Below the pieces are notes generated by a model, which saw nothing but the letters and a program-made list of their open reading frames with translations, had not been told where the DNA came from and did no database searches. Source: Podarcis bocagei (lineage: Eukaryota). Taken from it: a stretch of DNA of 64,000 nucleotides. Below are positions 1 to 64,000 of this stretch, in pieces. Made by a program: the position numbers and the translations under genes. The number at the start of each line of letters is the position of its first letter. Within the stretch, counting starts at the first letter, position 1. Where the stretch lies: NCBI GenBank assembly GCA_964188305.1, contig OZ076889.1. One strand, given 5' to 3'.

Positions 1-550
1 CCTTTTCCTTCCTCTGCCTTGAGTGCCCTGCTCTGAAACGAAGGTTTTTTTAAAATATACTTTTCAAATATCATTACCCGAATGCATTTGAAAAGGATAT
101 AGGCTCCATAAGTGTTTGTCAACCCTAACTAGGGTAGCATTCAAGTGTAACCTTTTGTGAAGGATTCACTTGGACTTGGGAGGAGAACATCTCTAGTGTC
201 TTCTACTCCATCATTAAGGGTGATTGGATGAAGTGCCTCCAGACCACATGGAGGTACCATTTCAGAGAGAGGGGGGGGGCTTGAAAATGGCACCATAGAT
301 TCCCCCCACAGTAAGAGTGACAAAGGTTAGACCCCCCCCCCAATTTAAGTTGAATGAGCTCTCCAGCTGTGGGCCTTCACATTAGGGCATCTCACCTGGA
401 GCATGGCCTAGATGCCAGTACACAATAAATCTTATCCGTCTGCCTCTCCTGAGGCTGCCCATCTCTTTCAAATACAGCAGTAGTCTGATAACAGCAAGAA
501 GGTTACTTCAGGGTGTCTGTGGAATGGGGCAAGTCATAGAGTGCATACTT

Positions 551-896
551 GTATACCTGAAGAAGTGTCTCCACCCCCATCGTTCAGCCCAGACACAGAG
601 ATCCAGCTCTGAGGGCCTTCTAGTGGTTCCCTCAAATCGAGAAGTGAGCTTGCAGGGAACCAGGCAGAGGGTCTTCTCAGTAGTGGCGCTGGCCATGTGG
701 AATGCCCTCCCATCAGATGTCAAGGAAATAAATAACTCTTTGACTTTTAGAAGACTTCAGGGAAGTTTTTAATGTTTGATGTTTCGTTGTGTTTTTAATA
801 TTTTGTTGGGAGCCAACCAGAGTGGCTGGGGCAACCTAGTTGGATGGGCAGCATATAAATAAAATGACTGCTAGTGCTGCTACTACTACTACTACT
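551..896 (+). mobile_element. 5'-truncated L2-clade LINE 3' end
   Basis: Encodes the typical L2 ORF2 C-terminus (YLKKCLHPHRSAQT-RSSSEGLLVVPS...QRVFSVVALAMWNALP), then a 3' UTR and a short (CTA)n tail. Same family as 4310-4670, but with a 17-nt deletion. Confidence 0.8.
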
Positions 897-1020
897 TGAG
901 GCATGGGCTGAGGGCCTGTGTGCACTGCTTGCTTTTATGCCCTTCACCTTCACCTACTCCTGCTCCTTCAGGACTGTGCAAAATTAACAAGGTCTCCCTT
1001 TCCCCCCTTTTTGCTTACAG

Positions 1021-1065
1021 GATGACATGATGGAGGACACACCTCTTTCCCTCTACAGCTACTAA
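1021..1065 (+). CDS. Possible terminal coding exon of an unidentified upstream gene (DDMMEDTPLSLYSY*)
   Basis: Strong acceptor (ctccctttcccccctttttgcttacag|G at 1020/1021). Only the phase-0 frame stays open beyond 3 codons. A UTR-like region follows, with AATAAA at 2506-2511 and a T-rich tract downstream. Product not recognised. Confidence 0.35.
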   Translation, partial: DDMMEDTPLSLYSY

Positions 1066-1649
1066 GCAGTTGGAAGACAATTTTCCTATTCAGATTCTGA
1101 CCAGCCAAGGGAGGCGGAAAGGCTTCTGACCGGGAAGAGCATCCTCTGCAAGATGCTGTCCTGATTTCCCATGACTATCAAGTTGTGAGTCAGCTGACTT
1201 AGTCTACAAAGAGACTTGTTTTTTCTTTCTTTTTTGGGAATTGGCACCAGCCTGACCTAGTCCTTTCCCTTGTCCCTTTGTGCTCCTTGTGCCTTGTGTT
1301 CAGAGCCATACAGCTCTCGGGGAAGTGGACTTTCGTTCAGTGACCGCACTAACTCTTGTTCACATTGCCAAGGGAGGCCTTGCTTGGACTTTGAAGAGCT
1401 GCACTGTGGGATTCTTGCACAAGAAGTGAAGCAGCTGTGGAGGCGAGTCAGCCCAGCGCAAAACCGCAGAGTATGTTACATGTGAAAGGAGATGCAACCC
1501 AACTGTGATTTGGAGGCCTAGTTGGCTCCTTCCTTGAGTTTTACATATATACTTTTAAATTGCACTTCTATTTACACTTTTTATCTATTGGATCCAAAGG
1601 TGTTCCAGAGGGTCTAGCAGGAAAACAGGGAGTAGTGACCCCATATTTG

Positions 1650-1810
1650 CCATAAGAGCCTTGATCCACCAGACCAAAAATCCATTCAGCCCATCATTCT
1701 GCTTCCCATATTGATCAGTCACAAGCCTCCAGGAACCTTGCAAACGGGGTTTGAAGACAGTAACCCTGAGCCAAAGTTGTTCCCTAGCAAATGGTCTTCA
1801 AAGATATTGC
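1650..1810 (-). mobile_element. Old CR1 LINE 3' end fragment
   Basis: Degenerate match to the squamate CR1 3' UTR (cataagagcc...gaccaaa...ccat...cagcatt). A similar fragment lies at ~18370-18510. Confidence 0.5.
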
Positions 1811-3271
1811 GAAGCCCCCCAATTATTGCTGTATTTCAGGGGGAATAAAAGCAGTTTTGATTCAGACAACACTGTTTGGGGGAAGCAGTTTATTTTTGGA
1901 GTTTCTCCAGAAAATTCTGCCACTGTTCTTGCTACCAAGGTGTGGCACAGGAGATGCCCAGCAATTATACCAGCCCAGTTGTGCCCAGACACTTGTCCAA
2001 CAACAGCTCAGATCAATGGGACTCATATGTGTACTCAATGCTGCCACTGGAAGTTGTATCTAACTGTTGTATCGCTTGCTTGTTTGTTAGATTCATATTT
2101 AAATAGTCCTGGCAACTGTCTTCATGTGGACTCTTGGCAGTTACCTCCTGCTGTTTGCACAGAGCGTTCATTCCCCACCTTGTCCTCTCCTGTTACTTCT
2201 TTACCTGCTAATCGTAGAGGAATTGCTTGTGCCTTGTTTGGATGAAGAAATCTAGAACCAAAAATGGGGCAGACCAATTAAGCTGCAGTGCCCCTTTTAT
2301 GTCTGCATAGGAGTGTACTTTTTACTTCATTTAAAATTCTCTTTATTCCACCCTGTATCCTCTTTTCTCCAGCTGTTTTCTGTTTCTCCCATTCTGTTTC
2401 GCCTCACTTCTTCCACCTGACATCTCTCATTTACATCTTTAGCCTTCTGAAGGCTTTTCCAGAACATAACACCTTTGTGTTTGGACTGTTGATTGTGGGT
2501 CTACAAATAAATTGGTTTTCCTCTAAATAGGCTTATTTCCTTTCTTGCTTGAAGCTTCTCAAGTTGTTAGTTGGATGAGATAGGAGCCTTTGCTCGGGTT
2601 TTCTGCAACACCCCCAATTTGCATCCCAGCAAACTGGAGGAATTATGTTGCTGCTTCCCCTTCACATGCCTGTATAAAATAAGGAACAGTGTAGATTATT
2701 CAAAGAGGAGCTAGAGAGAGCATGCCAGGAACAAAGCTCTAAAGGTTACTCTTTAAATCCTTACACACACCATCTGATTTGTAAAAGGGAGTTTTTATTC
2801 AGTGGGCAATCATGCAGGGGAATCTCACTCTGACTAAAGGGACTAGTTCTAAGAACTTAGGTTTTTCTTGACCCATCATTCCAAGATAGGGGTACCCCAA
2901 ACATTTATCTAGTTAGGAAAGCTATCTCTGATGGAAGTTTGAGAACCTCCGCAGTTAAAACTCAAGGTGTCACACTCTTGGGCTTTTCAAAGGCCTGCAG
3001 AAAGTTGAGTATTCCATGTGATGCCCCTAAGAAAGGGTTTGCACAAATGCTCCCCCTGAAGTCTGCAGAACTGCTGTAGAAGTGAGTAGGACTTGTAGCC
3101 ACAACTGATGGACTAATCCAGATAAAACCCAAACAAACCTGAAAGATGCTGATAGTGTGGCCCTAGTCAGGTTTGTTTTGTCTGAAGTCTGTGCCACTGA
3201 GATTAATAGGGCTCACTCTAATCAAGGACTGCAGCCCTTCTTGCTAGATAACTGTTAGGCAGGAAGCACAT

Positions 3272-3361
3272 TCATAGAATTGTAGAGTTGGAAGGGACCC
3301 CAAGGGTCATCTAGCCCAACCCCCTGCAATGCAGGAATCTCTGCTAAAACATCCATGACAC
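3272..3361 (-). mobile_element. CR1 LINE 3' end
   Basis: tcatagaattgtagagttggaagggacc...ccctgcaatgcaggaatctc is the reverse complement of a CR1 3' UTR ending in the ATTCTATG tail. Confidence 0.8.
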
Positions 3362-3544
3362 AGGGAGACAACATTTGCTTACTGATCGATGCAGGCTCAG
3401 TACACAACCCAAAGTCCTTGCAGTAACCCTAACAGAACGTCCACTAAAACAAAACTATTTTCAAAGCCTGCCTTATAGCAGGCAAGGGGGATGCAGAGAC
3501 ATACGAGTCTGCAGGGAGGCTATTTCATACTCTGTCATGCTAAA

Positions 3545-3576
<32 letters not shown>

Positions 3577-4309
3577 TCCCATCCCCTCCCTCTGTTTTCA
3601 GAGGGCCTCAGAGAAAGAGTGAAGTTCCTGGGCAGGCTTGCCTCAGAGACTTCTGCCCCTGCAAAGCTGCACCCTTCTGCTTTGTAGCTCAGTGAATGTT
3701 AACACTGCAGTTCCCCAGGGGCTAGCCCCCAAAAGATATTTGAGGTTTCGTTGCACAAGCAAGGAGTCTGTTTGACAGAGCCACAATGGGCAGTGTGCCA
3801 GATCCTTATAGGTCCCTTTGAAGGCAGCACAAGCCTTTGATAGCTCCTCTGGGTTGTTGCTTTTTTCACCATTCCAGGCTGCATAATTATGTTCATTACG
3901 AAGAGGCTAGAAATCAATCTGAGTGGCTTACCTTTGAAGCTAGAAAATGGGTGGGGCACAAACCCAGATAAAAAGAAATCTAAGCCAAGCCACTTCCTTG
4001 TGGGAGTGTGCGTTCATGTGTCTGTGGTGAAACAATAAAATAGTGGCCATATTTATATGCTGTATGGTGCCTATAAAGCCAGCCAGAGCTGAAGCTATTT
4101 TTTTCTGAAAGGTCCCAGACTCTTAATGGACAATGGAAAAGTTTGTCAGCAAAGCGAGTTCCATGCTATGTAATGAGTGAGGGTGGGGGAAACTAACAAT
4201 GTACAAGGCAGCAATCCTACCCCCAATTTTCTGGGCACAAGGCACATTGAACTCAACAGAACTTGCTTTTGCATAGGCACACACATAGGAGTGTGCTGCA
4301 ATGTATTAC

Positions 4310-4608
4310 ATTCTGCCTGGACGCTGAGGTCCAGCGCCGAGGGCCTTCTGGCGGTTCCCTCATTACGAGAAGCAAAGCTACAGGGAACCAGGCAGAGGGC
4401 CTTTTCGGTAGTGGCGCCCGCCCTGTGGAACGCCCTTCCAGCAGATGTCAAAGCGATAAACAACTACCTGACATTCAGAAGACATCTTAAGGCAGCCCTG
4501 TTCAGGGAAGTTTTTAACGTGTGATATTTTACTGTATTTTTGGTTTCTATGGAAGCCGCCCAGAGTGGCTGGGGAGGCCCAGCCAGATGGGCGGGGTATA
4601 AATAATAA

Positions 4609-4670
<62 letters not shown>
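4310..4670 (+). mobile_element. Young 5'-truncated L2-clade LINE with (TAT)n tail
   Basis: Intact ORF2 C-terminus ...LRSSAEGLLAVPSLREAKLQGTRQRAFSVVAPALWNALPADVKAINNYLTFRRHLKAALFREVFNV*. CpGs are retained and the element ends in about 20 TAT repeats (4611-4669). Confidence 0.85.
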
Positions 4671-5382
4671 GTGTGAGTCAACTACAGCAGTGCAGGTGAA
4701 CTTGGACTTCAGGTATATCTAGAGCAGGGGTTCCCAGTCTTTATGGGTACAAATGCAAACTGGTGAAACTTTTCTTGCCCATCTTGAAGGGGAGATGTTT
4801 AAGAACCATGTGCTTTGCCCTGGGCTCTTTAAAGGAAGGGATGGTATAAAAGCAGAACAACACAACACACATAGGGCTGAACAGCCCATTCCATTTTACA
4901 TTATTCATGCATTACAGATGCAGGGAGTTAGGAGCAACTGTGACTTCCTATTGTATGTACACATGGCAGCAAAATGTTCATCACTATATAATGTGTGAAG
5001 CAGGCCTTAGCTATTGCTCTGGGGGGGAAATGTAGTTTGGGCTTAAAGTAACATTACCACACTGTTAGTTTACAGGCAGCACTGGCCAGACATATTTTGT
5101 CAAGCCAAGTGACTGCCCTGAACAAGCCCATCTTTGTATCCTACCAGCCCTGCATCATAGTGCAAGGGATTGCGGACCACCCCTTTTTACACACTACCCC
5201 TTTAGCATCCCTGCAACTCTCACCATTCCAACTACGTCATTTGCTTGTGTGATCAGGCTGTATTCACTGCCAAAATGAAGAGGTGTCATTTGGGAGCTGC
5301 TTAAGTACTTTGGTCTCTAGAAGCATTGATTTGAGATTCAATTTGCAGAGAGAGAGATGCAGTTGAGAAAGTTGTTGTTGTT

Positions 5383-5394
5383 AATAATATTATT

Positions 5395-5445
<51 letters not shown>

Positions 5446-5530
5446 TATTTATACCCCGCCCTTCCCGGTTCAGAAAACTGGGCTCAGGGCGGCTAACAAT
5501 AAATTTAAAACACTTAATTGATGCAACAAA
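5383..5530 (-). mobile_element. L2-type LINE 3' end with (AAT)n tail
   Basis: (AAT)n at 5398-5441 followed by tttataccccgccctt...ggctcagggcggctaaca, the reverse complement of an L2 3' terminal stem-loop and tail. Confidence 0.7.
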
Positions 5531-8500
5531 AAATAGAATACAGTATAAAACGTGAACAATAAATTCAGATTTATGAGAGTCTTAAAAGGTAATTTAAAGA
5601 GGACAACATACTATTGTCCCTGAAGGAACCTGAGAGAATGCTCTTTATTGTTATATAGTTGAATGGATAACTTAACATGAATGTAAATGCCCTTGATACT
5701 TCATGGTTCAGTCAGTGGTTCCCTGAAAGCCCAGATTCTATTCTTCTGTAGTTCACCTTTAAAGCACAGCAAGCCAAAGCACTGGAATCTAGGTTAGCTA
5801 GCCTTATAGTGTTACATAATAACAAGGCTATTATTATGACATCACTTAGTAAAAGCAACCACAGGGTTTTTTTTTATTTCAAGCTAATACGCATACTCAG
5901 ATTTAAGTTTTATTTTTAAAGATGCTTAAAAGGTCACTAGCCTCATGAAAAGCTCCATTTTTTCCCTAACAGCGGCTTAGCAGCCAAGTTTTAAATGAGA
6001 AATATTCCTGCTGCATCCATTAACCTTATCAGCTCTCATCTTTAGATTTTGCTTTCACTAAAGCAAAAAACAAAAACACAACCTATATGTTTGAAACTTT
6101 CCTGGACAGGCCTCTTTTACAGTTAAACTGTTCTAAAATGTTAGTATTGTCTGCCCCATGGGCATCAAGGGTCATTTTGCTTCTAGTCAAATTCCCTTAC
6201 AAAGCTGAGTTTGTCCTTCATTAGCAACAATGAGCTTGTTTTGACACTGTTATAAGTCAGCGGCCCCAGGTGGCATCTTCTTGTGTTTCTCTCTTCATAT
6301 TAACAGAGTACTGCAGTACAGGCAACAAAGAAGTTTGGGGCAGAGGCAAGACAGCCCATAAGGAGCCATCTTTCCTTAAGTACATTCCCCATATGCCAGT
6401 GCTGCTTCCTCCATATCCAGAACGTGTCCTAATACATGCCAAGATAGGGTTAGGGTCTAAAGTGGACTAAAGAGCTAATATTTTGTTCTACAATAAGTAG
6501 TAAAATTTATAAAAATTTATAATATTTAAAAATTTATAATATAATGTAAGTTCTACATGAGCACTATCCTACAATTGTATGCATATTCTCTACAATAGTT
6601 GATTACAATGCAAAGACAGACTAAATCAGAACAGACTGAAAAGTAATTTGGTTACCACAATTTTTTATTCCTTTCCATTTATAAAAAGTTTAAGTTCCAG
6701 CAAAACCCAGTGTTCCATCAGCTGAGCAGCATCAAATTTGTTGGCAAATACACACGATTTGGTCCCACAAATACAGTTAGTTACATGCTTTGTGACAAAC
6801 TGTGCTGTCTAGAGGTCATTAATTAAAGACTTCTCGGCCTATATTTCTCCAGCCCTAAAAACAAACCAGTGTGTTATGAGCAGCCCAGAACTAATAAGCT
6901 CTAGGAGCAATCACTGCTTGCCAGCACTCTTTGAACTATAATGGAGCATCTGTTGATTTAATCCCCTGTGGGCTAATTCCCCTCCCCTTGCCTTTAATCG
7001 TTTTTCCTTCTGAAGTGTTTTTACCCTGAAATTGGACATGCTGTCTACTGCATATGGCCCTTTGAGGGATTCCTCTTAACACAGGCTTCCCTAGTTGGTT
7101 TTGTATTTTGGGGTGGGGGGTGGGGTAGTAGGAGATACACTTTACTTAATGTTCTAACGTGTTATACACACAAGCTCCAGCTGCTACACTATATTGTCTG
7201 AATAAGATGGGGAACTTTATCAGTTGTAACAGGTTTTAATTCAGGCATTGACAAGGGAGGAAGCAGCAGCCATTGATGCAATTCCAGATCAGTAAACTGG
7301 CACCCAGTCTTCTGAAAGTCCAGACCAGGAGTTTAAGAATAACCATACTGTACAGGAAAGCTTTTAATGCTTACTCATCCAGGTCCGTCATATAATTCCA
7401 GTTTTTACAAGAGTTACCAGGTCCAGACCTGAATATCTTCTCCATAACTTTAAGAATTTTAGGATGTTGAGGTAGACAGGATCACTTTTGCTCAATACAG
7501 TGGGTGAACAGGCTGCCCTTTTCACTGGTATGGAGTACAACTTTCTACCAAGGCAAGAAAAAGCAAGCCAACAGTAGGGAAGAATGTGCCAACTGCTGCA
7601 CATTCTCATTATCCTAATTGTGCTGAAGAGCAGCAGGTAGCCCCCAAGTAGTGAGTGATTCCCCACCAATAAAGCTATGGCAGAAGGTATATTTTGTGCA
7701 GCAAATTAATGCAATGAAGCCCTTTTTATTTATTTTTAATGTGGAGGCTGCAAGTGTGAGGAGAGGAGTAATGGGAGCTACTTAACATTTTCCTTGCATG
7801 AGTTGTTTCCACTAAGTATTGCCCTCCACAGGTTTTCTGCATCTGGAGCTATGCATGTGTGTGTGTGTGTGTAGAATAGTTAGGGGGCATTTTTTAAACA
7901 AATAGCTGGCAGTCACATGGCCCCTGTCCCAATACTCCTCTGCTCAAAATGGCAGCATTCCACAGCTGCCTTTCAAATAAAATAAAAAAACCCAGGATTT
8001 TACTATATGCATTTCCTATATGTCTTGGCTAGCAAGTGGTTGATGGATCTCATTCTATGTGAGCTTCTTACTTAGTTTGAAAGTCTTTTTTAAGCTCAGT
8101 TGTGTAATTTTGTTTCAATAAAGTTCTGAAAACTGAGAAGGCAACCAAGACTCTTTGGTTCTGCTCCTACCGGTCTTATTCCCAGAAAGGACCTGATATA
8201 TGAAGGATATTTAACTAATGCGTTGAACTATATTATGCTTTGCCACCTGATTCAAAATTCAGAAACACTAATGCCACTACTACTCAGACCACTTTAGGTC
8301 ACTGGAAATCATAGCTCACCAGCAGTTCAACTGGCAAGAAGGGAAAAAAAGTTAGCTGCACAAAGTATTTCCCAGATAAGAGGATGCTCCCCACAGGTTT
8401 CTTATCACACAGCCAGCCTATCCTAGTCAACTGCTAATGTGGCACACCAGTGACTTGCCAAAGTTGTTTAACATACTATATGCTCCCTTCTTCAGTGGAC

Positions 8501-8578
8501 TGTTCCCATCACTGCTGGTTTTGTCTTAGTGCTGAATCAGGAGCTGTTGTGCGGCAAACACCGTGACACAGATTAACA

Positions 8579-8715
8579 CAGGCTTCCTCAACCTTGGCCC
8601 TCCAGATGTTTTGAGACTACAATTCCCATCATCCCTGACCACTGGTCCTGCTAGCTAGGGATCATGGGAGTTGTAGGCCCAAAAACATCTGAAGGGCTGA
8701 GGTTGAGGAAGCCTG
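8579..8715. mobile_element. hAT-type MITE
   Basis: TIRs CAGGCTTCCTCAACCT / AGGTTGAGGAAGCCTG and a perfect 8-bp TSD gattaaca (8571-8578, 8716-8723). Confidence 0.9.
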
Positions 8716-9152
8716 GATTAACAGAATCTGGGGTAAAGTGGATTGCTTACCAGAATATTTTCTCTTGCGGCTCAGTCTCAATATTTCATTTCAATATTTC
8801 AACATTGCAAATTATGAGTGCTGAGAATAATCAGTTCCTTGAAGCTGGCCGATACGATCCATATCACACCCGCAGGGACCAGCAATGCAATTGTTCCTTT
8901 TCCTGAAAGGGACACTGGGAAATCTCTGAACAGAACATATATATATACACAACACACCCTTCTCAGCCCCCTGTATTATACTTGCATGTGCTAATATCAC
9001 CAGGTCATAGATTGAGGTTAATACTGTCCTTCTACCTCAATGTTGCATCTGTACAAAAGGCAGCGGAGTGTGTGTGAGAACAGTACGTATGTTTCTCTGC
9101 TCTTTAATTTGTTTTCTCATTAGAAAGAATGAGGCAATCCTTAGGTGAAGTT

Positions 9153-9289
9153 TTAAAGGTTACTCAAGTTGAGCTCAGGAGGAGTGTCAGTCAGCTCACT
9201 GCTGAGATCTTCTGTGTCCAGCGTGCCACCAGCTGCCCCTCCAGGGGTCTTCTTTTCCAGCTTCAAGCCTGGTATGGAAATCTTGTCAT
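9153..9289 (-). CDS. CCDC163: CCDC163-like coding exon 11 (last): DKISIPGLKLEKKTPGGAAGGTLDTEDLSSELTDTPPELNLSNL*
   Basis: Acceptor ttgtacttgtag, phase 1 matching exon 10, TAA stop at 9155-9153, and ATTAAA about 45 nt downstream. Confidence 0.75.
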
Positions 9290-9725
9290 CTACAAGTACA
9301 ATACAAAGTAATTAGCTGACTATTTTGTGGTTGTTGTTATAACATTTTGCAATTCAACAGTATAGAATTAATAAGCTAGAAAGAAGTGCTTTCAAAAAAA
9401 GAGGGGAAGTTTAAAAAAAATGAAAAGATTTAAAGAAAACTAGTAGACCACTTTTCTGAGCTACTATACAGCACCATATTTTTCCATACGTTAAAATTTT
9501 AATAAACAAAGTGTTCTCTTCCAGGACCAACACATGTACAGATGTTAAGTCTTGTATGCAATCATCCACAAACATCACCGTAGAGCCAGCAGTGAGTATA
9601 TCTATAAGCTTCCCTTTCATATTTATTACAAGTAGTGTCAAACCCATTTGTCAAGAGCTTCAGAAGAGTCTTCAAGCACCCAACTATGGAGTGATTGGTT
9701 TTCCTTTACAAAACCCAAAGGATTA

Positions 9726-10286
9726 CAGTGGTACCTCAGGTTACAGACTCCGCTAACCCAGAAATAGTACCTCGGGTTAAGAACTTTGCTTCAGCATGAG
9801 AACAGAAATTGTGTTCTGGTGGCGCAGTAGCAGTGGGAGGCCCCATTAGCCAAAGTGGTGCTTCAGGTTACGCACAGTTTCAGTTTAAGAACGGACCTTC
9901 GGAAAGAATTAAGTACTGTATTTTTTGCACCATAACACTCACTTTTTTCCTCCTAGAAAGTAAGGGGAAATGTCTGTGCGTGTTATGGAGCGAATGCCTG
10001 CGGGTGGCAGTCGTGAGCAGAGGATCCATGGTTCCCCTTCCTTCCCTCCTCCGTGGTTACAAAGCATGGATCCACATGGATCCTCAGGATTTTTGCATTG
10101 GGCTACTCCAAACTCACTGTCAGATCACATGTCTGTGGCCACAGCATGAACCACAAAAATCATATATCCACTATTTCGTTTAGAATATTTTTTTTCTTGT
10201 TTTCCTCCTCTAAAAACTACGTGCGTGTTATGGTCTGGTGCGTGTTATAGAGCGAAAAATACGGTACTTAACCCGAGGTACCACTG
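9726..10286. mobile_element. Tc1/mariner (Tigger-like) MITE containing a nested element
   Basis: TIRs CAGTGGTACCTC / GAGGTACCACTG flanked by TA on both sides, interrupted at 9916-10264. Confidence 0.85.
9916..10264. mobile_element. Nested Tc1/mariner (pogo/Tc2-like) non-autonomous element
   Basis: TIRs CTGTATTTTTTGCACCATAACAC / GTGTTATAGAGCGAAAAATACGG, with a TA duplication at 9914-9915 and 10265-10266. Confidence 0.85.
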
Positions 10287-10806
10287 TATTTGGCTCATCC
10301 CCTAGGCATGAGTTTAGAAGTGCAAAATCTTCTGGTAAAAGACAACTCTACAGAGGGAAACAGCTCTAGTAAAGATCCTTGAAAACACTTTGAGGGCACC
10401 AGAACAGAACACAGTAGAAATGTAGCAGCTTCCTTCAGAAAGACTGAGTCACTAGGATTAGGGTAGAGAAAAAGCAAAATGCAAAGAGGTTTAAAGAGAA
10501 TCTGTGCACAAGAATCTTAAGCATCTTAATGAAATAGGGTAAGAATTCCCCTGACGAGAATGTTAATCCCTTTATTCTCAAAACTGAGGGTTCCTCTATG
10601 TGGTGCAATATGGGCTTTGCTATTTCAGAAACAGAAGAAAAGTAAACACAGCAAGTAGTATTTTAAGTATCAATCCGTTCCTCTTCCAGGGTACTCTGGC
10701 AATGCTGCAATTCAAAATAAAAACTTGTAGAGATAAACTTCACAGCCCCAGAGCAATCACTAGGTAATGGTTTCAGTAAATATTTCAGAGTTACACCCAG
10801 GCTCAC

Positions 10807-10938
10807 CAGCAAGTTGTGCAATCTCTGGTTCACTAAAGAGTTCATCTGAGCTGACATCTGTGAGACTGAACTCAGAGGCTGAATCGTCACTGAGAAGGGA
10901 TGACAAGGTAGCATCATGCAGCAAAACTCTCTTTTTTC
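10807..10938 (-). CDS. CCDC163: CCDC163-like coding exon 10 (acidic, Ser-rich)
   Basis: ctttgtcccctag|GA...GCT G|gtgagc. 132 nt, phase 1-1. KKRVLLHDATLSSLLSDDSASEFSLTDVSSDELFSEPEIAQLA. Confidence 0.78.
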
Positions 10939-11739
10939 CTAGGGGACAAAGTTCAAGGCAGATTAGGGAGACTAGCAGCTCACTTAAAATTCTGAGCTTT
11001 GTCTCAAAGCAATGTTTACAACTTAGTAAATAACTGAGCTTGCCCTTACTGTCCAAAGTCCCAACGATTCAAGACAAGACCATGTATGCAATGCCAGTAT
11101 ACTTTTTTTTCTAATTAAGAGCTTTATTATTTCCATTTAAAATATGGCTGGCACCTGGGTTTATCTGTGGAAAGTGTCATGCATACATAGGGCAGGATTC
11201 ACCTTACAAGTCCTGTCAGTGGAAGCCTGTGCAAGGGGGCTTATCTTTTCCCCGAGCACTCCTGCAATTGGTTTCAGCAGCGTTGGGAGAAGCCCCAGGT
11301 CAGGGCATGGGGGAAGGAGAGAGGAATCGTTCCACCTGGTAAGCTGATATAGTGCGACACTGAATTCCTCCCAAAATGAGTAAAACTGAGAAAAGCGAAC
11401 TGCTTCTCTGACCATGTATATATTTTACAGGAGCAGAATATTTCACAGCTGAAGATGAGAGTCTAATGGGTTGTGCTGAAGCAACACTGGTACAATGAGG
11501 GCCATTTTACACAATGTTATATTTTCCTTCAAAAAGTTAATATATCCATAGCAAAAAGCAAATACTCTTTCATGCATCTGAGTGCTTATTTTGCAACAAG
11601 ACTGACAAATGGATGTGCAGCAGCTGCCCAGTCCACACACTTGCAGCAAAATGAGCCCTCATGCCACACTTCCCATGTGCACCCATTTTCCTAATCAGAG
11701 ATGCTCTCAGTGTCAGGTGTTCTAAAAACAAGCACTTAC

Positions 11740-11834
11740 TTAGACAGAGGTTTTTGTCTCTTAGTGGACCAGCGTAGAGTTCATCCTCCAAGTGCAGACC
11801 TTTCACCTGTTCTTTTAGGTCAGTAACTGTACTT
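11740..11834 (-). CDS. CCDC163: CCDC163-like coding exon 9
   Basis: tttgttttaatcag|A...CTA A|gtaagt. 95 nt, phase 2-1. STVTDLKEQVKGLHLEDELYAGPLRDKNLCL. Confidence 0.8.
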
Positions 11835-12497
11835 CTGATTAAAACAAATTCAAAAGCCCACAGAAATTATTAGTGCAGATGGAAGAAACATATTTATAAG
11901 AGATGAGGCACTCTTGCACCTCATAAATCTGAGCGATGCAGTCAAGTAAGCTCATAACAGCTCTGTGCGATTCACTTAATGTCCGAAAGTATCCGTAGGC
12001 AGTGAAATAATCAAGCCTTCAGTTAAAATGAAAATGCTTGATGAGCTAATGAAAAGCAAGCCATGACTGACTTCAGTGACAGAGCAGCTAAGTTTATTTC
12101 AATGATATATTCAATGGCTTCTCTGGTGTTGCTTACTTAGAATCATTCATAGGTTTGGGAGGAAGACAGGGAAATAAGAGGAACTAGAGAGAAAAGAGTT
12201 TGATCCTCGGAATTCAAACCACTATAATATGACACAGTCACTACAGGTTCTGTGAACCTGGGTGATAATTGCTGGAGAATGTTCCTTCATTCCCAAGAGA
12301 TGAATACTAGGAAATGGACATGTACTGTGCCACTCAGTACATCCCCTCTTATAAGATCCAGGCAGTTCATGGATAAGATTATCAATGTCTACTAAGTCAT
12401 GATGCCTATGTACTACCTCCAGTCCCAGATCACATGCAGAAATGTGCTATTGAACTCATGTCCTATACTTGTGGATTTCCCATAGCCATCTGGTTGA

Positions 12498-12911
12498 TAG
12501 GGCTGGGGAAGAAATTCAATTCACTTTGCATTCAAAGGCAACCTTATCTAATTCAGATTTTCCAAAAAAATATGAGAACTGAAATCCAACCATATTTCCC
12601 AATTTGTGCTCCTCCAATTTTTGCAATGAAGTTCCCCAGGCCAGTAATGTGTACAAAAATGCACATACTAAGGTAAAGTGTGCATACAAATGCATATGTT
12701 ATGGAAAATAACATACAAAAATGTGTATATTATGCAACATTGCATATAAAATGTACATATTACTTAATAAATAAAATCATACTAACACTCTGATTAATTT
12801 TCATGAGGGTTTTTTTGGCGGGGGGAGATGAAAACTGACGTAGAAATGTGAAGAACTGAACTTAAGTATGGAAAAACAGGAAACTGAAATTGACATGTCT
12901 GTCCATCCCTA
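12498..12911. mobile_element. hAT (Ac-like, TAGGG termini) non-autonomous element inserted in a CR1 3' end
   Basis: Ends TAGGGCTGG / CCATCCCTA with a perfect 8-bp TSD ctggttga (12490-12497, 12912-12919). The flanks (~12365-12497 and 12912-12987) rejoin as a CR1 3' UTR. Confidence 0.8.
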
Positions 12912-13676
12912 CTGGTTGATCACTGCAAAAACAGAATGCTGGACCAGTCAGACCTCTAATCTGAACCAGCAGGGCTCTTAGGTTCTTACAGTTCAAGGCA
13001 AAAGCTATAAAATGCAGCAAGGCAAAAAAGCAAATACTTAATCTCAGTGAAAGGGGACAGAAACAGGAATTAGTGGACAGAGGTAGCTGATGTTTGAAGT
13101 GGCATGTTTGTGAGCTCTCTTGATAGAAACCGCTCTCTAAACAGCACCGTGTATCATCAGATTCACTGGGCTCGTTCCCAAGTTAACTTAAGGAAGTTCA
13201 CAGAAGGAAAGTTTCCTGCCTTCTCCAGCCACCTGTGCTCCCTGAAAAGTCAGTCTGGGAGGTCAGGAGCCCTCTTGAGCAATGTGGGATGGGTGAATCA
13301 CCCCAAACCAGGATTGATCTCAATGGGCTCAATGTAAAGTTAACAGAAGGAACACTTCCCTTTCTCTTTTCCCCAGCAGTCCCATTTCACATTGCTCATG
13401 AAGAACTGACCCTACACAGAAGCTGTTTGGGCCTGGGCTGGGGTGTCAAGTGGCTATAGGGAGAAGGGGATGGGAAACATCCAAACCATTGGGTGACTAG
13501 GGCAGCCTTCCTCAACCTGCTACCATCCTGTCTGGTCAGGAATTAGTCCAAACCCTCTGGAAGGCCCCAGATTAGGGAAGTCTGGTTTGGGAAGAAAGCA
13601 AACTGCTAGCCTTCTGCAGCACCTTCAAAGATTCCTGTCTCATCATTGCCTTTTTGGAGACTAATGCAATGAATAG

Positions 13677-13694
13677 GAGGCCCTCTGGTGGACA
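13677..13694 (-). promoter_or_regulatory. Candidate CTCF site
   Basis: The reverse complement TGTCCACCAGAGGGCCTC closely matches the CTCF core CCACCAGGGGGCGC. Motif match only. Confidence 0.35.
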
Positions 13695-13840
13695 ATTGTC
13701 TACTAGCAACCATCTACAACACCATTTTTGAATAAGAGAAACAGTGGTAATAATTTAGCAACCATGCATGTCTCAATCCTGCATTGAACCACGGGCAGCT
13801 ATCAAGTGAAGCACATACAGCATAACATGTGTTTCCCTAC

Positions 13841-13941
13841 TTGACATGACTAAGTTCCTTCTGAGTGCTCTGGGTCTCAATCCTAGCTTTGTCCAAGTCC
13901 TTAGTCTGAGCTTTATGACTGTCCTTCAGATCTTCCAGCAT
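13841..13941 (-). CDS. CCDC163: CCDC163-like coding exon 8
   Basis: tcttcttattcccag|ATG...GTC AA|gtaggg. 101 nt, phase 0-2. MLEDLKDSHKAQTKDLDKARIETQSTQKELSHV. Confidence 0.82.
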
Positions 13942-14682
13942 CTGGGAATAAGAAGACAGATAACTATGGTTTTAACCTAAGCTTTTAGGGTTAATTTTGT
14001 TTTTAAAAGAAATTCCCCCCACAAAAAAAACATAAGCAGGGAGTTAAGAGTGTTTTGGGTATTTGCTTGTTTTTTAGTTTTTAAGTATATCCATAGTTTC
14101 CCAGTGATGTATTCTGCTGCAGAGATTAGCATATACCCACAGACAGAAGCAGAATGGCAAACACATGTGACCATATTCCTAATACCACTGCACTGGTTTT
14201 TCCAGGCTAGGGAAGCACAGCACAGTGGTATAATGACCTTAAGAGGTGCCCACAAGTTTCCACAATGTTTGGAAGCAGTACTAAGTCATTAACTATGTTT
14301 TAAGCGAATTAGGCTGTGAACAAGCTAAGCATCTGTGTATACAGCTGTAACCCTCCCACTTGACTCCTCCCTCCATGAACAAAACAAACAATGAAATCAT
14401 TTTGCATTCAAACCAGCACTTCTGGTTTGTCTCCAAATAAAACCTCACAATTTGAAGCCAAGGTTAAATCATTACTTCCCAATAGTGGTTTGTTTGCTCT
14501 AAGCCCACACTCTATTTTAATGTGAAAGCCGGAAAGGCAGGACATACATCAAGACTGATGGTGGTGGCTACAGTTCAGGAATCTTTCCATAGCTTAAGAA
14601 ACCATCATTAGGGAAGGAAGAGTATTTAAACAAGTGGCATCAAAGGTGAATGACTACTTCTTGAACTGAGTATTTGCTAGAG

Positions 14683-15161
14683 CAGCAGGTGGGGCAAATC
14701 TTGGCCAACCAGGCAATTTTCCACAAACCATGCCCACCAGTCAATCTGCTGACAAATCCGAGTGGCATCAGCTGATTGTCAGGTGGGCAGGGTTCAATTC
14801 TGCCTTGGCTGCGCAAACAGGTACTTGCAACCCTTTACTTCTCAGCTGATAAGCAAAGCTTAACTCCTTCTCATGTTGGCTGTATGAGCAGGCACCACAG
14901 TCAAGGCAAGCCAAAAGGAAGGTGCTTTTTATGAGCATTGAAAGAAAGGAAGAGAGTTTTCACAAGCCAAGGCAGAGTGCATGAGGGAAAAGGCCTTTGC
15001 TTGCAAAATGGCCCTTTCTTCATTTCCTCCTGGACGCAAGGATTTTCGCAAGTGGGCAGGACACTCACCTGTCAATCATGTAACATGTCATAGAATTGAC
15101 GGGTAGGTTGTTGACCTGCGAGGAGGTACCAGATAAAGCAAAAAAAGGTTCCTCACCCCTG
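14683..15161. mobile_element. hAT (Charlie-like) non-autonomous element
   Basis: CAG...CTG termini with degenerate TIRs and a perfect 8-bp TSD tgctagag (14675-14682, 15162-15169). Confidence 0.75.
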
Positions 15162-15352
15162 TGCTAGAGTCATCTAGCTTGTAGGTATAGTGTAATCTTG
15201 TTCTAATCTTTCAGTCATCTCTGTCTTGTCTGTCCAATATATTTTAGATATCTGGGGTAGGGACTGCATCCCCCCTTCATGTTCCATGCTGGGCCTAGGA
15301 CTACTAGCACAAAGGGAATGGGTAGCAGCAGGGAACCTTCTTAACAACGTAC

Positions 15353-15429
15353 CTGACAGTATCTTCTTTGAGTCTTCTTTATCTCATCAGTTGCAGACAC
15401 TTGGTGGAACAGATCATCCTCTTGTTGAT
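15353..15429 (-). CDS. CCDC163: CCDC163-like coding exon 7
   Basis: ttgcaccctttag|AT...CAG|gtacgt. 77 nt, phase 1-0. QQEDDLFHQVSATDEIKKTQRRYCQ. Confidence 0.85.
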
Positions 15430-15574
15430 CTAAAGGGTGCAATAAGCCATGTCATTTTCTCAATTCTGTACATATTTCTCTCTTCCCAATGAGGCCCACA
15501 GGGCACATAGCCTTTATCCCAATAGTTATTACAGGACAGAGGCCAGGGGAGCAGGAGCATCAAGTAGTACTTGC

Positions 15575-15642
15575 CTAGTTTGTGCTTCAGGTGTTCCATC
15601 TCTCTTCTGATGCACTTATATTCTTGCCACAAGATTTTCTTA
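15575..15642 (-). CDS. CCDC163: CCDC163-like coding exon 6 (GC donor)
   Basis: ttccttcttactctag|T...CTA G|GCAAGT. 68 nt, phase 2-1. KKILWQEYKCIRREMEHLKHKL resembles recalled human CCDC163 [20 protein letters not shown]. Confidence 0.85.
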
Positions 15643-16177
15643 CTAGAGTAAGAAGGAAATCAGGAACAGAATTAAGACAACAGGGATCACTTTTCTGGAT
15701 TTACTGCAAAGTCCATTCCAAAATCAGCTGTTTTAAAACATTAACAGTTTTGAAATTTATGGAATTGGCCCCATGCCATTCTGATTCCCAGAGAAATGGT
15801 AAGATAGAGCTCAAGCATGCTTGCATTGTTGGCTTTCTATAGGCTAGAAATCAGTGAAAAATATATTGCTAACCTACAGGGGTACACTCAGGTAACACAA
15901 TTCACTACAAGCAAGTGGTTATTAGAACAGCAACTGTTATTCTTCCCAGCACAGCAGCAACCCCATTCAAGAAAACTTGGCAGAGGCCACAGTTCATTCA
16001 AGTCTTTGAAGACATTCTCAAATTGCAAATGACATGCCAACTTTCTTCTAGCAATTAATGATCTGTAGTTGACACTTGGAAAAGTACTGTTCTTTGTCCA
16101 TCACCACACTATCCCACCCATCTCGAACATCCCTATACATAAAGCAGTTACTTTCACTAGATAGCTCAATTGCTGAC

Positions 16178-16358
16178 CTCTCCCGCATATCTTGCATGAT
16201 GCCAGGGTTGGAAAAAGGATCAGGAGTACAGTCACCATCTGACTGCTGAAACACTTGCTGCCGAAGGCTACGGAACTCAGTCTTCAGCCCTTCCATCCTG
16301 ACTCCCAGCACTGAGTCTAAGCTGCCATGAGAATTGTGTTGCAGTCGATCCACCTCCT
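16178..16358 (-). CDS. CCDC163: CCDC163-like coding exon 5
   Basis: ctacttcatgttgcag|AG...GAG AG|gtcagc. 181 nt, phase 1-2. EVDRLQHNSHGSLDSVLGVRMEGLKTEFRSLRQQVFQQSDG...MQDMRE. Confidence 0.82.
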
Positions 16359-17154
16359 CTGCAACATGAAGTAGGACAGGACGAAATTAGCCAATAGTAT
16401 TCCCCTTGGCTGTTGTGGAGATACAGTGACATTGATGCCCATTCACCGTTGGTGCACGGCAGTCTGTTAACCACATTCAAGAGAGGTTTGTCCCCATCAG
16501 AATACCATGGAGCTGGCAAGAGTGCTGACAGACATAAATGAAGTGTGGATTCAAGTATGAGGAAGGAGGGAGGAGGAGAAGTGGCTGGATTCTTAGGTAC
16601 CATGACATATTTCTCATAACAGGGTTATCAGCTAAGCAAGAGAAGAATCTTCCAACAGTTTCATTGGATTTTTGTTCATTTCTGGGTCCAATTCAAAAAT
16701 GCTAATTATTATCACTCACTAAAATCTGCTGGAGGGGCTCTCCTTCATGTCTCAGTGATGAATTATGTTAGGCTGGACTACAGCACAAACCCTCTCTGCA
16801 GTTGCACCAGCTATGGGGAACTTTTTTTATGTCCACCCTGCTCCATCCCATCAGCTTCTAAAGATGACTCTTTTGGGAGTTGTTGATGTTTGAAACCTCC
16901 TGAACTGAGGCATTTTCTCTGCATGCACGCTCTCTCCCATATTGTGCTTTTACCTTGTATTTTTCTCAAACTGTAATTGTAAGCTGCTTTGAACATTTTA
17001 ATACAAAAAGCAAAAATAGAAAAATACACGTTTTAAGTAAAATAAATAAAACTTGTGCTCTTTTAGGTTTAGAGATGAAACGTTTCAACAGATCAGTAAT
17101 GGGAGAAAGGGCAGTCTGGCAGAGGCAATGCCAAACTGGACAAATCTCTCATAC

Positions 17155-17236
17155 CCTCTAGGTGACTGATACTCTGCTGCTGCAGTTCCTTCTCCTGTTT
17201 CAGCCGATGTACTGCCTGGGTGAGGGATTCTATGAC
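17155..17236 (-). CDS. CCDC163: CCDC163-like coding exon 4
   Basis: ttctcttttctttctcttag|GTC...GAG G|gtatga. 82 nt, phase 0-1. VIESLTQAVHRLKQEKELQQQSISHLE shows a heptad pattern. Confidence 0.85.
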
Positions 17237-17384
17237 CTAAGAGAAAGAAAAGAGAACCAGAGTCATGGGAACAGCAAATACCATCTAAGCAAGGAGCTCT
17301 CAAAACCTTAGGCTGGAACATAATATACTAGAAAAACTAATCCTAACCAAATTGTTGGTTTGAGAACGTGTATTATTTCCTGTT

Positions 17385-17595
17385 ACATGATTTAAATCTC
17401 ACATTCCCTTCAAGGAGCAGGGGTTGGGATTCGTGGAATTCCCCACTATTCTAACTTCACGACAATCCAGTGATGCAGACTAAATTGAGGCACAATGGCT
17501 AGCCAAGGTCTCACAGCGAGTTTTATGCCTGAACAGCAATTTACAACCCAGATCTGTCTGCTTTAAAGTTCAACCATCTACTGTATGGCACTATC
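17385..17595 (-). mobile_element. Degenerate MIR/Ther1-derived SINE
   Basis: Reverse-strand similarity to the SINE at 46341-46520 (ccaaggtctcacagcgagttttatgcctga...). Confidence 0.5.
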
Positions 17596-17711
17596 TTCTC
17601 ATGTGGAAGACTTTGCATGTGGTTTTGCTGGTGTATGCACCCAGATGTATTAGCAAATCTTTTCTCTACACCATAGCATAGTAGCTTGTGCATCATTTCA
17701 GCGTCACTTAC

Positions 17712-17872
17712 CTGGGCTTGGGAATGCAATTGCTTGCTGATGGCAGAAAGCTCCTCAGCAGCCATTCTACAGCATGAGTGAGCTCCACATGTGAAATGCA
17801 GGGGTGGTGGTCCAGTCTGTTGCTCAGTCAGAGCAGCACCCTCAGTATTTATTTTGTCTAGCAAGAGATCAG
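17712..17872 (-). CDS. CCDC163: CCDC163-like coding exon 3
   Basis: ttcctttccatcccaacag|CT...CAG|gtaagt. 161 nt, phase 1-0. DLLLDKINTEG...MAAEELSAISKQLHSQAQ. Confidence 0.82.
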
Positions 17873-18633
17873 CTGTTGGGATGGAAAGGAACAAACCTGA
17901 CTGATCCACCTAGTATGGAAACTGTCAAAAGTATCTACCTACATTGCTTGCTCTCTAAATCACCTCAATTGCACCCTTCAGCCTACTCCGCTGTGCTATT
18001 TCTTGTCCATGTGTGCTCTTGGACATATAGCCCCTGGGTGTGGAATTCTTTCCTTTTAAGTATTCAGCTTGTTACCTCTTTCTCTCACTTTTAAGAAATT
18101 AAATTATTCTCTTGGGAGTCTATGGGATTCCAACCCTCTCCCTACTCAAAAGTTAATTATTGTAGGCTTTTAACTCTTTCCCCTTTTATACTACCTCCCT
18201 GTGATTCGGGCAGGAATTTGCTATACTTTCCTGCTTCACCTCATGCATATTAGGTGCTTTTATAAATAACAACCAATGGTGTAGAAGTGAGTTTACGACC
18301 ATTTTTTAAAAAGCAAAGCCAGAGTTGGAAAGGGGAGAAAACAGAGGTGGGGGTGGATGTGTAGGTTCAAAGAATCACCTCGCTGGACCAGACCCAGCTC
18401 CATCTAGCCTTTCATTCAGTTTGCAGGAGCAGCCAGTTAGTTAGATGCCTCTAAGTGCTTATAAGCAATACATGAAGGCAATTGCCTTCTCTCACTGTTT
18501 GCTCCCAGGATTTATATACACTAGAATCAGTAAAGAGCTCTCTAATCTCAAAACTTCAGAAATTTAAAGTATTAAAGAGATGTTTCTTTCTGCAAAAGGT
18601 GCTTTAGAATTATACAATGCAGATCATTCTTAC

Positions 18634-18667
18634 CTTTGGAAGAGATGCTGGCAGTGTTCAGACGTTG
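18634..18667 (-). CDS. CCDC163: CCDC163-like coding exon 2 (34-nt micro-exon)
   Basis: cttctgtttttgttccag|CAA...AAA G|gtaaga. QRLNTASISSK aligns with recalled human QWLYPLGVST. Confidence 0.8.
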
Positions 18668-19284
18668 CTGGAACAAAAACAGAAGATGGGACAGAAAGTT
18701 ATAACACTGTTTTGAATAAACAGTGGAAAGATTAACACTTGAATGTATGAATGCACATTGCTTCCACCGAGGGATGCTACATGAAATTTAAGTTAGAAAG
18801 TACTGCATAAACACTTGGAGAGGCACTGGCAAGACAAAATGTTCTCATTCATCATTATAGTGCCTTCAATGGACATGACAGTAAAACACAAAGCAAGGTA
18901 AATCTGCACAATGTCTTAATGCCACATTTTCCAGGCAACGACAGCAATTGTCATTTGCTAACTTGGCCAAAGATCAAAGAAGCATTCCCATACCTTTATT
19001 TATAAGATTTCAAAGCTGCTTTTTAGCTGCCATACCCAAACTGGTGTACAAAATAGTCAATGTATCTTAAATTCACAGGCTAAAAATAGCAAAACTATGA
19101 TAGCAATACAAGCCCAGAACTAAACAGTTTAACAGCAAGAACCCAGGTAGTAAGGGTGATTTCTAAAAGCAGAAGAAAATTAATAAAAACGCACAAAAAT
19201 GGTTTTACCTGTATCCAGAATGTCATGGAACAGAGTCAAATGAACAGCACTTAGAAGTTAGCTCCAAAGCTCAGAAAAACCCTG

Positions 19285-19627
19285 CAGATCCACATGGATC
19301 CTCAGAATTTTTGCATTGGGTCACCCCAAATTCACCATCAGATCACATAGCATGTCCATGGCTACAGCCTGCACCAAAAACACACACACATCCACTGTTT
19401 CGTGGGGCCGCAATGGCACAAAAACATAGTTACAAAGCATGGATCCACAGGATTTTTGCATTGGGCTACCCCAAACTCACCGTCAAAACACATGTCTGTG
19501 GCTACAGTATGAACCACAAAAATCATACATCCACTGTTTTGTTCAGAATATTTTTTTTCTTGTTTTCCTCCTCTAAAAACTAGGTGCGGCTTATGGTCAG
19601 GTGCGTCTTATGGAGCGAAAAATACAG
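19285..19627. mobile_element. One-ended copy of the Tc1/mariner element seen at 9916-10264
   Basis: Shares ggatcc...gatttttgcattgggctaccccaaactcac... and the right TIR (ttatggagcgaaaaatacag+TA). It carries two internal repeat units and lacks the left TIR. Confidence 0.8.
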
Positions 19628-19834
19628 TAATAGCCACCTTTAACAATCAGCAGCAAAACACTCAGCAGATTTTATTAAAGATTAGTTCTTGGAAACTATC
19701 ATCAACACATTTCCCCCTTGCAGAACACAACTTTGGTGTGATCAACTTTTAAATATTTAGCAGCATACACACCCCTTGTTCAATTACACTAGACACTTTT
19801 CTTCAACCAGTATGTTGCTCCAAACAAAACTTGC

Positions 19835-19900
19835 CTTAATTTTTGCCATGTTGCTGTCTGCTGCAGTCAAGAGAGAGCTGAGCTGTGTGTCCCAATCCAT
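19835..19900 (-). CDS. CCDC163: CCDC163-like coding exon 1 (MDWDTQLSSLLTAADSNMAKIK; GC donor); full CDS 1134 nt, 377 aa
   Basis: ATG in strong context (aacagcATGG) and donor AAG|GCAAGT. The peptide resembles recalled human CCDC163 [21 protein letters not shown]. The gene is head-to-head with MMACHC, as in mammals. All 11 exons join in frame. Confidence 0.8.
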
Positions 19901-20279
19901 GCTGTTAGCAAAAAGGTGTTTTAACAACTCACTGGCTGCCCAACTGTAACCTGGGAAGAGTCCTTGGCTAGAAAGAAATTCCAGCAGGAGAGAGGAACGC
20001 CTGCAAAAGCAGCAGGAGACGGTTTATTTTTCTCCCGTGAGCAACGCTGAATCTCATCATAGCAAAGGAGGGGTGGGGTGGGGAAGGTACAGACTTGGAA
20101 ATGCAGACACTTTTGCAGAAAGACTGCCTAACAAATTTCCTTCACACCACACACAAAAATGCCTCTTAAGGGAATGCAGCATCAGACACCCAACATCTCT
20201 GGGACAGATTCACAAGCACATTTTAACTACTGTGCAGCATATGCACTAACAGTTTAAAGAGCACAGCTCTAAAGCACAA

Positions 20280-21310
20280 CGCTCCGGAGGCCCATAAACT
20301 CTTTCAACGATAGACCACGGCTCTCTAGGGGCAGAGATAACCAAGCAGTTCCTCAGCAGAGGGGAAATTGAAGCGGAGGCGCCCTCTTCCCACCCTCGTC
20401 CTTAGAGACTGCGGCCAAGAGCAGCCCCTCCAGGGAGGTCGCTTCCTGGTGCCCAGGACACGTTCTGGAGCGCTGGGCGAGAGGGTCTCCCTCGGCCGGT
20501 CCCACAAGGGAGCGAGGAACTCCCCGCCCGCTTCAACCCAGCCACGGCCGGTGGTGGCTCCAGTCTGGAGGGCTGGCTCAGGACCCACGTCAGCCTCCCC
20601 GCTATGAGGACACCCAAGCCAGGCCCCACTCACTAGCGCTCCCGGCTGCCCCGACCAAACGGAGGCCAAGGGAATGGAGGGCCGGGGGCGAAAAGCCACG
20701 CCGGCCTTGCCTGGACCCGCAGCCAGACCCCCTCTCCGAAGGCAAAGGATTCGAACACGCACGTCCGAAACCGCTAAAAACCCCGAGGCAGGTTCCGCCT
20801 TCCGCTCCGCCGCGGAGGTTTCTGGAGAGGAAAGTCCGTAAGGCCCAGCGGCTACTGTGAGGGGGGACGTCACCAGGACTGCATTTCCCGAAAGGCTCTT
20901 CGTGCCCCAAAGAGCGGGGTGTCGGGAAAAAGCGTCCCCGTTCCTTATTGGGAGAGGCGCGCGGCCCGTCGCCGCGGCAGCGAAACGAGCTGCCAGCGGG
21001 AGGGAGGGAGGACTCGGCTCTCGTGTCCGGCGCGTGGTGTCCGTCCGCCTTACCTCATGGGAAACTACATTTCCCACAGTGCTCCGCGCTTATGCTATGA
21101 TGGAGCTACGCGTGGTTGAGCTGGAGAAAAGGATCCGAGATCACTTGGAGAAGCTGGGTTTTGAAATCCACCCGCTTAAGGTACTGCAGGAGGGGTGCAG
21201 AGTTGGGGAAAGGGAGTCGAAGCGAGGAGGGGGAAATCATCGGTTTCTTAATTGCATGTGCTTATTCAGACATATGGTTGGCATGCTGGTAGGGCAGAGC
21301 GGCGTTGCAT
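20280..21310. promoter_or_regulatory. CpG island / bidirectional promoter CCDC163-MMACHC
   Basis: GC- and CpG-rich. ZNF143/THAP11-type motifs ACTACATTTCCCACAGTGC (21064-21082) and ACTGCATTTCCCGAAAGGC (20878-20896), a CRE-like GACGTCA (20866-20872), and a reverse CCAAT (20947-20951). Confidence 0.85.
21100..21180 (+). CDS. MMACHC: MMACHC exon 1 (MELRVVELEKRIRDHLEKLGFEIHPLK)
   Basis: Homologous to human [27 protein letters not shown]. 81 nt as in human, donor AAG|gtactg. An in-frame ATG also lies at 21097. Confidence 0.93.
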
Positions 21311-22529
21311 AAGTGTTAACACTGACCCCTGTGGACCCAGAATGAATATAGGTGCTATGCTGTAGCTCCACACGGATTCATGTGGTTCACTGTGCCTACT
21401 TTGGTTCGTGATTCTGCCATTCTGGTCATATTGCTCCGCTGTTGCATTGTAGTTGCTGCTCCTTGTATAATATCACTTTTTCGTGTGTGGCTGCTACCAT
21501 TTTTTGGTGCCATTTGACGTTCTGCTGTTTAAATATGCATTTTTTAATAATGTGTGGAATGTTCTTAAAATAAATACGGTATGTGGGCTGCAATTTTCAT
21601 TTTTATTGCATAATCTGTTATATTTACAACATGGACATCTGAAAGGCTACAAGTAAGCTTGTTAGTGTTGTTTGTGAGCGAACATTATAGGCTGCAAGCC
21701 ATTAACAATCTCAGACATCAGGCACCATCTGATATACTAGCAGATCTTTTTATGGAAAAACAACCTGTTTCTCTGGTTATGTGCCAAATCATTTTTTACC
21801 CATTGTTTCCAGAAGTGTTCCATTTCTTTTACCGCCCTACGGGTTGCATTCCAGGATACCATTTTATATTTACCCCTAAGTTTAAAAAATAATTGTGTTT
21901 CTGAAATCCAGGTACGTAATATATCAGAGTAGATACAAATGAGATTAGATAGAGAAGGAATAAAGCACAATGATGTAGAAAGTGGGGTATAGCTGGGAAT
22001 GTGGCCAACAGTAGCTGGTTATAAAGATGAATGTCAAGTTCTGTTGTCTAGGAAGTTAAAGATTGACATTGAATAGATTCAACTAGTGTGAAGTTGGGGC
22101 ATGTCCTACCTGTGAGTTAAATATTAATCAAGGTAGAGGAAGAAGAAAAATGCATTTTTCTCTTTTAGGCCCATCAAATCCTGACATTCCTGCAAAAATG
22201 TATTCCTGGTTTTCTGTGGTTTAACTATACACAGTTGCAGCTGTCCTCAAACATAACTCTTGCATGAGGCAGAGAAGTCATATGACTGAAATGAGTACAT
22301 TGTGATTTGCCAAAGAGGCAATCAGTGCTAGAGGCTATAAAACAAATCTCCATTTGGCTTGCTAATTAATAAGGCCTAGAGGCTCTAGAGAAGAAATTAA
22401 ATCCATCTGTATGACTGTGTTCTCATAGGAGGCGCAAATGCTAATAAACTCACTGGACAGCACAGTGTGATGGGAAACAGGAGATGTGGGTTCAAGACCT
22501 GCTAGGGCACTGATCCTCATAAGGCTTGG

Positions 22530-22617
22530 TTTCCAGACCCTTGATCTTCTGGATCTCTCTTCTCTTGATCTGGACACTACAATCCTGTTAATGCAGCCTA
22601 GAACAGCATTAGTTGTT

Positions 22618-22649
<32 letters not shown>

Positions 22650-22985
22650 GCTGCTGCATCACACTGTTGACTGATGTTAAGCTTGTGGTCTACTAAGACC
22701 CCTAGATCCTTTTCACATGTACTGCTGACAAGTCTGGTATCCCCCATTATATATTGGTGCAGCTGGTTCTTCCTGCTTAAGTTTAGAGCCTTGCATTTGT
22801 CCCTATTGCAATTCATTTTGTTAGTTTTGTCCCAGTTCTGTTAAGGTCATCTTGAATCCTGATTCTGTCTTCTGTGGCATTGGCTATCCCTCCCAGTTTG
22901 GTGTTATCTGCAAATTTGATAAGGATCTCCTCAATTCCTTCATCCAAGTTGTTTATAAAGATGTTGAATGACAGTGGGCCCAGGC
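22530..22985 (-). mobile_element. CR1 LINE ORF2 reverse-transcriptase fragment
   Basis: LGPLSFNIFINNLDEGIEEILIKFADNTKLGG...CEKDLGVLVDHKLNISQQCDAAAK, with frameshifts and an internal (TTTTG)n expansion. Confidence 0.9.
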
Positions 22986-23209
22986 AGCATGTCACTTTTA
23001 TCCAAGATGATGAGGAACCACGAATGGGCTCTCTTTAGGTTCAGTTTGCCATCAACTATTGGAAGTTGAGTGAAAGGTGAAAAATGCTTAGGGAGAGGGA
23101 CTGTAGAGAAAGGTCTATGACAGATGTAGGAAGGACTCGGGACCACCCATACTTTGGGTGTTGACATCGTTCTTTAGACATAATCAGCAGGTTTATGGTG
23201 AAATGCACT

Positions 23210-23380
23210 TGGAGGCAGTAATGCTTCTGAATATCAGTTGCTGGAAACCACAGGAGGGGACAGTGCTATTGTGCTTGAATCCAGCTTGCTGGCTTCCCAC
23301 AAACATCTGGTTGGCCTCTATGAGAACAGGATGTTGGACTAAATGGGCAATTGACCTGATCCTGTAGTCTCTTATGCATA
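23210..23380 (+). mobile_element. CR1 LINE 3' UTR fragment
   Basis: ggaggcagtaatgcttctgaat...gagaacaggatgttggactaaatggg...ctcttatg. Confidence 0.65.
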
Positions 23381-23419
23381 AAATTGCCACCTGAACAGTT
23401 AGTTGTTGCTGGTGTTATT

Positions 23420-24390
23420 AAATTTATTACCCTCCCTTCACCAGCAGGTCTCAGGGTGGGTTACAATTATTTAAAATTAAACATTAAAAATACTGAAAAC
23501 AGATTACAACCACAGGAATAGGGTGGCTTCTTAAACCTATATCTCAAGTGTCAAAGATAAAGATCAAGAGTTGTGTTGATCCCTCAATTCTAAGTATTTG
23601 TTTTTTTAATTTTTCAGCAACATTTATATGCTGCTTGCAGTAAAACCTCTAAACAGCTTAAGCAGCTTACAAGAAATGTTAACATTATCAATAAAAACAG
23701 TTAAATATAATTAATGCTAACAATAAAAAGATAAAACGCATCAATACCTACCTATCTGGATAGGCTTGCCTAAAGAAAAATGCTTTAAGTTGATGCCAAA
23801 AAGAGTACAGTGAAGATGCCTGCCCGGAAAAGGTCAAGTGGGCACAAATGGGGTAAAATGATTCCACAAATAAACCAGCTGTTAAGGACTTCATATACCA
23901 ATAGTAACACCTTGAACTTGGCCTAGTAACAAATTGGCAATCAGTGCAAATCTCTCAGTGTTTTATGCTGACAGCACCTCACTCTTGTGAGCAACCATGC
24001 TGCAGCATTCTACACCAACTGGAGTTTCTGGGTCATGCACAAGGGAAGCCCCACATAGCATGCATTGCAGTAATCTAATCTTGAAGTCACCAGTACCTGA
24101 ACTACCATGGTCAAGCTCTCGAAGTAGAGAAATGGTCATAGTTAATTAAAGGCACTTCATGCCACTCAGGCTACCTGGGCCTTCAGTGACAAAGCTGGAT
24201 TCAGAAGGACACCCCGCCCCCCCAGCCTGTGTACCTGCTCCTTCAGAAGGGAGTGCAACCCTGTCCAAGCCTGGCAAATGACCAATTTGTCAGACCCAGG
24301 AACAACTTCCTCACAGTGCCTCCCATCTTGCCAGGATTCAAGCTCAACTTATTTTTCTCATCCATCCCACCACTGCATCTAGGCAACTAC
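23420..24390 (-). mobile_element. Old L2 LINE fragments (two 3' ends and part of the ORF2 C-terminal region)
   Basis: Reverse-strand L2 hallmarks: caccttgaacttggcc, gcagcattct, gcattgcagtaatctaatcttgaag, ggattcaagctcaactt. Confidence 0.65.
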
Positions 24391-25246
24391 AAGCTCCATT
24401 GTTCATTTTGCTCTTACTTATTTCCAGGTAGTACTTCCAAAACCCTTTTTGTGGTCTCCTGCTGCTCATGACCCCTGCTGCTTGTTCTGCCTTCTAGTTG
24501 CTGATCTTTGGGCATGAATCACATGGTTAAACTGCAGGCCCTAGGCTTCTTGTTTGCTGCTGCTCACAACCCTTGTGACATCATAAGGAGCAGTGATGCT
24601 GTGTGATTTTAGCCTATGTCAGAGGTTGGACTGTGAACTCTAAATTTATTGAGCTCAGTTATTGCAGTCTTAATTTCTCTACAGCAATTTGATGGATGGT
24701 AGAAATCAGAATTCAGCTGAAGTTTCCATTTTATTTTATAATGATTATATTTTATTGGTTTTGTAAGTAACAGTAGGCCAAAGCCTTGCCCACTGGTATC
24801 ACATGACATCATATCACATTAGGTGCCAGGCAGGTAAAGCTGCAGTGCCAGATTGAAAAGGAAAAATTAGAAGGACACTCTAAAGTGTGCTCATTATTCT
24901 TCCTTTGCAACCACAGATTTAAGGTTGAATTACCTGCTTCTTGCATCCCCCCGCCTTTGGAAAAACAACAGCAAGTTCTCAGTCCTTTGAAAATCTGAAA
25001 CCTTGAGAAACGCAGTGAAGCACAATTATGCAACTCTTTGTACGGTAATTTGTGTTGCTTTCTATGTGGTGTTGTTGAGTTTCCTTGAAAGACTCACAGA
25101 GTTCCAGGTAGGGAGGTAAAGACATGTGAAGACTGATTGATTGATTTGCTTCTAAAAGCTGTATCTTAAAACCTACATTGCTCAGAGTGTACTCCTATCA
25201 GTTTCCAGAATCCAGGCTAACTAATTATATTTTCTCTGTTCTGAAG

Positions 25247-25441
25247 GTAGGGTGGTACAATGCGGTCCTTTCTCCAGCTTTTCACTTGCCCTACTTGGAT
25301 GACACTCTGGCATTTGTGGTGCTTAGCACTCCTGCTATGTTTGACAAAGCCTTCAAACCTTTCTTGAGGAATGGGCCACTGAAAAAGATTCGTGACCCTG
25401 TGGACCAGTGCATTTCTCATCACCTCACATTGCTTAGGGAG
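25247..25441 (+). CDS. MMACHC: MMACHC exon 2
   Basis: [40 protein letters not shown]...[16 protein letters not shown]. 195 nt, AG/GT boundaries, same length as human exon 2. Confidence 0.96.
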
Positions 25442-25633
25442 GTAAGAGATTTTGATGCATACAGACAAGTCATGGAGAGAGTAGCTATATTCGCTTTCCT
25501 AAAGTCAGCCCCATTGAACTCATTGGGGCTTACTTCTAAGGCTATGCACAAAGCCAGTGATGTCTCTAGCATGAGACGATCGAACTTTGTTTTCTCCATT
25601 TCACCTCCACTACAGTCACCCAGCTTCACTATA

Positions 25634-25885
25634 CAGTGGTACCTTGTGTTACGGATGGGGTCCGTTCCGAAGGCCTGTCCGTAATGTGAAAAGCCCGCAA
25701 CTCGAAGCGCCGCGTCTGCGCAGGCATGCGGCACAATTTGGTCTTCTGCAGATGCACAATTTAGCCCTACTGCGCATGCGCGAGCGGCGAAACCTGGAAG
25801 TAACCCATTCCGGTACTTCTGGGTTGCCGCGGGACGCAAGATGAAAACACGCAACCTGAAGCGGACGTAACATGAGGTATGACTG
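25634..25885. mobile_element. Tc1/mariner (Tigger-like) MITE
   Basis: TA-CAGTGGTACCTTGTGTTACG ... CGTAACATGAGGTATGACTG-TA, with a CpG-rich interior. Confidence 0.85.
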
Positions 25886-26410
25886 TATTTGAATAAATGT
25901 TGTAAAGGCTTGAAGGTCATTCAGAGTGGTTTTTCTTGTTCTGCCACTTTGAATATTAATTCAAATCTTTATCAGCAATGTATGGAGACTTTTAAAAAAG
26001 AAGCCATTGTGACAAACCCAGGGAACTGGAAGAATTTGCTTTTGGGTTAAGAGCTGTTTGTAGACTACATTGGCGGTCATGCTTCACCTGTATGTGAGAA
26101 GATTTGTGAACTCCTTAATGGAACTGGGTGGAATAATTCTGGAAATCCTGAGAAAGAATTCCCAATATAGGACAGATTTTCTAAGGCAGGTCAGCAAAGT
26201 GACACATGCCTCAGAGTTTCATAATACACAAGGCTGTAGCTCCTTTATCAAGAGGTCGCATTGCTCGTTCAACAAGACTAGAGGCCCAGCTTGGAGCAGG
26301 GGACAGAGTGAGGCTGGGGAATGTAGACTGGCTTGCTACACCATCCCATATTACCTGTAGCCAATCATCTTCAAATGTGAGTTTGATCTAATAAAAATTC
26401 CTCTTTCCAG

Positions 26411-26563
26411 AGTCTTGCTGACCAGCAGGTAGACATCATGTATGACTATGAGTTGCTGCCCAACCGGAAGCCCAAGTTTCTGGCCCAGACAGCGGCACAT
26501 ATAGCTGGTGCTGCTTACTACTACCAGAGGAAAGATGTGCAACAAGATCCCTGGGGAGAGAAG
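26411..26563 (+). CDS. MMACHC: MMACHC exon 3
   Basis: [51 protein letters not shown], containing the PNR(R/K)P loop and HxxG motif. 153 nt. Confidence 0.96.
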
Positions 26564-26903
26564 GTGAGATTTAAATTAGAGCAGGAGAAGCAGCAGAGGG
26601 GTGCTTGCTTCTTGGAGAGCCATTGATAAACTGTGACTTTCTTTTGTTTCAGAAGATTTAGTGTGTTTTCTAAATGTTTTATTGGGTGACTTCTTTCTCT
26701 CTGTCTGTGATGTACGATGATCAGGAACGCACCCTCTCCTTGCATTGACCCAATACAGATCCATATTTTCCATCAAGAAAATGCACATTCTTCTCTTAGA
26801 TAAATTATGAAATTAAGGGGTTTGTTTTACTTTATTATAGTGTTCATATTATTTTTTTCATTATACTTTGTCAAGGACTTGGATGGCAGAAGACATAAGA
26901 ATA

Positions 26904-27239
26904 CAGTGGTGGCCCGCAAGACGAATGCCTCGCAAGACGGAAAACTCGCTAGACGAAAGAGTTTTCCATTTTGGAGGTGCTTCGCAAAATGAATTTCCTA
27001 TGGGCTTGCTTCGCAAGACGACAATGTCTTGCGAGTTCCTGCTGGTTTTTTTTCCTTCCCCCCCCCTTTTCTAAGCCGCTAAGCCGCTTATCAGCTGATC
27101 CGATCAGCAGATAAGCCGCTAAAAGCCGCTAATAGCGCTAATCCGCTAATCCGTCAATGGGCTTGCTTCGCAAGACAAAAAAACCGCTAGACGAAGAGAA
27201 TCACAGAACGGATTCTTTTCGTCTTGCGAGGCACCACTG
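26904..27239. mobile_element. Tc1/mariner MITE with internal CGCAAGACG and TAAGCCGC repeats
   Basis: TA-CAGTGGTG...CACCACTG-TA. Same family as 57667-58009. Confidence 0.85.
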
Positions 27240-28031
27240 TAGTCTTCTCTAGCACTGGTTGAAGCTACAGGAAGGCAGCCATTAGTGTGTCATGTTTTGC
27301 TTGCTAAGGTTTGAGATTTCAGCAAATGTTTCCTCCACGGTTTGAAAACGTTCCCCCACATGTTTAAGCTTCATAGCTGCGTTTTTTAAAAGTTGCTTTT
27401 AAAAGTAATTTTAGGTAGGCTGCCCAATATTAGCTATTTTCAGAGTAGATCCACTGAAATGAACGTACTGGTACATTACTAATTAATTTCATGGTGGCCT
27501 ACTTTGAGTAGTAAATTATTCCCTGGCATTTCAGTGACAGTGTCAGTTGTCTGCAATAATTAGTGAGATGCCCTAAAGCAGGGCTGAGGAACCTGTGACC
27601 CTTCAGATATTGCCAGTCTGCAACCAGTAATCCCTGCCCATTGGCTGTGATGGCTCAGGCTGGTCAGAATTGGAGTTGAACAACATCTGGAGGGCCACAA
27701 GTTTTCCATCCTAAAGGATTTCCTACCAAGGATACTTTCCCCTTTCTAATATTATAAAGCACTGTAGCAAAACATTTTGGAAGGGCTGTAGTTTGATGGT
27801 AAAGTACATGCTTTTTGTACAGAAAGTCAACAAAACAGTTCATTCAGTGGGCTGCCTTCCAAGTAAACATGCGTAGGGCTGGGCGGCCTGCAAGTTAACA
27901 AGTCACTCTTTGTTTACTTATCTAACTGGCTATGCAATCAGGTCCTAGAATGGAAACTAAGGCTGAAATCTTATGATCTCAATGGGACTGTATGGGACAT
28001 GTACTGTATGGGATTGCACTTAGATGCTTTG

Positions 28032-28033
<2 letters not shown>

Positions 28034-28081
<48 letters not shown>
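28034..28081. repeat. (CA)n microsatellite, about 24 units
   Basis: Read directly from the sequence. Confidence 0.95.
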
Positions 28082-28083
<2 letters not shown>

Positions 28084-28178
28084 GATGGCCATCTGTCATG
28101 GATGCTTTAGTTGAGATTCCTGCATTGCAGGGGGTTGAACCTCAGGGCCCCTTCCAACTGTACAGTTCTATGATTCTA
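28082..28178 (+). mobile_element. CR1 LINE 3' end
   Basis: ggatggccatctgtcatggatgc...gattcctgcattgcagggggttg...ttctatgattcta. Related copies lie at 3272-3361 and ~32875-33050. Confidence 0.8.
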
Positions 28179-28261
28179 CGAAGATAGTATGTTGGTTGTG
28201 ATGTTTTCACCTCTGGTTTACTCTTTTTTACATTATTACAAAAACCTGCAAACCCCACTGG

Positions 28262-28836
28262 ATGTTGTTGGCATCCATCTATCTTGAGAAACAATGGAGT
28301 GCACCTCTGGGGGTGAAGTCAAACTGTTGCATTAGCAGCACCAAAGTGACTTCCCTGGGGCACAAGCCTGGGCAGTGTATATGGAGGTCCTGGGCTGACC
28401 AGACAACAAGACCTCCCTCTCAGTCCTGCTCATGTGGTCCAAAAGAAAGCAGAGCAATACATTTGGCACCAGCTTGGCTGCAGGAGTTTCCAGAAGCAAC
28501 TTGGAGACTCCACTCTGGATTTGTTTAGGGTTTACTCTTTAGCCTTTTCTTCTCCAGAAGGTATCCCACAAGGCAGCAGAGGTTTAGGACCAGAGTTTTC
28601 TTTCTCCTAGATGAACTACCTTTTCAGGTTGACAATCCCCACTCTCCCTTCACTTCCCTCTACAGTACATGCAGAAACTGCCTTCTTGACCATTTGCCCC
28701 ACTATTGGTCTCATCCACTCAATCTACTGGAGCCTGTCTTTGCATGCAAGGAAAGTCCCTAACTCACCAAGGTTTTGAGTCCTACCAGCTACCCTCACCT
28801 TGTTTAGCCAGCCAGTCGAAGCGGTTTTCCAGGGTG
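28262..28836 (-). mobile_element. Non-autonomous RTE-derived retroposon (joined 5' and 3' parts)
   Basis: Recalled similarity to a squamate RTE-like family (ggcatcc...caatggagtgcacctctgggggtgaagtcaaac; ttctcctagatg...ctaccctcacct...tttagccagccagtcgaagc). No ORF. Confidence 0.5.
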
Positions 28837-29354
28837 CAGGAAAAATGTGTCTGTGCACCATGAGAATATCTGTTTCTCTCAAATCACTTCAGATTCCCTT
28901 CTAAACTATCTCCAGCCTACCTGAAGGTTGTGCCTCCATGATCACAAGAGCCTGAGGTGTAGCAGGAATGGAACCAGCCCAATTCCTATTAAGTGATGGC
29001 AACATCTCTCCCCCCACCCCCATTAATTTATTTGCTTCTCTCTTACACATTCTCCACTAATACATAAACTACATACATAATACGTAATACCAACTACATA
29101 AACTCATACAGTCCAAACAAAACAAATACATCCTTTCATGTACTTCCCTTCCACTTCTTCCATGTTTCTTATCTCTTTATCTCTTGCTATATAACTTACA
29201 CTCACATCCTGCTAGGTGCCAACCTTACACCTTGAAGAGAAGCTTTCTTAAATCTTTAGGTTATATTTGTCTATTACAATATCTTTCCTTTTTCCCTGTG
29301 AGATGTAAAGATTGGCAGGCCTTTTAATTCACTCAGCCTTTTTTCTTTCTCCAG

Positions 29355-29666
29355 AAGATCTATGGCGTCTGCATCCACCCACGTTACGGAGGCTGGTTTG
29401 CTATCCGGGCTCTCCTGCTTTTTCCGGGTGTTGAGGTGCCTTCCTTGCTGCAGAAAACTCCGGTTGATTGTGTGACAACAGAGGAAAAGAGAATAGAACT
29501 TCTGGAGAAGTTCAATTTCCACTGGCGGGACTGGAGCTATCGGGACATTACTGAAGTGAAGGAGAAGTACTCGGAGGAGCAAAAAACGTACTTTGCAACT
29601 CCTCCAGCTGAACGGTTAAAATTGCTGACTCTGCAAGGAGGATTGCAAAGGAATGCAATACACTGA
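29355..29666 (+). CDS. MMACHC: MMACHC exon 4 (last); protein 246 aa
   Basis: [24 protein letters not shown]...[12 protein letters not shown]...[13 protein letters not shown]...NAIH*. The GGWFAIR and HWRDWxYRD motifs are conserved. Confidence 0.96.
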
Positions 29667-32600
29667 GTTGCTGTTCTCCTGGCCCAAGGGGGACTCATAG
29701 CCTATTCTACTGTATCCACTTCCGTGGAGGGAGAAATGGGTGGTTTACTTGGGGACCCAAGCTGTAGTCCTGGACACACTTGCTAGGAAGTAAGACCCAT
29801 TGAACACAGTGGGGCTTTGTTACAAGTAAATATGTCTAGGGTTGCACTGTAATATTAGTTACACTAAAAGCCTGTGAATCCAGGTGTAGGAACACTAGTC
29901 GTCCATCCCCCCATTATTATTTTTTAGAGGAATGTAATTTTTAAAACATGCTGCTGTATTTAATTTGAGGGTATTTAAAAATGCTTTTTCTGTGAGAGAG
30001 ACTCTGGTAGGTGGTGTAGTTATTTTTCTTCGGTTATGAATTCAGGAGAGATATTTTTGTAAATGGCACTTTTGCTGTCCTGTGTGAGAGATGCCCCACG
30101 AAGCAGTTGTTTTTGAAGGATGGTGTTGTCTAGTCCTTATTATAGTCTAAAGTCATTTCAGCTTCTCAGCATTGCTTCTGAGGCTTTGAAATCATTTTGT
30201 TCCAGTGGTTTCTTTTTTACTTTCCACTCCTGTTCAAAGGACTAGAGATGTTGTCTAACTCGTGTTGTGAAGGGGAGGTGATAGTAAAACTGAAGGAAGC
30301 AAAACTGTCTGGCTCTTTCTGTTACGAGTCTTTTGTGGCATTCATGCTATGTTGCAAGGCTTTTTGGAGAAAGTACATAGCCTTGAATTAGAATATTAGA
30401 CTAGGAATGCAAGTGTCACCCAGTCCATTCCTGCCAGGACCTACAATATTACTGTTGGCATGGGTGAAGTGCTAGGTATTTCTGTAAGGGTTATTGACAA
30501 GAACTTGCCTTGCTGTTCACATATTTTAAGAATTGGCACTCGCTAATAATTCATAATGTGCCTGACATTTTCAATACCCTCAGCAAAGGTTAAAGACTGC
30601 ATCCAATGCTGCACATGCAGTGTTTTTCTCATGCAATGGAAAATTCCCTTCCTTTCCCAGCACACACCCCAGATTCTGTTCTGGAGGGTATCCCAACTCT
30701 CTGGAGCAGATTTTAAGGGTTTTTCAGGGGGTTGCACAGGAGAGGAGGGGGAAATTTAATTGTACAAGTGGAAGTCTGTTAACACAGTGAAACAACAACA
30801 TGGATGCAACCCCAAGAAAACAATCCAGTCTCTACCTGTAAGCTTACTATACAAAAGGTAGAATGGGATAAAGAGAGTACATTGAGGTATTCTGCATAGG
30901 TTACAAAAATGTTTCATGACCTGGCGGAATGGCTGCTGAGGCAGTTCTGGGAGAAGAGTCTGTAGTCCTGAGTTGAGCACAGGTTGGGGAATCTCCAGTT
31001 CAACATATGGCCCCAAGTCATGCTGCCTGAATTCTGGTATTTTGAATTTTGGATGCTGAAATTGCCCGATGTGTGGTATAAAATCACTCATGCCCTACTC
31101 AGAATCTCCCACCTGCAAATGGAATCTCGCTCCTTATTCTGTGCTTGAGCAGCTGAGGAATAGGCTGGCTGCCCTGTTTAGTGAAGGCCGACCACACTTC
31201 CCTCCTCCTCCTCCTCCTTCTTTCTCTCTCTTTGTCTCTCTCCCTCCCTCACACACAGCAGGTCATGTTACATTGGGAACTTATGCATGGCATGCAAGGC
31301 TCACAAAAAAATTAACATGGGAACAATCTGAAGTTGTACTCTGTTGGCGAGTTTGGGCTCATCGTGTCTGTGTGTGTCAGCTGTTTGCCTCCATGGGGCT
31401 CAAATCCGTCTGCATTAAGCAGCAAATTGGGTGTTTAATCCCTACTTGCTGGCACCATAAGCAGTTGGGATTGGAAGGCCACAACTGAAAGATTTGTGTC
31501 TGCAGTCTGCCAGGCTATGGCTAATTTCTAAATCCCTCACAGCCTCCTCTCCACATGTCTTCCCTTTGCCATTCAGCGGCTAAGGCTGAGTGGCTGTTGT
31601 GGAGTCTGGAGAGCACCGTTGTGCACAGTACTACCTCTGTATGCAGCTTGCACAGTCAAGCATTTGATGAGCAAGAGAGATTCTGTAGGGAGCACACCAG
31701 CTTCCACATCCCAGTGATGGAAGGTAGCTGCCATCCAAACAATTAGTGCTCTTATTTGAATCGGTTTCTGATGTACAGCATGGGGCCATATCCTGATTTT
31801 ACTCTAGAAGTGGATAGGTTGTGGCTACACTTGGGCAGTATTTAATTTAAACTTGGGCCTGGGGCAAAACTGTGGACTATTGCTACCCAACTTTGTTAAA
31901 TGTTTTGTAAAGTGAAATTATACTAGGTTATGTGCATATTATCTGAACATCCTAGGGCAACCTTCCCCATCTTGACCCCACGCCCTGGCTGATGTTTTTG
32001 GACTTCAACTCCCATCAGTCCCAGCTAGCACAGCCAATGGTTAGGGATGATGGGAGCTGTAGTTCAATACTTGGAGGGCACCAGTTTGGTGAAGACTAGC
32101 TGGCTGGGTGTCAAAGGAGCTTTCCTGTCCACCTTTTCTCTGCTCTACACTGAAATTTGCCAAGCCCAGTAAGGCTAACAAATAACCTCCCCACGCTTGT
32201 CAGCAAAGGCCACCTGTACTGCAACGTGGGGAAACTAAGATAAAATATTTTATATGTTTGTAATTATTATTACTCCAGGTTATAACTAGAAAATGGAGCA
32301 TTGAACAGGCTCAGAATCAGAAGAATAAAATGTAATTGTAAAACCGCACTATTTAAAAAACACAAAAATGCCATTAAGAAGACAATAATAATCAGCTGAG
32401 TAGTATTAAATGTCCTGTTCCAAGAATGGATAACATAAATTATGTCCCCTTCTTTCTTTTTCCCTTCCCCCATCCCACAACAGCTGTGGGGTACCCAGCA
32501 TTAAGCTGGAGAATTGCCAAGTCAGATTGCTTTGGAAATATCTCCCTAGTGGCAGCAGCTGAGCTCAAGAAAATGGGCAAGTGGAAATGAACAGAGCAGT

Positions 32601-35053
32601 AAAACCATAGGCCTGAATTCCCCCATATTAAATGCTTTCCCCCACCCTCAGGGCTGGCCTCTGCGTGAGGCAAGATGAGCCTCAAAACTCTGGTGGTGAA
32701 CCCAGAAGGGAGGGCAGCAGAATGAGCACATGCCCCCACCATCCAGCCCACCACTGTGGCCACTACTGCTGGGTGGCCACCATTGGTGCCAGTACCATTG
32801 GTGCCTACTATCTATGCCACTCCCAGCATGCATCCTGCTGCTATTATCCCCCTGCAAGCATGGGCCAGTCCCGAGAAAGCAGATGTCAATTAAACATCAG
32901 GATGAACTTTTTGACAGTGGAATGGACTCCCTCGGAAGGTGGTGGACTCTCCTTCGCTTAAGCAGAGGCCATCTGTCATGGATGCTATGGTTGAGATTCC
33001 TGCATTGCAGGAGGTTGGACTAGCTGACCCTTGGGGTCCCTTCTATGACCCCCCCAAAGAGAGACACTGAGAGAACTGGCTACGTATGCTCTCTGCTGTT
33101 GATGAGCAGGAGGGTCCCATAAGTTCCTGCCACTGTTATGGGGAAAAACTAAGCAGTTTTTGCTACCACAGCAAAGCAGCCACAGGTCCTTGCTCCACCT
33201 CCATCTCTTCACACATAAGGCAGCTTTCTTCCTCAAAGCATGGCACTGTGGGTTGAGAAGGCTACAGAGATGAGATCTGCAAGTCCACCTGTTGTCACTT
33301 TGCCGCGTTGGCAAAAGCTCTTTAAGCAGGAAACTATTACACTTTAAGCAGTGCTTGCCATGGCAAATCAGAAGCACAGACAACATTCATACAGTGTGCC
33401 TTTCCAGGGCCCACTTGCCCCGCAATGCCTCACTCTGAATAAGGATCATTCCTGAGAGAAAAGCATTGTGCAGTAAGTGATAGCAGCCACACAGGATGGT
33501 GGAGGAGGGGACAGGGAGGCAATCAGCTTGGTGAGCACGATTTGCTGCTCCACCTCAGACAGCTAAATGTCTTGAACCAGCCCTGCTTCCCCACACTTAG
33601 TTGCAATGTATGGGAGTTTTGAACTAAAGAGAAATTCAAGGATGTATGTTTTCCTCCCTTTTAGTACAGGCACAACACCATACAGTCCTTTCCTTGCAAG
33701 GTTCCTACAGTTGTGTAATATGTGTAGTTCAGCTTACCTGAATTGCCGAATCCTTCATGCCTGCTCACCTAGATGCTTCTGCTCTTAAAGAGTTTTCTCT
33801 TCTTTATTGCAAAATTTGGGGTTTCAAGGTAAAGAGCCCTTGGAGGGGGGCCTAGGGAAAAGGCCATGTTGATCATTTACCACCATGCTGTACACTGAAA
33901 CTAGCTTGAATTGATGAAGGAACTATTCTGGAAAGCTAATTTGAAGTGTCCTGTTTACTCATAGTTTTTGCTTGATTTATTCATGCTCTTTCAGTCTGGC
34001 AAAATGTTTCCCATGTTATTTTAGTATTTCTAATTAACTAGAGTGAACATGAATGATTAGGGGATGTGTGGTTGGGTTTTGTTTTTTTGCTGAACTCAGC
34101 ATTGCTTTCAGCCAAGGCCAGCTGGGCCAGAAGCCTGCTCTCTTGGGTCAATGAGTAACATTTTGGATCTCAACCCCCTTATTAGCATTTCCGCCAGAGG
34201 AGAGGAAAAGGCAGTAATTCTTTCTGCAGTAACCCAGGCTTCACATGCCAGTATCTTGATATTTGTCAGGACATAAAATTGTTGGCATTCAGAGCAAATG
34301 TATTTGTAACAGAAATATGAAGTAATGTGTTGGATGAGCCTCCTTCTGCGTTGGATGGTTGGTCCTTTGCTTTCCATGTGGGTACCAGGTTTGAAAGGAA
34401 GTCTAGTCCTTTACAATTCTGACTGAAGCTGTTCTGGCTGAAGATTCAAAAGACAGAACAATTACTTATAGTTCTTTGTAGGCCGAAGAAGTTGTGCCAC
34501 GATGTGGCAGGGAAAAGACACCTTCACGGAAGATTGAAAACTAAAAAGAAAGCAGAAACCTGGGGGTCAAGTAGCAGCGCGTTTGTGCATAATTTGCCAG
34601 CTTTTCAGTTAATACAAATATAGAGACGTCTCAGCCAACTATGGTTGGTGTAAAGCTTACACTGTAAACCATGGTTTCCCATTAGATCTGAATCGAAAAT
34701 GTGGACCTCATAGCCTCTTCACAATGTGACCCTGGCTTCTCACACAAAGGCCTGCCTGTCCAGTTAGGTGCTGCTGTCAAACTGTACAAAGTTAGGAGCT
34801 TTATATCTATCTACCCATCAGGCTGCCACTCACAAAGGTTAGATAATATACGGGAGGCGATTATTATGTACAAACCTTTTGGATTTTGTTTAAGGTATAA
34901 ATATTGCCTATACGCAACATGGTTACATTTTGGGTTTTAAAGGGAAGTTCAATAAACTTGGTTATTTTGCCATCTCAGATTCAGTAGTGTGGAGCACCAC
35001 TTATTTCACTGCAAGAAGTCCTCTCCTTAGGCACTATTTGCCAGCCCTTTGCA

Positions 35054-35590
35054 TCTACTACATATTTTGGAAAGTGATTTGTCCATCTATCTGTCCCTCT
35101 GTTCTTCATAGGTTCAGCTGCCTCATGAGATACCATTGCCATACTTGGCACGAGGGTTCCTGGGCTGCGGGTGGAGAGCGGGACAGTTGTTGTTGGAGTT
35201 TGGATTCTGATTGCCATTTTGAATCAAGGTGGAGAACCCAAATGTTACTTGGGAATGACTTTGCCCAATTTTTTTTGTGTAGGTTCAGCTACCTCTCAAG
35301 GTATCACCACCAAACTCAGCACGAAGGGTGGCAGACTTTGTCACTGTTTGGATGCCGGGTGCCATCTTGATTCAAACCAAAACGTGACTTTGGCGTGACT
35401 TTTTTGGCATAGTTTTGGCTGCCTCCAGATATCGCTGCCAAACTTGGCATGAGGTTTCCTGAAGTGGGGACAGCAGTCTTCATTGACATTTAGATGCCGG
35501 ACACCATTTTGATTCAGACCAAACCCTAGAAGGGTGTGTGTGTGTGGTGCCATTGGTCTCCACCATGCAAGCAAGTCTCACTTGCTGAGA
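35054..35590 (+). repeat. Three degenerate ~150-bp tandem units, possibly a non-autonomous Helitron-like element
   Basis: Repeated blocks aggttcagct(g/a)cctc...cca(a/t)act(t/c)(g/a)gca(c/t)ga...gtttggat...ccat(t/c)ttga(a/t)tca begin near 35110, 35281 and 35411. The element starts at A|TC and has a short terminal hairpin. Confidence 0.5.
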
Positions 35591-38451
35591 TTTGGTTAAT
35601 AAGACATTTTGCAATTGGAAAAGGTTTTCTGTAAACTTGGGTTGCTCCTTGTCAGTCAGCTTTTCTCTTCAGTCAAGGACACTATGCATATATATACTGA
35701 AGCTCCTGTTTCCTACAGGGAAAGAGAAAAGCTGAGAATGTTCATTACACTTTACAATCCTTGCTTAAACTGCCTGCTTTCTGAACAAAAAGAAAGTCTT
35801 GTCTCTTTTAAAATAGTAATTAAGTACTGAATATAACATGTGCAAAAAGGAGCAGGGAATCAGGGTGGGGGGACAGAACCCAATTCACTTTTTACCTGCA
35901 GCATCTCATGGTGTTCAGCGTCAAATGGCTGAGAAATCTACCAGCCTAGATAGCTTGACCCTTTGCAATAGACATCTATCTCCACAGCTACTGCAGCTTT
36001 CAGGAACTGAATGAAAGGCTTGAGATGTACGGTACAGTATCTTCCACGTTCCTCTTGAAACGGACTTTTAACATTGCTTTCCCCGTTTCTACCACAAGAG
36101 GGACCTGGAATATAAAACAGCATTAATTAAAATCAAGCCTATTTCATTTCACTGCAGGAAAGAAAACAAAGCCTCCACCTGGAACACCCGAGAGGCCATG
36201 GGTTGGTTAGCCTTTTGTCCTTTCCAACTTGACATCAGCCAGTCATGGAGAACAGAAAATGCGGAAGTGTTCAGAGTGGATCCGAGGGTGGGGGGGGGTA
36301 TTAAATTCAAGGCAAAAGAGTTCACTTGGGCACTTGGCCACTCTTAAAAGGATTGATTTGTAAAATTAGTATAGTTGTGACCAAGTTTGGAATTGATTGC
36401 TGTTATTTTACTACCAAATGAACAAGATATTCTTTTAAAAAAGGATATGAACCAGGGTGTCACCTGTGAATGTTTTCCATGTTTCCAACATAGGAAGAAT
36501 CCTCTTTCTCTTTTATTACATGGAACTAGGAGCTCAAGTTTATTTAATTCCTTATGTAAATCTTTGGGCAAGGTTCTAGACATTCTAGATGCCCAAATAT
36601 AAAGTGATTTGTTAGGTCAACATCTACAGAGGTAGTAAGCGCCCTTTATTCTTTCCTGCCACATGGGACCTGTTTATGAGCAGCTCCCGTACAGCTGGGA
36701 AAACATTTAAATAGTGCAATCACAAGGGCGAAAGACAATTGCAAATGACCAACAACTGGGAGGTCGGATAATTTAAATGTTCTCCCAGCTTCATGTTGTG
36801 GATAAACAATTTCCATATGGCGGGAAGAATGTCTAATAGAATGCAGTAACTTGTGCTTTTAACTTTGATCGAAATACGTATGATACCTGTTTCAAACTAA
36901 CAGACAATAGATGTTTCTTGGATAGAAAGAGTGACCTGAATAAAGTAATTTTGGACGCGCTGTTCTCAAACCTCATAATTTAGCACTTGCATGTTTCCTT
37001 CAGTGATGCAATGAGCAAGCGGGGAGGTGGAATGTGTGTGTGAGAGAAAGACTTCAGACCAGGAAACTAGCCAGGTGCAATAGGGCTGAATCCTCGCTAT
37101 GCCACAGCCCTGATGAGATCAAATCATGGATTTCACTCATCTTTTCAAGTTTGACCTTTATAACCAGAGGCTAACCAGGACTTTAGATGTTTGGATGGTT
37201 GCAATTAGCAAACTCTCATTAAATGTTTTGTGCGGGTGGACCAGAGAAGTTAACTTTTCAGAGTGTGAACGTATATTTCTATGGTCATGAGGGAAATGCC
37301 TACAAATGTGAGGGGTAGAATCTACGAAAGGCACAGGATTTGCTCTGTTCAATTCGTAAGTGTGAAATTAAATCAGTACAGTATCTGTAAATATTCCTAA
37401 TTTTCATAATTTATTTTAGTAACCCAAATTAAAGAATGTGAAGTATTTGTCCCAAAATGGCACCACTAGCATGACTGCTTATCCCTTTGTAAAATTGTTC
37501 GTGTACAATGAGGGCATAAGTAACTGTAATACTAATTAAACTATTAATATAAAATGTAGCAGCCACATTATCCATATGGAGAAAGTGCTTGTTTGCCTAA
37601 GGGTCTGCCTTACTTCATATTCTATTCAGTGATCTTATGTCAGCTTCCTCTTTTTCCTAAACCCAAATCTACACTCAATTTTTTGCCCTAGTTGTCCTAG
37701 TAAGCTCCCATGTTCACAGTTGGGAGTAAGCCCCATTGAATTAAATGCGAGTTGTTTCTGAAGAAACATGCATAGGATTGCACTGTTTGGTTCTGGGTGT
37801 TGCTACACTGTGATACTGCGTAAGAATTCTGTAAGCACAGACAATGCATGTATTTTTGTAAACCAAGAAAATCTTTAATAAAAAATATTTTTATAAATTA
37901 AAAGCATAAAAAACAGATACACACACACACACATTTTAAAAATCTGAACTGGCTCTCATAGAAGACAGTACTGTGAAAGCAGGATAATTAGAAGGAACTA
38001 AATTTTGTATCAGGACCTCAAGTGCTTTATTTCTGCTAAGTTCTCATTATTTAACCAGTGTTCCTAACTGTGACAGATGTCCTATATTTGTGTTGGAGCT
38101 GTTTCCGCTCCTTTTGCAAAATCCCACCTGCTCCTTCCTCACCTGCTCAGTTTTCAACACTTGAGCTTGAGAAGGCATGCCAAATGTGAGACAGCTTTTG
38201 TAAGGTCTGGTCAATATCACTTGCTCTGATGTAACAAAACTAAACCCTGGAACTTGTTAAATTTCCATACACATTGAGTTAACTTTCTGAGCAGGACAAG
38301 GATTCTTTATGGGTTTTAATGAGGAAGAACAATCATAGAATAATTTTAATATTGACTTTTGACTGTTTTAGCTTGCAAGTCCACTAGCTGAAGGAGTGCA
38401 GGATTTGGTGGAAGTTTCATTATGCTGGCTGAAGTCAAGATACAGAGGGAT

Positions 38452-38612
38452 ATAGGAAGTTGTCTTCCACCAAGTCAGATACCATTGGGCCATGTAACCT
38501 AGTATTGTCTTCACTGTGTGGCAGCAACTTTCTCAGCCCTACCTGCAGAAGTTGGGTATTGAAACTGGGAAACTATACAAAACAGATGCTTTACTTCTGA
38601 GCTATAGACTTT
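38452..38612 (-). mobile_element. tRNA-derived SINE (degenerate)
   Basis: ataggaag...gtcaga..ccattgg..catgtaacctagtattgtc...cagccctacctg...attgaaactggga...agatgct..ac..ctgagcta. A head fragment of the same family lies at ~27780-27830. Confidence 0.6.
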
Positions 38613-40479
38613 CCCTACATGCTGCTGGGGTGACAAATTCACCAGTGGAACACCTGTGATACACAAGTGGTTGTGTTCTAGTTGCAAAGGCATGTCCAAT
38701 GATCCAGTTAAAAGACAGAACCTGATCTGATGCCGTGTTGCATGGAGCCAACACGGAAAAACTGGAGACACTAATGAACTATAAAGGATAAAGCAAACCA
38801 GTTGCTCTAGGGGTGTTAAACCTCTCCTCAGCAGCTGCTACTTGGGTCACAGTGCTTCCTTTCTTTTTAAAAGAGCTCATCTGCAAAAAGCAGAGAATGC
38901 AACTTTTATACATGCAGAAGTCTAGCTGAAACTGTATATGGAGAAGGAAGTCAGCTACTGTGGTACAGGATAAAAACATGGCCAGCTGATCTAGGATTGC
39001 AACTCAAAATTAAGGGTTGCATTCCACTATGTTTTACTCTGAGTAGATCTGTTTCAATTATTGGCAATGCTTAACTTAGGTGCACTAATTTCAATGGGTT
39101 TATTTGGAGTAAAAGTTAGTTGCCTACAGTTCTAAACTTGAAACATTGACTTGTTAAAGTTTTTGCCAATGTTTGTGCTCACAGCTGCCTCAGCAAAGGC
39201 AGATCTAGTAACCCAACAACTGTGATACGGTGCTTTGTGGCATGATCTCTTATGTATACCATCATTGATCCAATATTAGAACTTGTGAGATATCAGGCAC
39301 TGCAGTGTTGCTTCTCCTTTTTGCCTGCTGATGCATAGAAGTTACTCTCACATACATTTACAATGCAATGCGGTGTCTCTCTTGATAATTTGTGAATACA
39401 GGGGCTTCTCTGTATCTCATAAATATTTCCATTGAATTCACACTGAATGTCAAAGTAAATAGCATTTAAATTCTATATTGCCCTCTGAGGTTAATTTTAG
39501 TTATCAAAATTAGGCAGATAACCGTTTACTTTTGGAAACATTGGCACCCATGTTACAGAGCTACAAAATCCAGGTTTTCACCTGTTCCACAAAGTAGAAC
39601 TCTCCTTCTCTATATTCAAGTGATGTTGGTCTCTCTGCCTGCCTGTTTATTGTCTGAGGCTATGGATAACATCTGTATGTGTGTGTATGTGCTTTGATGA
39701 AAAGAAAACTACTGAGATTGCACAGCATGTGGCAGGAGTTCCTTTCAGCCACTAACTGAACCAGTCACTCCCAACACAGATTTTGAAGTGAGGAGGAGTG
39801 ATGCAAGGACTTGCCTAGGATTCTATGGAGTGAGTGGTATAGGATGTTAGAATGTCTTTGTACACATTACTTTGCTTACAGAAGGATACTTTAACTTAGG
39901 CATGTTGTGCCTGGAAGATCAATTGTGCTATGCAACCAGATTCTAAACAGAATTAGGAATGTCTAAACCAGTTTGTTGTGGTAGTCTCAGGCCTGTCTAT
40001 CTTTGCATAAGAGCCAGCTGCAAGCACTAATGCATGCATACTCAAAATAGTGCTCAGATGATAGCATGGCTACACACTGTTCTATATAGTAAGATAAAAA
40101 CAATGCACTTTCCCTTGTGTTCATCTTTGTGCAAATGAAGGTTGTTGTGTTTTTCCCCAAAGGCACAACTAGTTTCTTACAGAATCCAGGGGTGCCAGGG
40201 GCCTTTCTTGCGCAATGCCAGGTGTCTGCGATGGGAGCTTGATGGATCCAGAGGTAGCATCATAGAAGATCTATGGAACTGGGTTTAGTCTGTGGGGTAC
40301 CATACAGCAGATGTTACAGCTGATCATTTTATATTAGCTTATACTGAATGGCCCAGTTGCTGCCTTGTAAGATAGGAGGAGTACAGATTTCTATCCTCTC
40401 AGGTGCCAGTCTCTAGGTTTTTCTGAATTAAGTGTTGGCTCGGCTGTACATTCATATTTTTTTCTAGGGCTTTGTGAGA

Positions 40480-42270
<1,791 letters not shown>

Positions 42271-45200
42271 ACGGGCTGCCCTTTCATTCCCCTCCCTCCT
42301 GTCAAATGCCATTCCTCTTTCCCCTCCCCCCCATACTGTATCCTTTTCCTCGATCTCCTTCCCTCTCTCTCTCTCTCCACCCCCAACCTGCCTTTCCCCC
42401 TATTCTCTCGCTTGGTCCCTTATCTCTGCTGCTGCTTCTGTGCTTTAAGACCCTGAAGATTTCCCTCCTCCAACAATCGCAGCCTTTTGTCTGGTCTGTT
42501 TGCTGCTTGACAGTATCCCCACCACCACCACCACCACCCCGGAGGGCGGAGGTTGGAAGGGAGAATGAGAGGGTGTCCCCTCTGCTTTGTGGCGGGCTTG
42601 AGAAGGAGCCGGCTTTGATCTCTCTTCCTTTTCCTAAAGTAGGGATGTTGCTGTGAAGGAGATGTTGGGGGGAAGTGTTCCAAAGGACGTAGGCAGCTGC
42701 CAGCATCATAGAGACCTGAACTTGCTTTGGGAAAGGATTCGAACTTTTTTGTCAAAACGCCTCCCCCTAACGTTGCCTGTTTCCAAAACCCTTCTCTCCC
42801 ACCCGTGGGTTAGAGAAGGACCAAACCCCACGCCCAAACATCAGAAGATGATGTCTGTAGGGAAAGCTGGGTTAGGACACCTTGCAACGCATTATTGCTC
42901 CTTGCCTTTAGAAAACTCTTATTTGCTTTTAAAATGAAATAATAAATAGCCTTCTATGCAAATACTTGAGAATCTCATTGAACATAACAAATAGGGTTAT
43001 TTTAGGAGGAGTGGGGGAACCAAAGTAATGTATAATGTATAACTTTTGCTAGTGCCTGAATGTTTGGAATTTTGTCATCATGGCATTCCATTTCTTGTGT
43101 GAGTATATGCGTGATATAGATTCCATTGGAAACTGAAAATGGAAATGAAGTCCTTGACTTTATTGACATTCAACACAAGGGTTATTATTATGAGCCTTGT
43201 CAGGGGATTCGTAAGTCTGAGTGAGTGACAAAGGTTGTTTTCCTCCCATCCTATTTCCCTCCTGAAATCTGCTTTTGTGAAACGCTAGAAATAATCTGTT
43301 TCACATTGTTAGTGGAGGTGAATGAAACGAGTGTTCCCATTAAACTGATATTCTGTTATAATTTTGTTTTGCACATTTGAAATGTAAATTCATTTTATGC
43401 CGATGCCCATTGCCATGTATAAACGTCTTGTTAGGTCCCCCCAGATGTTTTAAGAAATGTTTTACTCTTATAGACAGTATGTGTGGCTATTCCACCCTCC
43501 TCTTGTAGAAAAATAGGAGTTAGTCAAATTTATTTGCAAAAAAAATAGTCATCACAAAAATACAGGCATAATCAAGCTGAAAGATGCAGTGCTCAGCACA
43601 ATTTAAGTGGTTGTACAGATTTTTATATATCTACACATTCCCTTAAAAAAGCCTCCTCTGGAATGCTTACACCTTTTAACAATACATAATTAAATTATAT
43701 ATATTTTTTCACACAAAGGGCTCAGTTATCCACTATGACTAAAATAATAGGTGGTTGTAGGAGTAAAGAGCTGAAATGGCAACATGAAACAATGTTGTGA
43801 GAAGAGAAGTAAGTCTATGAAGAATCTCTGAATATGATTTGACTGTGGAGTTTGCAATCCTTGGATTACAGAACATTTACATCTGATATGTACTTCAACA
43901 AGAACACAAATGGTTTATTAAACTTCATATCAAAATAGGTATGAAATCAACTGTAGATTTTATAATGGATGACTCATTGACATGTGAATGTGAGGACTAG
44001 AGGTTTTTGGACTGATTTGGTACGGCAAATTAAGAAACACTGTTGTTTTTTAAAGAATTTATGATAATAATGTGAGCAACCGAGTGCAAAATTCTGAATA
44101 AATAATTCTTAGTATTTATTGAATTAGAAATATAGAAGCCTTTGTAACTTATTTTGTACTGTATTATCAGTATTTACTGCAGCAGCTGGAGTGTTTCCTT
44201 CAAAGATGACTTTTCTTAAAATACTTGGGGCGGGTAGGAAAGTCGAGGATTTTGTGAACGACACAGGGAAATGGTGAAGGAAAGTACACACAAAGCTGCA
44301 GATGGAATGCAACAATTTTTAGACTGAGAACAGACCAGTTTATCTAGGCCCTCTTCCATTGATATGTCTTTGCCGTATCATGGTTCCATGACTAGATAAA
44401 GTAGCCTCTTGCAGCTTGTAGTTCGCAACAGGGCACCTGATTTTGTCAGGTACGATGCTGCATAAATGCAAAATTTAGCTGCAAACAGAATACCTATCCA
44501 ATGTAAATATAATGTTTTTCTAATACACCACTAGTATCAGGAGGGTGGGAAAGGGAGTTTTTTCTTATTGAACATATGGAAATATTCCATAATATAGGAA
44601 TGGCAACCTTTGCTGCAGTTACCGACAATAAGAAGTTGTCAGCTTCCATTGATGTTCTCCCCCTCTCTTTTTAAAGTTTACAAGCCATAGATAAATTTAT
44701 AACAGGGCTGGAGAATGAGATGAAAGACGGCTGATTTAATAGGGAAAGGAGTTGGTGCACATTTGCATAATACTGTAAGCCCTTTCTTAGAGAGGAGCTG
44801 AAAGAGAATTTAAATAAAACAAAATGCTCTGAAGTGATGAATGTTTATCTCATGCAGATGGTGAGCATAATAGTTTCCATATCTGTACTGGTAACCACAT
44901 CTACTAATGTGTAAGATAGGGTAAGCCTTACCAACAAAGAGGTTTGTTGGTCTTGGAAGCATTTGCATTGAAATTGGAACTTTGATGCTGTGATGTATGA
45001 GAGCCTTTATGTTTTAAGGGAAAATATATACTGGCCACGAAATAAATAAAAAAAATGTTAAGACCATCTGTAGCTCTACTTTTTTGTATGTTCATAATAT
45101 GATCCCATCCATTCATTGCATTCTTTGATGTCTGTGCATACTTGTTAAAATTGTATGGATGCAGTTAATATTGTTTCAGGACATCCAATGGATATTTCAA

Positions 45201-46340
45201 ATAAAGACAAGCAAATATTTGTTTTATAAGTGATCAGAACAATAGTGGTGGTCTAGATAAAATATTTTTCATATATATTTAACCTTTTGGTGCCTGGTAT
45301 TCTAGAGATCTGAGCAATGTTTACGGTGTATGGTCAATTAATAATTCCTTCATGCTTAGTAAAACTTAAACACAGCTTAAGCTTCATCTCACTAGAGTCA
45401 TTAAATTGATTTTTCAGTGTTAGAAGGCTGCTGGACACAAGCATCTTTGTCTTTTGTTTATATAAGACATCCTTAGCTTTGTGTGGCAGTTATAGTAGGG
45501 TTGTTTAGAAATTAGTAGATGGATAAAGGAAAGCTTAAAGGAATGGGGAATATTGAGCCTTAACATGAAGCACACTGTTTGTTGGGATCCCTAAATGAGG
45601 GAGTCGATTTTTAACAAGTTAATTCAAGTGCAATACATTTTCAGTAACTATAAATAAATAAAAATATTATATAAATATAAATAAATAGCTATAAAAATGT
45701 ACGTGGAAGGTATTTTCTTTGGAGAAAATATTGTTTATGGATATTGATCATAAACTTGTATCCAACATGTTGTCCAACACAAAAAGTTCCACTTCTAGTT
45801 TGCACTTTTAATTTAATATTGTTTGTCCTTGAGTTGATGCTTGCATACTCACAAGCAGATGTCTCATTTTTAGATGGGGTGTGTGTATTTGTGGTTCTTT
45901 ATAACTACAGTACATTCTCAGACCAAGGAAAGATACGTTTACACACTGTCAGCCATAACTATCAAGCTTTTTAATATAGAAAATACACCCAGAAACCTGA
46001 AATTCACTGTGTTTTATATCCTGCAAAACTGGAATGCTTACAGAGAAGTGTATGTGCGCTTCTAGATACATGAGGGGAATTCACTTTTTAAAAACTTACT
46101 GTGGAGCCATCAGAAAAGTTTTTAAAAATATATAATCAACAGGGCAATCTTGTGCATGCTTACCTATAAGTCCCATTGAACACAGTGTGGCTTTGAATAA
46201 ACATGCTTAGGATTTTGCTGTAAATTTGCTTTCACTTTCTTCCTTAGACTTTCACAATTCTTCTGATGTTGTGCTTCAGGCAGTTTTGTTCACATCTGGG
46301 CTAAACACTATTCACCAATTGGGAATCAACATATCTACAG

Positions 46341-46520
46341 GTGTGGAGAAGAGGTCTGAGTGTTGGACTAGGACCTGGAAGACTAGGGTTCAGATCATTG
46401 CTCAGCCATGAAGCTCACTGGGAGACCTTGGGCCAGTCATTGTCTCTCAGCCTGATGTACCTTACAGGGTTGCAGTGAGGATGAAATGGGCAGGGGAGAA
46501 CCTTGAGCTCTTTGGGGGAA
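46341..46520 (+). mobile_element. Ther1/MIR-derived squamate SINE (Squam3-like)
   Basis: gagtgttggactaggacctggaagactagggttc...gccatgaagctcactgggagaccttgggccagtca...ctctcagcct...ccttacagggttg. Confidence 0.75.
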
Positions 46521-49279
46521 ACACAAGAGAGGAAGGCAATACAAAATAATTCAATTAATATAGCTCTTTTATGTCAAAACTCAAGACTTTGAAAATTGTT
46601 CAGAGGAAAAACAAACAAGCGTTTCCACCCCTGATGCCTTGTTAAATTGATAGAAATTGATTTGAAGTATCAGTTAAAAAGAGCAAAGTGTTTAACTTTG
46701 GGTTTGGGATGATTTTTGTTGCTGTGTTGTCCCAATGACATCACTAGGAGGTACTGCTATTGCTCCTGAAACAGTATTGTGAATGGCTCCTAAAATTTTA
46801 ATCTACAAAGTCTTTGATGACTATTCTATTTATAAATGTTTAGGACTGTAGCTTGCATTCTGCACTATTTTACTTTGTTCATCTAAAGTGCCCAGTTAAG
46901 CATGCTAACGTCAGAACAGTTTCAGTGAGAGTAACGTGTGCCTAATTATGTTCTCAATTTCTTCCCAAGATCTAAATTTAGTAGTGTAAGGAAACATTGT
47001 TGCAACTTTCACTTTTAGACATAAACTTGACCCAGGTTTGTTGCCAATCTCTGAGAACAGTGTTGTTAAGAAATTAGCAATAGTGCATAAATAAAATGCA
47101 TGTTTCGCCATTGTTTTATGTATATGGAATAGCATGTACCATACTTTGATTCAGTAATTATTTATATTTTAATAGTTGGGCAGTTGTACCCAAACCAGCA
47201 TTGCCACAAAAGAAAAAGGATTTATTTTAACCAGTTAGTAAATAGAACAATTGATGCAAAACCTATAAAATGTAGCTATACTTTGTGTTAACAAAAATTC
47301 TATTCTACTTTTTAACAACTTGCTCCCATAATTTAAATTGATGTTACAGCGCAAATGTTACAGCATAGGTTTATCCCAGGAGGCACAGATACTTCTCAAA
47401 GCATATTTGTGGATAATATAAAAAGAACATTGAGGGCCACATCACAGGGCAGCAGAGGTGTTGATTACTGGCAGAGAGATCAAGGCAAACAATAAATGGA
47501 AACAGGATTGTTTTAGGGTCTGTACAGATGTAAATAGTTTGCATGGTTAGCCTTCTCTGGATCTCCAGCTTACCATTTTTTTGGTCAGACGTCTAGCCTT
47601 CCTCAGAGTAGTGAGCTCAGAAGCAATACTGTAATTTATTTCTCTTTTCATAGGAAGTAAGCTTTGAAAGTGCTTATTTGCTGGCCTTTGTGATAAAGAA
47701 GCCATGGAGTAAGCTTGGATTGTTGGCTATGGTTGCCACCAGAATTTTCAGGACTGGGGTTTTGCCTGACATGGAAAAGTTTACACATGTTTTTTAGGAA
47801 ACCAGGTTAAGAGCCAATACGGGCTTAGAATTTCCTGTGAAGTGGCATAGAAAGGTTGGATGAGTTCCATGTTGCATGGCCGAGTGAACAACACCCACAT
47901 GATGACTTCTGCATACAGTGGCTTTAACATTTAGTGGCACTTGCTTTGTTGATCCTCACACCAGCGGCTTTCAGCAATGTGCAGTTCAGCTGTAGAGAGT
48001 GTTAAGGCTGTTACGTGGAGAAGCTGTCACACAGATGCTGCCCACATTGGCTGTGACATTTAAGTTGGTCCTGAATTCAGCATTTGGGAGGCCTTTCAAG
48101 ATGACCACTAGAAAAAGTGCTCTGACTCAAAATTCTAGTCCTGTTGGAATCAGCACTTCAGATAGCCTGATGCCAGACATGCTATCGTCACGTATTAGCT
48201 AGTCGGATGTGTTTCAAGAGATTGTCAGGGCACATGTTATATAGAAGTTTTGTTTTACATCTCTTAATTGGTTCTGCTTCAGCTGTACTGCAAGGTTTCT
48301 CCAGTAACGATGTGAGGCAGAGGACCAAATGTCATGTTACATGCATGTAAAGTAAGCCTATTTTAATTTTGCTAGTTGTAGGGAGTAGAATTGAGAGGGG
48401 GCATTTTGATTAACTTTGTGGGGAGGGAGCTATTAGGGGTAAAGGGTGCCACTCTTCCAGCAGATAATAAATCTCTTGCTAGCTACCAACTGGTAGATTC
48501 CATTTCCCTTTTCCATAACACCCCCTCCCCAAACAACAGTACGTGATCATGTAGCAACACTTTGATAAAGACTTGTAGGTTAAAAAGTATGGCTAACAGA
48601 GCAGAGTGTGATTCTTTTGCGCTGCCACCGGAGCAAACCATGTCACTGTCATTATATGATCATTTCCCCCCCAAAATTCCAAAGCTTTATTATTAACACA
48701 AGCAACCTTTCAATAACCTGTGATTGAAATGTACCCATTAGAACCCTTTCAGCGTTCTTCCTAGTTCTAGAAATGTGCTGCTAAAATCTTAAATGTCGAC
48801 TGCATTTAGAATAGATGATCTCTCTGTTCTGCCTATAGAGAGTGGTCTATTTCAGATCTGCTTCACACAGCAACCTTCTTTTTGCCCTCCCTGGTCCCTG
48901 GCTCTAAAGTTTTGCCAGTCCCTACCAATAGGATCTGCTCTTTTCACTATGCCAAGTATTATTCAGCCTTTCTTCTCCCTTGAGTGTTCCCTTTAAGTCC
49001 ATTCTCCTATTCTTCCAGGCACTGCCTACCCACTTGTCTCTTTAAGTCCCACTTCTCACCTTTACTGTCTTCTGTGCCTGCCTTTGACTGTCTCCTTGCC
49101 CCTTTACTCCCCTGCATTCTAGGCTCTCTTTCCATAACTATGCTCAGCCTCCCTGAATGCCCAGTACTCCTGCAATTTGCCCTTTTTTCCTGCAAGCCAC
49201 AAACTGCAACACCTGCCTTGAGGCCTGGTGTGAGGTTTTGCTCTCAGCTAAGCCGACAGTTTTCTAAGGGGCCGTGGCC

Positions 49280-50570
49280 AAAAATTATGCATAGCGTGGA
49301 GGAAAGTTGGTTGAGAGAAGTTTCTCTCTCTTTCTCTTAATACTAGAATCCAGGGCCATCCCATGAAAGTGAATATTGGAAGATTCAGGACAGACAAAAG
49401 AAAGAACACCCTCACAAAGTGCAGAGTTAAGCTGTGGAATTTGCTATCACAAGAGGTTGTGGTGGCCACCAACTTGGATAGCTTTTTCAAAGAGGATTAG
49501 ACAGATTCATGGAGAACAAGGCTATTAAGAACTGTAGCCGTAGCAGCAATGTTCTCTGGATGCCAGTCACTGGGTATCACAAATGGGGTGCTCAGATTCT
49601 GCTTGCTGGTTTCCCAAGGGGTGGCCACTGTGAGAAGCGAATGCTGGACTAGATGTGCCTTTGGACTAAGAAAGTCAATATGACAGGGGGTTGGGTGACA
49701 TATGACAAGTTAATGTGTAAAAGTGTAGGAAAATGGAAAATGAGATCATTTGAAGAAGTTAAGGACTATGTGAATGACTGGCTGCATTATTTTCAAATTA
49801 ATGAGATGTTTAGAAAAGATTTAAATCAGAGGGGTTTTGCTGACAAAGAATCAAAATTTCAGGCAGAAATATTGAATAATGATTATAAGAATTTAGCAAA
49901 AATGTATAAGATATTACCAGAATGGTGTACGAAGGATGAGGAGGTAAAATCAGTTATGATCGACTGGGCCAAAGATATAGGGCATAATATTCAAATGGAG
50001 GATTGGGAAAGACTTTGGAAAGATGGTTTAAGATTTACTGCATGCACAGTTAGAAAAGAAAATGTTATGAAAATGATGTACCGATGGTATGTAACACCTG
50101 TGACGTTAGCAAAAATGTATAAGATAAGTAACAAATGTTGGAAATGTAAAGAAAAAGAAGGTACCTTTTTCATATGTGGTGGGAATGTAAGAAGGTAAAA
50201 TGCTTTTGGGAAATGATTTATAATGAATTGAAGAAAATGTTGAAATATACATTTGTTAAGAAACCAGAAGCATTTTTACTAGGCATTACAGGTAATGAGA
50301 TAAATAAGAAAGAAAAGAAGTTATTTTTATATGCAGTGACAGCAGCAGAATATTGATGGCCCAGAAATGGAAACAGGAGGAATTACCTACGATAGAAGAA
50401 TGGAGAACTAAAATGATGGATTATGCAGAACTAGACAGAATGACAGGAGAAGTAAGATGTAATTAAGATGTATGGAATGTATAAATTTGTTTTTGTATTT
50501 GAAAACTAATAAAAATATAATATAAAAAAAATAGATGTGCCTTTGGACTGATCCACTGTGGCTCTTCTTA
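49280..50570 (+). mobile_element. CR1 LINE 3' portion interrupted by an L1 insertion
   Basis: ORF2 end (KIMH..E......RIQGHPMKVNIGRFRTDKRK) and 3' UTR to 49667, resuming at 50550 (gatcc...ggctcttctta). Confidence 0.8.
49668..50531 (+). mobile_element. 5'-truncated L1-clade LINE with poly(A) tail and 18-bp TSD
   Basis: ORF2 C-terminal region with a CCHC zinc knuckle (KCWKCKEKEGTF/FHMWWEC, frameshifted near 50170), AATAAA and an A-rich tail. TSD tagatgtgcctttggact at 49650-49667 and 50532-50549. Confidence 0.9.
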
Positions 50571-50596
50571 TACCTTTCCCAGAAGGAGTTAGCATA

Positions 50597-50825
50597 CAGG
50601 GGTACCTTGGTTTATGAACTTAATCCATTCCGGAAGTCCGTTCTTAAACCGAAACCATTCTTAAAACAAGGTGCACTTTTCCTAATGAGGCCTCCCGCCG
50701 CCAGTGACCTTCCACCGTTCGGATTCCGTTCTTAGACCGAGGTAAAGTTCGCAAACCGGGACACTGCTTCTGGTTTTGCGTAGTTAGTTCTTAAACAGGG
50801 CTGTTATTAAACCGAGGGACCACTG
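50597..50825. mobile_element. Tc1/mariner (Tigger-like) MITE
   Basis: TA-CAGGGGTACCTTGGTTTA ... TAAACCGAGGGACCACTG-TA. Confidence 0.8.
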
Positions 50826-53283
50826 TACTATGAAACATATGTCATGGAAGCTCCAGTAATAGCTGTGGGCCTTCACAGGTGGCAGCTGAATTTCGAGAGA
50901 GCAAGAGAGAATGAGTGTGGTTCAGCATTACACGGCTGGTCTTTGATCAGTCCCAAAATAAAAGCTTCCTCCTTCTACACCTTTACAATGGGGAAAGGTT
51001 AGTGTGCTTTATTATGTGCATATGAAATGAGCATCGACACACCTAATTTATTTAATAGGGATAAGCATTCATAATTTCCTTTCTGAAGCCAGATGCCATA
51101 AATGCATTTGGAAATGCATCAGATCCCTTGACAGTGATGAACACTGAATTAAGAGGAGTTGCATCATGCAAAACAGGCTTTTAAAATAAAACCATTTATG
51201 GTGCTAAGCACAAGAGCTACACAAATATATCCAGAGGTTGTGAAACCATCAATAGGTTTTGTCTTGCATCTACTAGTTTTGTTTTAAGGGTACAAATTTA
51301 TTCAACTACATTTCAGTAGCAATTGATGCTGAAGCCTGTCTGAGAGAAAGCTGCAACAATCATTTACTTTTGTGTGTGTGTGCTCATCATTGTGGGGAGC
51401 ATACTATTTTAATATGTCAGAATATGGTATTTGCTAGCATTTCCCCTGCTGCTTTGATTGCAAACGAGAAATCAAAGGTAAATATATTGCATCCAATTAT
51501 ACTTAGGTCCTGTCCCCCACCTCAGTGGCGTCTGAGCAGCTATGTTAATCCACACACAGCTGATGACATCCGCAGATCAAGTTTCTGGCTACTAAAGGGA
51601 ATAAAATGCCCCAATGTGCTTGAATAGGAGAGGTTGGGTGGAACTCTGCAGACTATTGGCTCATTTAGGAGGGATGTTGTTTCCTCCTGTGCTTTGCCTG
51701 TTTTGCTTTGGTCAAATGGCTAGGCAATGAATGTTGTGCCACTGCAGGAAGGAACTGGTAGTGTGAGTACCTCTTTCTGGTTGTGCATTTCTATGTTTTG
51801 AAGGTGCTTTAAAAGGAACTATAGGAGGGATTGCTCCCTCCCAATCATTTTTACAGACCAAGCCGAGGCTCCTTTAAGCTACGCAAAAATAAGACTTTCT
51901 CACAATAATAAATATATCTGCAGCAAATTAGTTTCTCCCTTGCCCCCATCTCTGAAAAAAATAAGAGATGTAGTGAGAAATGTATTGCAAACAAGCTGTG
52001 GTTCCTTTTTCTTCCCTTCATGGAAAGGAATTCTTTCTTTCCACTTCACATTGTCTGACCAGGCATAACATACCCTGGAGTATGTTGCATAAAAACATGA
52101 TGTTTTCTGCCCATTAAACTTCACATGTACAGGAAAGTGCAATCCATGGGTTTCTTTTATAATCTAGTGTTGTTAGTACACGTCACTAGGTCTCCCAAGA
52201 GGACATGCTAAAATCGCTTATTCAAGGCTGTCTCTGTGTATTAAGTGAAATTTGCACTGTAAAGATCTATGAAACTGTGACCTTTTTCTTTTCAAAGCAT
52301 TTTCTTATTTTCTTTTAACTGTATTTGTTTTGCATTACTTTATGCTATCAAGGGTTCTATAAAATAAATTTCTCTATGACCTTTCATCTTGCAGGAAAAA
52401 ATAGGTTAACCCATTTTAAAAAGGTAATGTTGTAGTAGTCAGCAAAGCTGTTCAAGGTTCTTCTTTTGCATGGCTGATACGCTGAGAAAATGTTCAATGG
52501 ACTTTGGTTTAGGAGACAATACCTACTTAAATTAATCTTTGTCAGATACATGACAGAACAGACAATTCAAATGTTATCCCTATCAGCACCCCTGCCGCAC
52601 AAACACACAAACACACACACACACATAAAACACATTAACATTACACTGGTTCTTTTAATAAATTATTTTTTTGTGATGGAAGGGTACCATTCAATATTGT
52701 AAGGGGTTAGGTTTCTTTTAAAGCAACCTTTCCTTTCTGAGTATGGACTTCTCCTCTCTCAAAGTGTCAAAAATGGTTGGTTTGTTCTCTTTAAACACAC
52801 ACATCTGCTATTTTGCTGCCAACTATAGCCATTTTGAATTATTCCTATACAGAGGGCCTGATACTACAGTGGCAAGGAAGCAGAGCGTACCCTTTTCCTT
52901 GTAGAACCAAGGCCAGGTATATGTCATTATTTTTAAGGCTCTTTAAGGAATACATATTCTTTACATTACATGTCCTTTTCTCCCAGACATCTATAGAGGT
53001 GGGAAAATCTGGTTTTCTATTCCTATCTTATCATACTAATAGCAGGATTCTTAGTTTTCTGAAATCCACGTGATTCATTTTTTGCGATTCCATGCATGCA
53101 GTGCTTGTTTGGTATGTTCTAAGATTCAGATGACTGAGAATGTCAGCTTTCATTGTTTAAAAATAAATAAGGTTTCTAGCTCCTGGTAATTTATTTGAAA
53201 GCACATTGGCAATGTCTGGAAAAAGGATCTGGGAAGTAGAGTTACCTGACCCTCTTTCATAGCACCTTTTCTATGACATAAAA

Positions 53284-53357
53284 GGACGTGGGTGGTGCTC
53301 TGGTCTAAACCACTGAGCCTCTTGGGTTTGCCAATCGGAAGGTCGGTGGTTCGAATC
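53284..53357 (+). mobile_element. Sauria SINE 5' head (3'-truncated)
   Basis: ggacgtgggtggtgctctggtctaaaccactgagcctcttgggtttgccaatcggaaggtcggtggttcgaatc, including the Pol III B box GGTTCGAATC. Confidence 0.8.
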
Positions 53358-53542
53358 TATGACATGCTTCTTTCTTTTTATTTTTTGCAAGTTCTCAAAA
53401 TTCTACAGTAGTTCTCATTGGAGTTCAGAATCAGGTATGCAAACTGTCGGATTGGCTCATTTCAGTCTACAGTGGTTCTTTTGTCCCTTGGGGTATGCAC
53501 ATTCAGTGTACTTTATCATTACTGAGAACTGTGGCTCTAGGT

Positions 53543-53678
53543 CAGGCATAGGCAAACTCGGCCCTCCAAATGTTTTGGGACTACAACTCCCATGATCCCT
53601 AGCTAACAGGACCAGTGGTCAGGTATGATGGGAATTGTAGTCCCAAAGCATCTGGAGGGCTGAGTTTGCCTATGCCTG
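53543..53678. mobile_element. hAT-type MITE
   Basis: TIRs CAGGCATAGGCAAACTC / GAGTTTGCCTATGCCTG and an 8-bp TSD ctctaggt. The interior is shared with 8579-8715. Confidence 0.9.
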
Positions 53679-56600
53679 CTCTAGGTGCACCTCCCACACC
53701 TCTGCTCTGCTCTCCCTCCTTCGCTCGGTGAAAGAAGGTGAACACCAAGCTGATGTTCCTTGACTAAGCAGAGCAAGCAGGCTGGAGCGGGTATGGGAGG
53801 TGTACATATGCTTCTCATTCCCCACAAAAGCCAGGAAGAATATCTACATATGTGCCCATGCGCATGAGCTGCAACATGAAGTGGGAAAAATAGAACATAA
53901 ACATGCATGCATGGGGAAATCTGTTGCTACTCAGTTTATAAAGCCTGAGGAAATGCAGGAATAAAAAGTCATTATTTCGTAAGTTACCGTATGTTAGCTG
54001 ACTGACTGTGCTGCCTTCTTTGAACATAGCTGAACTGTAAGATGGTGAAAGCTGGAGTGTGCTTGTTTTTAGCTCTGCAGTCCTAGGGCAACCCTTACAC
54101 CCTTTTTCGATGTTAAAATTCCCATGGCTGCGTAGGAATCACATAATATCACATACTGAATGAAACATCATGGTCTTCAGTACCAAGAATTGTCCAAGAG
54201 TTCCATATGTGACTCCATCTCTAAAGCTAAGCAGATCTGGCATGTCATCTTAAAAAGTTAAGTCAGTTTGTCCCTGGAAAGGGGATCATCTGGGAATTCC
54301 ATGTTTCCAAGACAAAGGGGGCAGGATAAAAATGGAGCCGCATTCTAGATAGCAACAGCATAGTGATGCTACAAAAAAGCTGCTCATGGGGAGAATAAAT
54401 GCTTCCTCTAGATCAGCCTTCCCTAATCTGGTGACCTCCAGATGTTTTGGACTACAAAGCTGGTGGCAGTTGTGGTCTGCAACATGTGGAACCACTATTG
54501 GCCACCCCTGGATATCTCTAGGAACTATTCTTACAGGGCATTTCTATGCATGACTACTCAAAAGTAGTTCTTATTTAGTTCAATGGATTTACTCTCAGGG
54601 CAGTAAGCATTGTAGTCTAACTAACACTGGGTTTTGTTTTGCAACTGAAAAACAAAAGTCAAAGAAGCACTGAGATAGGACAAAGGTCAGGGGACATACA
54701 TTAAATAAGCATTCACCTGGAGCTAAGATTGAATAGACAGTGTGGAACATTTTACTTGTAATTATGGTGACAGGCTCTTTTGATGGCAAATGGAAAAGCC
54801 AAGCACTACATCTTTCTTGTGCAGACAGTATTGTTTCTGCCCTAAAGTCTCTGCTGGCTGGCATCTGAGCGAATTCAAAAGCATGATGGATTTAGTAGAG
54901 ATAATGGTTTTCCACATGGAAATTCAGTATTGTGCTGAATGTTCTGAAGATGCGAAATAGTCCCTGGGTTGAGTTGTTGCTCAATGGAATGTCTACCCCC
55001 CCTGTCACCACATACCCCCTGTACTCTTCCAAATCAGCTGTAGAGGGTTGGGGAAAACCCATGAACAGATCTGTGGGGGGCACAGGAAGGAAGGGAAGGG
55101 AGGGAAATTCCATTATGTGAGTGGAAGTCATTCTGCTTGTGCAGTCATTTAGTTGGATACAAGCCCCTGAAATTGTGTGTGATCATTTCACCCACACATA
55201 GGAGACATGTCATATCTAAAATTCAAAGGACTCTGGCTAGCACATTTTGCAAATAACACTATTTACATGGAAGTTGATATCATATTACAAAATATTGTTA
55301 AAAAGGATAGGTGAAAGGACTGTATACAAATACAGCATCTTTTCATTTTCCAGTACAATTGCCAACTTATTAAAGGACATTTATCCTTTGATTAACTATT
55401 TTTCAATTAAGTATGTTAAGATATGTTTCTCCTTAATAGCTTACTTCCTCTCCTTTAAATATAATAGAAGTCATTTGTATGGCAAATCAATTTTTTTTAA
55501 AATACCGCTTGAATTAAGAGACAGAAATAAATTGTTTGCAACATTTACAACCGGTAACAAGATTGTTTTACACGCAGTAGTGCCAATTAAATTAAATCCA
55601 AGATTTTCACCTGCAGTTAATAGTTCAATCATTGCTAAGTCACTGTTTTTAGTAACTGGGTGCTCTGCTGTTTTGAGGACTTTTTAGATCCATTTCGGGC
55701 TGCAATCCTGCACAACTCTAATCTGCTTAAATGCCATTGACTTGGGCTTTGTTTCAGCCAGCCCAGCTGCCTATGACTTTACTTTTTTTAATAATCTGGT
55801 AGGAAAAAGGAGCCATGCAAAGGAAACTTCCTTCTCATGAGCAAAATCAGCGTAGTAGTTTTTATACCATTGGTATTGCTTATTTCAAATTCAGTCCATG
55901 TCCCCCTGTATACCCCATAGTTCCTGACAGCCACATAGTGTGACCAGATGCGTAAGAGGACACAGGTCCTACACCTTTAGTAATTGTGTAGAAGAGGAAT
56001 TTAGGTGTAACTTACATGACACACGGCTTGCATAGAGTAACTGAGGTTTTGAATAGTTCAGAATATAACAAACTTAACAGAACAGCTATTTTTTAAATAA
56101 AAAACCCCATCAAAGTTATATGAATGAGGTGAGCATATATTTACAGAGAAAGTTAACGTTTTCTCAGTCAAAGTATAATCATCACCACTATGCTGGCTGC
56201 TTCTCACAGGATTATTTTGTGTTTGGTGTGTGGACAGCAGCCTACAAAATATATACCCCACTCCTCAAGTATGAATGCTACTCACATCTGATTTCCTCAC
56301 CAATGTTCCACTTTAAATACATGTGAATAAATTACATAAACCCTTCATCCCTAGCAGGTAGAGTATATTTATTTAGTTGCATCTCTATACTTCCCTTTCT
56401 TTAAAGGGAGTTTAGGACGATGTATCTTGAATATTAAAATGGTAATATAATGTACAGCCACTCCAGGTAGCCATTCAAGAATGCAAAAGCTCAGCTCTTA
56501 CAACTTTTTGTTTTGTTGGCATATTGTAATGCTTCTTAGGAGAGCCCTATTCCCCTCACGGAGCTACAATTCCCAGAGCTCCCTGGGAAGAGGGATTGTT

Positions 56601-56751
56601 AAACCGCTCTGGGAATTGCAGCTCCAAGAGGCGAATAAGGCTCTCTTAACAACTCTCAGCACCCTTAACAAACGACACACTTCTGTAACCATATGCTCTC
56701 AGAATTATTTTTCTGTAGTATTTTTGCTTATATCAGTACCAGTCCTTAGAT

Positions 56752-56851
56752 CAGGGTTGAGGAACATGAAGCCCTCACCATGCCTCTTGGTCAGGGATGA
56801 GGGGAGTTGTAATCCAACAACATCTGGAGGGCCACAATTTCCTCATCCCTG
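56752..56851. mobile_element. hAT-type MITE (internally deleted)
   Basis: CAGGGTTGAGGAA / TTCCTCATCCCTG and an 8-bp TSD ccttagat. Confidence 0.8.
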
Positions 56852-57666
56852 CCTTAGATGGAAGGGAAAGCTACCTAGCTTCCCAAACGTTTTTTATGAC
56901 AGTCTTCCCCAGGCCAGTGATTTTGGGAACTCTTTAATGAAGGTACAGTATTTTGAAACCCTGCAAGCTGCAAAAGGGCCGCATTAATATATATATCCAT
57001 CCTCGTGGCTTGACTGTGGTTTCTGTGTTTATTTCCATTCTTCTTCCTTCAGTGGACTGTATTTAAGTACTGTACCTCATTCCATCAGTGCAAGGATTTC
57101 AGTTTGTGCAGTGGGACTCCCCTGTACATGTATGTGCCCTGTACCCTCTCCTAATCTGCTTCAGAGGATTGAGTGAACCACTGGAATGGATTTAGGGGAC
57201 AACAGGGGGAGAACATTCCATTGTGTCAGCAGAAATCCTCTTGCTGACAGAACAAGGGGCGCAGCACTACATCGAATATTGATGTTTCACAGGGATGATG
57301 ACTTCAGATAACTTTTGAGAGTCGCTTTTATGTTTTTATTCATTCAAGAGAGCAGCACTGCTATGTTAGCGCTGGAAAAGCGTTTTGTCACACTTCTACA
57401 CTCTGATAAACCCTCTTTCCTTTCTGCTGTGTCCTCCTATCCCCATTGTGCTCTCTGCAGCAGCAGCAGCACCTCTTAGATACCCCACCTTGCTTTCTTT
57501 ACTAATTATTACTAATTAGTTATTATTACTAATTACTAGCTTTGTTTTTTAAAAATCTATCTTGCTTTTCTTGGGTAATTCAAAGTGGTTCATGGCACAC
57601 AGTTAAAACAATAAACAATGAGTTGCTGTGCAGTAAGTCGGAAGATGAAAGGAATAAGGGAGAATA

Positions 57667-58009
57667 CAGTGGTACCTCGCAAGACTAATGCCTCGCAAGA
57701 CGAAAAACGCGCAAGATGAAAGAGTTTTCCGTTTTTTGAGTCGTTCCGCAAGACGAATTTCCCTATGGGCTTGCTTCGCAAGACGAAACGTCTTGCGAGT
57801 TCTTGAGAGTTTGTTTCCTTTTTCTTAAAGCCGCTAAGCCGTTAATAGCCACTAAGCCATTAATAGCCGCTAAGCTGTTAATAGCCGCTAAGCCGTCAAT
57901 AGCCGCTAATAGCCGCTAAGCCGCTAATAGCCGTGCTTCGCAAGATGAAAAAACCGCAAGACGAAGAGACTTGCGGAACGGATTAATTTCGTCTTGCGAG
58001 GCACCACTG
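57667..58009. mobile_element. Tc1/mariner MITE with an internal TAAGCCG/TAATAGCCGC minisatellite
   Basis: TA-CAGTGGTACCTCGCAAGAC ... GTCTTGCGAGGCACCACTG-TA. Confidence 0.88.
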
Positions 58010-61000
58010 TATTATATACTCTTTCCTTTCCACTTCAGAGGTCTTGCTTCATGTATTCCCACCAAATGAACTTCAGTTGGTGTCCATTAGAACATTTTCA
58101 CAATAGCTGAGTCAATTTTATGGAACTATTCAGGTCCTAAGTTGAGATAACTCTGAACTGCCATCTCTAGTACACCATCTCTCATATGTCCCTTTTCTTC
58201 TGTTACAGTTCAGTCCTATGCATTTCTACTTCCAGGTAAATATATATAGGATTGTATGCTCAGATGCTTGTTATACTCTACTTCTGTCCTGCAGTAAAGG
58301 TATTTCCATGTATAATGAGTGCTCCTGACAGGAATTAGTAGCCGATCCTGGCTTCTAAAGGGTGTCCTAGTATGTTAGATAGGTTTTGAAACATGCTTAT
58401 CTCATCTAAAGATGGAGAAATCGAAGGCATTTTAAGACGGTGTTAGATTTAAAAAATATATTTTAATGTCCCATTTTCTGTGGATTGTTTTTATGTACAT
58501 TTATGCTTAGAAATAAGATTAATTTAATGGTATGTAAATATCCTAAATAAATAAAAATTTTAGATGCACACTAAAAAAAAAAACGTAGGTTACTATACAC
58601 CTAAGAAATGTAGTGTGTCAGTCAACTCAGATGAGACAGGTTTTATAGCATAGCTTTCTGGCTTGAGCAGTTGGGAAAAAATCAGAACAAACTCTGAATG
58701 CCTCTATAACACCAGGGAGGAGGAGAACAATATCCCATCTTCATCCCCACAGCTGATGGGCCTGTGTGGCCTCAGAGGCTTCCATAAAACGATGGGTACA
58801 GGCTACAAACAATAGGAATTATATCGGGAGAAGGGGATACCTGGGCCTCATGCTGTGCAGACCCGGTGTTATGTTACCATGTCTGAATACTTTTATACAA
58901 AGCATTTACTTCTGTTTGACAAGTGAGTGGAAGTGTGTAGTCTAGGAGACAAAAATAGAGCCTTTTTCTCAGTGTTCTTTCCCATCACTTCCTGTACTGG
59001 GAAAGTACTGCTGACCTTGTGGGATCTGTCAGGCTCGTAGCCAGAGAGAGAATGGCAGTGTGCACCATCAGTGCTGCTAGCAATAATGAAGCACTGTTTG
59101 GCCTTCAGTGACATTATGCAGCTATGTAAATCAAAGAGCAAGGGTCAGGGAAAAGGATAAGCGTATGTCAAAATATGTGACAATGGGTAATAGTGCATAT
59201 TATACGACAAGAGTTCTGTGGCTCAAGCCTAGGATTGTGGCCATGGTACCGTTTTTTGGCCCTTTAAAAATGTTTCAGCCTTGGCATGTTGAAGATTAAC
59301 CATTTCTGTCATAATGATGGGTCACAGTGACACTTCGTATGTGTGAATGGATTAGTGGTTGTCTTGGCCATGAGTGCAGCTTCTGAAGCAGGCACCGTAG
59401 ATTTATTGCTGTCTGGAGACACAAGGGCTGGATCTACACAAATATAAAAATGCTATGGGGAAAAAACAGCTATAAAAATATGTGTGCAATTTGCCATTGA
59501 GCTCTACAGCAGCACCTGGTGTCACATTTTTATAACACACTTACAACGTTATAATTGTAGCTGTGTAGCTGAGTCCAAAGTTTGCCCTTGGTGTTCATGA
59601 AGCCTGTAGTTATCATAAATGGAATACATTTTGTAGGGTTTATTATGTTTGGAAGGGAAGGAACTTTTTCAGGAATTTACACTGTTAAGCTTTCAAGGGA
59701 CAACTCACAGTGTGCTACTATTGCCCTAGCTAGACTGAAAATGAGCAGAGATTGCATGGTATCAGTACTTGGTGGTGACAGGAAAGTGTGTGGTGCTTAA
59801 AACAGTGAACTTTGAAAAAAAATTGATTTTATCATTGTGTTTTTTTTAAAAAAATATATCTCCATTTGTATCAGCTTCCTGTGCTGCATCAAAAGGGAAT
59901 GTCCTTAGCTACAAACTTGAATATATGCAAGGTCCCCTTATCTGTGTAAGATAAATTACCATTGTTTAGGAAAGGCACTCCAGGGACTGAAGAATTTAAT
60001 TAAATACATGGGGGTTATGAATATGCATATAAATTAGACAGGCTTGATCTGAAATGGCTTCAGTACAACTGAAGGGAATTTTTCTGACTTCAAACAGATT
60101 TTTTTTTTTTTTTGGTAGGAAATCTGAAGACAAGTAAGCACCCTTACACATTTTGCCAGGTAGTCCTGATGATTTGAAAGGTTTCAGGTAATTGAACAGT
60201 GGAAATTATCCATTGCAATACAATTGTTGTCAGACAGCCTGCACAAATGCCACACATTACCTCCCCCCCTTTTTTGTTATCCTGGCCTTAACAAACCTTG
60301 ACAACAACCAATAGGGCAGGGATTGTGGTTATGCTGACCCAGATAAAAGGCTAGAAAAGCAATGAGGATGTATGTTTATTGTGCTTGAAAAAGGGGGAAG
60401 ATGACATAGATCTGATGAAAGGCTGGAAAGCTTTGTGTCTGGTTATTGCATTATTAGGTTATATGCAGACAGCATACATGTTATTGCTAAATCATTATTG
60501 TGGAGTTCGCATTGCTTTTGCTGTTGCCATCTTATTAAATGGGTGCTGGTAAATAATAATAATAATACCTTTATTGTCACTTCACCACCTCTGTGCAGTG
60601 AAATTAAACATTCTAGTAAACATTCTAATAGCAACATCTTATTGCTGCCATAATATTCCCAGTACTTAGTATACATTGATAATTTTTCTTATTTAATTTC
60701 CAGTACAGTAGTGCATTTTGTAGGTTTTTTTTCCACCCTTCACTTTTCACAAAAATAAAATCACATCAAGTTTGTATGAGGAATGCTATTGAAACTTAGC
60801 TTTTGGAAATAGTTTCATATGCACAGTTCAAATACATGTATTCATTAGCACTGTGTGGAATTGGGGGATTAGAAAAGATAAGAAAAGATTGACAGAACAA
60901 TGCAGCTACCATGTTTGTAAGAGGCTGTCACAGTATTACGCCCAGGAGTGAGCCTTGTGGCTTGCTACCTCTGGAAGCATGAGTTTATTCTGACATAACA

Positions 61001-61777
61001 CCAAGCAGGGCATTTTTTGTGATAGAGCTCAGTGGAATGGAGTAGTTTTTCATTTGGTTGCCTCCAGCTTGTGGCGGTGCTTGTATTGCACGATGGGAGG
61101 CTATTGGCAGACAATGTGTTGCGATCTGCTATGTCATTGGAGAAGGTAGCACTTTGTTCTTTGTTCCCATTGCCAGCAGTCAAATAAATAGATAGCATTA
61201 TCACACTGTGTTTCTAGCTTGAGGCAAGCTAATTCTGATTTGGGGCCAGGGAATCAAAACATTGCTGAAAGTATATGAAGCTGGACTAAACATACCTGCT
61301 AACCTTTTGGCAAATTGTTCTGCCCTTCACATACAATAGCATTCAAACATAGGTTTTATGTAAAAAAAAAGGTACCCCCCCCCTTGTGATATCTTTTTAC
61401 TCCTGGCTTCAAGTAATTTAATATTATTCAAACAAAAATGATAATTTTTAATAATCCAAGTGTTTGTGGTAAAACTTGGGTAATAGAAATAGATGGTTCC
61501 CCCCTCTCTGTACTTGCAGATTTTTAATACATCTGTGTTTACATTTACAAACCAGGAGAGAGCAGCTGAGAATAAACTTTAAGACTTCTTGGCCTAAAAA
61601 GATACGCACAGCAATAGAAAGACAAATAGTGTGAAATTTCACAGTCATGCGAATCTTTTCCTTTTCCTTTTTAAGTGATATTCTCAAAGGAAAATAATCA
61701 CACTCATTTTGAATTTCTTACAGATCAGCTCTGGATTATTTTGTGTGTGTTTTGACAGTGTATTGCTCTGTATAAAT

Positions 61778-61913
61778 CAGGCTTCCTCAACCTCGGCCCT
61801 CTAGATGTTTTTGGCCTACAACTCCCATGATCCCTAGCTAGCAGGACCAGTGGTCAGGGATGATGGGAATCATAGTCTCAAAACATCTGGAGGGCCGAGG
61901 TTGAGGAAGCCTG
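61778..61913. mobile_element. hAT-type MITE (same family as 8579-8715, opposite orientation)
   Basis: TIRs CAGGCTTCCTCAACCTCGGCCCT / AGGGCCGAGGTTGAGGAAGCCTG and an 8-bp TSD gtataaat. Confidence 0.9.
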
Positions 61914-62779
61914 GTATAAATGTGCCCTTTTCTGCCAATATTACGTGTTTCCAGGGTTTCCAAATTAAGCAGTGCCAAAGGAAAAGAGCTACTTAAGGTA
62001 AAATCTTGACAGGCAGTTACATTTTTGCAGGATGCGGCAAGTACTTTTAAAATGTTATGGGACTTCTGAGAACAAAACAGAGAAGTAGCAACATACTGTA
62101 CTGTATTATGTATGTACCCTGGATGGTGGGCAGAGCTATCCAAACCCAAGCCCTCACACTGCAGGGGTTTTAGATGAGGCAAAGGTGTGCTGGTTTGGGT
62201 CTCTGCCATTGCAGAACTCCTAACTGTGGCCACCTAAACTTCAGGCAGTTAGAAACTACTGCTGGCATATATCCCTGAAAGGGGGAAGGTCACTGAGAGG
62301 CCAGAACTATGCCAGCCAAGGATCCACTGGATCCTAAGTTGGTCTGACTGCTAGCAATGGACAGCAAAAATGCAATATTTCCCTATCTTCCCAACCTTTT
62401 GTCCTGGCTGGCATGAGTAAGGGGGTTGCAGATACAAAAGTAGCTCTGCATGACCCATTGCTTTTTAAAGTGTAGTACGCACAAATGCATGAAAATACTC
62501 CAAATGTGGGACTCGGCATCCTGGGAGATATATTTTGCCCAATCTTGCCAACTGAAGTGTCTGTTTAAGCAAGTTTTTGGCTTGTCTGCTGTTTCAATGG
62601 GAATTTGTTATTGATACTCCATAGTTTTGACTTTTTTATTTGTTTCTTTTATATCTTGTTATATTGCATTACAGTTTCATTATTCATGTTTAGCGGTTTT
62701 ATTGTTGATGTTAGCTGTCTTCAGCCATCGTTTGGAATTGAAAAGGTGCAACAGACACCCCTTAACAAGTTAATAAACT

Positions 62780-62910
62780 TTTGGCTAACCACTTCTGTCT
62801 GCCTCAGCTCCATCTGCTGTACCAGGATAAAATATATGGACCCATCTTATGGGGCTGTTGTAATAGTTATTGAGAGAAATGTATGCAAAGTGCTTTGAAT
62901 ATCTGAAATG
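62780..62910 (+). mobile_element. MIR-like CORE SINE remnant
   Basis: cttctgtctgcctcagctccatctg...ggggctgttgtaatagttattgagagaaatgtatgcaaagtgctttga. Confidence 0.5.
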
Positions 62911-64000
62911 TTCAAAGACAATATTTGTCTTTTAACACATAAATTAGTAAGCAAGCTCTGATTGTATGCGATCGAATAAAATGTAGGTGATTGTGAACAG
63001 GTAAGCACAAAAGTCTAATCTGACTTCTGAACCTTTGGTGGAAATTCCTTACTCTATAAATTTTGCACAGAACCATAGTTTTAAAGGCTTGAAAGTCATC
63101 TAACTCTTCTTCACTAAGCCAAGGTCCTCCCACAATCTGTGGTCATGCACATTATAGTGGAATTGAGGGCAAGGAGCTTGCTTTGGTGGGGAACAAAGCC
63201 AGGCTTCTTGGGAATCAGAATTCTGAGCTATATTGTGCATTGCACACGCACAATGCATGCCCCCAATGTTTTATTCAGTCTTTCTGCTCATGGAACAAAG
63301 CTGTAGGAGGTCACATGAGCTGGTTTTTAAAAGTTGCTTAGCAGCCTGCAAAATGTAAACAACTTTGACCTCTCGCAAAGGGTAGAGATTTAAGAATGGC
63401 ATCCAGTAGTGTTGTGTGTGAACATGCACCTCATGTGGCGAAGTAGCTGATGGACCAAACTTACCATTGCCCTCTGGGCATGTACTTTGATAAGAATTAG
63501 AGGCTGATCTCTCACTGCTTAGAACTGACTCTGTTATTTTCATTTTGCTGCTGAAGAGCTATTGGATAACTGAGACCAAGAAAAGAGATCGAATCTGTCC
63601 TGCGTAAAGTGAGGGTGACACATGTATAATCTGGTAGCACAGCATTAGTTGAGGTTCAGATTGATGTCAGGCTTAAAGCAAAGTCAAGGCAATCAGATAA
63701 AAGCTTTTTAGTCTATTGGATGAATGCACAAGATCTGGCTAGGAGCAGATTTTTTCAGCAAATGTCAGTCTAGGAATGATCCATCATCACTGATTAAAAT
63801 TTGTGTTTGGCTGCAGAAACAAATTGCCAAGGCACATGGATGGCCTTTGTCATTTGGAGATTCTTTGGGAAATACACATTCATCTTCTAATTGAACCTAG
63901 AAGGCTAATGCTAGAAACACCAGATGGAGGTTTGCTGGCTGTGTTGAGCAAGTATTAAGACAGCAAATAGTCCTTTCCCATCTTAAACAAAAAACGAAGC

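Follow-up and report, generated by a model that had tools for sequence, protein, structure and literature searches.

A conserved 377-aa coiled-coil gene divergent from MMACHC in Podarcis bocagei, with the position of human CCDC163 and a probable kinship to CCDC159

Which vertebrate gene is encoded by an 11-exon coiled-coil reading frame lying beside MMACHC is the question raised by a 64,000-nucleotide stretch of the Podarcis bocagei genome (assembly GCA_964188305.1, contig OZ076889.1), referred to here as the window. An initial annotation had named the gene CCDC163 and read it as an intact, full-length paralogue of CCDC159. The best explanation taken jointly, which we consider probable, is that the minus-strand region from 9153 to 19900 is a functional gene whose 11 coding exons specify a 377-aa protein, a member of a vertebrate family, the positional orthologue of CCDC163, a probable paralogue of CCDC159, and a coiled-coil scaffold.

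Gene model and splicing

The 11 coding exons splice to 1,134 nt, encoding 377 aa plus a stop (Table 1). All of the exon lengths initially proposed, which sum to 1,134 nt, could be placed on the minus strand with the frame open, and every peptide block that had been quoted from the lizard protein was found in the translation. Acceptors are AG for all introns, and the donors of exon 1 (at 19835) and exon 6 (at 15575) are GC (gcaagt) instead of GT. Lacerta, P. raffonei, Elgaria, gecko, tiger snake, and kiwi also have the exon 1 GC donor; at exon 6, Lacerta, P. raffonei, Elgaria, and Notechis have GC, and gecko, kiwi, and shad have GT. Exon 10 was placed with acceptor cccctag/G and donor G/gtgagc because only that version was gap-free against the 377-aa proteins of Lacerta agilis and Rhineura and matched the Lacerta model. 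An alternative at 10926 to 10795, with the same 132 nt and the frame kept, was rejected since it left gaps against every orthologue. Exon 1 extends upstream as 5′ untranslated region to at least 19949, with contigs running through that position; the closest in-frame stop upstream of the ATG lies at 20026 to 20024, with no in-frame ATG in between. A second candidate polyadenylation motif, AATAAA, occurs at 7729 to 7734.

Transcript evidence for the junctions, which the initial annotation had proposed as a check, was recovered for introns 1 to 6: in four presumed RNA runs, each from a different study, spliced contigs join the exons at the predicted bases (18667/19835, 17872/18634, 17236/17712, 16358/17155, 15642/16178, and 15429/15575, the last with GC..AG intron ends on the minus strand). 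For junctions 7 to 10, the support comes from identity with the Lacerta model and from phases that kiwi, shad, gecko, snake, and Elgaria share. One contig match ends precisely at 15353, the edge of exon 7, and the contig record has 131 more letters beyond the compared stretch.

Table 1. Coordinates of the gene and flanking features in the window
Feature	Position	Strand	Length (nt)	Phase	Remarks
Exon 1, coding part	19835..19900	-	66	0	ATG 19900-19898; 22 codons, MDWDTQLSS...; GC donor AAG/gcaagt below 19835
Exon 2	18634..18667	-	34	0	
Exon 3	17712..17872	-	161	1	Predicted disordered linker and start of first long helix
Exon 4	17155..17236	-	82	0	Highest conservation, IESLTQ...QQ..I..LEEEV
Exon 5	16178..16358	-	181	1	
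Exon 6	15575..15642	-	68	2	Second GC donor, CTAG/gcaagt
Exon 7	15353..15429	-	77	1	
Exon 8	13841..13941	-	101	0	Length and sites as in Lacerta and P. raffonei
Exon 9	11740..11834	-	95	2	Predicted second long helix ends here
Exon 10	10807..10938	-	132	1	Acidic Ser-rich tail, motif SLTDVSSDEL
Exon 11, coding part	9153..9289	-	137	1	Includes stop TAA (9153-9155); conserved C-terminal ...PELNLSNL
Candidate polyadenylation signal ATTAAA	9103..9108	-			44 nt past stop; motif only
CpG-rich intergenic region, gene to MMACHC	20300..21100				G+C 0.62-0.69, CpG observed/expected up to 1.14; presumed bidirectional promoter
ZNF143 (SBS)-type motif ACTACATTTCCCACAGTGC	21064..21082	+			In shared promoter; motif match only

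A conserved vertebrate family beside MMACHC

The lizard gene belongs, as an unexceptional member, to a conserved, uncharacterized vertebrate family already predicted by RefSeq. A total of 151 retrieved proteins matched at E < 1e-10. The closest relative, isoform X1 of Lacerta agilis LOC117048455 (P0012; 377 aa, 94.7% identity), equals the translation of the Lacerta gene model, and the window protein is gap-free over 377 aa to both P0012 and P0001 (E = 0). With exon 5 as the query, 377-aa relatives with identical residues at positions 116 to 174 were retrieved. Identity to the window protein is 83% in Rhineura and 66 to 76% in the other squamates that aligned full length; measured against the Lacerta protein, it is ~60% in turtles, 48 to 50% in ratites, 37% in the salamander, and 27 to 35% in fishes, dropping as phylogenetic distance grows. 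Family proteins are about 375 to 400 aa long, and every search returned one gene per species across teleosts, sturgeons, gar, coelacanth, salamander, tuatara, turtles, crocodilians, ratites, and squamates. No mammalian sequence, placental or other, came back among the matches listed in the family searches, and neognath birds and frogs were likewise absent from them.

Exon phases (0,0,1,0,1,2,1,0,2,1,1) are the same in all seven loci solved (window, Lacerta, shad, kiwi, Elgaria, gecko, and tiger snake). Columns conserved at ≥80% among 120 sequences comprise MxWD..LSS at the N terminus, IESLTQ / LEEEV.RL in the center, SL..(V)SSD.L in the tail, and L.L.[DN]L at the C terminus, all of which are in the window protein. 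No Pfam family matched, a fold search gave no match, and no solved relative was found among 177,635 distinct sequences of the Protein Data Bank. RefSeq predictions of the 377-aa type exist for the sister genus and for dozens of reptiles, turtles, crocodilians, ratites, and fishes, usually labeled "uncharacterized LOC" and sometimes "CCDC159(-like)."

The family gene stands head-to-head with MMACHC in the window, where MMACHC starts (MMELRVVELEK...) on the plus strand at about 21097, and in seven of seven outside loci, from shad to kiwi. Human CCDC163 and MMACHC are likewise divergent and share a bidirectional promoter (PMC9020039), and a ZNF143 site has been reported in the human CCDC163 promoter (PMC11754675). 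The core of the window motif, GGGAAATGTAGT, is kept intergenically in P. raffonei, Elgaria, gecko, and tiger snake, and with one mismatch (GGGAAGTGTAGT) in Lacerta. By its sequence the motif is a candidate ZNF143 site. Since the gene is divergent from MMACHC over a CpG-island promoter at all seven outside loci, it is the positional orthologue of human CCDC163, and the identity first proposed for it holds by position. The arrangement of this promoter, which in humans is the site of the epi-cblC epimutation, proves as old as bony vertebrates. An orthology anchor and a name are thereby available for a conserved vertebrate gene labeled inconsistently in databases.

Probable relationship to CCDC159, competing readings, and constraint

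The initial annotation had aligned the lizard protein colinearly with human CCDC159 in three blocks, the human fragments, unverified, being its own. Against a family profile built without those fragments, two of them scored 31.0 and 26.3 bits and fell, in order, on the profile's two most conserved parts; colinearity stood for these, whereas the third scored −0.7 bits (19 of 1,000 shuffles equal or better) and was not significant. As controls, shuffled fragments reached at most 11.3 bits, reversed fragments at most 1.9 bits, and unrelated natural coiled-coil proteins stayed below 0; the best of the Protein Data Bank sequences, scored on a closely related family profile, reached 18.7 bits. Orthologues in five species are named "CCDC159(-like)" by NCBI or depositors, without the "-like" in Apteryx (kiwi, by NCBI) and Pangshura (by the depositor). 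Such automatic names are weak evidence, because other orthologues bear unrelated coiled-coil names (Spindly, SAS-6, golgin, and dynactin). Judged from the names and the two fragments so quoted, homology of the family to CCDC159 is likely, and the lizard gene is probably its paralogue.

The gene could instead be the orthologue of CCDC159 itself, in which case mammalian CCDC159 would represent this gene after a move or a copying event to 19p13, and the MMACHC bidirectional promoter would give rise to human CCDC163 as a residual or unrelated transcript. The plain names in Apteryx and Pangshura fit this reading, as does the absence of any match named CCDC163 among the family matches listed. So does the finding of no second, more distant family member for any non-mammal where all matches were listed, but distant paralogues escape searches of the word-indexed kind used here, and one family search listed 120 of its 268 matches. 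A chromosomal position of the CCDC159 type was not found: the gene adjoins MMACHC in every species examined and is therefore at most a paralogue, not an orthologue, of CCDC159. The MMACHC-adjacent position is that of CCDC163, whereas CCDC159 lies at human 19p13.2, beside TMEM205/PLPPR2; human CCDC163 may also resemble exons 1-2 and 6-7 of the lizard gene, as the initial annotation proposed. We regard orthology to CCDC159 as unlikely.

Generic coiled-coil similarity might also account for the likeness to CCDC159, leaving the family as an orphan vertebrate gene without a recognizable paralogue. The erratic automatic names, the failed third block, and the unverified state of the human fragments are compatible with this, but the scores and order of the two longer fragments on the most conserved parts of the profile, set beside the reversed, natural coiled-coil, and Protein Data Bank controls, make it distinctly improbable.

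A decaying or nonfunctional locus, hinted at by a 216-aa RefSeq model of Podarcis raffonei (P0056) that reads past the exon 6 donor and by low-depth contigs from introns, is contradicted and can be set aside almost entirely: in the P. raffonei genome every one of the 11 exons is intact, with just 5 amino acid differences from the window protein, the GC donor is used in spliced contigs of all four runs at several-fold greater depth than the intronic contigs, and omega across seven sauropsids is 0.356 (lnL −4579.9 versus −4652.3 with omega fixed at 1). The 377-aa gene is under purifying selection. The dN/dS estimate and the search for frame disruptions in a related lizard, both suggested at the outset, thus agree with the original description of an intact coiled-coil protein with an acidic tail, now seen to be spliced and constrained. 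The two conserved GC-AG introns have led to at least one truncated RefSeq model, that of P. raffonei.

Returning to the preferred reading of a CCDC163 positional orthologue and probable CCDC159 paralogue, a fuller history can be proposed tentatively: the gene may be the ancestral full-length CCDC163, an ancient duplicate of CCDC159 kept as one intact copy with the MMACHC bidirectional promoter since before the teleost-tetrapod split, with later decay or loss in placental mammals, perhaps also in neognath birds and frogs. The two may be ohnologues, products of whole-genome duplication, in the 1p34/19p13 paralogon that the initial annotation invoked. If this history is right, the sperm-neck or centrosomal function would fall to CCDC159 alone where CCDC163 decayed, and hundreds of erratically named entries (Spindly, SAS-6, dynactin, CCDC159, and others) would be misnamed CCDC163 orthologues.

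Predicted architecture and comparison with known systems

Structure modeling predicts a conserved N-terminal helix (MxWDxQLSS..., residues 3 to 27), a disordered linker, two long helices (66 to 152 and 166 to 278) of the type that pairs into coiled coils, and a disordered acidic Ser-rich tail in which two short motifs are conserved, SLxDVSSDxL and, at the C terminus, ELxLxDL. The protein is most likely a dimeric coiled-coil scaffold or adaptor, to which the tail motifs would recruit partners. CCDC159 is a mouse spermatid-neck protein that is required to attach the sperm head to the tail, and the loss of which leads to acephalic sperm (PMC12901780). Because the lizard gene is a probable paralogue of this protein, a centrosome- or sperm-neck-related role would be the best guess by analogy. 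The gene offers a full-length relative for the study of CCDC159-type proteins at the sperm neck, and current understanding is not overturned by it.

Lacerta agilis LOC117048455 has all 11 exons and splice sites in common with the window gene, including both GC donors, differs by substitutions only, and is likewise head-to-head with MMACHC. Human CCDC163 (formerly CCDC163P, 1p34.1) has the same position and orientation and a CpG-island promoter shared with MMACHC, and both promoters have a ZNF143-type motif, a candidate in the window. It differs in that the window showed no PRDX1, the other neighbor of MMACHC in humans, and probably in the length of its protein, put at about 145 aa in the initial annotation versus 377 aa in the lizard. 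For CCDC159, homology is probable across the two best-conserved coiled-coil blocks, as judged from the quoted fragments; its neighborhood is of the 19p13.2 type versus the MMACHC-adjacent one of the lizard gene.

Gene model, transcripts, and selection

The eleven-exon gene model is real. The initial annotation had listed eleven exon lengths for an intact, spliced 377-aa gene, and all eleven could be placed on the minus strand between positions 19900 and 9153, which confirms that observation. Acceptors are invariably AG, the reading frame is open throughout, and translation ends at a TAA stop (9153-9155). Shifting exon 6 four bases further on, to 15638-15571, would supply a GT donor at the cost of the reading frame. 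Exon 10 has two 132-nt placements that both preserve the frame; the one at 10926-10795 introduced alignment gaps against orthologues and was rejected. With the placement adopted here, the window protein aligns gap-free to the Lacerta agilis LOC117048455 isoform X1 protein (P0012; 94.7% identity) and to a Rhineura floridana protein (P0001; 83%). Since the first in-frame stop upstream lies at 20026-20024 with no intervening in-frame ATG, and the ATG at 19900 is retained in relatives as distant as fishes (MxWD...), this ATG is the start. A splice acceptor AG immediately before it is unused, as contigs continue past the ATG and reach at least 19949.

Positions of selected features of the 377-aa gene and its neighbor in the window
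Feature	Position	Strand	Remark
Exon 1 donor		-	GC donor; exon ends AAG, then gcaagt
Exon 6	15642-15575	-	GC donor; CTAG, then gcaagt
Exon 10	10938-10807	-	Sole placement aligning gap-free to P0012 and P0001
MMACHC start (MMELRVVELEK...)	about 21097; second exon near 25240	+	
ZNF143-type candidate motif ACTACATTTCCCACAGTGC	21064-21082	+	In the promoter common to the gene and MMACHC

At the Lacerta agilis locus, all eleven exons recur without change in length or splice sites, both GC donors included, and their translation matches the deposited P0012 exactly. All eleven are also intact in Podarcis raffonei, with five amino acid differences from the window; DNA identity of about 96% over most of the gene region marks this species as a congener. 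The RefSeq P. raffonei model (LOC128415123; P0056) has only 216 aa because it reads through the exon 6 GC donor, while the locus itself (L004, 10001-20335) would encode 377 aa.

Transcript support for the predicted junctions covers introns 1 to 6, which were joined at the predicted bases (18667/19835, 17872/18634, 17236/17712, 16358/17155, 15642/16178, and 15429/15575) in contigs from four public runs in four studies. Contig depth was 19 to 162 over exons, several-fold higher than in intronic contigs (3 to 16). The four runs are only presumed to be RNA, but exon-joined contigs are what transcripts yield. The gene is also under clear purifying selection: dN/dS was 0.34 between the window and Lacerta, and omega was 0.356 across seven sauropsid sequences (365 codons; codon model GY+F3X4), with the log likelihood dropping from -4579.9 to -4652.3 when omega was fixed at 1.

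An interspersed repeat in intron 1 (19150-19750) had summed contig depths of hundreds to over 13,000 in the four runs, and intron 10 holds a related copy (9950-10260); both contain GGATCCACATGGATCCTCAGGATTTTTGCATTGGG. An open frame at 4177-4524 on the plus strand ends in QRAFSVVAPALWNALPADVKAINNYLTFRRHLKAALFREVFNV and looks like the product of a common squamate interspersed repeat, not a host gene.

A conserved vertebrate family

With P0012 as the search proxy for the spliced window protein, the gene proved to be an ordinary member of an uncharacterized but conserved vertebrate family, and one that had been predicted before. Members come from squamates, tuatara, turtles, crocodilians, ratites, a salamander, coelacanth, gar, sturgeons, and many teleosts, with one gene per species among the matches listed, isoforms and two paddlefish (Polyodon) proteins aside. 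The proteins are mostly 370 to 400 aa long, and identity declines with phylogenetic distance. The coding sequence is divided among eleven exons, in the phase series 0,0,1,0,1,2,1,0,2,1,1, in lacertids, Elgaria, gecko, tiger snake, kiwi, and shad alike, and exons of 66, 82, 77, and 101 nt are identical in length in all of them. The exon 1 donor is GC in all sauropsids examined and GT in shad; at exon 6, gecko and kiwi join shad in having GT, and lacertids, Elgaria, and the snake have GC.

The family members listed, more than 150 in number, include no mammal, neognath bird, or frog, in searches whose detection is limited by a word index and length windows. For mammals, this holds for word-indexed searches with the single protein, with a 240-aa profile (120 of 268 matches listed), and with a 196-aa profile meant to admit short mammalian proteins. 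An exhaustive HMMER search with exon 5, the longest exon and among the less conserved, returned only squamate relatives and unrelated coiled coils. The non-appearance of these groups, at most a lead, could reflect lineage-specific loss or strong divergence, or be an artifact of word indexing and length limits.

In Pfam, neither single exons nor full-length orthologues matched a family; all that came up was coiled-coil noise below threshold. A profile search of the Protein Data Bank found no solved relative (best match, 18.7 bits), a fold search reached TM-scores of at most 0.49 by query and 0.41 by target, and ESM Atlas feature searches returned only the family's own clusters among the matches listed. 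The AlphaFold model of the Lacerta protein (106-sequence alignment) has a confident N-terminal helix (residues 3-27) followed by a disordered linker, two long helices at 66-152 and 166-278 in which pLDDT mostly exceeds 90, and a disordered tail (279-377). The tail is acidic and serine rich, with two short conserved motifs, SL..VSSD.L and, at the C terminus, L.L.[DN]L; no hydrophobic segment is apparent by eye. The best-supported reading is a dimeric coiled-coil scaffold, in which the N-terminal helix and tail motifs would bind partners.

Probable kinship to CCDC159

The initial annotation had aligned the lizard protein with three fragments given as human CCDC159. Scored against a 120-member family profile from which those fragments were absent, block 1 gave 31.0 bits (profile positions 73-114) and block 2 gave 26.3 bits (positions 162-196), colinear with block 1; the score of block 3 was not significant. 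The best of 1,000 shuffled controls reached 11.3 bits for block 1 and 6.4 bits for block 2, reversed controls reached 1.9 and 0.3 bits, respectively, and unrelated natural coiled-coil proteins scored below 0 bits. When 177,635 distinct Protein Data Bank sequences were scored against a closely related family profile (A4), the highest value was 18.7 bits. If the fragments are accurate, the family is homologous to CCDC159. Automatic names also favor homology, but weakly: CCDC159 or CCDC159-like is the name given to the orthologues of Apteryx, Pangshura, Carettochelys, Tiliqua, and Pleurodeles, but many others bear unrelated coiled-coil names such as Spindly, SAS-6 homolog, dynactin subunit 1, and trichohyalin.

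Paralogy to CCDC159 is likely, if unproven. CCDC159 and CCDC163 are probably already grouped together in protein-family databases; if so, the paralogy would be known at the database level. The literature yielded the two genes together only in one unrelated paper, as gene names, and nothing on the database families PTHR34533 and IPR039284 or on tryptic peptides of the fragments. A possible ohnologue origin (1p34/19p13) would agree with general knowledge of that paralogon; the pair may instead have arisen later, by a duplication or relocation within the mammalian lineage.

Mouse CCDC159 is located in the spermatid neck, and its loss leads to type 2 acephalic sperm (PMC12901780). By analogy with CCDC159, the most likely guess for the lizard protein would be a role at the centrosome or sperm neck.

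Position beside MMACHC and the shared promoter

The ATG of the 377-aa gene is separated from the MMACHC start by 1.2 kb, with a CpG-rich stretch between. The same head-to-head pair is found in Lacerta, P. raffonei, Elgaria, Eublepharis, Notechis, kiwi, and shad. Humans have CCDC163, formerly CCDC163P, in this divergent arrangement, with a bidirectional CpG-island promoter common to it and MMACHC (PMC9020039). Given this layout, the lizard gene is the positional orthologue of CCDC163, and orthology by position is well supported. The kiwi gene called CCDC159 by NCBI (L002, 10344-19382) also lies head-to-head with MMACHC, i.e., in the CCDC163 position.

A GC-rich open frame at 41235-42092 on the plus strand lies inside a large CpG island (41100-42700) and looks like exon 1 of a ZSWIM4/5-type gene.

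The candidate motif in the common promoter is one that we take to be of ZNF143 type. Every squamate checked (L001, L004, L005, L006, and L007) conserves the core, GGGAAATGTAGT when read on the gene's strand, in its intergenic region, with one mismatch in Lacerta (L001), and kiwi has a weaker copy of the motif. On the minus strand the motif translates as (M/V)GNVV, which accounts for the long, spurious extension ("MGNVV...") predicted at the N terminus of P0005 from Vipera latastei. The corresponding upstream start in the window (21077) was rejected, its codon being a GTG inside the motif; the ORF behind it is GC rich and without protein-level conservation.

The human layout is MMACHC-PRDX1, whereas no PRDX catalytic motif occurs anywhere in the window, so that gene order differs from that in humans. 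A ZNF143 site has been reported in the human CCDC163 promoter (PMC11754675), and the lizard promoter has its own candidate, ACTACATTTCCCACAGTGC.
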